Shown one piece after another: positions 1-64,000 of a stretch of 64,000 nucleotides of DNA (its first letter is position 1; each line of letters starts with the position of its first letter). The DNA comes from Iphione sp. A-MEVVRFRX5 (Eukaryota). A model generated the notes under the pieces. That model ran no database searches. It had not been told where the DNA came from and saw only the letters and a list, made by a program, of their open reading frames with translations. A program made the translations under genes and the position numbers. Location of the stretch: positions 142,228,001 through 142,292,000 of the forward strand of contig OZ320313.1 of NCBI GenBank assembly GCA_976226885.1, in the 5' to 3' direction.

Positions 1-3000
1 AGACTTGTCTTAATGTATAAATTCCTGCAAACAGAAGGTTTTACTGTAGAAAGTGAATCATTAGAAAAAATATACACAGGTGCTATACTGGCTCCTCCTT
101 CGATCTAATAGGATGGGCAGGATAACGTGACTTCCGATTATTCTGTTGTCAAGATTTTAAAAGAATTTATATATAATTCTGCAGTTAAATTAGGTTTCAT
201 GTGAAACAAACCTTAATATCAGGTATATATCACAAAACAAATGAGTGGTCCAAAATACTTTTATACCAGCCAATGGAGGGATCGCCAAAGTGATGGCCAC
301 ACCATTACTACGTATAAGTTTACCGTTTTTTCAGACAATGTCTGAAAATAGTGCAATATCATTGGTTGGTTTCCTATGATGACGTCACAAATAATAAAAA
401 TTATGTCAGCACTACCTGTTTATTCACCCATCGGCGATAGATCCATTGGAGGGGCCGTTTGCCCAAATGGCCCCAATCTGTCCTACCACAACAATACATA
501 ATGTATGTCAGATCACGAATTTTCGAATAGTAATTATTGCTTTGTGCAAAGATATGTCGTCAAACGTCATTTAATAGTGAGACCATTATGTCGACATGAC
601 CTGAAATGGAGATGGCCTTAGTGTAGTGTGCAATGTTACAATACATGACCACAAAGTAGACAGGATGTGACATCACATGTTTAAGCAGATGTACATGTAT
701 GATTTTCGACAGTTTGCCAAAACTGAAAGAACGGCCTTCATTTGAGAGGCTAGCTTGGACGATGGACCTATGAAAAATGTCACAGATCAGCAAAGAGTTT
801 TCAGCACGGAGGATTCTCGTCACCACCTTCTCGACTACACTTCTCAAACATTCAGCGATATTTATAGCTTTCTAAGTCGACAGTTGCAGATTTTCACTCT
901 CCCGCTCAGAATATAACACCGTATTGAGGACATTGGTTTACCTTAGATAGAGGTTCCAATGTAAAATGAGATTATTGTCATATAGGCATAGAGGCAGTTT
1001 GTCTTTAAAAAAATTATCCAACATTTGTACCGATAAGTGTCCTGGGTCCTATCTGGTTGAGGTTTGGGGTTATTCTGTAGATGACGAACTGTTGTATCCT
1101 CATTAATCAGGTTGATATTTGTGAAACATTTTGAAGATACATTGAAATTAGTAACCAACACGTATTAGTATAGTAGTTACCAAGAGGTGAACTGATCGGT
1201 AACCTGAATCCTTAGTGCCATAATGCATATTGCCTAATCTCCTCGCACTTAAAATCATATCGCACTGCTCTCTCCTGTGCTGTATTTTACCTGTGGAGAG
1301 CATCCATAAATGAGACTTTGTGTCCTGAGAGCACACTGCCATATTTGTACATGGTGGTGTCGTTGCCTGCCAGCTAAGTGATTACATTCATATCTTTAAC
1401 GACACAGTCGAGTGTCGACCCACATTCAACGTGTTGCAAATCCCGCAACTAACTGGGGTTTAAAAGAATAACGTTGAATAGCGAAAGGATGCAAAGTAAC
1501 GTTCAACATGGTATAAAGCTGCTCTTTATAAGGGTGAACATCGATTCGCATATCTGATGATCTGAAAAAATGTCCCTATTTATATATTCAGCAGTTTTCG
1601 GGAGGAAAAAAAACTTACGAAAGCTCTTACTTGGACGTCATGTAAATCGTGTTGCTGCATGTCTGTCTCTCACCATCCGGTATGCAGAGTATAATGGCAT
1701 TTTCGTCGAAGTCCCTCAAGCGATTGGATGGCAAGGTGGCTGTGTGTGTGGGTGGGTGTGGTGAGGGGATGATAGGGTTGAGTTTGGCCAGAGACATTTC
1801 ATACAAATGTACAACCAAATACCCACGTGACGTCAGCATTGCCGCTATCAACTGCCCTACGCCCTGATGCAAGCATGGCTTTGTGCTGGCTGTGGGCCGT
1901 GCGTCTCAAAGCAAGAGTTGTCAGTCGTATAGAGATGTGTATTGGGCATTGATAAGATAAGAACATAATTTATTTCATCCATAATCTCGCCTCTTGGAGG
2001 CTTTTTTTCTCAGAAAAGGATGCAGACATTACTGCAGAAGCATTTGAGGTTGTGACAGCGTAACCCTTCCTATCCTCACTCTATTCTCAGTATGCCCGAG
2101 TGAGGTCTAGTGCTGTCTAGGTTTGTCAACGCGTATGAATGATCACGCTTATTACACCGGCATCCCTTGTGTTCAAGACGTTTATTTCTTCCTCTTACAG
2201 GTTTGCGTAACCACACATAGTCCATGACCGCATGGCAGTGTTACATAAGCCCACAGCCATTACACTAATCGATGTTCCTCTGAGTGTTAATTTTTTCATT
2301 ACCATCGTTTTATTTACATCACTGAACACTTAACATTTTCCCATAAAAATAATATCAAGAAAGGTTTAGAAATACCAAGGCAAGCTTTCGCTTCTTTCGT
2401 CGCATAGAGAGTAAGGGATGGGGAAGCTGCCTACGTCAGATTATGTTTTACTTCTGATGATCGCAGAGCGTGAGTCGAGCTACCGTTGATGATATTCTGT
2501 AAGCCACACCGTTGTCAAACCTGTTAAAGTCTGAAAAAAGATAACATAAACATACCGCACGCTTGGCTATGAAAATGATGTCCAAATGGTATTGAGTCAA
2601 TTCAAATGATATCAGTGTAGCATGTTAATTTCAGTTCAGACCTCCAGTACCGACTTCCAGCATATGCCATCCCTGTAGAAGTCCATATTATACAGTACTT
2701 CTCCTTTAGGTGTTTTGATATTTACCTAGGATGTTCTTATGCGTGTCCTTAACCCGGATATACATGCGCACAGTTTGCGAGATTACCTCTTTTGGCTGCA
2801 CGCCATATTGACGCCAGGCTAAAGACGCATCTAACACTAATTCCTCATCTACAAAGCATACAGTAGTTTGCTGAGACATCCCCACACGGAATTGTTTTTA
2901 AATTTATGTGAAATCGGTCGGCAACGACAACTCACAGTATAGTAAAAGGAACACACGGAGTACCATAGACATTGTGTAATTTCTTTATTTTAATCTGCCA

Positions 3001-6000
3001 CTGCCATGTGAGTAAACCGGGGGGGACCTGTCATCATCTCAGTCAACACAGAGATGATGTACGTAGGACTCGACCTGTTTCTTTGACACAGTGCGCTGTA
3101 CACTCAGTTATATTCGCGGACCTATGGGAAGCTAAATCCTTCCCCCTTGACCCTCCAGGGTGCGAGGGTACGCTGGTGGCCTTGGCCCTAATGATATTGA
3201 CATGTCTGGCCCTATGCTGACCTCGGAGGCTGCACGGTTATTCGTCCTCTTCTGTCAGGTCCTGCGGTGGCGGAGACCTAATACCTCGTGTCGAAACACT
3301 GTGGAACGTAGGTATAAATGCTAATTGTCAATGTAATCCTTGGCATCAACGAGCAATATTAGGCAAATATCAAAAACGGTTCTTTCCTGCACTAAATGGA
3401 AACGGATGAGATCCCTTATATATCTGCGCATTCAACTTACTCATTCATAAAGCGAACATTGGAGTATATGTTATTCATTGCATCATATGGATACATGTAA
3501 TAATATTTCTGCCAACATGAGCCTAATAGTGAAGCAACTAGTATGAGGAATTAATCTGCACGAAAAATCAGTCCCATTTGCCGTAGAACACTAAATTGTG
3601 CACCCATAGCATTAGTGGGGAAATTAAAACATTTTGTTTCAGGTATGAGCTGTTGATCGCGAGTGACCTTTCTTGGTGCTTCTTGCTGTAATTGGGTATA
3701 TTTCCGCCTCCGACGTGCCAGGATCAGGCTTTGAATGAACGTCTACAAGCAGGTGGGATTTTTACTTAACGCTGACTTTCCCACATGCACGACATTCAAA
3801 AAGAAGGTAAGGTGTTGTGCGGGCGCCCCAAAGATATCTGTGCTCTGACTGTGTTTCAGCATCATGCAGGACTATGCCGACAAGAACAGTGTCTAAGGGG
3901 GCTTGCAGCACACAGATTATGCCTCGACTGGCAAGGCCCCTCCGTCTTTATTGATTTTACAGGGGTTATGGCGCCTTCATCCAACGCCTTAGCCTATATA
4001 CTACTACCGCGGCTGGGGCGGCCGCTCCTGCTGCTGCTGTTGGCAGAGGAAGACGATTCGCGGCGTTCGGGAAGACAGAGGCGCCGGTAAGCGAGACGCA
4101 GCCGGCAGGGCTTTTCCACTGTCTACTGTCGCGCTCTGGAAATGAAGAACCGCAACGCAGTGCACAAATCAAATCGAGTTTGTTCGCAACCCCCCCCCCC
4201 CCCTTTTACTAAAAGGCTATTGCACCTGTGTGTGTGTTTTGGAGAGGAAGATGGGTACGTGGCCCTGACATTCGTTAAAATCGACCTGTAGAGTACAGCT
4301 TTGAAAAGGTATATAGTGAGACGCACAGGTCAAGAGGTAGACATGTATACAAACACGCGTTTTTATTACAGGTACATCTACATACGTATAAATACACGGG
4401 TCACCTGCAGCTCGTAATGGCGAGGGCATAGACATTGTCGGCACATTTTTGTTAGATTGTGTCCTCCTGTTGCTATCTGGCCATGGGGCTTGGTACAGGC
4501 GGTCTGGTTCCCAAGGCGTGGCGCAGGCGAGTCGGGTTCGTCTAAATGTTCGCCCATTTACCGAGCCGCTAAAGCAGACCTTCTGATCTGCCCGGCGGTG
4601 TCTCTTATCGTACCTGTCTTGTTCCCCATACTTCCTATATTTTGCCTCGACTTTCCTATTCCAGTATAGGAGTGTGTTATTGTTGGTAAATGCGCTTTTA
4701 TTGTCCTTTTGCCAGTACATCTCTATCATATCTGTTCTAACAGAGTTTCCGGACGGCTCCACTCATTGCAAGCGATTTCGCCATTTTGCTGTTTATCTGA
4801 ACTATCAATGTGCTGTAGGGCCTACCTGCTTATCTATATCCACTCCTAGCAGTTGTCTTATTGATCAGTTACTATAGATTAGTTCGCATCTGACACATTA
4901 TTCGTGAAAAAGGTTTTCCTGTATTGTCTGTCAGTTTATTGGCAATGCTATATATAATCGTACAATATATGTCTAAGATCAAGACTGCATGTAAAAGAAA
5001 AGGTCGATTTTCGCGTCATGCGCTCTTTTTACTGTGATTTTTTGCCTAACAGTACTTGTCTTTTAGGGTACGAAACAAGATAGAAAGTGGGAAAATAACC
5101 GATACCTTTTTTATTTGCTCACTGCATATCCTTATCCATATCTCCTGTATCCATTTTCACAGTCCTCGAAATATTCGTCTTCCTCTTTGCCTCTCTCTCC
5201 CTGCCTATCCACATTTCCGCCGCAAACCCAGTTACATATATAAATGGCTTTTCCCTTGCCCAGCTTCTTTGACAGTCCCACACCTGAGAAACGGTACCCG
5301 TCAGCACGGCACGGTCGGCATGGCAACACGGATAAGCAGCGTGTGCCATTTCCAGCAACCGAGTTACAAATCTCATACGGCCAGGCGGCAGCACCTGAAG
5401 CGAAGAGACGAATGTCAATGGAGCGACCACTGTGTTGCCTAGTAGAGGAAGGCCATGAAGCCGAAAGCCGGTCAGCCTCACCCCGTAGGGCCCGGTGTAA
5501 GAGGGAGTTGATGCGGAGTAGGACGATTGGGGAGGGGGAGGGTGTAGCAATGAATGAAACCTTCGACCGCGTATAGAGGAGAAAAAATACCAGAGAGGGG
5601 AGAAGGCTTGAAATCTAGCTGACTGCTGGCGCCACTGAGTGCTGTGGGAATGTCTTCTTCTGCTCTGCCCTCAGAGGGAACCACCTGCAGGAGCGGCTCG
5701 ATGGCGATTCGCCCGCAAACAGGTCTAAATATAGCCCCGACGCGGTGACCTGTGTGTCACCGAGCAAGTTTGATATGAGCTGCTCGCAAAGTATAAGGGA
5801 CTGAGTGTTCCGGATGGTGCTTCCAGCCAGTCATCCTTAGACCCGCGTCGTCTCGTAATGCTGGTTCACTGAAGGTTAGGATATAGCCCTACTGTCTATT
5901 ACAATGGCGTAAACCGTTGAAAAGTGGCAAACCAAGACACCTGATTTATGCCCGTATATAGTATAAGACTTTGCCATGATATTTCTCCATATTTGGATAT

Positions 6001-9000
6001 GGTTGTGAACATGTGGTTACTTCTCATGTTTAAGCGTATACGTAGGAAACAATGCTACTTATTATCCTGTTTATATATCGAGGGTGTTTTCAAACAATGC
6101 GAAGCGGGAGAGGACTGGATGGAGATGAATAGAAAGGGTGAATGTAGAAAAAAGAGGAAAACGTGCACCCGCTCTGGGAAAACCATCATACGTGGGGCTG
6201 CGTGCCAGGAGGTGATCCCTATAATGTACATAGACAGCATGCCCTGAGGGTCCAGTAGAGTGCCAATAGAACAGGCGAGCACCTCACGAAGTGTCCGGTT
6301 ATGGGTTGCTCATGACAACGGCATGAAATCAGCTCGAGACGGACCGAAGAAAGACGAGGCGCGCATGTAGTGGCCCTCGCGCCACCCCCTAGTGGGCATG
6401 GCTGTCACTATCGATCTACACGAGCGTGATATGAGCGGAAAACATGTTATTCTGTCCGTAGGAGAATTTCGAATAGATTTTTTTTCTCTAAAAACCTTCC
6501 ATTGAACAGTTAGGTAACAGTCCTCGAACTCTGTTAATTAGGGTTAGATCGTGTAAAACGACAGTTTTGAATGTGTTTGATTGCTTTTCGATCATACCAT
6601 TACTCCACTGTGGTTTACTGTATGTGATATTACAGTCCTCAATGAAACAGGGTTCTCTCTATATCTAAACCTTTTCTAGCATTTGGTTTTCGGATAGTTT
6701 TAGGCTTTTATCTCCATTGTATTTATCCCCAAATGTGTCGGTTCCATGATATATTTCGAATACAATAGTATACGACACGCAGCAGAGGGTAGTCTCCTGA
6801 CTGGTACCTTTCCTATGAACCAATCGACCGGAGGTAATATGAAATTTTCTTGCATCAAGATAATGAAAATGTCATTATTTATAGACCAATCCGGGAAAAT
6901 TAGGTAGAAAGGAAAAAGAAAATGAAATAATCAACAAAAATCAAGACGTGTGGTTTTAACTATGCCATGAGTGAGTCTCCAAATCAGCAAAAAACTGCGG
7001 AGCGTATTATTAAATCAGCTTAGAGAATGACACAGGGAACAAGCTAGCAATACCTCATTCTGTGTCAGCAATGGACGAGAGTAATTTGCACCGAGCTATT
7101 GTTTCCAGTCGGGCGGCATGGCTATTTTCAACAGCACGGTAAAGAAAGATTGAGAATGTCTTAAAATAAAATCAATATTGTAGTGCCAGCCCGCCGCCTG
7201 CTGTTGCCCAGGCTTTAAGCATGATTGTGGACCGCTCTGTCGTGGATATAGGGGGTTGGCCGTCGGTTACCGGCGAATGAGGCTAGCGTGATAAGGACCT
7301 AGAGGTCAATAGTTCATTAGGCAACAAAAAGAGCAACAGCGTGATGTAGAGGGCGGTAGCGTCGCTTGGGACAGACAATGGATGAATGCATCATGTTCAT
7401 GTATATGATCACCTGTTGGCTACAGCCGGAGCAGAGATACGGCATAAATCTCAGGTTAAACACATAGTTGTTGGGAGCTAAGGTTGAACCTATGACAGCA
7501 GTTATATTTTGAGGCCGAAATAACATAGCCAATTACCCTATCGTAACTGCAAGAGTATAGAGCAATATCCGTGTACATTATTGGGTGTCTTTATACACTA
7601 TTTTAATCATAGAGAACCAACAGAGTTGGTTACATACATGTGGTATTGGTTGTTATATTATGTTTCTAGCCTGAGCTTACCCTAGGTCAACTACAGGCAA
7701 AAGGTCTAGAAAAGCAGGGGTAAACCGGTGGAAAGAAACTCAGAATGGCAATAGTCGGCAAATGGCCATAAGGCTAGGATAGCTGCCTCCAAGTCATTCG
7801 TGACGTGACAGGCGCGGGTCGCAGGCAACCGGTAATGGGAACAAATTTGTCCTAATAAATTGGTTGCTGAGTACCCCCGCCCCGTAGCTACCCGGTCGCC
7901 TATACAACGGCAAGTCCTGCCAGGCTAGCCAGTCCAGCGCCAGGAGGAGCCCAAAGGGCGCCCAGCCCCGGCGGCGCGCTGATGTAAAAAGGCACGTCGG
8001 GCGGACGAGGGGCGGCTGAATGGAGACCGACGCTCGGGTTGAGCTAGTGTGTCGCGGTCACAAAATGCGTAGCCAAGGGTCATTAAAGTGGCTATATTTT
8101 GTTCGCCGTGTGCCGGCAGAATATTCGGGGCTGGCGCAGCGTTCCTGTCGTGCCGAGCTTTGCCAAACTATGCACAGTGGTGGTGTTGACTACGCATTAT
8201 TGCCTCCGCTCTTATGCCAAAATGTGTACATGCATAATGTTAGGCTTTTAAAGCCATCCATATTTCACTGCAGCGGGAAACTCTCCATAAACAACGAACG
8301 TGCTGACTGCTTTCATAAGCTCCTGTGAGAACTATTTTTATATCAATCGATTATCAATACATTACTTAAAGCTTAGGAAAGAGGTGCAGGCATTAGAATT
8401 GATATATTTAATCAGACACCTCATAATAGGTCAACATCGACCCAAATATTCGTACTGTGCGAAATTCGTTCTCATTTGCCTCTGTGTCCTATTGGTGAGG
8501 CATCTTCAGCTGCTTAGGCATGCTGACTGCATCGGTCAATCAAGTATAAAGATATGCTAAATTTACCTTAAGTTTTTAGGCTTTGGCTGCTCTGTTATTA
8601 ACGCATTTGACTCAAGTGGTTGAATTTATTCAGCTTTGGTTGCATTTCATGAATTGTTGTATGCTTCATTGAGTTTTTTTTATGAATAGAAAAAGTTTAT
8701 CTTTGACTTCAAACGAACACAAATCACTTTCACGGTGAAGTTTAGAGAAGATCATCAATATGTATGTTCGTGTCGTTCTCAAGAGCATTTGGTTGTGGTT
8801 TATACAGCGCATCGATGCTGTATCCATATGGGCGTTCCAGATTGTCTCAAACTATGAACCATGGCAGCTAGAGGACTATGTCTTTAGTTAGGCCTAAAAC
8901 AAGTTCTGTGTTTCCGGTAATAAGCTGAAAAGATAGAAGGCTAGTTGATAGTTTTTTTTTAATTTCTTTTATTTTTCAATGTCCATTAATACTTAGAGCA

Positions 9001-10656
9001 ACAAATGTATATGGTAACATAAATTCCATGGCTCAGTTTTAATGAAACGTGCATCAAATAAAAGCTAATACTGTAAACAACAAAATGATGTATTGTATGT
9101 CTGTACCATTATTTATTCTGAAGATATAAGCCGCACAATAGAAAATAAACAGTTACAAGTGTCCGCAATCTACAGTCGGCCGGGTTACCAGAAACACAAA
9201 TATTACTTTTTACCAGGCCTTATCACTTTGGATCCTGTACCTTTTCCAGGCGACCTGTACCTCTCACAAGAAGATAACGACTCCGGTTTTCTTGTTCTCT
9301 GGCGTTTCTGTCGACCGCTCCATACAGGGAAACTCGTCGTGCGTATCCGCATCTTCTACTATGGCAATCACGGTCGCTGGCAATCGGCTCAGAGAGGCGC
9401 CCGCACCGACGGTCGCTGCACGGATAACCTCCCACTAAGTCACTTCGCATATAGATCAATTAGGACGGTTAAGTGCGATTCATTTGATACCGTTCTGAAA
9501 CGGCAAACACGTGGCTGAACCAACCCGACGCCGAGTAACTACATTTTCATAGCATTGTCGGTTTTGCACGCGTAGCGTCATTTAATAACGGGATAAATTG
9601 TTGAAGTGGTGACGCGCGCGCCTCTTTGCCCGTTCAATACGAATCTTATAATCTGTAACTCAATTCAAAAGTTTCATTGGCGGTTAGCTTCAAACCAGGA
9701 AAATGGGTTAATCGAGATGCAAAACTTTAAGTGAACTTCAGTTAAACTGATAACACGCTAGGAATTCCTCACTGTATTGAAATACTGCAATATATAATCA
9801 ACGAAAGAGTTATAGCAAGCTAGAAGGAGGATTTTATTTAAGTAAAGGCGTTAAGCTTTTTAGTTGCTGAGTCCCGTTTTGTGTTGGCTATAGAATAATC
9901 TACTCTCTGGCGTTCATGTGTCGTGCATTAAGTAGTAAACTGAAAATCATATTCGTCATGTTTCTTTGAATTTAGTCAAGCTGGCGGTACCCCGTCTCAG
10001 TATAAATGTAACGGTTACAAGACGAACAGCCATCAATGGACAGAAATGTAGAAAAAACATGGGAAAGCCAGTTGCGCTCAGATTGCCAGAGTTTTAATCC
10101 AATCAATTCCGATGTTTGCAGTCACGCAACGCGCTTCCAAATACAGTTCTCCGGTGGGTTTTATGCTGATTTTTCAAGGCCGTTAGAAGTCTGGGCTAAC
10201 ATCTAGATTGAGTCTAATTGCACTCGTTGCATCCTTAGCTGATGTGGAAAAAGACAGTGCTACCGCTAGAAATCAATAACCTCACTATGAGTGGGTCCTC
10301 TGTGATGGCCTCGTGTGACGATCTACATGATAGATTATAACATGGTTTGATTTTGTTGCTGCCCCTTCACATGGTTTTCGACTAATTTCGGGTCTGGGTG
10401 GCACGGTAGGAATGGCACAGTAGGAATATTAAAATCCAAGTAGGTACATGTAATATCTTACTGTTAACACAGATTAATATTATATGTACGAAAACTCGTT
10501 CAGTTAGTCTTTGTGAGAATTTATCAGCGAATCATTTGATAGCATTTTTGATTAAACACTGCAGTAAAAACGTTAACTGGAGGTTTAACTTCCACAATAC
10601 ACACCAGGTAATTGCTTCAACTAGAAAACAAAGTAATGTTGACATCACACCATCAG

Positions 10657-10732
10657 CAATGTGATTTTATGAATGTCAAACAATGAAACAACAATGTGAT
10701 TTTATGAATGTCAAACAATGAAACAACAATGT
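10657..10732 (+). repeat. 35-bp tandem duplication (two copies plus a partial)
   Basis: CAATGTGATTTTATGAATGTCAAACAATGAAACAA occurs at 10657 and at 10692. Confidence 0.92.
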
Positions 10733-11125
10733 CAACCAGCAATATCACTTCATCATTGTATAACACTGTGGTACTTTGATATGACTCACAAATGTAGACT
10801 GACAGTAGTATTTTCAACTAGCTTGTAAAACGAAAATTAACACAAACATTTCAAGTGTTGTGCTTTTAAATAATTTGCTGCATTGCAATTTATTGAATTA
10901 GACATTTGCTTTTGATGGGAGACTTCTATATACCCATAATGAAAACAGGCTTTAAAATATTAAAATCAACCGCTAAAACAAATGGTGAAAAAGGTAAATT
11001 GAGCCTAACGAAACCATCCTAGAGATGCTGATAAAGCTTCATAACTAGGTGTAAAAGACAAATAGTCGGATAGAGAGATCAAGACACGCACTTAGTGACA
11101 ATTATATCTATGGAGGTAAATGTTA

Positions 11126-12462
11126 GAGTAGGGGAAGGGTGGGTAATTTGTACCCCCTAAGAAAAATATGCTCTAAAATCAAAATGTCTAAGCCACTGTA
11201 CAAAAACTTTGCTTATTTTGAAGCAATAGGGGCTGCAGCATATTTTAACGAACAGGGGGAATTTTAGTTAGATTAGTCTTTGAGTAAAATGCTATTGAAA
11301 ATTTTTTATGACTGGTACAGTTTATCGAACAGGGAGGGTAAATTGGACCAGGTGCCATAGTCTGAACAGTCAGGTGTAAAATAAATCTAGGTCCTAGAAT
11401 TGTAAGTCCCATCAACAACAGCATGGCTCTGAAAGGTTTTGCGCACTATTAGTTGTAATGCCAGTGGACTTTGTGATTTCTACCATCAAAATATGTACAA
11501 CAGAATGGGACCTGCATTCCTGGGGTATTAGATTCCCTTCATACCTCTTGCTGCAACTTTATAAACTGTGTGTACATGTATATTTAAAATGTTTCACTAA
11601 ACATTTTAAAAACTTGAAAAAATCATTTGATAAGATAACCTCTAAGGCCTAAAAAGCTCCTTGCACTAGTGACAGGAACTTTGTTGATGACCTTCTCAAA
11701 TACCCGGGCAAATAACCACACATCTTTACTAGTTATCTTGTCATTAAAAATCAAAATATGTTAAAACCAAAAGTAAATATATAAAAACCAATAAATATTT
11801 CTCTATTTATTTTTTTGAATGATGTCTTTCATTTCAATAAAAAAATACTTACAGAAGAAAAGGGTACATCATGGAGTTCCATAAACTTGCACTATATTTA
11901 CTGTCTTAGTTCAAAATAGATTGTCTTCATATGATAGCTCCATGTTGAGACCAAATACAGATACCACAAGGTTTCTCCAAAGCCTGCTTAACAGATAAAA
12001 GAAAAGGTAATGGTTGTATAGGTAGATTGGACTGAGTCAGGTAGTTTGACCAGTGGTCCAATATACCCTCCCTATAGTGGTCCAATTTACCCACACACCA
12101 ATCCCCAGGAAAAATGTTTTCTGCTCATTTTTGTGTAGATGACAGAGACTAAACTTGATGTTAGTATTGCTTCTAAGTGAGACAGTATTGATATAAAGTT
12201 ATGATAGGGGTCTATGTTCTTTCCGCTCGCAACTACATTGTGAAATATAATTGGTAAAATTAAATCAGTAAGACGTAAAACCAATAATGTGTCTCAGCTT
12301 GGCACATGTTTTTTGAAGCCACCATATTTTAGTTCTGAGTCATTGTGTAGTTATATCACTTGTTGTTGGATGGTGCTCATATTCCTTCCTTGCCGGAAAA
12401 TCAGAGATCTTGATGTGGCCCAATTTACCCACTGGTCTAAATTACCCATCTTTCCCCTACAG
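11126..12462. mobile_element. Non-autonomous TIR DNA transposon (~1.3 kb), possibly Tc1/mariner-pogo-like
   Basis: Left end GTAGGGGAAGGGTGGGTAATTTGTACC (11128) matches the reverse complement of the right end, GTAGGGGAAAGATGGGTAATTTAGACC (to 12460). An internal 20-bp inverted pair, 11331-11350 and 12054-12073, has one mismatch. Extra GGTCCAATTTACCC-like copies lie at 12078 and 12417. No transposase ORF seen. Confidence 0.72.
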
Positions 12463-15400
12463 ATACGATACACACGTGATTGTATAGGAGGTATAAGAGA
12501 CCAGCAGGTCGAATGTATATATACATAGCATGTACTTTGCATCTAACAATATGTCCTCTGGATACGCTTTCTTCTCCCACCTGTGACCCTGGCTTGGTGA
12601 AAGCCGGCACACAGGCGAAGGGGGTTTTTATGTTATTTGGGGGAAACAGTTTATTAAAAGGATTCATGTCTGAGCGTGTCTCTAGACATCCGGCGGAATG
12701 TCCACATTAAGGAGACAAAATAGGAACACACCACAAACCGGAACAAAGCAGAAATCGGGAGAGTTTTATCCAGAGCAGATTTATTTGTCACTAGTTCATA
12801 TTTAGAATTGTCCAGATATCAGGAAAGGCTATAAAATCAAGATGGATCACTACGAGGGCAAGCTTATAGTTCCAACTCAAAGAAAATGAACATTTTCCGA
12901 CCTTCGTGAGTTATATTCGATAAAAAAAATTACAGGCTATGTGTCCTTTAATCCCTTTTTAAAGATCATATTTAAAAGACGTGTTTCAAATCAGGGAGAC
13001 CCGACAAGAATACACCTGGCTGTGTTGGTTGTTTTCAAGCAGCACCAAACATCTTTTTTTCTTAAACTCAAGTTGTATATGTTGACCCTGGTTTATGACA
13101 ATGATCCTTTCGTATAGTTACAGGGAGGTCTATGGGGATATCTTAAAGACCATGAACAGGTGTTGTCGGTAAATTTGAGTAGGAATCGATACAGTTTGTC
13201 AGAATAAAAAGCTGTATGGTAACCTAGTTACAAACTGTTACCTAGAGGACAAGCACCTCTACCAACACCTGCAAGACACGTGTTGTTGTTAACGTGCAAT
13301 TAAGGTATACATTACGACATAAATTAATTCTACAATTACCCCGAACAAAGGTCCTGTCACCAACAGCACACACATGCTTACGAGGTCGTAGTGAATGCAT
13401 AAGAAACAGCAAGTTTTCGTTTGGCACGATTAGTTAGATTTGAAAGCTACTGCTATACACGCAGTGAATAATCCAAAATGGACGCGAGAGATTTCACGCC
13501 CAATGATACTAACTTGTTATTGTCATTTCATATATCCCTCCGAATCCGGGGCACGGTATATTATGAGAAGATGATTCAATATTGAATACATGCTGGGTAG
13601 GGTGGTAATTTTATTGCATCCATACAGCCAACGTTTATGCATGTTTAATGCGATACCATGGTGAACCCACCCAAAATCCATGAGTAACATATGGGAGGCC
13701 AGCCCAACTGCTGATGACTAACTTTTACAGCCCATATCCACGGCGGTGTCTATAATCCTCAAGTTTAAATCATTCACGATAGAAATTAAGAAGAATAACA
13801 ATATTGAAACAACGTGATACATTATAGGAGTTATAATCGTTATTATGATGGGAAAACTATCATTGGGGAGAGGAATTTATAAGCGGCTTTATTGCAGTAT
13901 AAATAACGCGGCCTCTTCATCGGGTTGGGATGTATGGCGCTCAGCTAGCCAACAATTGCGTAACGTCTGTCCTCATTTGGCTGTGAGATGTAGCCGATCA
14001 CGGGCCGCCCTGTGGAGGCGTTGGCGTGCCGAGGGCCAAAAACTATCTTATGGCTGATGAAGTTTGACGGATGAGGAAAAAACGCTAATCGGATACCCCT
14101 GACTACGCTTGCTGTGATAGTCTAAGTCACAGCGATGAGAGACAGTGGCTGCTTTCGTCGGCTGCCATGGGAGCTGCGCCAGCTGTTCGGTAAAATCGTG
14201 TCCGTTGATAAATTTCCATAGCATACACTCCCCGCTCCACCATTCCCAGCCCGCTAAATAGAACTCGTTAACCGCAATATCAACCAAAAATATGCAAATG
14301 AAGAATTGCCCTGGATTAGTAAGTTAACTTCATTCGACCTGTTCTTTTATACTTAATCTTACGGACGCACGGTAAGGTACATTGGCGTGTCTGTCTCGCG
14401 TGATAAAGTGCAAAGTTTTGAAAGAGAGACAAAGTGAACTAGTACCAGAAGAAACGAGAACCCCATCTCATTAATATCTCGGTAAGGAAGCACCGCTGCG
14501 CACCAGCGGCCTCCCGTTCTCTGATCACATGACACTACGACGAGCCTGTCGGAGCGCTAGGCGCGCCATACTGCGGAGGAGAGGTGTACGAATTCTGTAA
14601 ATCGCGTTACAAGGATGCTTTTACTACGTGAGAACAGATTTGTCCCTTGCCGAAGTCTAAAATGAGGGATGCTGCCTATGGACTCAGTGATGGGTCGATT
14701 GCAGGGGCTGTTGCTAGGTAGGCGGTGGGAGATGAGTAGGCAGCCAGGGGATAAAATAGCAGCTTCTTTTGGAGGCTAAGCTTCGACCAATCGATCGTCT
14801 TTTCAACTCCTCAGTCTAATATTCTCCTTTTTCCATTTAGGTTCCCTGCACTCTTTCTCACGACCACACGCATTCGCCTAAGCATCCCTTTAAAACACGC
14901 CCACTTTATATTGTAACTCAAAAAGATCCCTATCAATGATCCTAACATCCCTGACACTTTCGAATGGTATTTTTTCTCTCAGAGGCTGTATCTTCCGCTT
15001 CAATTACCTCACACAGAAATGTTCAGACAGGCAAACGGACAGGGATGGCTGGGGACAAAGAGAGCTGGATGACGCTCCACGTCTGGCTTGTGATAGAAAT
15101 CCACCAGGGGAAGACGGTCGTCGTGTCCGCCTGTTTCAGCATTGACCATGTCTGGCTACTGTTTCCTACTGACGTGTTGTCGGCATCGGCTTCTGTCACG
15201 TCAGAAACAACAGCAAAGAGACCCGCTATATAACAGAAGGAGAGAGGCCAAGGTGAAAGAAATTTGCTCACCAATGACGTTGTATTGTGTATGTGGTGCA
15301 ACCAAAGTGGTCGCACGGTATCGGTTAACGTTGCTCAGATTATTGAAATAACTTGAATGTCATGGGTGGATACGCAATCAATACAATATAGGGCTTTTAC

Positions 15401-17303
15401 TCCTTAAATTCAACTGTAATCCGTGCGTAGTATTGCTACATAAGCGCGCATCTCACTAGAAAATAATATAACACAAGGCATTAAAATATGTTCCATTTGA
15501 TATTTTAAGGGAGGACCGTTGTCGGTGTTTGCCACTGATCAGTGCAACAAAGTAAAATTTAGACTGCACATCGAATAGTGGAATGATTTTGTTTCATTTC
15601 TACATTGCACATTTAAACCATGTTCTAACAAGTCCCCCTGCGCTGACAAAATGATTCCGACGTTACGTACAGACGAATGACGTACATGGAGAGTGTGCTT
15701 CAGCAATCATGGTTGAAAGAAGGTCATGTCTAAAGAAGCACAACAAATCACCTAATGTAACGTGAGACTCCGTTTCTTGGCCTGCTTGGACGGCCGAGTT
15801 GTCCGTCTGCGTACATATACACATGCAAATGAGAGCCGAGGGCATATGTGCTAAGCATGCCGCGGAATATGAGCCAGATTGCGACTGGGTGAGTGGCGCG
15901 AGGCGAGGGGGGTGTCGGAGGAAAGATGAGCAGGCGCAATGTGCTATTCTCATCTTCGTCCTGCCTGGGAATGAATTTTGATTAACTCATTTCAATATTT
16001 AAAGGGGTCCAAACGACGTGCCCCAGAGCAATAAAAAGAAGTCGTGACTTGCATATGCCCTTCGCTGGAGTATATTCATGAGGGACACAGAAAAGATTTA
16101 AAATTTACTTTTACTCCCTTTGCATAAATCACATATCGAATTGGGATAAACAATTTAGCAAAGAAAAGGCCTTACCCTTCCTAACCAAATGTTTGCTTAC
16201 AATAAGGAAACTATTATATGCATACTGACGCTCACGTTTTGACCAAAATTGAGCTTCAATTGCTTTATTGAAACTGTTCAGCCATTCGTTATTCAAATAA
16301 ATTACAGCAGTAAAATTCCAGAGTAATTAATCTTGATTTGGCAGAGGCACAATCCTTACTGAAATTAGCATCTTGAACTTGCTCGTTGTGTGGGCAGAAT
16401 GATCCTTTGAAGAGGTTTCCCTTTGGTCTGTGATCCTGAACAATCTTTTTGACCCCGTGCCTTTCGAAGCCTGCCTGCACCCTCCCAAGTATCTCCTATC
16501 GGGCCCGGTCACATGCACAGAACGCGAAAGGCTAGGCAACCCATGGCAACACGAACCCACCCACACACCGCCTTTAGTGCCCGCGGGCAATGGGGAAATG
16601 CTCAAAGGCGCTTGAACGGTGACGGCCGTGGCCCACCATCACTCGGCCATTTTGATGAGCGTCAACAAGCGATCTGACGGTTTCTTGACACGTAAAAGAA
16701 CCTTTCCGCCCGCTATCCCACTCACCCAATTTTCGTCCGTCGCTGGTGAAAGACCCTTGGGTTGATTGCCGTAAGGCCTATTCTTTCTCTCGGGGAACTT
16801 AACCAAGAATTCCGTGAGGCTTTAAGGTTAGCTAGACAGCTCAAGCCTATTTCTGACCAACAAATAAAAATGACAGAAAAGCGATGGCCATGCGTTTGAA
16901 GACATTTCCTTGATGGTCTGAAGGTGAAAGAACGACACGTAATTCAATACGTAATTCACAGTAGCTATTGAAAGATTTGCAATCATTTATTTGGAATAAA
17001 AAGAATAAAAGAGTAACAGAAGATTAGTAAAAATGCTTCTTTAAAATTGTAGTATTCTGTTCAGTTTTGTAAGGAGGTAGTCATTGAGTAGAAGGTTCAT
17101 GTTGAGTTAAGATATTATTTAACATATTCGATAAGCTAAAACTACTGGGTTGGTCATGCAAATAATCCCATTTAACAATACACGTATATTCATTGAAACG
17201 GGATTGATGAGATATGTGCAAGCGTTTGGGGCCATTTCGAAGGCTCGGACGCCGTCTTAAAGTAGCAATCAGGTCTTTGAAATGATTTCGTCATCATGTG
17301 TCT

Positions 17304-17364
17304 CACACGTCTGATGATGCCCTGACCATGGCTCGATGCAGAGACGTTAGCTACTGTCACGGGA
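17304..17364 (+). ncRNA. Degenerate type I hammerhead-ribozyme-like motif (Penelope-like)
   Basis: CTGATGA (17311-17317), stem II TGC/GCA, GAGAC in place of GAAAC (17341-17345), a loop containing the palindrome TAGCTA, GTC (17356-17358), and a short stem I CGT/ACG. Confidence 0.42.
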
Positions 17365-20300
17365 TGCCCGTTTATAACAGTATAGTGAACGTGTGAACTT
17401 CATTGGTTCTCTGCATTTGTATGGAGGAGGCCCTCTAGCAAAGGATCTCTATACCAAAGCCTAAATTATACCGCGTAGAGCCCTTTATGGGAAGATTTAT
17501 GCTTGCATTTTACTTCAAATATCAAGTATTAATATTTTCTGTGTGATAGTAAGGAAACACCCAAAGTGGACAAATCTAAATAGAGACCTGAATATCTTCA
17601 TAGCCAAAATATGTACATGTATTTGAATATGTTTACATTGGGGTATTTTCTTATATTCGGTTCTCTGTTCTGTAGTGCCCTTCTTATGTCGAATGAATAG
17701 TCCCGAAAACCTTATGTTATGTGTACAAAAATAGTTCAAAGGGTTTTCAAATGTTCGCATTAAAAACATTGATTGAGCCTATGATTGCTTATGGTCGTAG
17801 TGCTATGTCAAAATGCAGGGTATGTCTAACATAAAATGACACCTTTCAGACGAGAGATCACGAACCCGCCAACCCCTATCAGCTTCATGGCTCAAAAATA
17901 ATTTTACATGCATGTACCCTTTATATTCCTTGTGCGTTTCTAAACCGTTTCTAAAATCATCCGCGTGGGTGAAACATCTGAATGAGAAAGAGAAGCCATT
18001 TCGCGGCGTTGAAATAGGCTTAAGAGGACGAGGGGTCATTTTCAACGGAATTGCCCATCACTAGGGATTTGGTCTTAAAACATGGAATATTTTTGTCGTT
18101 ATTTCAGTTTTAGTGAAGCTCCAAGGCTTTGAGGGTGGCCGTAATTGTTTCACTGTTAAAACGGAAGGGAAAAACGCGTTATTATTGCATTAGCAGTATT
18201 GAACCTAGCAACTGTCTAAATTACAGGAAGCTCGTAGCTTGACTTCATTATATCAAGTAGCATGAGTCAGCTACAGATCTGTTGAGGAAAGCAAGCAGGC
18301 TGACTTTATCTACTAAAAACAGGGATATTTAAGGTGGCACGTTTAAACTGATTGGCGATTAAACTGACAAAGCCTATCTGCACACCATATGATGTCACGT
18401 GGCAAAGCTCAGTCACAGACAAGCTGTTCTTGACCAGAAAAATATATTTCATATGATATAGTAGACTATATCAATGCTACTGAATGTACATGTACATGTA
18501 TATAAATACCAGTCTATCTATGCGTTTTCAATGAATAAATGAAAACAACATACGTTGTATAAGGAATCTAAAGATGATTTTAATTGTATACGCTAAAATT
18601 GACATATCTAATTTAATTATTTGTAATTCACGTGAAAATCGTCGAAATTGGTGACTGTGTATATCTCAATAAACAGTTTCAACATATTGTGTTAGAAACA
18701 GCAGTGCTTCAAATACACAGATATACGAGATCAATATTGATATTTAAACTAGATACGATTGGTACAGGAAATTAAGGTAACATATAACGTATAATCTGAA
18801 AAAAAATATATAGACCAACGGTCTCCTTTGAGGATTGAGGACGTGAATTTTGTTAGAAATAGATTTTATGCTGCAAAATCAATGGAAGAAACAAAAGGTG
18901 TCTATGGCAAAAATTGCGTTCCAAGTTATTTTCTTCCGACTGTCGAGATATCTACATAGGGTAGATTTGCCCAATGCAAAACGTCAGATAAAATCAAACC
19001 ACCTGAACATTCACATTCGGGAACGGAATAGGTTCTTTAGTAGAACTTGTTTTGTTTATGCTAAGAAACGATTTTTTTCTGACCAATTAATAAAAAATGA
19101 TCGTTTTAGAAACAATCCCTAGAATGTATAAATTTTTTCGTACCGTTTCGCAACTTTACAAACGCCAAACGTTTTCTGACATCACATGTTGAGATTTGAC
19201 CTTTAATATCGGTTCATCTGACACCCTTTTTTACCTTTTGAGCTTTTCATTGAAGTTTGCTACTCTCCAACAAGGCTTAAGGTTTCTTATTAAGTGTTGT
19301 ATATTATCCTCGCAGGTTCAACTCATAGACGGATATAAGCATCTGACCCAGCAGTGACGGACAGTATTCAGCGGCTGGCTTACTTGCTGAAAGGAAATCT
19401 CCTATCAGTCTGGCGAAACTTGGCGGGACAATGGACATGTCCTCCAGCTGGATGTCACCGCCGACCGGCAGGTGGCAGCTGTGATGGATTGTACTAACTA
19501 GAAAAAGCCATCGAAAGGTAATGCTGCGATATCAATGCAATCCTATAACGAGCTTTCGTTTCAGCAAGAGATGCCAGAGTAATAGCTCATTTTTATATAT
19601 TATTTGCATTGTATTGTATATTATGCAGCTGCAGCAGGTTTTTCCGAGGCGCTTGTGATTTAGTATGCAAGTTAAAATGACACGAGATAATAACAATAAT
19701 TTCGCTTTGCGAAAGTTCTGTTTTATGAGACCTTAGCCAAATTCAAAAGGACCGCCTACATATTTACCAGTTGAGTTCGTTTGATTTGAACGATAATTGT
19801 AAGAATGCCAAAGGCTAATTTAATTCACTTTCATGTAATTCATCTGACATTAGACACTTAACAGATATGTGTGTCCCTGAGAATAATTACCATGCCACCA
19901 ATGTAGCATTCAATCCCTTCTTTTTGTACTAGTCTTAATCGGAAGTTCAAAACATCCTTTGGCAATTAGCTCATCAGGTGTGAGCCCCAAGTGTATTCAT
20001 GCCTCCAATTATGCGAAAATTACTTCATCAAAATCGTACTTTTGTGAAAAAAGTGATTTAAAGGATAAGTGAAGTCTGTAGTATTAGGCAAGTCTAGAGC
20101 TAAGCTGAAAGATGTTTTGGCAAAGGTGAAGTCGGCATCATTCAGAGAAATAGTCTTATGCTGACAAGGAAGCCCTGCCACCATTATTTTACAAATAAAC
20201 CCAGTCCCTCGTCATCGTTATGTCAGAGGTCACTCTGAATGGTGTGGTCAGTTCGGGGGCTATTCATGTTGAGCTGCTCACCACATAGATAACGGTTCCA

Positions 20301-23300
20301 TATCACTAGGATCGTCTGTAAAATCCTTATTGTTGTATTACATCAAGCTAGGCCCACCTGCAGTTTCTTCTTTTATCTTTGCTGTACCATAGGATGATAA
20401 AGTAGTACTTGCGGGGATCTTATGTATTGGTATTCGACGGTGGAGGTATATCCATCCTGGGTGGTAGAACTCAAAGGCTTGACGACACATAAAAATACGT
20501 GATTTCATATCCTTACTTGTGTACATAGGCGTAAATATCCACTCTTACTGTTCTAAATCTTACGAAGGACTGAATGTCAAGGGGCTCCAGCAGGATCCAT
20601 TGCAGACTGGAGATGCGCATGTTGGAGATGAACAGCTCCATGAAGATGTACAGGTGGCAGTTCAGCAAGATGACCAAGGAGCCCCGGGAGGTGCACTGGC
20701 TCCTGTACCACCTACACCTGAACCAGCTATTCTTGGCCGTGCCACCGCAAGGACAACTCTTAAATGCCAGGGTCATAAGATGAAGAAGGTTGGTTAAGAA
20801 GGAGCCAGTCCCTTCTGGCTTCTCTGAGAGTAAGGATAGCATTGAGATAGACCTAAAAAAGCTCACTCTGATTACTCTGATGAAGCAGGAATGGCATGAC
20901 GGAGATATAATCAGGGAAGGCTGGCATTCCCAATTTAGAGTTTGGGGAGCTGACTCTAGAAGAATTATGACCATATGATAAATGAGGCAACTCTTTATCA
21001 TTATGGCAGTGGTGAAAATGAGAGAATGATCCTATCCATCATATTAGTGGAGGATCGATTTGCTAGGGTAGTGACAGATACAACCTGGCGACTAATGAGG
21101 TGAGTTTACCCTAGGGTGGATCCAAAGACGAGGGTATCAGTGACCTTCTTTCAAAAAGCTCAAGGGGAAGAACTTCAACTTCAGTACATTGAGGCAAGAT
21201 GTACAACTTGTGAAGAGGCTACATAAGTGGTGGAAAATTCAACAACATTTTACTCCGACTAAGGTCGAGGCAGCTGCATCCGTATCAATGGAAGCAAGTG
21301 AGTTTGAACGAACAGCTGATGAAAATCTATTCCGAACTTTAGATAGACATAGAAGAAGTAAAGCATGGAAAGCAGAAATCCCATCAAAATGAAAAAGATC
21401 AAGACTATGGGAATGAATGGAATGCTGAATGGAAACCTGTTTGCTGAAATTACCTTTGCAGGCTGACCTAAGGACGTATTGTTCTCGTGCTGAATTATAA
21501 AAAGAAGTAATTTTAAGATTTCCTACAGAGACAGGACGATGTCTTGGAATATTCCTGAAAAACACTTAACTTGGGACAACATCCCAATAGAAAAAAGAAA
21601 AAGATCACGTAATAGTAAGTACAGTTGATTGTACACTTCAACTGAGAAACAGATCATCCTGGAAGTCCAAACAAAATTGATAAACGAATGGCTTCATGGC
21701 TTTTCAAATTTCGAATTGTTTATTTACCATTTCTGTGTACAGAGCTCTTCCTGACAAACAGCAAGGTCGACAAAGTCAACATGAGTGTGTATGTATGAAG
21801 AAGAAGAGATACATCTAGTGTACAATAAGGCTATACTGCAATAAAGTCTGTATACACACATGTAGGCATCTGATAGTATGTATATTTAAATTTGAGCCAC
21901 TGACCACATTGCTTTATAATCACAGAACATACAATAGGGATTTATCCTCTGGCACTCACAGGAGTACATCACAATTAAAACATCACAGTTTGATACGGCC
22001 AGCTCACAAACATGACAATTCAATGCATTCGGTATTGGACCGCATCTCCTAGCTTTAGCCACCACATTTCGCACTTGCTAAAGAGCTCGAAAAGCAGTTA
22101 GTGAGCTTTCATCTGGTTCAGTGTATACCAAGATACTATCGGCCGTTGATAATTGCCCTCCCCCATACTGCATTCCGCTACTGCCATCTGGTTCATTCGT
22201 AAGCAAACTAACTTGGTCATTTTAATATAACACAATCTGCAAGTGGATAAATAACTTTCCATCGAGTACTTGTGTGCCGGAGCCAATCACACATGCTGTT
22301 ATTGCGAAAATCGTATTCAGTGACATAGCCTTATACTGAGGCAGTGAGAAATAAGGCTTGAAAAAACATGATCAAATGGTGAAAAGAACAAATAAAATTC
22401 CGATAGGAAAATCTATAGAAAGAACAGCACCCCTTCTTTGAGTGCTGGAACCGTAAAACAAACTGCAGACGCATTTTCAGCCATTCTAGGTTTGGTGCTA
22501 GGTCTGCCGATCGAAGGGGCGTAATGGACAATTTACCATGAACTTCCCAGAATATACTAGATTTTCTCAAACAATAGTATGAGTTCTTTAAAGAGAACTA
22601 AACCGGCCAATACGCACTACACACTAAAGCATCGCCCATATTGGAAAATTCAGAGGGTATTTCAGAAACAGATCCTCTACTGAGCGCAATTTAGTTTAGC
22701 TGACAAATAATGTATTAACTGACATGACTCCATAGATAATTGCTCAGGGGATTTCTACAAGGAACGAAGGAATAAACAACAATAATGGGATACTGTCGTA
22801 CCTATCGTCGTGTTCGTCTCCAAATAGTTAGTCCATGTAAAAAGGTGTAGTTCATAGGCTCGAAGCATGTATCCGTATTCACCCTCACAACAGTCAAATA
22901 CGTGCTCCTCTGTCAGAGAAATGTATTTATGACTAAGCATTCTATAAAATAAATACAATTTAAATTTCAGTAAGTTAGTTAAAATAACAGAAGTTTCTCC
23001 CATACTGGTGGCATTGTACGGAATGTTGGCATGCAGGGTGAATCCGGACATGAGGAAACGTCATATCCTTTCAAAGTGGCATTCTGTGTGGAACCTTCTG
23101 TGACTAAACCACGGTCTCAAAAGGTCCATTTATCTCCAGATTGACAAAATGGGACTATTAACACTATTCCTTTTTTTCAGCCGTAGGTTCGATGTCCTAA
23201 TCAGTGCTGCTAAAGCCAGAGCGACCAGTCCTCGGCTTGGAGATCATCCCTCCCAGCAGACAGGTCCTGGAACAGACAGATCTATCACGTCAACGTGATA

Positions 23301-25164
23301 ATTAATTTATTCCTACGGGTGTTAGGTATAAACGTTGTTGCCCAAACCATTGATAAAAACCAGGAAGAAAAGGGACTGTCATCCCTAAGCTTGCGAACGT
23401 CTTTCCGTACAATTGAATGACATATACATGTACATGTGGTTTATATTCATATTGGCAACAAGCGTATGATCAGATCCTGTTTTCTGGTGGCCAAACCCTT
23501 AAATGCAGCCATTAAGCAGTCATTTAAGTCTACGCCTCGTATAGCCCCTATCGCTGTCTCCAACGGAGGCCAGCCGAAAGCATTCACGTGACAAAGGTCA
23601 CATAGATCGAACCCGAGACTGCAGCAATGACCATTTAAATGCGTTGACAGCAAAAACGGCTGCACCGGACACCCAATCAGTTAAAGCTACAATGATGAAT
23701 ATTCTTTGATTGAAGAGCAACGTCACCTACATGTCAGGCAGCGGCCAGACATTTTTTAAAAGTGATTTACCAGATTTGTTTTGGAAATTGAGTCGGGCCT
23801 AATATGCATATTTTAAAATTCATATGGACTCGTTCAACTATTTTATGTTCAGTTTTATTGCCACGGCACGCGAAGTGACGCGTGCCAGTGTCGGTATCAT
23901 AAAATACAATTGTTTGATCCTGTATGCATTTCAACAGTGAAAGTCCTTTTATGGCGGTGATCTTTTTAAGAGACCCACAGTAAAACATGTGTTTCATTGG
24001 GGATTTTATATTGGATATATTACAGATATGAACCATATACATGAACAAGTACATTAATAACACGAATGCCTGATTATATCGACAGGAATAGCAGAAAGGT
24101 TACTGCGAGCTATCAACGAAGATGTACATGATTCTCATTAATGTGAATACTTTCATATTTATTCCATTTCTCACCCTCATCACTCCAGTAGAGCCTTACC
24201 TGCCTATATCTTTAATGAACTGCCTCATTATACGGATCTCTGGCAGACGAGATGTAAGTACCTAGAAGATCGAGATAGTGGAGCTCTCGTTCCAAGGAGG
24301 GACATCTCCAAGGACAAAACGGCAAGTGGAAAACGGTGACATTAATTCATCACCTCAATTTCTCTGGCAAACCATCAATCTAATTGCGCAAACCTGTTCC
24401 GCACCTAAATGCTATGACTGTATGAGAGTTTGTCGGAAACAAGCTACTTTGTAATCTCCAGGTGATCTCAGGTTATGAGGAGTATATGGTGTCAAGAGAT
24501 ATCTAATTATGAGGTTTCCATTTTCATTTCACACGTTAGGTCAAGGATTAGTCACCAGAGCAGTTGAACACTTTCTTCGTTTTAGCCCAACAAATATTTT
24601 CTCAGAAGAGAAATAGCCAGGACTGTCGTAATATTACCCATGCAACTGCACTAAAGGCGTATATATAGTAAGCACCACTACGCAAATATATGTATTATGT
24701 TAGATTATCATGGACGAGGGACTACTTAGGGTGAACTAGTCGATGCAATTCTAGGGTTTACTTTAGATGGCAGCAATTTTGATGACATGTACAGGTCAGC
24801 AGGAGTAATGTAGAACGATAGTTTTCTGACTAATAATCATCATAATTGAAGTTGATTATTTTGACCCAGTAGTGTTGAGAAAGGAGAGCATAAGATGAGC
24901 CGATCGGAAATGGCGGCATTTTACAATGTATCATATCCACATGACAACACGCAAATTTTGAATGATTATCGTCATTATCGTGCCATGTGCTCTAAGACAA
25001 GAGATCTGAAACTTAGGGGAATTAATGCATATCACGAGGAGAGCATCTGTTGAAAAAGAGCATATAATTGCTGAATTTACAACTTACATTCTTCGAAATG
25101 GTCTTCAGCTCGCATATTCTCGTGATACGCTTTACAGCTTACAATCTTCTGACGCAAGATGCGT

Positions 25165-25292
25165 GATACATAACACATGATACATGATTCATGATACATG
25201 ATCCACGATATATATAGTACATGTACACGATATATGATGCATGATCCGTCATATATGATACGTGATCTATGATGCAAGATGCAAGATACACA
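25165..25292 (+). repeat. Degenerate 7-bp tandem repeat (CATGATA-like)
   Basis: Runs of GATACAT/GATTCAT/GATCCAC/GATGCAA with about 7-bp periodicity. Confidence 0.75.
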
Positions 25293-28200
25293 ATACATTA
25301 TCAATGACCCCTCCCTCTGGCCTAGAGCTATACCCGCCCTACATATCTCAACCTCGGCCATTTGGTCGGGCCCGTCACTGCGCATTGCTCCACCAGCTGT
25401 TACCCAGTCATACAACAGGGTCTTCACTTAACAGTCTTAGTAGAGGGAATCTGACCCGGGTACCTTGTCTGTTATCCTTTCTTCTCACAAAGACGTTTTT
25501 GCACAGCTCATGTGTAATAAAAATAGTGCCTACTGAACAGGTACATGTAGTTATGAAATTTTGGTTTGTCATCAACATGGCCAGCTTTGGTCATGATTTA
25601 CGACCCAGCACACTGTCACACTGAACCATGTTGAAATTATGCCGCATATCTGAACTGAAATCGTTTACAATGTGATATTGTCCCTTTTGTGGTATTTTTA
25701 TCTTATTTATGGTATTTTGATCATTTTTATTACTTTCAGGAATACAGGCCATGTTCATATCATGATAATAAATATATTGTGATATAATGTGACCTTTTAC
25801 TAAATGTATACACTTGTGTACAGCCAACATTCCATATTCGCCGGCTCACATGATTTTGTTCGAAAAGAAGGGAGTCCAATACTGGTGTTAAATCAATATA
25901 GCAGAAATCTGTTTTGTCTCACTAAACATTTATTCGGAATTGGTATATTTTCAGATGCTGAGTGTAAACTGAACGGTTGTACATGTATATCTATAAAGTG
26001 TATCTACTGTACATTAAGATAGTAATAACTTTTGTTTTTTTCGAGAATTAGGGACGCATAAGTCAAGTATTTCTAATACATGTACAAATGCATTCTTGAG
26101 CCGATGTGTTGTATCATCATACTGGTTTCCCAGGACCCTTCACAAGGGTAATGTATCGCCCACGAAATTCCTTTGAGCCAGAACATCCAGTTGAACTCTC
26201 ATCATTTGCATAAGGACGGAAATTGTATAGTGCAGCCGCGGTTCTTCATGCACCTATGCGCATTTGAGAGAATTATTATACTTAAATCCAGACCGTTATA
26301 ATCTTGGAAGAGCACAGTATGCCTCCTTTCCTGTTTTGGATACGATTTTGGTTCTTCTACGACTGATGTTCGGCTTGGTAAAGCATCTTTATTCAACAGG
26401 GTTGTGTGAGGAGGGATTGACTTGGGATTTTGGATTCACGGATCGGTCAATTCGCAGATCCATCCTCTTGTCGCATTGCGCGTCAGAACTAACTCCTAAA
26501 GGCCTCTTCCGCCTATTGAATTCAATGAAGCAATTCCCTAGTGAGGAAAACCTTCTTACGAAGGAACGGATTGCCACAAAAACCACAAATATACTTTGAA
26601 ACTTCTGAAACCATCAGTGAAAGGAATGAAGCGAAAATAATGCTTTTAATGTTACATTCAAGAGACACCGATAGCTATTAAAGTCCAAGGAGAAACTCTA
26701 ACAAATGTAGCCAGGAGAACATCTACTATTGTCACCACGCTTCACTATCTATGAAGGAAAATCTCGACACCCTGTTATGTATTGGCCCCCTGTACATGTA
26801 TATAAAATATCATTCAAATGATTATACGTACATTGCATGTGTGCCAATAACGACAGGAGACAGCTTTCTTATCATTGCTACTACAGTACAAAGGCACTAT
26901 ATTACATGACAATTCCAAACTGATCTCAAACGGATGTCAGTTTTCGCGGGACCTTCCGGCCATTTTCTGCACAAACGCTCCCTCCGCCCCACGACCGCCA
27001 CCACCTAGGTACGAATCCGCCCCGCTGATTCGCGCCGTCTTGGGGCCCAACTGGAAATCAGGCGCCACATGAGCCTACACCAAATGAGATTATCGGTGAA
27101 ACGAGAGGGGATAAATATTTGATTTTTATATCCAGGGGATTACCGGGCCATGGAGATTATGCAGCGTGCAACGGCATCAGACTTGAGGCTGGCAGTGTAT
27201 TAGGAGTGGTCTGCGGTAGGGAATGACTTACTGGTCGCAAGTTCCACTTGTGGGCGAGAACAATTGGTAATGGCTGGTTCTAATCCACCATCGCTATTCG
27301 GCACCAGTAGACAGATAAGTCTTTTACCGAAAGACAAGGCGTGGGTTTATTATTCTTCTTTCGTATCGCATCGTCACTGGAGTAAGCCCTTCTTGCAACT
27401 GGCTGATGAGTAATTGCTATAGGGCAGGAGAAGCCCAATACGTCATGCAGTCTAACGGCAAAAACTCTCGACTATTAATAGACCGTAAATTAAATTACTC
27501 AGGAGTTCAAATGTCACCAGGTGTGCCACGTGCTCATGAGACCTGCCATTGTAGTCATTGTTTTTTTAGATATATTAGAGGAATAAGCGTGTAGAAAGAT
27601 CTATTTACATGTCCCCTATTTTTGCTGATGGATGGTAGTCTAAACGAAAAAAAGATGCCTTTATGGAGAGACACAGTGTTTGTAACGTATATCCATGTTT
27701 CCTAAGGACCAAGCTAAAAATTCCTTTTGATAGCTCAGTATGTGTCATACATGTCACATGTTCTTGGCTCTAAATTATTTTATGTAGCACTCACTTCATT
27801 TGGCGATAAGTGTACAGCTTCATACATTCAAACGCCACACTGTGAACGGACCAAACTGTGGCCATGTGACGATTAAAGACAATTTTCAGAAGTATACAAT
27901 GTCTCTTTTCATAGTTACATTATACCACAATGTGGACTTACCATCTTGACGACGCTTTAGTGAAGGACCAAAGGTGTGTCGACATTATAGCATTTAACTG
28001 CATTTAGAACGAAGACCTAAGGAGAATATGTTATTGGTTATTCTGGCGTATTTTTATCTTTTCCCGTATAAACACCAGGATGCAAACATACACTCAAACT
28101 TAGCTAAGTCAGAAAGGCTGTCTACAGCATTTGTAGCTGGTGATGAAGGAAGACTCTTGAGAGATTGTATTGGAAAAATTGAAAACAAGACACCAAATTG

Positions 28201-31200
28201 TGAAACCAATTACAATGTACACTTTACAATTTATTTGAATAACAACGTCTTTATTTTTTAGTTCTTAATAGAACAAAATAATACGCAGGAATATGAAAAT
28301 TGGAAGTAGTGTATTATCATTATCTCGGATCGATTCTTTTTAATTTGTGGCGATTATAGGCTCTTCCAACCTGGCAGAAGCTTACCAGTCGGACCGAAGC
28401 TTGCCTTGTGAAAGTCTCACGGGCGAAAGGTGGCAACATGGAAAATACATTACCGCCATCAGGGCATACTCACCTTGTCAATAAATGCCTATATGTGTGT
28501 ATCGAATCAGAAGTGTTGCAGTCGTGCCGCTAGAAAGAAACAGTCTACCCATCTCGAAGAGGGCTTTTTTTTTAGCCTTATATCCTTCCGCATCCACCGA
28601 TCTCATTTCGGAAATCCCCAATCCATGACAATACGTAGACAACTATGTTCAACTTTGCAGCTGGCAGATATTAGTAGACGGGAGCTCCACCTACGCAGCT
28701 GTCCTTCCTTGCCGGCGACCGGTTCGCTGATATGAGGCAGAAAAGAAGGATTCTCCAGCAGCATTAGCAACGACATGGCGGTTGAGACAAAAGGAGTGCG
28801 CACGATAGCACGAACCGATCGTGAAAGGACGTTATTAATTGAAGAGATTATCTGACATCCACATGACATCGTCAATCAATGTCAGTGCTTTCATCAATTG
28901 ACGTCATCGCCCATGCTTATTTTTCTCCCATTTCTTTCTTTTGGGGAATGTTTACATTTTTTATGAGAAAGAGAGGCTTACCTCGAACCGGCTATGCCTC
29001 AGTTTATTACCTGTCATATTCATAGGATTCTTTAGATTACTTGGTAAAGGTTTTATAAGTATTAACAGTATCGACAATGGTTGCATCAACCACTTTATTC
29101 AAAAAGTAAAAAACCCAATTTGGTATGGACGGGAAGTGTCTGCACTTAATGACGATAAACTATTGCAGGTCTTCTATGTGTTGATAAAGTATACATTTTT
29201 TCAGGTTTTATTAATAGCACGATGCATGTACTCGTTCGTGATGATTAATCTATCAATGGGGAAGCACGGCACTATGTTGAAAAGACTTGGCACATGTCCT
29301 CAGAAGTCTTCATTGAGAGGGTAAGGAAATAGTCCACTTAGCGACATAAATCTGGCTTTAAATCACCACAGCCCTCGATCTATGATTATAATGCTGTAAG
29401 CTTAAATATTGCAGTCCAAAATGCGTTTACTACAAAGTTTATCACCCGTAATGAGTCAGACCGCAGTGACTTGGCCAAGGGTCCACTAGGTGAAAACACT
29501 TTCTGCTTTCCTTCCTTAATAAGACAAATAATCTCTACGATGATTCAATATTTTTGTTAGATAAAAGAGTCACGTGTGAATTTGATAAATAGACTATACA
29601 GACGATTCTCTTAAACCGCACAGACGAACACCAAAGTTTAAATGGCCAAAGAGATTTCAATGGAGCTCAAAGTATTTCACCATAAACAACATCGGATAAC
29701 TCAAATTATTCCACCTCTGAATACAGATGGTGCTATTTGGCAGAAGTACAGTCGCCATACACTGGAAAGCCAAACACCAACGATAGGGTGAACAAAGAAT
29801 CGAATCGGCAGTGGTCTGCCATTTTGTATGTTCATGTTTGGAACGGAAAGTCACATGACAGAAAGTAAATGTTGTGACGTCATCATTCAACATTACTGAT
29901 AACGAATTTTTGAAACGGATGTGAAAAAAATCCTCCTTAGAGGTAGAATATGTTAGCCAAATTATCCTATAAAACTAGGCATGTACGTGTGTAGAAACGA
30001 ATCCAGGGCATTCCTTTGCATGCAGTATAAGCCAACGTAACGCCATTGGACAATTGACATGGAAATAAAGATGGTACACTCACTGCTGCAGGCAAAGGAA
30101 TAGGCGGTATATTGATGGTACATCAACGGATACACCAGTGATCCACATATATTATACGTCAAAACCCATATCGCTAGTACTTGACGCACACCATATGCAC
30201 ACACACCATGTGCAGTGCATCTGACGGGCCATCACTGCACATGATGCACAAACACATGGATGAGAGGCCGTACCAATCGTACAACTAACTGGTGTAGTTC
30301 AGTTTTAAAGTTATTTTTGCTTTGCTAGAATTAACTAACCACTAGTCGGCTGCTTGAAGCTTTTGTTCATGTACACTTGTAGTTAGTATAAGACTCATAT
30401 TCACATCACCTATACTGAAGAAATACTATATTATCAGCTGTCATTGGCACTGTCAGTGGAGGTGACAAGTTAATCGTGCCAGGTAAAGGATACAGAAAAA
30501 ATGTGGTTACCAGCAAACTGTGTCAGACAGGCATTTTAGACAGCCGTAGGAATGACCACCTAGTCTGCCACTAAACATTTGTGATTTCCTTCAATGTAAT
30601 CCGTCACATGTACTAGACCGAGAATTTCAATTTTTAAGACATTCTGAAAAACCACACAGTAAGACTTCTTATCATGTTCACCTTTTAATTCCAAACAGTA
30701 ATAGCAATATAATCAATCATGAAGACATGCAATCAAAATTGACACATTAAGGAATTTTTGTAACAAAGGACCAAAAAGCCCACTCACGAGTGTAATTTCA
30801 ACCTAAGGCCCTAGATAGAAAACTTTACTTGCAGGAAGCTATTTGCGCGACTGCGAGAAATCTGAAAATGTCTCTCTTTGATATCAACTATAAGATAAAG
30901 GTCATAATGTGGTGTATTTTGTTCAGTTCCTGCGGCAATCAAAAATACCTTACTTCAGCCATCTTCCGGTAGATGTTCGTAGTCGGTGTGACATTACTTT
31001 TAGGTCAAAAAGCTTCTGCAAAATCGAAATACATGTGCGAGAGATAAGGATAGAAAAGGTAACAGAATGAAGAGATACGTTCTATAAAGTATGCATGTAG
31101 AAGTAATTTGCACAGGCTTCCTTTTTTAACTGTGCTGCCCTGCTCCAAAGGCTAACTCTGGCCAAACAAGAACCGGACAATTGCTGACACAGAACACCAC

Positions 31201-34139
31201 CTGCAGCACGATCAGCTAGAAAAGTAACACGTCCAACATTAGGGAAAGGCTTCCTTTCATACCGAAATTATAGCTATGGTAAACACCACCTTCCTGAGAA
31301 CGCCGACTAAAGCAAGACCAATGCAATTATTGTCAACGACCAAGAATCTGATAAAGTGAAGTTAGTTTGTGTCAGCCTTGGTCTATTCGGCCGGGCGGTA
31401 GTAGCTGAGATCGAGTGGGTGGACTGGAGGTAAGACTGGATTTATGAATGGCAATGAGCCGCCTATATCCTATGGACCTAAATAGCATGTGGCGACACAG
31501 AGACGGATCCCACCGGCTGGGTGCTTCATAAACACAGTGGAGGTTGACACTGCTTGCTCATAGTCCATCTCACACCTGCATCGGATATGTATCCAGCACA
31601 AATGAAAGCGCTGGTCTACGTTTTAATACCACCCACATACACGCCTACACATAGGTGCATACTGACACCCATCACGAAGAGATATCAATAGTGCTCTGGG
31701 CTAATACATCAAATTGCTGAGGTTGGTGCCTTCACTCGAGCTGCTCTGGATAGGTCCCGAGAGCAGCTCGGCGAACGGGGCGCTACATGAATGATACATT
31801 AGCAACTCAGCGACGGATCTGCATTCTTCAGAACGTTCCACCTTTCGCCGATGGCTAAGAATTTAGATCTGGCCGTATGATATGCTCTACAATTATCTGT
31901 ACACACATATCCTCGAATGTTCACGTATGCGGCTTTATGTATATAAACGACATGAAGAGAATGCGCAAAGGCAGATGTGGACGGCTTTAGGAAGCCATGA
32001 ATAATCTGGATATAATTCATCTTGGACATAGGTACCAGACCGCTATGTATGAAGCAGCAAGTTTAGAGTCAGAAACAGATGCAGGAAACTAATTCTACCC
32101 GTCCAATGCGACAATTTTATCTTCTCCAGTCGAGTAATGCATGTTTTTGTGATGAGTTCATCATACAATTACTAGCCTAAGATGTAAATATTTTCCAAAC
32201 AGGGGACATTGGTAGATATCTTTAAAATGTTCAGCTGTGCAAGAATTAAAGGCCCTAATACAGCAGCAGGTGACATGCATAATGACTGCAATCATCCATC
32301 CAATACCTATTCCCCAACTCCTCCTGCTGCCGAGGCAGGTGTGAAGTGCCCACACAACAACTGTGCAGCGCCTGTACCACGGATCACCCCCTCCCGCTTC
32401 CCATACAGACACACTGACGCGGCGCCCAGCTACTGACGTCATCGCGTTGGCAGATCAATTAAGCATGCATATGATGGATCTTACAAAGATTCTACTTGAT
32501 AGGAGTGGCGAGATGGGAGGGAGGGACAAACTGAATACGAATGTGCGTCGTTGTACTGATTTTCCACCAAGCGCATCACTCCAGCCTCAGCGAAAAGCCC
32601 AGTGGCCCCTGCCACCTCCCTCTCCCTCTCATTCCCACAGTCCGGACCCTTCGCCGTATGCTCCCATCCTTTGAGGAGGTACGCTCAGAGGTCCTTGTGC
32701 CCCCGACAGCGCGCACTAAGACCCGCTCTCCTCTCGTGGCCAGCGCCGCCCGTGGCCTGTCCGACAACATCCCTAATGAGTGGGGCCGTGAATATTTCAG
32801 TGCGCCCGGGCCGCTCTTCGATCGGGCGGCCAGACGGAAAAATGACGGATTCAATTTCCCTCAAAGACACGAGTTGTGCCCGCGCTGGTCGGCTGGAGGC
32901 AGAAGCAACGTGGAAACGGAGGCGACGGGGATGCCGCCGGAGCAAAAGCGAACGTTAGAACGTACTGGTGGCCACCATTTGACACCCAGGTCCAGGCGAT
33001 GTGCGGTCATTATTTCAGTGAGTCCGAAAGACAGCTGGCTGGCTGTAATAGCTACATGACGACTCGGCTACTAGTGGCGGATGTGCGGCCAGCAACATGG
33101 CGAAAAAAAAACAACATAAACACATGTACATCCGATGACTGAGGAATCCATGGATGGGTCTAGAAGAGTGGATGGATGGCAATGTTCCTATTTCGGCTTT
33201 TTCTGATAAAAGCACGATATATCGACAACGTGCAGTGAGAATGCTTTCTTTTTGTGTGTATGTGAGAGAGAATTATCTGATTTCATCAGGGAGAGAAATT
33301 GTATACATTTGTATACAAAATTTGTATACATCCAGCTGTAAATGTGTGTGAGTGCAATGTTGTCCGTGTAGCTTAGACAAATCATAGAAATACTGCAGGG
33401 TAATAACAAAAAAGTAATAATAAACATTCGTCAAATTTTATTCAAATATTCCTAAGCGTCCAGCTGAATCATATGCAGTGACTAGATGAAGGACAAATTT
33501 CTTTCGTAGTGGTGCAGAATGGTGAAGTTATGTTCAAAATCAAGTAGTCGACAAAATAAAATACAGCGATCTTGGACGTGACAGAGTGTGAAGGCAATGC
33601 AGATTGGGTAATGTAGCAGAGCACAGATAGAACTGTCACCAATCGGGATGAACCTATGATAATTACGACAAACTCATATCTTCTCGTTATTGTGCTGTCT
33701 ATATATTGCAATCTGCAATGCTTATCTGAGAGGTAGAAAATTTCCAGGTTTGTTTCACTATAATGCCCAAAGTCAATTATACTGCCTTGCGTAAATTAAT
33801 AACTTCCAGTGACTATTCAACTGTAAGCATGAACACCAACTGAGGGGCAGTATCATATATGCAAGGTGCAACAGAAGCGATGTCAATGTCAACATTCTTC
33901 ATAGTCTTCTAGATGGATGCCGCCTGAACAACAGCAAGTATACCACAAAATGAGAGTAGCAGTCACTACATTTTTTTTTAATTTTATCATTCTCTACTAT
34001 CAAGGAATTTGATGGTTGAAACAAGCTGATACTTATCTCTACTTGTAATCAAGGCTAGACAACTGAACACATATTAATAAATATATTCTTTAATACTAGA
34101 AGTCTTTGGCGAAAAAATTGTAAAATTATCCCTCGTCAA

Positions 34140-35090
34140 CTTAGAGGCCAGGTCTTTGGGATAGCTCCAAAAGCTGTCTTGATCCTGTGGTCATCCAGGA
34201 TACCAGATGGCGATGCCCAATGGTAACAAATATGGTTTCATTGCTGATAAATGCTGTTCGAGAACCTTTGGGCTCTTCAGAAACCAAGTGAGATACTAAG
34301 AAGAATAAGATGGAGTCTATCTCTATGTTCCTATAGTCGATACCAAAACGATGCCAGAAGTAATACACTCAACTCTCGCTTAGGAGACCAATCTGGACTG
34401 CAGAAATCTGATCTGTGCTGTGGTCTGATCTCTTCTGTGATCATTGTCTCTCTATATATACTATATGTGTTTAATACTATTAAAATCTGGTCTCTGTTGC
34501 GATCTGGTCTTCTCTATAGTCCGATCTTGAAGTAAGAATCAGCTGTTTGGCACATCATGACGTTTCTCTGTTACTAGACCTTGTCTTACTGCTTGGACTG
34601 TTATTATGAATGCCCTAACTACGGCTGAAACGTTTTTCCCTAGTGTCCTCCTTGACAGGGTATCACCTACCGTTAGTTTCTGTAGAATGCTGGTATAGCA
34701 GACGGAAAGATCTCTCTGCGCCTGGCAGAGCCAGGCAGCTCGAGCTGCTTTTAATACAATTCTATCCTTTACCCTAAATGTGGAGAAAATCTCTGTTGCC
34801 GCACTATTATCACATGGTACTAAAACACACGAACCTCTTGGGACAAACGTGGAGAGTCGCCTGATGGTCCATGCCATATTCATTGCCTCAATCTGTGAGA
34901 TGTGGAATTGCGATGAGACAACCAGGGCTGGAACAGAGTAGTAATCTGTCGGATCAAAATATGCTCCTAGCCCTGTCGGGCAAGCGTTACAGTAAATATT
35001 ATACTCTCGTGTTGTATTTGGGATGAGTGAAGAACCATTATATATATTACCTCTCATTCGTTGTAGGATCCGGCTAACGAACCATTAGCT
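34140..35090 (-). mobile_element. DIRS/Ngaro-type tyrosine-recombinase retrotransposon fragment (RNase H plus probable recombinase N-terminus)
   Basis: ORF 34539-35057 matches the DIRS-type RNase H pattern: IYCNAC (degenerate D) PTGLGAYF, HISQIEAMN, VLVPCDNSAA, AARAAWLCQA, GDTLSR. The downstream frame YFWHRFGID...ILFFL...HR (34141-34368) resembles the N-terminal part of DIRS recombinases (weaker match). Confidence 0.78.
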
Positions 35091-35139
35091 GGATACACCG
35101 ACATGGATATCATATTTTTCTTTCCCGGGAGCTGTTGTC

Positions 35140-36230
35140 ACTTATATAAAGTAATGGATTTCTTTTTGATCTTTTCAATGATGTCAGGGTTTTACGGACT
35201 TCTTTGTAGGAATATACCTCTTCATGCATCAACTGCAGCCAGCACGGGACCTACTTCTGTGGAGAGGGACGGTACCCCTCCCCTCTCACCTGGAGGCACT
35301 GTTATGTCTAGTGCATGGACTGTACCTTATGTGAACTATTAAAGGCCACTCCTCCAATTGCTAGATCTATAATGGCACAATCATGGCTCAAGGATTCATT
35401 TCCAAATAACCCCTCTTCATCTACCTCTGCCAGAAGACAATTATGCTGAAAGCCCTCCCTAACCTGCACATATCTATCTGTTGCTGGCCTAAGGGAGGGA
35501 TAATGTGTTCCCCTGCTCCCATTATCCTTATAGGAGACCCCTTTAACTTTAGACCAGGGACCACTTGGGGGTTACAATGGAGACCTCAGCAGTCATATCG
35601 ATAAGTGAAAGAAGTATCCCCCGTAAGGTTTTGTTTGGTTTGTACCTGGGCCTTGCTCCATTATTACCTCCCAATGGATGGTCACAGTCACTCCCCCCCG
35701 GTCTATTTGGATCACTGCTGGATGTTTTTCAACGGCGGTGTTGGTCATGAAGCCTGAGGAAAGTTCTTCTTGAAATGGCCCTGTTGCTTGCATATGAAAC
35801 ATCAAGTATCCCTAGAACATATATGCTCTCCTTCTTCATCTCCTGTGGGAACTTGGTCTGCTCCTGGATGAGCTTCTCCAACACTCCTTCCAGAGGTTCA
35901 TCAGTGCCTCCTCCTGTATGGCATGTACGTGTGTCGAGAACTTCTTTTGTTCGGCAATGACTTGCAGGGTTGCCTGTAATCTTGCACTGGGCCTTCAGGC
36001 ACTTGAGGGGCAGTTTCTAAGGGAGGGCAAATTAAAATTCCACTACTACTGCTGATTCAGGAGTCTTGGTACTCACATCCGGGTAGTCGGTTCCGACCAG
36101 TTTGCGTACCTTTTGTCGCCAGATGGTCGACAAATCCTGCGTGGCTGATACCCAGCTCCTTCTTCGCCAAAACCTTCTATTCGATGATGGTCACCTGGTA
36201 ATGGAAGTCTGCCTAGTCTCCCTGGCTCCA
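35140..36230 (-). mobile_element. Decayed Ty3/Gypsy LTR-retrotransposon gag-protease remnant
   Basis: Minus strand, with several stops and frameshifts. Gag-like RKLVGTDYPDVSTKTPESAVVVEF*FALP; protease-like LIDMTAEVSIV (degenerate DTGA motif, 35574-35606); IRIMGAGEHIIPPLGQ; HNCLLAEVDEEGLFG...CAIIDL; post-protease ITVPPGE...SITLYK. Confidence 0.75.
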
Positions 36231-39200
36231 CTGAGTTTTTTGATGTTTTACAATGTTTTGTTACACTAAAAAATTGAAAAAAAAACTAAAAGGAAAAATG
36301 CTAAATATTCAAAAGGACAAAACAATTGCAGAGTCCCCTAAAACAAACCATACTATTATCATTATAATTGAAATAAGTATCTCATACTCAGTTCTTGGAG
36401 GGATACTATTTAGTATAGGATGTACATTGAAAAGGGAAGAAAAAACCTGCTTGATAACTTAATGATGATCAAGATTAGGTACTAAAAATTGTAATTGGCC
36501 TTCATTTACCCAAGTAGAACACGAAGGGAAAGTCTTCTAAGGACGCACTATTTGATATCTATAATGTATTGTTACATAAATCAACCAAAGAAAATCTTAA
36601 ATTGCCATACAGGGAGAATAAACAAAATATTAAAAACACCGGCAGAGCATTCATGTAGAGATGCTTTCTGGTGGTATCATTTTAGTGCAATAATTTAAGT
36701 TTACGGACGTGTTCTCGACAGAATAATCCAGCCGGTGGCTCGGGTGAATAAGGGACTACTGACAATGGGAATTCAGCGCAAGGCAGTACCACCATAGATA
36801 GCAAGAATTGTTTGGGGGTGGCCAGGACACAATGCAGCCGAATGCTATAGCAGAGTGAGGCAAGCATACAAGAAGGGACCTACAGCGGCTCACTGCCCGG
36901 GGGCACACAGTCCTATAGAAGATGGAGCAACCTACCTTACATTATCTGCTGCCGCACTTGAAAGAGGGCTGCTCATATGGAAGGCCGATAAACCAGAAAA
37001 TGAAACAGCCTTCTCCTCCACTGTGTGCAATATAAATCTATAGAAATGCAACTTTGTAATGTTACGGATAGTCATGTTAACATTCCCGTTTAACTTCGAT
37101 AAAAGAAGCATATATTTGAGATGTCCTCTACTGTGGCTCAAGTAAGTTATAATGAGAATATTCAATCTGCGATCGTCCTTACTCAGTGATATACGTTCGA
37201 ATATACTGGACCCAAACACGCCGCATTCATAATCTCCAGAACTGAGCTAGATTATAAATATATAATATAGGCGCATGTATCATGTAACTGACAGCCTGGG
37301 GGAAGTGTGCGGACGGAGGAAATGTAACGGATTATCAGATATCAACATACAGCTATTGCAAATTTATGTTGACTATTTCTGCTACCTTTCCAATACGTAT
37401 TGTATATTGTCAACTTTGAATGAGGTAAACATGTTATAGTTTGAGCATGTAGGCTCCTGCCAGAAGATCCAAAAGTTTCCCTAGAATAGACAGATAAAAG
37501 GGAAAGATAAGTGAAAAAGCAACGAACAGTGCACAAACAAACAGGTGAGTACGCCAAATAGGTTTCGAGTCCGTGGACGTTGATGATTGGCTTTAGTTTA
37601 TTTGGTTCTGCTTCCATTCCATTTGCACTGCTACTCCACCCGCCTTGCCACCGACGCCACCTTTTACCATCAACAGCCTCCCTCACCGCAACCTCTATTA
37701 GCACTATCTGCCTGCCGCAATATGTCTTCGAACTGCCGTAACTCATCGAAATTGTGTCGCAGAGACGGATACAGTCCCTGTCCATATTCAAATTAATAAG
37801 CATATTGGCTGCCTGGAATCTGATCGGCTGAAGTGGATCATTTTATGCGGCGTTCTGTGCGATTGGCTTTGTCCGGGAAGCAGTTGGGACAAGGGCAGAC
37901 GACTTCCAAGCAATTCGCCCCGCCGGACAGCCGCCTCGAAAGCTGAGGCTTTATGGTACACAACAGGCCGGTCAGCCACTTCAAACTCCAAAATGGCGGC
38001 GTATTCATCAGCCCATACAGCCCCGATAGCGGTCGGTGGGGCTCAGGGCGGCGACGCCCCCTGGTGGCTGGGTGGGAGGCCGATGGGCTGGGCGGGCCCC
38101 ACTCGACGGCCGGGGATAGGTGATGAACGTGCGCGCGACCGCCATGAGTAATGGGCGGGACAGGGGGGAGTGGGCGATAATAAAAGGAAACACCTGGTTC
38201 TTCTCACGACGAGAACAATAGACGGAACTGAGATGGTGGGCGCTCCACGCAATGCACCCGTCCGTCGACTGGAGATCAATCTGTGCCAAGACAGGCAGTC
38301 ATAAGCAGGCACAGCTAGTGCGGTAAAGCAATTCACTTCGTCATTTGTTTTCTTGTACCACATATCACTGACAAAATTCTAGACGTGGGCAAGTGTGCGC
38401 TGAGAATCCCACGTAAGTTTGTGGATGATAACCGTCAGCAGTGCTTCATATGATAGGTTATGTCTTTTCCTGTCCTCCCGTCTCTGCATTTCACAGCAAC
38501 TCAGATGGACTCCAAGGAGATTTCAAAATAGGCGTCCCAACAAGAACAGGTTGTAAACTATTCCTAATGAACATAAAGGACACCTTACGCTAAGCTTCTA
38601 TGTTGTGGTCTATATTTAAGTGGTTACATACACTCACCATTTAAAATTGGTCTAACAAGATGTAGATCAAGAGAAATCTAGGTAGATATCTGGTATGGAC
38701 AAAAAGCATTGTATTACTGGTTTCACCTCTCTGTTATTGTCCTGTTGTTACACCCTTGCTGTTGGACCAGGATAAATAAAGTCATAAAAAAAGTAGGAAA
38801 AGTACGAAGAAAGATCTCCCATGTCCTCTTGACGGACGCATCAATGAAGCACCTGAACACTGGCCACACCTGTCTTCTATGTGGTCGTGAACAGTGATGG
38901 GCGGATGCAAATTTGAGCAGCAAAATATGTAGGTAATTATACCAACCTCAGCTGGCGTACAACTTCATCCTCATTAGCAGATAATAATATGGCTACCATA
39001 CTACTATCTCCTAAAGAGAACTGAGAAACCTGAACACCCGGACATGACCCCTACTCTTATTTCAAATAAGTTTCTAGACTTTTTCTGTATAAGAGACAGA
39101 ATCCTGAAACTCAGTACAAATAGAACAGGCGTTTACCTTTCATATGTGTGCGTAAAAAAATGAATATATTTTTAATCGTTGAACAAGACGTGCTTATTAC

Positions 39201-40989
39201 GATTTATGATCCGTCAATTTTATGGCAAAGGTTTGTGTCAGTCCCGGTACTGCAGAATAAAATATTGGAACTCCACAGCAGATTGATGTGAGATCTAGAT
39301 GAAAACTGTGCAACCGACTTTTGGGTAAAATGACAGTTACGGTGGTCAAAGAGAGGTGATCTATACGTCGATCAAGACAGATCACAATATCATTCTGAAT
39401 ATGAACTTTCTAGATGACGCTGCTAAATGAAAATGAAAAAGCCTTCATGCAATGACATTTAAGTTTAACAGATAATTCAATGCTTTTCTGATGACATGAG
39501 GAAATTGTTACCATTTAAAAAAGTTGGTCTGCAATTGTTATAATATCAAACTTACCATGTGTTATGTGGCGCGTTTTGGGTGAAAACAAACGCTAGAGCA
39601 AAACAGAAAATGTCAATTCAAGTGCAAGATATGCGATCAATAAAAAGTGTTTAATATCACTTCATACTCTAGGGAAAGGACAGGCATTACCGACGTGAAG
39701 CACACATTTAATGCAAATGACAATCCCCATTATTTATTGACAACTTCCTATCTGCAGATGGCTTTAACGCAATTCTCGGAGGCCGCGTAGTGAGAGCAGT
39801 TCCCTGAGGATTGAAACCAGCAATCTTAGTGCCGGAGATCTAGGTGCTAGAATCCTAATAAATGAGCAGCTCTCACATCTAATAATGTGCGGATACAGGA
39901 TACCTGCCGGTGTATTGGAGATCCTTCCGGGGCTGCTAGACAGCGATGATGACAGGGGCTAGCCATACCTTATTAAGCCAACGTGTGGAGGGACGTTATT
40001 AAATCTGTAGGTGATGTATGCCCGCAGACTAAGCTAATTGGAGGGATTTCTGTGGTGGCAATCGGTGAGGAAATGGAGGGCGGGGTAATCTTGGAAGTTT
40101 GAGCCTCCTGTTACAAATCAGTTTTTAAGCGGCACACATTTATGGAAGAGTGTAGGAACTGTGGTAGCAAAGTAAAGTGTCATTTACCTAAGTTGATTGC
40201 CTAGGTTGCAGGAATGAAGCAGGTGTTGATATTCCAGTTCAGGCAATGGAAGACTCTATTTAAATCGAAGAAAATAGACTCAGCCCGTTTTACGTTCGTG
40301 GAAGATAAATAAACGTTTGTTAACACGTGTTTTCGATCTCACGTGTGGGAAGAGTATTTTTATTTGTTACATTTTTTTTCTCTTATGCATCTATCATCAG
40401 TAGTATTTTACTCTTAGAGTCCCTGCTATATCATTTACCGGTATCATTATTACCAGCATTATAGCTTGTAGATGCCTTTTTGTGGGGCAAGGGTCCATTG
40501 GCTGTGGTAGGCATCCGTGGTTGGGTTAGGAGGTCATACACATGGGGTTGATTGGTTGGTTAGTGACCTTAAGAGTTCGGTGGAATTACGAGCCCTGGGT
40601 TCCTCGTCGTTTGTTGTACGGGCGAAGCTGCTCTTGACATGCTTGCAGGCCATGGCTCCCCTTCGAATGACGAGCAGCTCTTCTCATGGCTCGACAGTTT
40701 GGTGATGAGTTTTCAGACCTGCCCTACAATCCCAACCCGCACACGCATGACTCAAGCTGTTCGCGTTGCATCTGCAGCTGACGAGCTGGTCGAGGGCTAT
40801 AATTGGATAAGTTAAGGCCCCAAACGAACAACGGATGTGACGCGCTATCGAAGAATCTTCTAGGGCCTTTACGCACAAACACACGCACACACATACACAC
40901 ATACTGGTGGCGTATCTGTTATCATACTTCAAGTTGTAGTGTGTTCTGGATTGGGGGTACAGTAAATCTATCTAGTCTTCATTAAGAGT

Positions 40990-41065
40990 TCCATGCCGAG
41001 GATTGAACCTGCATGCATCCTCTAGATCAGTGGGCCAGTGCTAGTCGGCACCAACTAAGGTTACT
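40990..41065 (-). mobile_element. Possible degenerate tRNA-derived SINE head
   Basis: The minus strand shows an A-box-like TAGTTGGT and a B-box-like GGTTCAATCC at tRNA-like spacing. No full cloverleaf. Confidence 0.3.
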
Positions 41066-42366
41066 CCCCACTAGCTTTATATTCTAGACTGTAAGTCATG
41101 AGGAAGGAAAGAAGTAGAACTGACTGAAAGGTAAGTTTTTTTTTACATTCGAGAGAGCTTTACTATAACAGCATTGATCGTAACTATGATTGCTTCGGGT
41201 GAAATTTTACAATGTTTAAGCTGATAATGCAACAAATTATTTAATTAGCACCAAGATAAAGAGGTATGTTTTTTCGTAAATATATCGATATATTTCACTT
41301 TTTCATGATCAATGTTGAAGCTTTCTTATGTACTCACCGAAGGGACCTGTCGAGAGAGTTGCCCTTGATAGATATTTTACTGTTTAATATATATTCTGTG
41401 GTGCTGGGATCAGCATACGTTGCCCTTAATTTTGAGTTTCCTTCTGTTTGAAGTGCTGGTAAAGTAAGTTGCTATTGTTACATATGAACGCTAGCTTTGG
41501 GCGGGCCGGCAATCAGTAGATAGGTATGTGATGGGCGATTCTGTGCATATGACTGGATGCATTGACCAGTCTGCGCTAAATCCCTCTTTGCTTACACTCT
41601 CCCACTGACACAATGGTAAGTGTGGAGGTAACAGCAGCCACCGTCAATTCTTATAGGCCTGTAATTTCGGGCCATTACTGAATACCACTTTTATATGCAC
41701 ATTAACTAACATGCATGGCCACTTATGATTCCGAGATAATACCCTTCTGTGTCCCTTGAGAATGAGTGCGCCCGTATTATTTCGGATACAGCTCATCGAA
41801 TTTATCCGGAGGAGCCGCTTCAAAGGGTACATCCAAACCCTGTACTGTCTGAAGTGAGCCCCATCGTTAGTGCCCTAGATATTCAAGCCTGACAACACTT
41901 TTTAATGGAAGATATAAACATGAAAAACGAGGACTCCATGCCAATGAACTGAAGTGCATAGAAACGCCTGCCCCATATCTCCAAGTTGCCTTCTAGTTTA
42001 AATTATTATGTCATTATCTTTTTATTGGTGGCTAGAATTAATCATTCCCAGATGAATATACTTTTGACTGTTGCTCATAATCTTTAATGAAACGTTCTAG
42101 TTTTATTTCGAATTTGTTTCAGAATATCTGAATTTCAAGCAAAACTTCCGCTACGTGGGAAGAGCACACACTATGTATATCATTTATCCGCCAATTTATA
42201 AGCGATTAATATCGGGAAGAATTCCTCTTATTTCAAATAAACAAATTGAGAATCTCGATGTCTAGGTTCTAAAATTAGATTAGGATTGGTCAGAGTTTAA
42301 CAACTAGTCACAGTTATTTTTTCCCACCCAAAGTTACTTAAAAGTCTCGATTTACGTCGGCGTGTC

Positions 42367-42512
42367 CCGGCCAATCAGGGCGCGATTGGTGTGTCACGTG
42401 TTCAACCACTGGCGGCGATGATCACGTGTTACAAGTCCGGCCAATGAGGTCACGAAAACACTTGATTGGCCGGTGGATCGCCCACCTCCTCCCAGATACA
42501 AGGCGTGATTGG
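42367..42512. promoter_or_regulatory. CCAAT-box and E-box cluster (promoter-like)
   Basis: Five CCAAT/ATTGG boxes (42371, 42385, 42441, 42465, 42508) and two CACGTG (42395, 42423) within about 150 bp. CCGGCCAAT occurs twice directly and once inverted. Confidence 0.5.
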
Positions 42513-44381
42513 AGCTCTGTTCACGACATTATCGAAGCAGCAAGCAATAGCCGAGCGAACTGTTTTGTAGCGTATTATTCTCTAAAGGTATAAGAGTTAC
42601 TCACCAATCCATACAAGTAAAATGAAGTGTAAACCTTTTCCCTAGACCTAAACTACGATACATGTCAATGTGCTTCCCTTCACTCTATCACTGTTCCATC
42701 TATTGAAATATATGTCCCAATTGTAGTAGCCCGACAACAAATCCGCCAGATTGGCCCTTGATGGCTGTGAGAACGACTTTGTTTACCCCTTCGACTGATC
42801 CACACGCATCAAGTCGTTCCGGAAAATTGACCTGAAAATCTGTGTTGGGCCATGGGCAACGCAGAGTGCCAATCGGAAGGCACATCAGCTATCCATTTCC
42901 GCTACTATCACCTAACCCAGAGACCACTTTCCTCTCCTTGCGTGCAAGTATTTACATTTTGGATGTTATCTGTATTTCCCCGTGTTGCCTTTGATTGTTT
43001 GTGGCACCATTGTGTGTCGCAGAATTGGGCTCTTTTCACAACCGGCAAGCGTGATAACGTAACTCTTGTAACTAGCTAAGGGTTTTTTTCCCGTCAGAAG
43101 TCGCGTGAGCTCAAGGAGCATCACTGGTCACATTCTCCTTGAGAAAGTTTGCAGCAGAAAAGGGCAGAATGAATATTCCATCTGTCGCGTTCCCCTATTA
43201 AATCTCAGGACAATTACGACCATGATTTTTTTGAGCCAGGACATAAATGGATTTAGTTGTCTGTAATTGTTGTCAAGAGATTTTCACTTCTCTTATCAAA
43301 GACCGTCGAGACCCCTCTCAGTTGAAAGCTTCTCAAGGATGAAAATGTCACCGAGCAATTTATTCAGTTAACCTGTGTTTTATTCTAAACGACAGCCGAT
43401 TCTTATCAAGAAAAACAATATTAACACTTGTGGCATGCATTTTTATTTTGTTCTCATTAGAAGATAATATGAAGATGAGAACAAAGTACATAGGTTCATG
43501 TGAAATTTCTATTGTACCTTTTCTATTCAGCACACCCAGAATGGGATGTGTCTCTATTAGGGAATTCTTTTTATATGTAACAAAATATAATTGGCTCTTT
43601 TCAAAGGTGCCCTATTAGAGGCATGTCCCTATTAGAATCATGTCCCTATTGTGGCTTGACACACTTCAGGAATTTTGTGTTTTAATCACTATTTATTTGT
43701 GTAAAACCTTATGCATCTTCAAGTTTAAAAATAAAGTTATTTTCCCTGACTTTCCCGATGTGCACCTTGCTGTTGCACACTTCGTACCTGGTTCTCGCCG
43801 TCCGTGGGATTCTACACACCTCAGCTGAATCTCTCATGCCGCCTCTGCCGTGGCGTCCTGTACTTGGCGAACATCGTAACGGTTCTTTGCAGCCCCAGCC
43901 CGCCCCGCTAATCGTCGCCAATCAAGCCTCCGATGGAATCATTTTGAGCAGTATTGCGGACCATTACCGTCTGGAGGCGAGCAGCTCATCTTCACTGTAA
44001 GCGAGTTACTCGTTAATCTGTCGCGCCTGCGCCAGAATCGAATTATTGGATGCAACACATAGAGTGGCACATTGGGATCAGGTACATGCGCCGCACTAAT
44101 TCTGATGAAAGCTATTAAGACCACGCAATGTCACTTTATCGGTAGCCTCCATCTGACCACCTCGTCAAATCCTTTCCGCCTCAGCACTCCCACGCTGAAC
44201 AGTCTCCGCTAAATATATTGAGGAATAGAGAGGGAATGAAGCACCTGTACGATCGTCTCAGAAATAGAGACTAAGTAGAAAGGAAATTGGGTCTGCAGTA
44301 GACGTTGATGAGGCACAGTGCGAAAGATGATAAAAGAAGAAGATGGAGTCTAAATAGAGAAGAAACCAATTCAGCAAGAGC

Positions 44382-44384
<3 letters not shown>

Positions 44385-44439
<55 letters not shown>

Positions 44440-44470
44440 CATAGAGAGAGGGAGAGAGAGATGCATAGAG
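44385..44470 (+). repeat. (GA)n microsatellite
   Basis: Long pure AG run followed by a degenerate tail. Confidence 0.97.
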
Positions 44471-45326
44471 AATGACAGAAAACATTTCTACGAATTTTTA
44501 CATCTATTACAGACTGACTTTGAACTACATTCATTGCCCATTCTCGATGGTTGTTCCACTAATCATCGGTTCTCTTCTTAATCATTCATATGTTACCAAC
44601 CAATATTTATTGGGTTGTTTTGGAGATGTCCAACTTTTTCATCCTTCTCATCCTCATTTATTATTTCATTTAATAGAACAGGGCCCTCAAATACTTTACT
44701 GGTATTAAATTCTTCTGGTGTGGGCCTCGTCACTTTTATCTGGAGCCTCTTCCATACTCCAATGTTATAGCAGGTCCATAATTTTGTTCCTCTCTGAATA
44801 CCTTTTTGTGCATAGCTACAATTACCTGGCGCTAACATTCAAGGGTTAGGGGAGGAATCCCCTTTTTCAATTTTTTCAGTTCCTGTAGACCTCTTCTTGT
44901 ACAGATTTAGTATAACTTAAGTACCTGTTTTTATCTGTCTCGAGCCCTCACTGCTCGTCCCCCAATAATACCTGACAATTTTAATTAATTTTCGGCTCAA
45001 TCATGGTTCTACAAATTCTCATAGCATTTGCCATGATTAAATATTCACCATCCTCTTAAACATATAAATCCTACACAGCCAAAAATATTTTCCTGTTATC
45101 AGAAAAAAAACATTTAAAAAAGAAACAACAAAGTGATATACGGGCTCAACAAAGTGATTTTTGTTTGACCCACACACTGCTTTTATGATCTCGGTGTTAA
45201 TATTTCTCGAGAAATATAGACACATAAGATCTTCATTTGAGGCCCTGTTGAGTCAGACAGTCAGGTTCGACGATTCAGTACGATGATGAATGCGAGAACA
45301 GGGTGATTGAGTATGTGTATCTAGGG

Positions 45327-45338
45327 GGGAGAGAGAGA

Positions 45339-45392
<54 letters not shown>

Positions 45393-45402
45393 GTGTGTGT
45401 GT
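45327..45402 (+). repeat. (GA)n/(GT)n compound microsatellite
   Basis: Directly visible in the sequence. Confidence 0.95.
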
Positions 45403-46480
45403 ATGATAAAGGGAGGAAAATGAGAGGAGGAGAGAGGGGACATAGAAGGGGTGACGAGAGCAAGCAAAACGGCAGAATGAAGGGAGCGAAAGATGACAAA
45501 TGTAATACAGCAATAGAAAAACCTGTCTGCGCGACTAGCATCCAATATGAGCTGCAAGTTTGCAATGCATGAGAATTCAGGAGAATGGCGATACCATGAA
45601 TTGGTGCAGGGATTTCTGACAGACTAAAATATGCAAAACACAGTGCCTGTTTTATTGTAAGGTAAAAGCGCCTAGAACGGTTCAGATCGTTGATTTCTTC
45701 TGGCCATACGTATACGTATACGTATATACGTATGAACATGTGCTTTATAGTGAAAACGTACGCATGTAACTCGATGGCTGAGTTCTATATACAAAAACAC
45801 GATGGGTCAGGTGAACCGCTGTGACAATCGGCTGATATGTTGGCCGTACATTACCAGCTATTCACCTCATTAAATGCCATGCACGCACTCCGGTAATAAG
45901 GCCCGCCGACAGACCACTGCCTCCATCCCGATACTTTATTACCCCCTCCTCCTCAGGGAGGCCCGCAGCTAACGTACGAGACAGGGCGTCTAAAAATAGC
46001 ACGGCTTTGTCTCTGCTATATATCGTAGGAGAGGGAACCCGGTGGGTTTTTTTCGTCGTGCCTCATCCCTGAGGTACCCCTGTAACTTTTCGGGTTTTAG
46101 TGGGTTGGTCGTTTTGGCCATTAACTTGACGTGCCACCCTGATGGATGGCCTGGCTGGCTTGTTTGCCGCCAGGGCGAGCTTGCTCACCCGTGAAAGATA
46201 TTGGAGGTCGTGAATCATAGGGCAAATCTATGGAGTGGTTTTAATGGTCACTGGGTTCGCCGGTCATGGCCACGTAACGCGTCAGAATGCACTGACACCC
46301 ATTATGTAGCAAAAATTACGAGAGAGGAAAAAAGAAAAATGGCTTCACTTTGTTTGGGTAGGCTCCATGTAGAACGGTGACGGTTAGACATGTGAATGTT
46401 TACACACCACATTCTGATTATGCCAGATTACAAGCTGCACGAGAAAAGTGGTGGCTGAGGTGTTAATAGCTTATGCATGC

Positions 46481-46534
46481 AAGAAGCGCAAGAGATTAAT
46501 TTGCTCGAAGAAGTGCAAGAGATTAATTTGCATG
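46481..46534 (+). repeat. 27-bp tandem duplication
   Basis: AAGAAGCGCAAGAGATTAATTTGCTCG followed by AAGAAGTGCAAGAGATTAATTTGCATG. Confidence 0.85.
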
Positions 46535-46580
46535 AATAGATTAACGTTTATCGCTGTCACCTGTTTGCTCTCTTTTTCTG

Positions 46581-46588
46581 TGTTTCTT

Positions 46589-46629
<41 letters not shown>

Positions 46630-46685
46630 CTCTCTCTCCTCTGGCCTTCTTGCCTTGTCTGTCTCTTTCCTTCCCTGCTCTCCTT

Positions 46686-46722
<37 letters not shown>
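46581..46722 (+). repeat. Two (TC)n microsatellite tracts
   Basis: TC runs at about 46590-46640 and 46690-46720. Confidence 0.95.
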
Positions 46723-49411
46723 CACCTCTCGCGCGTGACTTTTTTCTCTTTGTCAAGAATTGGAGCGAGTGAAGAACAAAAAGTAACTTCGGAAACAAGG
46801 TCCTCTTCTGTTTTGAGGATCCGTGCAAATCATGTGCGATGACGAGTATCAAACACTCTCGAGCCATTTCCATAATGGAAAACAAACTGTCACTTTTTAG
46901 TCAACAAAAAAGAGGTTAATAAATGTATAATTACAGACGAAGCCAAGCAAAGCTAAAAACACAATCCTGCCAGGTGACCCTTGCAGATAGAGCATTGGAG
47001 TGAATTGTAAGGTAGGCAGAAAACCTCGTACACAATCGACAAAATGAAATATACGCTTATCACGACCAGCAAAGCAAGTGTATCTATCCCCCATACGATT
47101 CATCAATGCATGTTAGGATCCGTAGATCTAATTGCTTTTCCCCCTAGGAATGTTAGGGAGAAATGGATCTGCCATTCGGCTCCCTTACCCCCCACCACCT
47201 TCCCCATGCTTCAAATAGCATGCTCTCTCAGTGCTAGAAAACTAGAAGGGAATTCAATTCCTCCAGTGGAGCTCCAGTAGTCACGTGATACTTCATGGCC
47301 AGATGGCAGTATCAGGAGTCGCGTCGTCTAGTTCGGTTGCCATTTTGACATTAAAGTTACCCTTCGTCTGTGTTTTAGCCACGGCTGCCTGGGCTCGGTC
47401 AGGAAATCAATACTTGCATGCTTATCACACGCGGTAATAATTCCTTTACCGCCGTTTTAGTCTTTTACCTGACAAGTTCTTAAAAAGATCCATCATACGT
47501 TGTCGTAGTGGGGAGCTTCATCGGATGCTTTGCGTGAGTTATTTGATATATAGTAAATAATTGTTCAACAGGCATTAATCACACCCGTACGGATGCAGTC
47601 GTAATTAGAGAATGGGCCCATTGGTGGCCCCTTGAAACAGCGTTCCACGCGGGCATTTCTAATTACCTCTGCGGTCATCATTAATTTAAAACAAACCAGG
47701 CACAGACGTTTCCCAGCCTCACCTTGAACAAAAGAGCTAATGTAAATTAGATATGATGGTACGGCCTTTCAACATAATGCATCAAACCAAAGACCCCAGA
47801 AAGGCTGTATGAAGTACATACATTCATAATATATGGCCAGAAGAAGCAGGACTAATATGACCAAATGTCAATTATTAGAAGTATCGCCCGATACTGATAT
47901 TCTGGCTGTCTCTGACCCCATTAATGAACTTATGCCGCGTTAAATTGCATTCCGTATTGTCGAATTCGGTAAGATCATTTGGGCGGCAAGGTCGTTAGGC
48001 AGTGGCTAAGAAACTATAAAGGTGGGCAATAGATAGGAGCACCTTGTGCTAGAGAATATGTTCAAAGAAGTTCCGATTGTCCTGTATTTAACGTACGTTG
48101 CATCTGCCAAAGGTGAGTGTGCAATCTGCTGACAAATTTAAGAAATTATGCTAGAGAAGGAAGAAGTCATGTGAAGGCTTGACAAGTAGAAAGACAAGCA
48201 GAAACAGGTGAGGGTCATTGTTTATAATTTGGTTAAGCGCATGTGTCATCGTAGCGGTTCAAGAAGCTTATATCTTTTGCATTAAGGGCCTTAACGAGGG
48301 GTGCGACAGTAATCCTGAAAATGGGTGTCTCTCCTGCACACAAAGCCACGGCTTGATATTATGTTGCTAGGCGGTAAACCCAACAATCCGGTAGCTAGTC
48401 GATGACACGTCCGTACATCAAGTACAAAGTAAGGTTTAGGGCCTTGGCCGTTCAAAGAGACTCATAATAAGGGGTAGATTTGGGTTTCCTTCTGGTAATT
48501 ACTTTCGGCATCTACACCGAAGAGAACCCGAGAGAAAGCAGGAATGCAGGCGTGTGAAGCAACCTGTCAGAAACACGAGCATGAATAAAGGATGGGACGT
48601 CATATTGAATTGTTTTTCCTACATGCCATTACCGTGCTTGAGAGTGAGCGGATCAAGTAACTTTCTCATGACAGCGACAACAACTTTACCTTGTATGTGT
48701 AAATACCCATGCAGCATTCAAATAAAAGGTAGATGGATGCTTACCATTGCTTCGCTGTGTTACCAAGCACAATACGTTCATCGCTATTTATGTGCAGTGA
48801 CGTCCTAAGAAGATCTTCGAGGTTTATGGGTTCGATGGGCCGTTTCCGATGGTGCCCACAGGGGACGCTGTGTTCAACAAAGTATGAACAGATATGTCTT
48901 GTAAGGTTTCGACCAAAATGCCTATGTCACCCTCTCAAACATGCAGTCAACGGTAAAGCCCGAAACAGGGAAAAAACTAATAGACAAATGAAGGAAGCGA
49001 GCAATTGAAGCCGTCGGGAAGTTTTCTTGTATAACTTACATTAATTACATAGTGTGTGTGAATTGTACCTTATGGTTGATTCAGCGGTCGATAATTTTTT
49101 CGAAGGGGTGTTATGTTTTTGTTCTAGTTGCATGGAGGCATCTTTATAAAATATGTTCTGTAAATCTCCATTATCCTGAATGTAGAAGTAACTCGTTGTT
49201 AAAATAGATTAAACACCTAGAACTGTGTATTAAAATAGGTTATCAGAATTTTTAATGTGCCTTTGATTGATTCGAAGTGATAATCATGCACGGATCTGTG
49301 AGAAGGGATGATGTTAACCTGAATAAAGAAGTGGTTTCCCTTTTACAGAATACTTCTATTCTAATAACGGATACGGTTATGGGAATTACCTTAGAGGCTA
49401 ATTGTATCATC

Positions 49412-50889
49412 TTACTTACTTACTTAGTCCTCTTCATTCCAATTGGAACATAGGGCCTGGACTGCAGATCTCCATCTTGGGCAGCTCTGTTGGCTTCACT
49501 CCAGGTCATGTTGATGCTGTTGAGTTCTGCCTGTAGAGTTATTCTCCAGTTGTTGAACAGTTGTCCTCTCTTTCATTTTCCCTGTGGGTTCCAATCTAGG
49601 GCATGGCGTGGAATGTGAGCCTGTCCTCTATGTGTCCGACCAAACCCCACTTCCTCATCTGGTCACTCTTGGTGATTGGGCCTTGTTTTGTCCTGTGCAT
49701 GAGTTCTTCATTTCAGATTCTTTTTCGCCATCTGATGTGCAGGATCTGGCAAAGACAGGTATTGATGGAAACTTGCAGCTTGTTGTCTAGTCTCTTTGTG
49801 CTTCTCCAGGTCTCCGAACCATAAAGTAGCACAGACTTGATGTTGGAGTTGAATATCCGCAGCTTGGTGTGCAGACTAAGGTTTTCATTTCTCAATACTG
49901 GTTTGAGAGTGACAAAGGCCTAGCATGCCTTGCTGATCCTGGTCTTGACATCTTCATGTGCTCCTCCTGTCTTGCTAACATTACTGTCCAGATAGGTGAA
50001 GTGGTTGACATCTGCTATGGCTTGTCCCCTGATGTTAATGGGTGTTTCTTGCATGGCGTTTACCCACAAGCTCTTTGTTTCCCCCATATTGAACTCTAGT
50101 CCTGTCCTCCTTGCAATGTTGCTCAGCCTCTCGGTTTTCTCTTGCATATGTCCTTGGGAGTGCAAAAGCAGGGCGATGTCATCAGCAAAGTCAAAATCCT
50201 CCAGCTTTTTTATTAGAGTCCATTGTATGCCCCTGACTTGGTCTATGCTGGTCTTCCTCACCTAGTCTAGCACAAGTGAGAAGATTAGAGGGGATAGCAG
50301 ACATCCTTGTCTGACTCCAGTGTGGACTTCAAAAGATGGTGATAGGTTGGCATTGTGAATAACTCTACAGCTGGTGTCTCTATAGAGGCTCTGGATAACA
50401 TTGGTAATTTTCTGAGGGATACCATAGTGTCTGAGGATTTGCCGGATTGTTGCCCAGTCCAGCATGTCAAATGCCTTTTTGTAGTCAACAAAGTTGACAT
50501 ATAGTGATGAATGCCACTCCAGTGATTGCTCAATGACAATGCACAAGGCTACAATCTGGTCGGTGCATGATTTCCCAGCCTGTAATCCCACTTGTTCCTC
50601 TTTCAGTGTGGAATCCACAGCAGCTCTGATCCTTTCCAGAATCACCCTGGTGAAAATTCTGCTGGGCATTGAGAGAAGCTGTATTCCTCTCCAGCTTAAG
50701 TATTTGCTGAGATCTCCCTTCTTTGGAAGCTTCATGATATAGCCCATACTCCATTCCTCAGGTGTGTCTTTCTTTTCCCATGCTTCTTGTAGGACGTTGA
50801 TGAGGATGTCTGCTGTGGTTTTTGGGTCTGCTTTCAAAACCTCTGGGTGAATGCTGTCTGGTCTTGGTGATTTCCCATTTTTCATCTTC
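49412..50889 (-). mobile_element. 5'-truncated, degenerate RTE-clade non-LTR retrotransposon (reverse transcriptase and 3' end)
   Basis: Minus-strand RT motifs YVNFVDYKKAFD, GVRQGCLLSPLIF and LEDFDFADDIALL; KLRIFNSNIKSVLLYGSETW; terminal ALCSNWNEED then a (TAAG)4 tail. There is an in-frame stop near 50262 plus frameshifts. Probable 10-bp TSD: TTGTATCATC (49402-49411) and TTGCATCATC (50890-50899), one mismatch. Confidence 0.93.
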
Positions 50890-53542
50890 TTGCATCATCA
50901 AATCGTTATTATATGTTTCTCAGAAAAAGGTCCCAAAAGGTTTAATCACAGCACAGGGAATTAATCAATGATTAATACTCTTAAACACAATTGGAACCGA
51001 GGCTGCTCACAAAGTCTGTTAATTATACCTGACGTCACCTTTCAGCTTGAAGTACCAGTTGACAGCTTGTGCAGGTCACTCTACACTCTTATTTGTTTGA
51101 TGTTAAAACCAATATTTTATTTTTTGTTTTCGGCTATAACTTGACGATATTTCTATGGCAGAAAGGTATAGTATATAATTGTAGTGTCGTATTACTCAGT
51201 AAATAACAGACTATGTATTCTGAAGTATTATCAATAATATGACAAATGTCATGATTCATGGTACCATCTACAATTCTACCGATAGTATATACATGTAGTC
51301 TGATATGCAATGCGCAGTATAGTACTGGTGCATAGATTGCCAGAATAGTAGCATTGCTCAGTAGTATACCATATATTTTTACAATACTGAAGCATAATGG
51401 TACTATACTATGTAATCCAAGATAATGACTCCAGATAATGGAGACAAATTGCCCGGATCTCTGAGACAAACTGAAAAAAAACTATATCTCTCAGCACCAT
51501 CTGGATTTGTCAGATCAACAGTCCATAATGCAGCCATGACTTTAAAGCTAGATCTTTGGGGACAAACCGCTAAGGTGTCTCTCATAAACCCTTGACCTTC
51601 CTTAATCCAATGCTAATAAGAATAAATCTCAATTCGTGAAACAGTCGACCAAACACCACACCATTTGAATTCAGCTGTTGAGAGAGTCTCCAGAATTGGT
51701 GGGAGGGGGCAAACTCGTCGAATATCCGAATATGACAGTAGATATGAAGACGCAAAAACAGTAGAGTCAACTGTTCAACGCTTGATTGTTTAAGCCAGAG
51801 CAGGTGAAGGGTGGGGATTGTGGGTGGCGGGTTGAGGGGTTGACCATTCGCCAAGCCAAGTTTACGCTCTACTCCTATCACGAAGTAAACGCGCCGGGAG
51901 CTCACCTAGCAAGGCCTTGGCTCTCACTCGCTCAATGCTGCTGCGGCTACCGATACGTGTCAGGTTATCCTCTACCGACCTGCCTTGAATAAACCAACTG
52001 CCACATGAACGTGTAGTAGCAGTTACCAAACTACATTATCAGTTTGGTACCAATGCAAATTCCCAAAAAGAAAAGCTAGATTGAGGTCGATCTATTGACC
52101 ATTGCCGCCTACGTTGCCAGCTTATTAGATTGTTTTTACCCATCTTGTTCTCTGACTCTCAGGTCGTTGGTATGCCCGTTGGTCGTTCATTTCCAATTCG
52201 CCTTTGTGAAAGGCACGAAAAATCTACTGCGTACAAACACAGCTCTATGTCTTCACTTGTAATGCGGTTATGAATAGTACACACTAACGTATGTACTCAC
52301 CTTGGCTCGCCTGTGATACTATAGGTTTAAAAAGATCGCGTTTTATGTAATGTGTGATAATTACATTTTCAGTGCTTTATTAACTGTGGCGAAACTATCC
52401 ACTCTATAGCATTCTATAGCACTGCCGTTATCCCGCCAACTAAAATCATTTCCACCTCCCTCAACTCTCCCTCCGAATCCGCACTACTCAGGCTCAAAAT
52501 CGATAGGTTACGCTATCACCAAGCAGACATACGCAAACGTAGCACTATATTGAGTGTATCTAAGTCCGGTAACTAATTCTGCGCGCTGATTGCCATCGCT
52601 CGCATCCCCGATCCACAACTGTTATCCCCCAGCCTGGCATTGAACCGCCCCAGGACTACGCAGGCTTATGGCTGGTGGGAATATGCCAGCTTCTCTCCAA
52701 ACACATGGGAGGGGAGAACTATTAGCGAGGGGCCGCTGCTACTGTGGATGTAATTTGCTGAAAGTCCCTTTGCCACAAGGGTAGCCAGTGTAGCTCAACT
52801 TCTTCCGGCGAGTGACTAGAGCGTCTCTGTGCGCCAAAGACTCCGTGCGCCAGAAGCCGACATCCCGGCAGTATCCCATACTGAGCGGCTCACCCTCATC
52901 ACCCAAGAACCTCTCAGGGCTCAACACCTAGGCAATCCGCATGCTGTGGGATAAAAGGCCGCAATCAATAGGACTTTGGTTTCTGAAAATGCTACGGATT
53001 TAAAGAAGGATGTCCATGGGGTGTCTATGTATACTTTATACATATATTTGTATATTACGGAAACGTTTTCGTCAAAAAGGCAAGGTCACTGGGAGAATTG
53101 TATTTGTGTGTGTTTATTAAATACGTGTGACATGAATTCAAGCTGATATTTTCCCTTCAACTTACAACTGAAGTCAAATAGGTGTGCATACTGATATGCA
53201 TATGCAGCATTAATCTTTTTATCTTTAAAATAAATTCATGTGAATGGAACATTTACCTGCAGTACAAACGATGAATTTTATTATCCTTTGTTTCCAAAGT
53301 TGTCATTTTCTCTTGATCTTCAACGTTATAAGTTAAAGTCTAGTGAATTTTAGTATATTTGCGCTAATTCAATTATATAGACAGTTCTTCTTAGTTTACT
53401 CCAATACTAACACCCGTGTTCCCCTTTCGACATTGCATAAATTGAAGATACTTCAACTCTTCATTTTCTCCTGTTTCAATCTCTTGTCCGATCTCTTGTA
53501 CATACTATCCATAACCTTCGCGTTTGTTCTTCTTCTATTCCT

Positions 53543-53694
53543 NNNNNNNNNNNNNNNNNNNNNNNNNNNNNNNNNNNNNNNNNNNNNNNNNNNNNNNNNN
53601 NNNNNNNNNNNNNNNNNNNNNNNNNNNNNNNNNNNNNNNNNNNNNNNNNNNNNNNNNNNNNNNNNNNNNNNNNNNNNNNNNNNNNNNNNNNNNN
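53543..53694. other. Assembly gap (152 N)
   Basis: Run of N; ORFs spanning it are artefacts. Confidence 0.99.
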
Positions 53695-55549
53695 TTACAG
53701 TTTGCTCCATGTTGTTGTTCACGTAACCCACGTTCCATGCAGCATTCCGCACTGAGTAAACGATGGTCATATCTACTATTATCGACAGCTACATCTATCA
53801 AGCCGCCTGATTACCCTACGATTGCACTCGGCCTGCCAGCAGCAATGGGGCAGTGCCAGCGGCGCGTTTTAATTACGGCGGCCGTTTGCTGTAATCACTG
53901 TATCAATTACAGCTTTTCTCTGTCCCTAGTTCTGCCGAACTCCGCTAGGTAGCCCATCGGTCGATGTCAGCATGACGCGGTCTGGGGCACGAATGGGTTG
54001 GAGCCACGTGGGTGGGAGGGTTAAGGTGAAGGTTTGATTGGGGTCTAATACGGGCTGATAAACCGTAAGGAGCTCGACACTGACCTTGAAGCGGGTCAAT
54101 GAAGGAAAAGACGCACTCCAGTTGGTCGTTAGGGATGGCCATGATAGAATGGGTTATAAAAGGTTGACTTCAGACGGCCCTACCTCACACAAGAACCCAT
54201 CTCTCTTAGTCAATTTACTTATTAGCCCATCTAGTATCTCACTTGAAGTATATCTACTTTGCCCAGACTGCAGGGAATCGAAGTACATTGGACTACTAAC
54301 TACAGGGCCTTTATGGTTTAGTTTGTAGGCCTGAGTTTGCTAGACTGTCCTCGATTTTGAAAACGACATGCCATCTCTCATAGCTCTCGGAGGTATATTT
54401 TATTTCCTCTTCGTTGATAAAAACCACACACCCAACATTCGCGACACGCTATTCAAATTTTGAACATGTAGAAGTCTATGCCTAAGTGTTCACTGTAAAG
54501 TGAGCCTTCCAAAAGGTCGGTTTTCCATAGCCTTGTACGACTGGGTGTGTGAGCTTTGAATTCATACTGCTTTCATTTATTTAAGTGATATTATAGGGAA
54601 TTTAACTTCAACCCCATGGAGCTAGAAATGTGAAGTGACGGTTTTCATTAGATATGCAATACGGTATAATAAATTCAATAAAAGCGAACATCATACCCCA
54701 TGCTGTGTATGCTTAGCTGTTAAAAATTCGCATTCCGCTCAGGACGTGGAGGTGTTTTGCTACAGGAGGATGCTTGGCTCTCCAGGGGAAGGTCAAGGTC
54801 AGCCGAGCGTGATGGATGACCCCAGAAGGCCCAGCGGCAGCTGCCCTGAGCCTCGCTTTCACTCGCCGACCAACACCAGACCGAGGCCATTGACCAACGT
54901 GGTCCGCGCCGCATGCGTAAAAGGTGGCAAAAGGAGAGGCCGACTTGAGCACTCCATACGGCCCCACTCCCAGATGCTCATGAAAGGCATCGAGCGCCTG
55001 ACTATATCCTCGCAAACCAACCCGGATGCAGCTACGGCCCACAGAGAGGAGCGAACCTCACATGCTCATAGGAGAATCATTTAAAGTACCCCCGATACCA
55101 GCGAGTTATAAATCGTAGTAGCTAGTAGTCCAGCCTGAAGGATAATATCGATAGATATTCATCCTTACCGAGAGAGACCGGTGATTAGATATTGGCAAGT
55201 TGCTTCCAATGCGATGGGTGAAGAGGGCGAGCCACAGGGAGATCGGCCCGGTCATATGGGTGGGTGCATGTCCGGGGCAGGTCAGGCCCTTTGTGCGATC
55301 TCTCACGTTCGCCGCTGCTCGACTGCGCCTTATATCTCTATTAACACTTGTCATAATGATCGGTCACCCTCTCATCTTCTGCCGCTACCGCTAGAGGGAA
55401 ACGTGAGGTAACAGAACGGTCACATCCGGGACCCGCTAGGGCTTATCCTGGAAGGTGTGGTCGTGAGAAGGGGCATGAAAGGAGGGTGAAAGAGATAAGC
55501 AAAATGGAGGTTGGGGAGGGACTAAGGTCAGACGGACGCGCAGTACCTC

Positions 55550-55665
55550 GCGACCAATCACAGTTCGGCTTTGTTTGCCGCGGGGAGGCGCTCCTTTGCT
55601 ACTTCCGGTGCAGGTATTGACTTCCGGGAAGGATCACGTGATCCAACGGCAAGGGGTGAGCAGAA
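55550..55665 (+). promoter_or_regulatory. CCAAT/ETS/E-box promoter-like island
   Basis: CCAAT at 55554, two ACTTCCGG ETS-type sites (55601, 55620), a perfect 14-bp palindrome GGATCACGTGATCC (55631-55644), and a possible GTGAG donor just downstream. The region is GC/CpG-rich. Confidence 0.42.
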
Positions 55666-58050
55666 GGGACGCGAACGAGGCCCAACACAGGGCAGGTGGG
55701 AGGAGTACTTTAGAGCCACAATTTTTTTTTTCTCGACAGCCTGATTCGCGCGCAACGCCATTATGACCCAAGAGGACCTCGGGACCGGAGAGAGCTAAAT
55801 ACAGACTGACCGTCTCGGGCGTTAACACGTCGGCGTCGGCTGACATAAGAAAAAAACATGCTTCTCAGCAACTCTAGCTGTATAGCTGACTTGGTGTGGT
55901 TGAACTATAATATCTAGCTGTAGCCCGGGACATGGCAGTCTCAAGGTACTTCATGATTCTCAAGTTCTATATCGATATCCGGATATTGCTACTCAAGTTT
56001 ATGTTTTTATGTATGTGATCGTTTCTTTTCAATTTAAGGATTAAGAACTGATAAATATTTAAACACAGTAGAGAGAAACGACAAGCGATAATGCATCTTT
56101 AATTATCTAGATTAGCGGTCAGAAAGCAATAGGATGATTGAAGGTGACTAGATGTAATTGTGAAAGAGAAGCCATATTTGAATATTAAATATACATTGCG
56201 TTAATTATATCAGGGATGCCACTTGCTGATTGCAGTCCTGAACAATATTTGGTTGAAGGGTTGCGTTGAAAACGTTCGGAATTACCACTTCTTTGCACAG
56301 CAGCTCATCATGCCTATCTGATACAAATTGGTATTAATTGATAGTGGGGCCATCCAAACAAACTGTATATGACAACCAAATAATTGTATAATGTCACACC
56401 TTTGTGGTACAGGTAACAGAATTCGCCTAAAACAACGCTTTCTATGATTAGCTATAAAAGTGTTTCCTGCAATATTCATTAGTTGCAGCAAAGATGTAGC
56501 ACTGTTTTCAAAGGTCAAAGATTAAATGTGGGGGCCGCTAAATAGTAACCAAAATGTTCATACGTATGTACAAGTTCTTACAGTCTTCCAAATACAACCG
56601 TGAATAGACAAATGCATATGCCATGTCCAGACATGCAGATTCGCTTTGCCTGATGTCGGTGCAAAGGACTTACAGCAAACGGCGAAAGGCAAGGGGAAGT
56701 TGTTTTTTTAGCGTCGAGCGATTGACTGTACCTCTGTCATTGCCTCCCAGTCCAATGTAAGCAGCTGTGTGCGGCTCGTAGTGTTGACCTGCTCTCGCCC
56801 CGGCTAGCAGTGTGTCAGCGTGCAGCTCAGAGCTTCTGGCCTTCCTCAGGAGTAGGCGTCATTGATTATCCATTCACTGGGCCGGCTTGCGATGAACGGC
56901 TGCCTTCCTTTATGTAGCACATTGTCCGCTCTGTGTATAACGAAGCTCTACATGAAATGAAGGGCAGTGTACTGTGGGCTTTAGGCGCAGTGTATACCTC
57001 CAACCTACCCTGCCCCCTTGGTCAAAGGGATCAGCTTTACATTAGTAGGCGGCAGCCGTCTTCATTTCAAGGACCTTCTGTTGAAAGTTTTATCCATTTT
57101 ATATCAGGAGGTGTTTTCTATCATAAATGTGTTATTGTATGCCTATTCAGCTTCTTACTAATATCTTTCCAAAGTTCCTGTTGAATGTGGATGAATGAAT
57201 GCAGGCGGCCTGACATTTCAAATTATTCTGTAGGCTTAGTTTCATTTTGGTACAGTAGTAGCACTGAACCATACTTCGCTCTAACTGTAAATAAGGAAGT
57301 TAGATATGGTTTCTTGCCTCAGGCTTTTTAACCAGGAGCTACTAACTCTACATCTTTTACGAATAACGTAATCAACTACGGTGGAATATCCTCATACAAT
57401 GGGCCACTATGACCGCAGCGATCAATCAACTCTGACGTTGATACGGCCTCAGAAAAGCCTGACACCTTCAAGGACGGAAATTTTAATCAGGCTGTAAGAA
57501 GCAGCTTAGTCTGAACCGCACCCTAGACCGAGCTTCATAATGAATCTAAAGGACCCATCTCTCAGGAAACTCTACCCATTGATTTTTGCACAATATGAAT
57601 GCAGCTTTAACCTGCTTATTCGGAGAGATAAACGATGAATAGCACGTGAATTATGTATTTGTCTGAACACATGATCAGAGTTGCCAGCATTCTATGGTGT
57701 ATCTGTTGCGAATCTGACTTGGTACTCATATGGATTCCATTCAACGTAAGTTACATAAGATGGTGCGGATATTTCCCTGGCATGTGATAACTGCAATAAT
57801 CCATCACAATGAATGCGAATGTAGTTCGTCTATTCTCAAAGGAATGCCATCCAGATTTACTTTATTTTCTCTTTCTATTCAAGCTCTATTCAATACAGTC
57901 TCTTTGTTCTTGTTTAGTCGTAAAATGAACAATAGCTCCGACACAGACTGCAACAATGCCCTTTACGAGGCTAAGGTCACAGCACATGCACTCGTCCCAT
58001 AAACAATACAGCTTATCGAAAACATAGTTTTGTAGAACGACTCATTTGCA

Positions 58051-58200
58051 AGTAGTGTAGTAGGAGCAACCCTTGGACACAGTTTTAAGGTCACGTGACC
58101 AATGACGTCACAGGTCACATGACACGTGATGTCACTGATCACGTGACAGACCCTAAGAGGGAGGGGGTAGAAGGTCACATGATCAATGAGGTCATAAAAA
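58051..58200 (+). repeat. Probable Polinton left terminal inverted repeat with E-box/CRE-like motif array
   Basis: AGTAGT start; perfect palindrome GGTCACGTGACC (58089-58100); TGACGTCA (58103-58110); further CACGTG/CACATG copies to about 58180. The partner repeat is outside the window, so the TIR length is unknown. Confidence 0.65.
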
Positions 58201-58804
58201 CAAACAAGAAGGAGTGAGGGGGAGGAAGTGATAACAAAAAGGTCAAATAAACAAGGTATTAACAGGGGATAGTAAGAGAGATTAGACGAGAGATTAGTAG
58301 AGGACATATACAAATCAATCACTAGACACGTTACTTTCATACAACATCGATGTCGAAACTTGTCAAACCCATCGAAAGGTCTGTGATTGCATACCTCCAA
58401 ATAATGCCAAATACGCATTCATATCATTCAAAAGAGAAAAGGAGATAAAAACAATCAGTGTACTCACCAACGAGAAGAGAAACATAATAGCGTGACCGAC
58501 CGAGACTACGATCGGAGCACATGTGCGAGTTGACGATAAAGAATCCAATAGTGCTCATATCACCATACCACGTATATTGTCAACATCGGATTAGGTTGTA
58601 TAATAGAACACGCTCATATATATATATGATAGTGTATAATAGATAAGCATGTAATAATCGATAGGACACGTATATACAGTATTAGTCGATGATCTAATAA
58701 AAAACACACGAGTCTACATATAATAGACCATCGAAAATGGTTTTACTTTCTACCCGTGGTCAATCTGTATAGTAGTACCAAGCACAAGTATTGAATCAAG
58801 AAAG

Positions 58805-59014
58805 ATGGTGGAAAAACAAGTAAGGATGATGTGGGAATGGATTCGAATGGAAGACGCAACGGGGAGACTAACAATAGATGACACTAAAGAAAAAAAGAAA
58901 ATAGATAATGCAAGGAAGAGTTTGAAAAGACTGGAAAAACTGAAGAAAACGAAGGGCGGACATGTAAAAAAACGAAGACAAAGAAAAAGGACAACAAATT
59001 TAACTAAACAAGAA
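58805..59014 (+). CDS. Putative pPolB exon 1 (70 aa, Lys/Arg-rich, NLS-like)
   Basis: ATG at 58805; MVEKQVR...KKRRQRKRTTNLTKQE ends exactly at a GAA|GTAAGT donor (59015), phase 0. The frame is open further upstream, so an additional 5' exon cannot be excluded. Confidence 0.62.
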
Positions 59015-59105
59015 GTAAGTATCACATTTGAGATGAACCACACACACATATATTACATTAATAACTACAATGCAGTTCATTTATACTACATATTTACTAT
59101 TATAG

Positions 59106-59306
59106 GAAGATCTACTCGCGGAGTTCCTTGTATTTGACCACACAACAGACATAGAAAGGAACACTGTTGAAAGAACGAGCGAAGATATGGACGATATTGA
59201 AGATGATTATAGTACTCCACCGACGGACGACAACATGACAAGCAACGATGATGATGGTGATGAGTACATTAGGAGTTCACATGAAGAAATAGCAGTAACG
59301 GGGAAT
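59106..59306 (+). CDS. Putative pPolB exon 2 (67 aa, acidic)
   Basis: Acceptor TTTACTATTATAG| ends at 59105. Frame EDLLAEFLVFDHTTDIERN...SHEEIAVTGN ends at an AAT|GTAAGA donor (59307). Phase 0 on both sides. Confidence 0.62.
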
Positions 59307-59514
59307 GTAAGACAGCGAATAAATCTACACATAACAGTGATCAATATTTATTGAAATGATACGATTACATAGGTTCACAGAGATAATACGAGTGTATGTA
59401 TCATAATATATATAACGTGATTAATCAATCAATTAATGATTATTGCAGAATGAGTAGATTGTCAATCAAGAACTAGGCATAGACATGTGATTGTATATTC
59501 CGTGTTTTCAACAG

Positions 59515-59844
59515 GTGGGAGTGGGTACTGCAGATAATAGCACAATGTTATTTAGTCAGTCGATTCACATAAACACGCGCGATGCCGGCGGTCGCGGTGA
59601 TGGTGACGACGTCGATAGCAACAGCAGCAGTGACGACAGTGGCGACGACAGTGGTGGCGCCAGGCACTACTCCGGGGCAGGTGGCGATGGTGGGAGCAGC
59701 AGTGATGACAGTGGCGGCGACAGTGGTGATGCCAGGCACTATTCTGGGGCAGGTGGTGCTGGTGGAAGCGGAAGTCAATACCAGAGTTTGCCATCACAGG
59801 CTCCGAGTACGTCATACGGGAGAGCAATCACAACTCCTACCATG
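59515..59844 (+). CDS. Putative pPolB exon 3 (110 aa, Gly/Ser/Asp-rich with an internal 24-aa duplication)
   Basis: Acceptor GTGTTTTCAACAG| ends at 59514; donor ATG|GTGAGG at 59845; 330 nt, phase 0. Differences between the two repeat copies are mostly at third codon positions in this frame. Confidence 0.7.
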
Positions 59845-59850
59845 GTGAGG

Positions 59851-59885
<35 letters not shown>
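59851..59885 (+). repeat. A35 homopolymer within predicted pPolB intron 3
   Basis: 35 consecutive A starting 6 nt after the GT donor at 59845. Confidence 0.95.
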
Positions 59886-59886
<1 letters not shown>

Positions 59887-59967
59887 ATGACACAAAACAT
59901 CATACATAATTTGTTGCAGTATAAATAACAGGTAACTTCAGAAATGCAATGTATTTATAATTTACAG

Positions 59968-60063
59968 GAAGACACCAATAACATCAGTGATAATAGCGAT
60001 AGAAGGGGCAACATGCCGTCAACTTCATCAGAGGCATTCACGAGAAGGAGACGATCCAATACA
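59968..60063 (+). CDS. Putative pPolB exon 4 (32 aa)
   Basis: Acceptor TTATAATTTACAG| ends at 59967; EDTNNISDNSDRRGNMPSTSSEAFTRRRRSNT; donor ACA|GTATGT at 60064. The next acceptor, CTGCATTTTAG|, ends at 60200. Phase 0. Confidence 0.7.
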
Positions 60064-60200
60064 GTATGTATTTATTGGTAGATTAGTATCAAGTCTTGAA
60101 ATAACGTTATATTTCATATTATTCAATACATCCAAGAAAGACACCATTAATTAATGCTGTTTATTTCCTCACACACATTTTCTATCCATCTGCATTTTAG

Positions 60201-63200
60201 CTGACCGAAAGCGCATGCCCATATTGCAAAAGGATGTTCAAGTATAAGGCAAATGCAGTGAAACATGCAGTAGACTGTAAAGAGAAGGCACGACTTCGAT
60301 GTTCAGTATGTAAGCGGAGGTTCCAAACAGAGAGTCTAAAGAGAGCGCACATGGAGAGATTTCACAAGAGGAAACTTCATTCATTCAAGTGTCGAAAATG
60401 CAACACGGTGCTAAACTCAAAGGAAGAACTCTACCTGCACGATGGTGAACAACATGGGGGAAACAAAGACGAGTTACAGCGCCCTCCATGGAACGAAGGA
60501 GACGAACCGTGGACGAGAACTGGCATCGGGGGAAGGATGGACGTAGACAGGGCAAGAGAATTCGAGAGAGTGTACTACGCAAATAGAAGACATATATTAG
60601 CAAGACACAGACAAGGTGACATATCTGCAACATATAATTTCCCAACAGACAATCTAGCTGAAGGTGGGATAGAATACGAAAGACAGATGGAAGAAGTATT
60701 CAGGCATGAACAGGTAGCATTCAAAGTGAACGTAGGATTCGGGATAATGATACGACACGTGGAGACAAACAAATTCCGATACTTTGTACCATATGGTAAT
60801 AGTAGCCTATTACCGGAACCAGTGCTCGTGTCGAGACGGGAAGACGTAGACAATGTCGTGGCCACCTTAAAGAACGTAGACCCAGAAAAGTATTTCACCG
60901 AAGATAGACCAGACACGAAGTGGGTATCAGAGGGCATCACCAACGTAGTATACTTCGTCTGGCGAACATCCTTTCCAATGGGTAGAGGTGGGGGTTTCCT
61001 ACCGAGGTTTCTGAAAGGAAGACCATATCTGATTTTACTAGACCAGCACAGAGATGGAAGTCAGGTAAAAGACGAACTATGTGCCTTCAGGTGTTTGGCG
61101 ATACACGAAGGAGAGGCGCACAGACTCGAAGAGAAGACGTACGACTGCTATGAGCAATGGAGACTGTTCATGGCGAGAAAGCACGGCATGACACTCCCCA
61201 TGAACGCACTAGAGTATGAAGGCGTCGATAAAAATCAACTATGCGACCTGGAAGAATGTTTCAACGTGAGCATATACGTATACGAACTAACAAAAGACGA
61301 AACGGTCATCATGCATTATAAGCCATTCCACAAGTTTGCAAAGTCAATGCACCTCAACATATACCAAGGGCATTTATCCTACGTCGTCGATTTTGAGAGA
61401 TACGCACAAAAATTCGAATGCATACTATGTAGGAGATGTTTTAAACGTCGATTTAACATACTGCGTCATATGAAGGTGTGTCCATTAAGGACAAGGTATG
61501 TATTCAAAGGCGGCTACTACTCAAACCCTCAGACAGTATTCGAGGAATTAGAGACGATAGGCATACACGTGGCAGAGGAAGACAGACTGTACAAGGACTT
61601 TGCCGTGTTTGACTGTGAGTCAATGCTGAGGGCAATGCCTGAGGGCGATTGTCCCAAATTGAAATGGGTGCGTAAACACGAAGTTATATCTGTAGCGGTG
61701 TGCAGCAATGTCACCGGATTCGAGAACCCAGTATGCTTCGTGTCAGAGGACACCGACGAATTAATGGACGAGACAGTGAGTTACTTAGAGAGAGTGCAGG
61801 AAGCAGCTATGGACAGAGCGAAGCAGAAATGGGAATGTGTACTTAGCGAACTAGACAGGCTAATGGAGCAACACCAACAACATCAGGAGCCAGCAGCATC
61901 AGACGCTGAGGACAACGTTAATAACGCACAGACCAGTGATGCTGATGATGATGACGATGACGATGATGATGGTGATGGTGACACTGATGACAATGACATT
62001 GCATGTGATGACCCACATAGTCAGATGCTAAAACACATAACAAAGGTATTCGAAAGATTCACGCACTACATAAGAGCCTTACCCGTATTGGGATTCAACT
62101 CAGGAAAGTACGATATGAACGTAATGAAGAGTGCACTGCTCAAACGACTGAAAAAGGAGGACGACGAAGACGAAAGAGAACTATTTGTCATTAAGCGCGC
62201 AAACACATATGTGACAGTCGACAACGGAGAGCTAAAGTTCCTCGACATTTCACAGTACCTTACACCGGGTGTGTCGTATGCAAAATTCTTAAAGGCATAC
62301 GGTGTAGAAATGCAGAAGGGGGTGTTTTGCTACGAATACTTAGATGGACCAGAAAGGTTAGCAGAAACACAGCTACCACCACACGAAGCCTTCTACTCGT
62401 CGTTGAAGGGGAGTAACATAACAAGAGAAGAATACGAAGACCTAAAAGTGACATGGAACCGAGAGGGCATGCAGTCGTTGCGCGACCTGCTGATCTACTA
62501 CAATAAGTTAGACGTTGGTCCGTTTGTGGAGGGAGTGACTCGTCTGCAAGAATTCTACTTCGATCGAGGAATGGACGTATTTAAGGTGGCAGTGTCAGCA
62601 CCGGGCGTTGCGAGGAGACTCTTATTCCAGTCCGCATTGAGTAGGGGCGTCAGATTTCCGACGTTTGGTGCCAACGAAGAGGACATTTATCAGACGTTTA
62701 GGAAGAATATAGTTGGCGGTCCAGCCATTGTGTTCACCAGGGCTCACGAAAAGAATGTGACACACATCAGAGATTCGACGAACAAGTGTCAGTCAATCAT
62801 TGGACTGGACGCAAACTCGCTGTACCTGTGTTGCATAGGTAAAGAACATGCAACAGGTACATATGTAAGAAGGAGAGCCAGTACGGGGTTCAGACGAGAA
62901 AAAGCTCCACTGTCCATGACAAGTGTGATATGGATGGAATGGGAGGCTAGGAACAGACAAATCACCATTACACACGCCCAAAACAGATACGAAGGTGAAG
63001 TATGGGTGGGACCGTACAGAGTAGATGGTATTGCAATTGCAGTGAGGATGGTGTTTGAGTTCAATGGGTGCTATTACCACGGACATGAATGTTTAAAGGG
63101 AAAGACGAAGGAAGTAGAACGAAAGAAGCGAGAGAGGCGTACAGAAGTCAGAAAGAAATTCATTGAGCAACAGGGTTACACAGTGGTGGCAATGGAGGAG

Positions 63201-64000
63201 TGTCGCTTCGAGAGCATGCTGCGAGAGAACGAGGAACTCAGAGAGTACGCAGAACGCTTCATGCCGACGTTCAGTGCATCACACAAGGACAGAGTGACGG
63301 AACAACAGATCATGGAAGGCGTACGCGATGGGACACTGTTTGGGGCAGTGGAAGTAGACATACAAGTACCAGAGAGATGGTTAAGTGAAGAAAGAGGAGG
63401 AGGAGGAGACAAGAGTCCCGCCGAGTATTTTAGAGAGATGTGCCCCCTATTTGGAAACACCACAGTGAGCTTTAACGACATAGGGGAACACATGAAGCGT
63501 CATGTGAGAGAACAACGCTTATCCCAGGCACCAAGAAGGTTGCTAGTCAGCACTATGAGAGCAAAGAAGACGCTGATCATGACGCCATTGTTGAAGTGGT
63601 ACGTGGAACACGGCCTCGTCGTTACAAAGGTGTACCAGTCAATTGAATTTGTTCCCAGAAAATGTTTCAAGTCATTTGTGAACGATGTCACGGAAGCGAG
63701 AAGGCGTGGGGATTGCGACGCAGACATGACCATCATCGCAGACACCATGAAACTGATCGGGAATTCTGTGTACGGTGGTATCATCATGCAGAAAGAAAAA
63801 CAGCACGCTGTTAAGTATTACTCATCGGCGAATCAGGCAGTACTGGCCGTGAACTCACCTCGCTTCAGACGGATGTGGGAACTGAAAGGACTGTACGAGG
63901 TGGAGATGGCAAAGACATGCATAACGCTTGATATGCCCGTCTACGTAGGATTCTCGATCCTCCAGTACGCGAAGTTGGTCATGCTCTCCTTCTATTACGA
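60201..64000 (+). CDS. pPolB: Protein-primed family B DNA polymerase (Polinton pPolB), main exon, more than 1266 codons, open at the window edge
   Basis: Hand translation from 60201 shows no stop to 64000. Motifs: ExoI FAVFDCES (D at 61611), ExoII LPVLGFNSGKYD (62094-62114), KGVFCYEY, ExoIII YYNKLDV (~62496-62516), NIVGGPAIVFTR, motif A IIGLDANSLY (D at 62808), motif B KLIGNSVYG (63750-63776), and GFSILQYAKLVML at the edge. Motif C (DTDS) is expected just beyond the window. Confidence 0.96.
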   Translation, partial: MTESACPYCKRMFKYKANAVKHAVDCKEKARLRCSVCKRRFQTESLKRAHMERFHKRKLHSFKCRKCNTVLNSKEELYLHDGEQHGGNKDELQRPPWNEGDEPWTRTGIGGRMDVDRAREFERVYYANRRHILARHRQGDISATYNFPTDNLAEGGIEYERQMEEVFRHEQVAFKVNVGFGIMIRHVETNKFRYFVPYGNSSLLPEPVLVSRREDVDNVVATLKNVDPEKYFTEDRPDTKWVSEGITNVVYFVWRTSFPMGRGGGFLPRFLKGRPYLILLDQHRDGSQVKDELCAFRCLAIHEGEAHRLEEKTYDCYEQWRLFMARKHGMTLPMNALEYEGVDKNQLCDLEECFNVSIYVYELTKDETVIMHYKPFHKFAKSMHLNIYQGHLSYVVDFERYAQKFECILCRRCFKRRFNILRHMKVCPLRTRYVFKGGYYSNPQTVFEELETIGIHVAEEDRLYKDFAVFDCESMLRAMPEGDCPKLKWVRKHEVISVAVCSNVTGFENPVCFVSEDTDELMDETVSYLERVQEAAMDRAKQKWECVLSELDRLMEQHQQHQEPAASDAEDNVNNAQTSDADDDDDDDDDGDGDTDDNDIACDDPHSQMLKHITKVFERFTHYIRALPVLGFNSGKYDMNVMKSALLKRLKKEDDEDERELFVIKRANTYVTVDNGELKFLDISQYLTPGVSYAKFLKAYGVEMQKGVFCYEYLDGPERLAETQLPPHEAFYSSLKGSNITREEYEDLKVTWNREGMQSLRDLLIYYNKLDVGPFVEGVTRLQEFYFDRGMDVFKVAVSAPGVARRLLFQSALSRGVRFPTFGANEEDIYQTFRKNIVGGPAIVFTRAHEKNVTHIRDSTNKCQSIIGLDANSLYLCCIGKEHATGTYVRRRASTGFRREKAPLSMTSVIWMEWEARNRQITITHAQNRYEGEVWVGPYRVDGIAIAVRMVFEFNGCYYHGHECLKGKTKEVERKKRERRTEVRKKFIEQQGYTVVAMEECRFESMLRENEELREYAERFMPTFSASHKDRVTEQQIMEGVRDGTLFGAVEVDIQVPERWLSEERGGGGDKSPAEYFREMCPLFGNTTVSFNDIGEHMKRHVREQRLSQAPRRLLVSTMRAKKTLIMTPLLKWYVEHGLVVTKVYQSIEFVPRKCFKSFVNDVTEARRRGDCDADMTIIADTMKLIGNSVYGGIIMQKEKQHAVKYYSSANQAVLAVNSPRFRRMWELKGLYEVEMAKTCITLDMPVYVGFSILQYAKLVMLSFYY

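Follow-up and report, generated by a model that had tools for sequence, protein, structure and literature searches.

Where does the polymerase gene of this Polinton begin? The window, a 64,000-nucleotide stretch of contig OZ320313.1 from Iphione sp., contains a long polymerase frame that starts at position 60201, directly after an in-frame TAG. The first methionine of this frame is residue 12, which lies past Cys6 and Cys9 of the first zinc finger. The first-pass annotation had proposed that four short exons, joined through four phase-0 GT-AG introns, precede the frame; the coordinates, lengths, and donors that we obtained match that proposal to the base (Table 1). Exons 1–4 contain no stops, are all multiples of three, and total 279 codons, and the four introns end in AG and have a GC content of 0.21–0.30. 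Exon 3 carries an in-frame 72-nt tandem duplication (59623–59766); in most sister copies, intron 3 measures 97–123 nt. Judged from the sequence, it is likely that the four upstream exons, with host-type spliceosomal introns between them, hold the start of the polymerase gene.

Table 1 Features of the polymerase gene and of the left end of the Polinton (positions in the window; L021 and L022 denote other loci of the analysis).
Feature	Positions	Strand	Remarks
Target-site duplication, left copy	58045..58050	.	6 bp; right copy L022:6410-6415
Left terminal inverted repeat	58051..58167	+	begins AGTAGT; partner end L022:6409
Exon 1	58805..59014	+	210 nt, 70 aa; net +14; two predicted helices; likely start codon
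Intron 1	59015..59105	+	91 nt, phase 0, donor GTAAGT
Exon 2	59106..59306	+	201 nt, 67 aa; LAEF motif, then acidic tract (net -20)
Intron 2	59307..59514	+	208 nt, phase 0, donor GTAAGA
Exon 3	59515..59844	+	330 nt, 110 aa; low complexity; predicted protease site at start
Intron 3	59845..59967	+	123 nt, phase 0, donor GTGAGG; 35-nt A run
Exon 4	59968..60063	+	96 nt, 32 aa; counterpart in 9/15 families
Intron 4	60064..60200	+	137 nt, phase 0, donor GTATGT
Exon 5, pPolB frame	60201..64000	+	on to L021:1021; 1607 codons; C-terminal NADAR domain
Three C2H2-type zinc fingers	60216..60455	+
QHGG, second predicted protease site	60450..60461	+	between fingers and terminal-protein domain
Terminal-protein-like domain (little-finger/PAD fold)	60618..60974	+	vs Pol eta: Z 5.3, rmsd 3.1, 99 aligned
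vOTU protease fold	60993..61400	+	vs OTUD1: Z 9.3, rmsd 3.6, 122 aligned

The Polinton that holds the gene is complete and spans about 22.4 kb between terminal inverted repeats (inverted match of 118 nt, 91.5%) and a 6-bp target-site duplication. Its integrase (L021:2192-4090) contains an rve domain (E=2.7e-10) and a chromodomain, the packaging ATPase gives weak FtsK/Pox_A32 matches (E=0.005/0.012), and the intact protease gene matches ASFV pS273R (E=5e-5). The double jelly-roll capsid protein scores 0.97 in the atlas to a cluster in which 30% of the members carry PF21738. Another gene is presumably that of the minor capsid protein. The ATPase, integrase, capsid, and protease genes are each a single open reading frame with its own methionine.

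The polymerase frame had been described as 3.8 kb long. The frame is present, but it comprises 1607 rather than 1266 codons, 341 of which lie beyond the end of the window. Exon 5 encodes, in order, zinc fingers, a terminal-protein fold, a vOTU fold, the polymerase, and NADAR. The polymerase matches PF03175 at E=7e-5, under the curated cut-off; together with homologues named DNA-directed polymerase and the terminal-protein-like and OTU folds, this match marks a protein-primed family B polymerase. Inverted repeats, target-site duplication, integrase, polymerase homologues, and folds all agree with the earlier identification as a Polinton pPolB. The terminal-protein-like fold (exon 5 residues 140–258) aligns with little fingers of Y-family polymerases at Z 5.0–5.4, a middling score (Pol eta: Z 5.3, rmsd 3.1, 99 aligned), and fits D1 as described in 10.1101/2024.03.18.585575. 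Because this fold lies in exon 5, the leader encoded by exons 1–4 is not the terminal protein, which the first-pass annotation had placed in pPolB N-termini generally. All 12 structure matches of the vOTU region with Z >= 8 are OTU proteins. The VSR-like region of the polymerase is marked by DUF559 alone, a weak match (E=0.013); a sequence search for a solved relative of the NADAR tail found none. A Foldseek search gave no match at E<=0.001.

Splice-aware prediction recovered the exon-intron model above all nulls. A splice-chain search that used approximate textbook site weights and a composition term independently gave exactly the chain of the first-pass annotation, with a score of 55.9. Neither any of 150 dinucleotide shuffles (best, -15.1) nor any of 197 stretches of host DNA from the window (best, 31.0) scored as high. 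Without the composition term, the best chain differed: donor 1, acceptor 2, donor 3, and acceptor 4 were kept, exons 2 and 4 were skipped, and cryptic introns were added inside exon 3. Site scores alone are therefore insufficient, and conservation fixes the model. The search is likewise unreliable by itself in some families, because it overlooked exon 2 in family G and exon 4 in families F and G and in copy L008, and because it picked the wrong acceptor in families H, J, and O and in copy L003. The models of families G, H, J, and O and exon 4 of F and G were hand-corrected by motifs, which biases them toward agreement.

The genome contains 15 families of this polymerase, whose N-terminal parts are 59–85% identical. 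In all 15, exon 1 is present and intron 1 follows the same codon; the protein motifs that flank this intron are conserved, and the likely start codon in exon 1 invariably has a purine at -3. The 54 modelled introns, four in each of nine families and three in each of the other six, all have GT-AG ends and are phase 0, and exon 4 is lacking in six families spread over the tree. Among the 52 introns modelled at an earlier stage, donor position +5 is G in 46, mean GC content is 0.26 compared with 0.44 in exons, and acceptors contain 64% pyrimidines; GT-AG ends, GTRAG donors, and pyrimidine-rich acceptors are those of U2-type introns. These conserved sites uphold the assignment as host-type spliceosomal introns, which are very likely spliced out. 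The layout is ancestral to at least 15 families, six of them with four exons only, a finding that does not fit the earlier view that this element had gained the introns. Comparison of the 54 introns with one another yielded nine short, apparently low-complexity matches, and an old introner origin would be erased. The leader features that the families share are the helices of exon 1, the LAEF motif with which exon 2 opens, the net charge, and a protease-like motif where exons 2 and 3 meet. The modular leader that had been described is indeed basic, acidic, disordered, and in frame, but its Gly-Ser-Asp and RRRRS tracts vary between families.

Sister copies also favor the model through their indels and splice sites. 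We compared 24 non-reference copies, leaving out of the counts the window itself (L001), L024 (exon 1 start motif not found), L009/L010 (a single copy that lacks a large internal part), and L032–L036 (duplicates of L011, L012, and L018–L020). Indels preserved the frame in 10 of 11 cases in exons versus 9 of 64 in introns (Fisher 1e-6), or 10/11 versus 6/37 after removal of homopolymer events (1e-5). Frameshifting indels thus numbered one in exons versus 55 in introns. Two observations in family B run the other way: one copy carries a frameshift in exon 3, and intron 3 or 4 can be translated through in frame. Splice dinucleotides were intact at 187 of 188 positions, and the one lost belongs to a copy with an already broken polymerase frame. 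Exon 1 showed synonymous enrichment, with 15 of 28 changes synonymous versus 7.7 expected (P=0.0017), indicating purifying selection. Matched for base context, exons 1–4 pooled showed no enrichment (47/131 versus 42.0 +/- 4.0, P=0.135) and no codon-position bias of substitutions (P=0.23), and exons (132/3501) and introns (108/3026) changed at similar rates; exons 2–4 are therefore weakly constrained at the residue level. A raw pN/pS of 0.46 (P=5e-5) was dropped as evidence, since the context-matched null removed the signal; the exon 1 result alone stands.

We propose that the host nucleus is the likely site of transcription of the polymerase gene, that removal of its four introns yields one long precursor, and that the protease of the element would then detach the 279-residue leader. 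We assign a probability of about 0.6 to this explanation as a whole. The odds appear even that basic, helical exon 1 brings the precursor to the nucleus or DNA, with exons 2–4 serving as an acidic, flexible spacer.

The case for cleavage comes from two glycine motifs. In 13 of 15 families (not in C and K), [Q/N]-x-G-x-G marks the junction of exons 2 and 3. Over 1890 leader residues we counted 10 occurrences of Q-x-G-x-G, where composition predicts about one; all lie in the first residues of exon 3. In families A (Asn), B, and G (both Gln), the motif forms only across the predicted junction or via a tandem acceptor, and in the family of the present copy exon 2 contributes the P4 residue of the exon 3 site. 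Ahead of the terminal-protein domain, QHG[GA] is found in all 15 families. Adenovirus protease processes pTP and cuts XGX/G and XGG/X with M/I/L, or in relaxed form Q/N, at P4 (PMC4246237). Both predicted sites have this relaxed adenain-type form, in which the P4 rule is adenoviral and does not derive from any Polinton protease. Among 20 database homologues, seven carry Q-x-G-x-G or Q-x-G-G just before the terminal-protein-like region in their first 520 residues, and one more (P0013) has such a motif further upstream. By analogy with the conversion of pTP to TP, an Ulp1/adenain-like protease might cut both sites and thereby remove leader and fingers from the terminal protein, a step on which we are evenly divided. 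An unlikely alternative is that splicing is real and the leader stays uncleaved as a lasting disordered N-terminal tail with a nuclear-localization signal, the glycine motifs being linker. The weak constraint on exons 2–4, the glycine richness of exon 3, and the two families that lack the motif would suit such a tail. However, the motif holds one position in 13 families even though exon 3 averages just 25% identity between families, and a similar motif precedes the terminal-protein domain in every family. The conserved motifs suggest that splicing yields a precursor which the protease then processes, much as happens to adenovirus pTP.

Splicing is most likely constitutive. The first-pass annotation had envisioned splicing control of the replicase. 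Under such a scheme, intron retention or exon skipping could switch production from short proteins made of the leader alone to the complete replicase. Phase-0 introns do let any exon drop out in frame, retained introns of this copy lead to a stop within 5–40 codons, and exon 4 is missing from scattered families. Such permissiveness does not amount to support, and we regard regulation as improbable: read-through lengths vary from 1 to 49 codons or are open, intronic AATAAA signals are unconserved, and families share just 44% identity in intron 1.

In all 15 families, a phase-0 acceptor lies 5–23 codons upstream of the first cysteine, and a phase-0 donor–acceptor pair connects the polymerase frame with the final leader exon. 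The main product very probably contains the leader joined to the polymerase, and this arrangement weighs against the idea that exons 1–4 form a separate small spliced gene, encoding an Oncoid-like or core protein, while the polymerase uses its own methionine. Adintoviruses do have small Oncoid genes, usually upstream of PolB (PMC8502044). The idea also draws on families F, G, and L, which have a usable methionine between the last acceptor and the first cysteine. The argument that an unspliced start would break finger 1 is therefore not universal; it holds in 12 of 15 families, this one included, in which the first in-frame methionine after the last acceptor is past the first cysteine. We nevertheless consider a separate gene very unlikely, given that such a methionine is not conserved, that a search across the families found no conserved intronic polyadenylation signal, and that the leader exons, scanned singly, contain an LxCxE or CR1 motif in none of the 15 families. 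The families share no conserved TATA box either. That the exons are chance open stretches of unspliced AT-rich DNA is highly improbable: plausible chains (scores 32–47) also occur upstream of relatives with their own methionine, but the null controls, indel pattern, retained splice sites, and conserved motifs flanking intron 1 in 15 families argue otherwise.

We also searched for the leader beyond this genome. A profile of exon 1 matched none of 1.84 billion representatives, no leader homologue appeared among 8000 longer candidates and no usable match in the atlas, and exons 1–4 had no Pfam match; with so short and lysine-rich a query, these absences weigh little. Among viral contigs, one search turned up two marginal loci and a later one none. 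In other hosts, the fingers of many relatives are preceded by an in-frame methionine, so that no splicing is required (e.g., L064, L071, and L073). Relatives from metagenomes appear to have multi-exon leaders unrelated to this one. The terminal-protein-like and vOTU domains before the polymerase are shared with the Beta-adintovirus/pPolB2 class, as are the inverted repeats, 6-bp duplication, and integrase, ATPase, capsid, and protease genes; that class is defined by divergence from the PF03175 type, an OTU domain, and, in a marine subgroup, a VSR insertion (PMC8502044; 10.1101/2023.08.22.554363; 10.1101/2024.03.18.585575). The weak PF03175 match and the OTU fold are compatible with that class. 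The intronless baseline cited in the first-pass annotation is in print (PMC8097293; 10.1101/2022.07.12.499685), and this gene departs from it, because three or four predicted introns interrupt its coding leader. A further difference is the NADAR domain at its C-terminus. Our literature searches turned up no account of such a spliced leader; Repbase and Kapitonov and Jurka (2006) may describe multi-exon POLB, and the genome maps that accompany PMC8502044 may bear on novelty.

The start codon of adenovirus Pol lies on a spliced upstream exon. The same is true of E2B pTP, whose first exon in HAdV-37 is 9 nt (PMC2397415), and pTP is trimmed at glycine motifs by the viral protease (PMC4246237), as predicted here. 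In adenoviruses, the upstream exon supplies just three residues from beyond a long intron and pTP is made as a protein of its own, whereas here 173–279 residues come from three or four exons with short, host-like introns in a terminal protein–polymerase fusion. Dinoflagellate Maverick/Polinton-like proviruses also carry spliceosomal introns, but these introners are recent, repetitive, mostly post-integration insertions (PMC11957031), unlike the present introns, which appear old and mutually dissimilar and are restricted to the leader of one gene. Mirusviruses have spliceosomal introns in core genes, taken as a sign of nuclear expression, but they are unrelated viruses with introns across many genes (PMC12768974). 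Nematode Mavericks carry spliced genes that are captured host cargo rather than a core replicase (10.1101/2022.07.12.499685).

Polinton core genes have been described and sought as intron-free single ORFs (PMC8097293; ORF-based pipeline 10.1101/2023.08.22.554363). With a conserved spliced leader, the true N-terminus of these replicases would have been missed, and the host spliceosome would be needed, so that the gene would be expressed in the nucleus. What appears new is that, across families, a protease-like motif recurs where exons 2 and 3 meet and QHG[GA] precedes the terminal protein; the two motifs offer candidate cleavage sites for an uncharacterized Polinton protease. It is tempting to speculate, quite tentatively, that in a whole branch of animal Polintons the replicase is a polyprotein spliced together from several exons (leader, zinc fingers, terminal protein, and vOTU-polymerase-NADAR), which the element's protease cuts at Gln-x-Gly-x-Gly, with one site made by a splice junction; such polymerases would be truncated in ORF surveys and would represent a fused forerunner of the adenovirus arrangement. 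Adenoviruses provide the precedent, and adenovirus-like splicing and precursor processing may predate them.

The five-exon structure that the first-pass annotation proposed for this Polinton's pPolB gene was reproduced exactly at every coordinate. Exons 1–4 (210, 201, 330, and 96 nt) are free of stop codons, and the long polymerase frame follows an in-frame TAG. The introns (91, 208, 123, and 137 nt) are all GT-AG and phase 0, with a GC content of 0.21–0.30. A purpose-written splice-chain search, anchored solely at the start codon and at the first Cys of the zinc fingers, recovered the identical model with a score of 55.9, which was matched by none of 150 shuffles and none of 197 host stretches. 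When the composition term was dropped, the top chain retained only 4 of the 8 splice sites; the case therefore depends on comparisons between copies and families. These lead us to conclude that the feature is real and that the five-exon model is very probably right.

The genome contains at least 150 polymerase matches (150 of 765 candidates were scored), from which 24 copies in five families were compared with one reference per family. Nearly all splice dinucleotides (187/188) are unchanged, and exons 1–4 keep their reading frame: 10 of 11 exonic indels are in frame vs 9 of 64 intronic ones, or 10/11 vs 6/37 with homopolymer events excluded. The 131 exon changes include no new stop, where only 2.1 were expected (P=0.10). 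The synonymous enrichment anticipated for a coding leader held only in part. Pooled over exons 1–4, the excess disappears against a context-matched null (47 vs 42.0 expected, P=0.135); exon 1 by itself is clearly constrained (15/28 synonymous vs 7.7 expected, P=0.0017). In-frame indels without a pooled synonymous excess indicate that in exons 2–4 the reading frame is maintained while the sequence is nearly unconstrained. In one sister copy (L009/L010), an internal deletion joins part of exon 1 to exon 5 in a single 505-codon open frame; it was rejected as a processed copy because the deletion ends do not fall at splice sites.

The same layout recurs in 15 Polinton families of this genome, whose polymerase N-terminal parts are 59–85% identical. 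One copy per family was picked by eye from score tiers, a sample that covers the less distant families, and six of the 15 models were hand-corrected. In every family, exon 1 encodes 61–84 amino acids with a net charge of +8 to +21 and has a purine at -3, intron 1 occupies the same codon position, exon 2 opens with an LAEF-type motif followed by an acidic stretch, and a phase-0 acceptor lies 5–23 codons upstream of the first Cys. Each of the 54 introns modelled has GT-AG ends and lies in phase 0. Leaders span 173–279 amino acids, with four introns in nine families and three in six; intron number is unclustered on a family tree that predates the finding of exon 4 in families F and G. Between families, exon 1 averages 40% identity and exon 3 25%, compared with 61% over the 11 codons that open exon 2; intron 1 DNA is 44% identical. 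Exon 1 is predicted to form two helices (pLDDT 72). The spliced leader, first taken as an intron gain by this element, was instead inherited across a large Polinton clade rather than gained recently.

In the available excerpts, intact vertebrate Mavericks are termed intronless, after Kapitonov and Jurka (PMC8097293), as are nematode Maverick core genes, with introns in cargo genes (10.1101/2022.07.12.499685). Excerpts of adintovirus and nematode pPolB papers (PMC8502044, 10.1101/2023.08.22.554363) make no mention of a spliceosomal intron in PolB. Our literature search, with Kapitonov and Jurka 2006 and Repbase outside its scope, found no report of splicing in a Polinton polymerase. Partial texts describe introners in dinoflagellate proviruses (PMC11957031), group I introns in cryptophyte PLVs (PMC12220804), spliceosomal introns in mirusviruses (PMC12768974), and a predicted 9-nt first exon in HAdV-37 pTP (PMC2397415); those of PMC7851563, PMC8504770, PMC6431247, and 10.64898/2026.07.28.741278 added nothing further.

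The gene lies 754 nt inward of the left end of an element of ~22.4 kb bounded by a 118-nt inverted repeat and a 6-bp target-site duplication. Downstream of pPolB come four single-ORF genes (ATPase, rve-chromo integrase, capsid-like, and pS273R-like protease) and then cargo. Two of the three Pfam-less cargo ORFs resemble signal-peptide, Cys-rich, single-pass membrane proteins; the third is an 817-codon frame rich in Ser/Thr/Pro. Palindromes similar to those in the terminal repeat occur at the ends of other families.

Features of the Polinton and related loci (L021 and L022, DNA beyond the window's right edge; L032, a sister copy)
Feature	Location	Strand	Remark
Exon 1	window 58805-59014		
Exon 2	window 59106-59306		
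Exon 3	window 59515-59844		
Exon 4	window 59968-60063		
Exon 5	window from 60201		polymerase frame
NADAR domain	L021:617-1021		PF08719, E=5.7e-12; just past window
VSR-like region	window 62985-63194		weak (DUF559, E=0.013); within polymerase
TIR palindromes	window 58088-58194		repeated, GTCAC(G/A)TGAC-type
28-nt inverted pair	window 58090-58147		in TIR
Short inverted matches to polymerase gene	window 50072-50441		20-30 nt; suggest a decayed minus-strand pPolB fragment
Cargo ORF	L021:7370-8293	-	no Pfam match
Cargo ORF	L021:8845-9564	+	no Pfam match
Cargo ORF	L022:2-2452	+	no Pfam match
Two ORFs near right end	L022:4456-5801	-	AT-rich surroundings; may also be spliced
Internal-deletion copy (L009/L010)	G000:C15:8273701-8274896		
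Family B, intron 2 donor region	L032:3155-3185		GC in place of GT

The polymerase frame comprises 1607 codons and ends in the NADAR domain, which is also present in 16 of 17 long sister-family loci (58–77% identity), as well as in the database homologue P0001 and a single one of the 80 metagenome loci. Our literature search turned up no title describing a fusion of this kind; two papers mention both Polintons and NADAR. The related pPolB P0006 ends in PF14216 instead, and the tail module is therefore exchangeable. The homologues that carry names come from molluscs and echinoderms (25–33% identity), and a marine invertebrate is the probable host. A VSR-like region is reported for marine pPolB2 in an excerpt of 10.1101/2023.08.22.554363. 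An AlphaFold model of residues 1–500 of the frame (pLDDT 81.5) contains the zinc fingers, a little-finger/PAD-like fold at residues 140–258 (Z about 5, a middling match), and an OTU fold at residues 265–400 (Z 9.3). Since this order matches the TP-vOTU arrangement described in the available part of 10.1101/2024.03.18.585575, the modelled folds place the terminal protein in exon 5.

Exon 3 is poorly conserved save at its start, where ten families carry Q-x-G-x-G (10 per 1890 residues vs about 1 expected). The motif Gln is contributed by exon 2 in family B and via a tandem acceptor in family G, and in the window's own family exon 2 provides the Asn of the exon 2/3 motif; families C and K, among the 15 examined, have no motif of this type at the exon 3 start. 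In family B, GC replaces the intron 2 GT donor of other families, and use of a phase-0 GT donor 24 nt upstream gives the Gln. A second motif, QHG[GA], lies between the zinc fingers and the TP domain in all 15 families. According to an excerpt of PMC4246237, the adenovirus protease, which matures pTP, cuts at XGX/G and XGG/X and tolerates either Gln or Asn as the P4 residue. By analogy, we infer that the leader-polymerase precursor would be cut by the element's own protease at the predicted sites.

Metagenome pPolB loci vary (80 found, 29 inspected, 12 submitted to the splice-chain search). Some (L064, L071, L073) have an in-frame Met ahead of the fingers that makes splicing unnecessary; in others, the predicted leader has several exons, is mostly phase 0, and shows no sequence relationship to that of the window. 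Single-locus predictions give seven leader introns in L083, four in L081, and a multi-exon leader in L078; in L085 and L108, the long frame follows a TAG, the first Met is residue 172 or 652, and phase-0 mini-exons are predicted upstream. Q-x-G-x-G also occurs upstream of the fingers in L081, L083, and L108. Each of these predictions comes from one locus, and chains scoring 32–47 were also returned where splicing is unneeded; we therefore treat these multi-exon leaders as leads.

The first-pass annotation had proposed that the introns allow splicing control of the replicase, an idea that is unsupported. Constitutive splicing is preferred, and on the best reading pPolB is made as a precursor that is spliced constitutively, carries a basic leader for targeting, and contains predicted protease sites.
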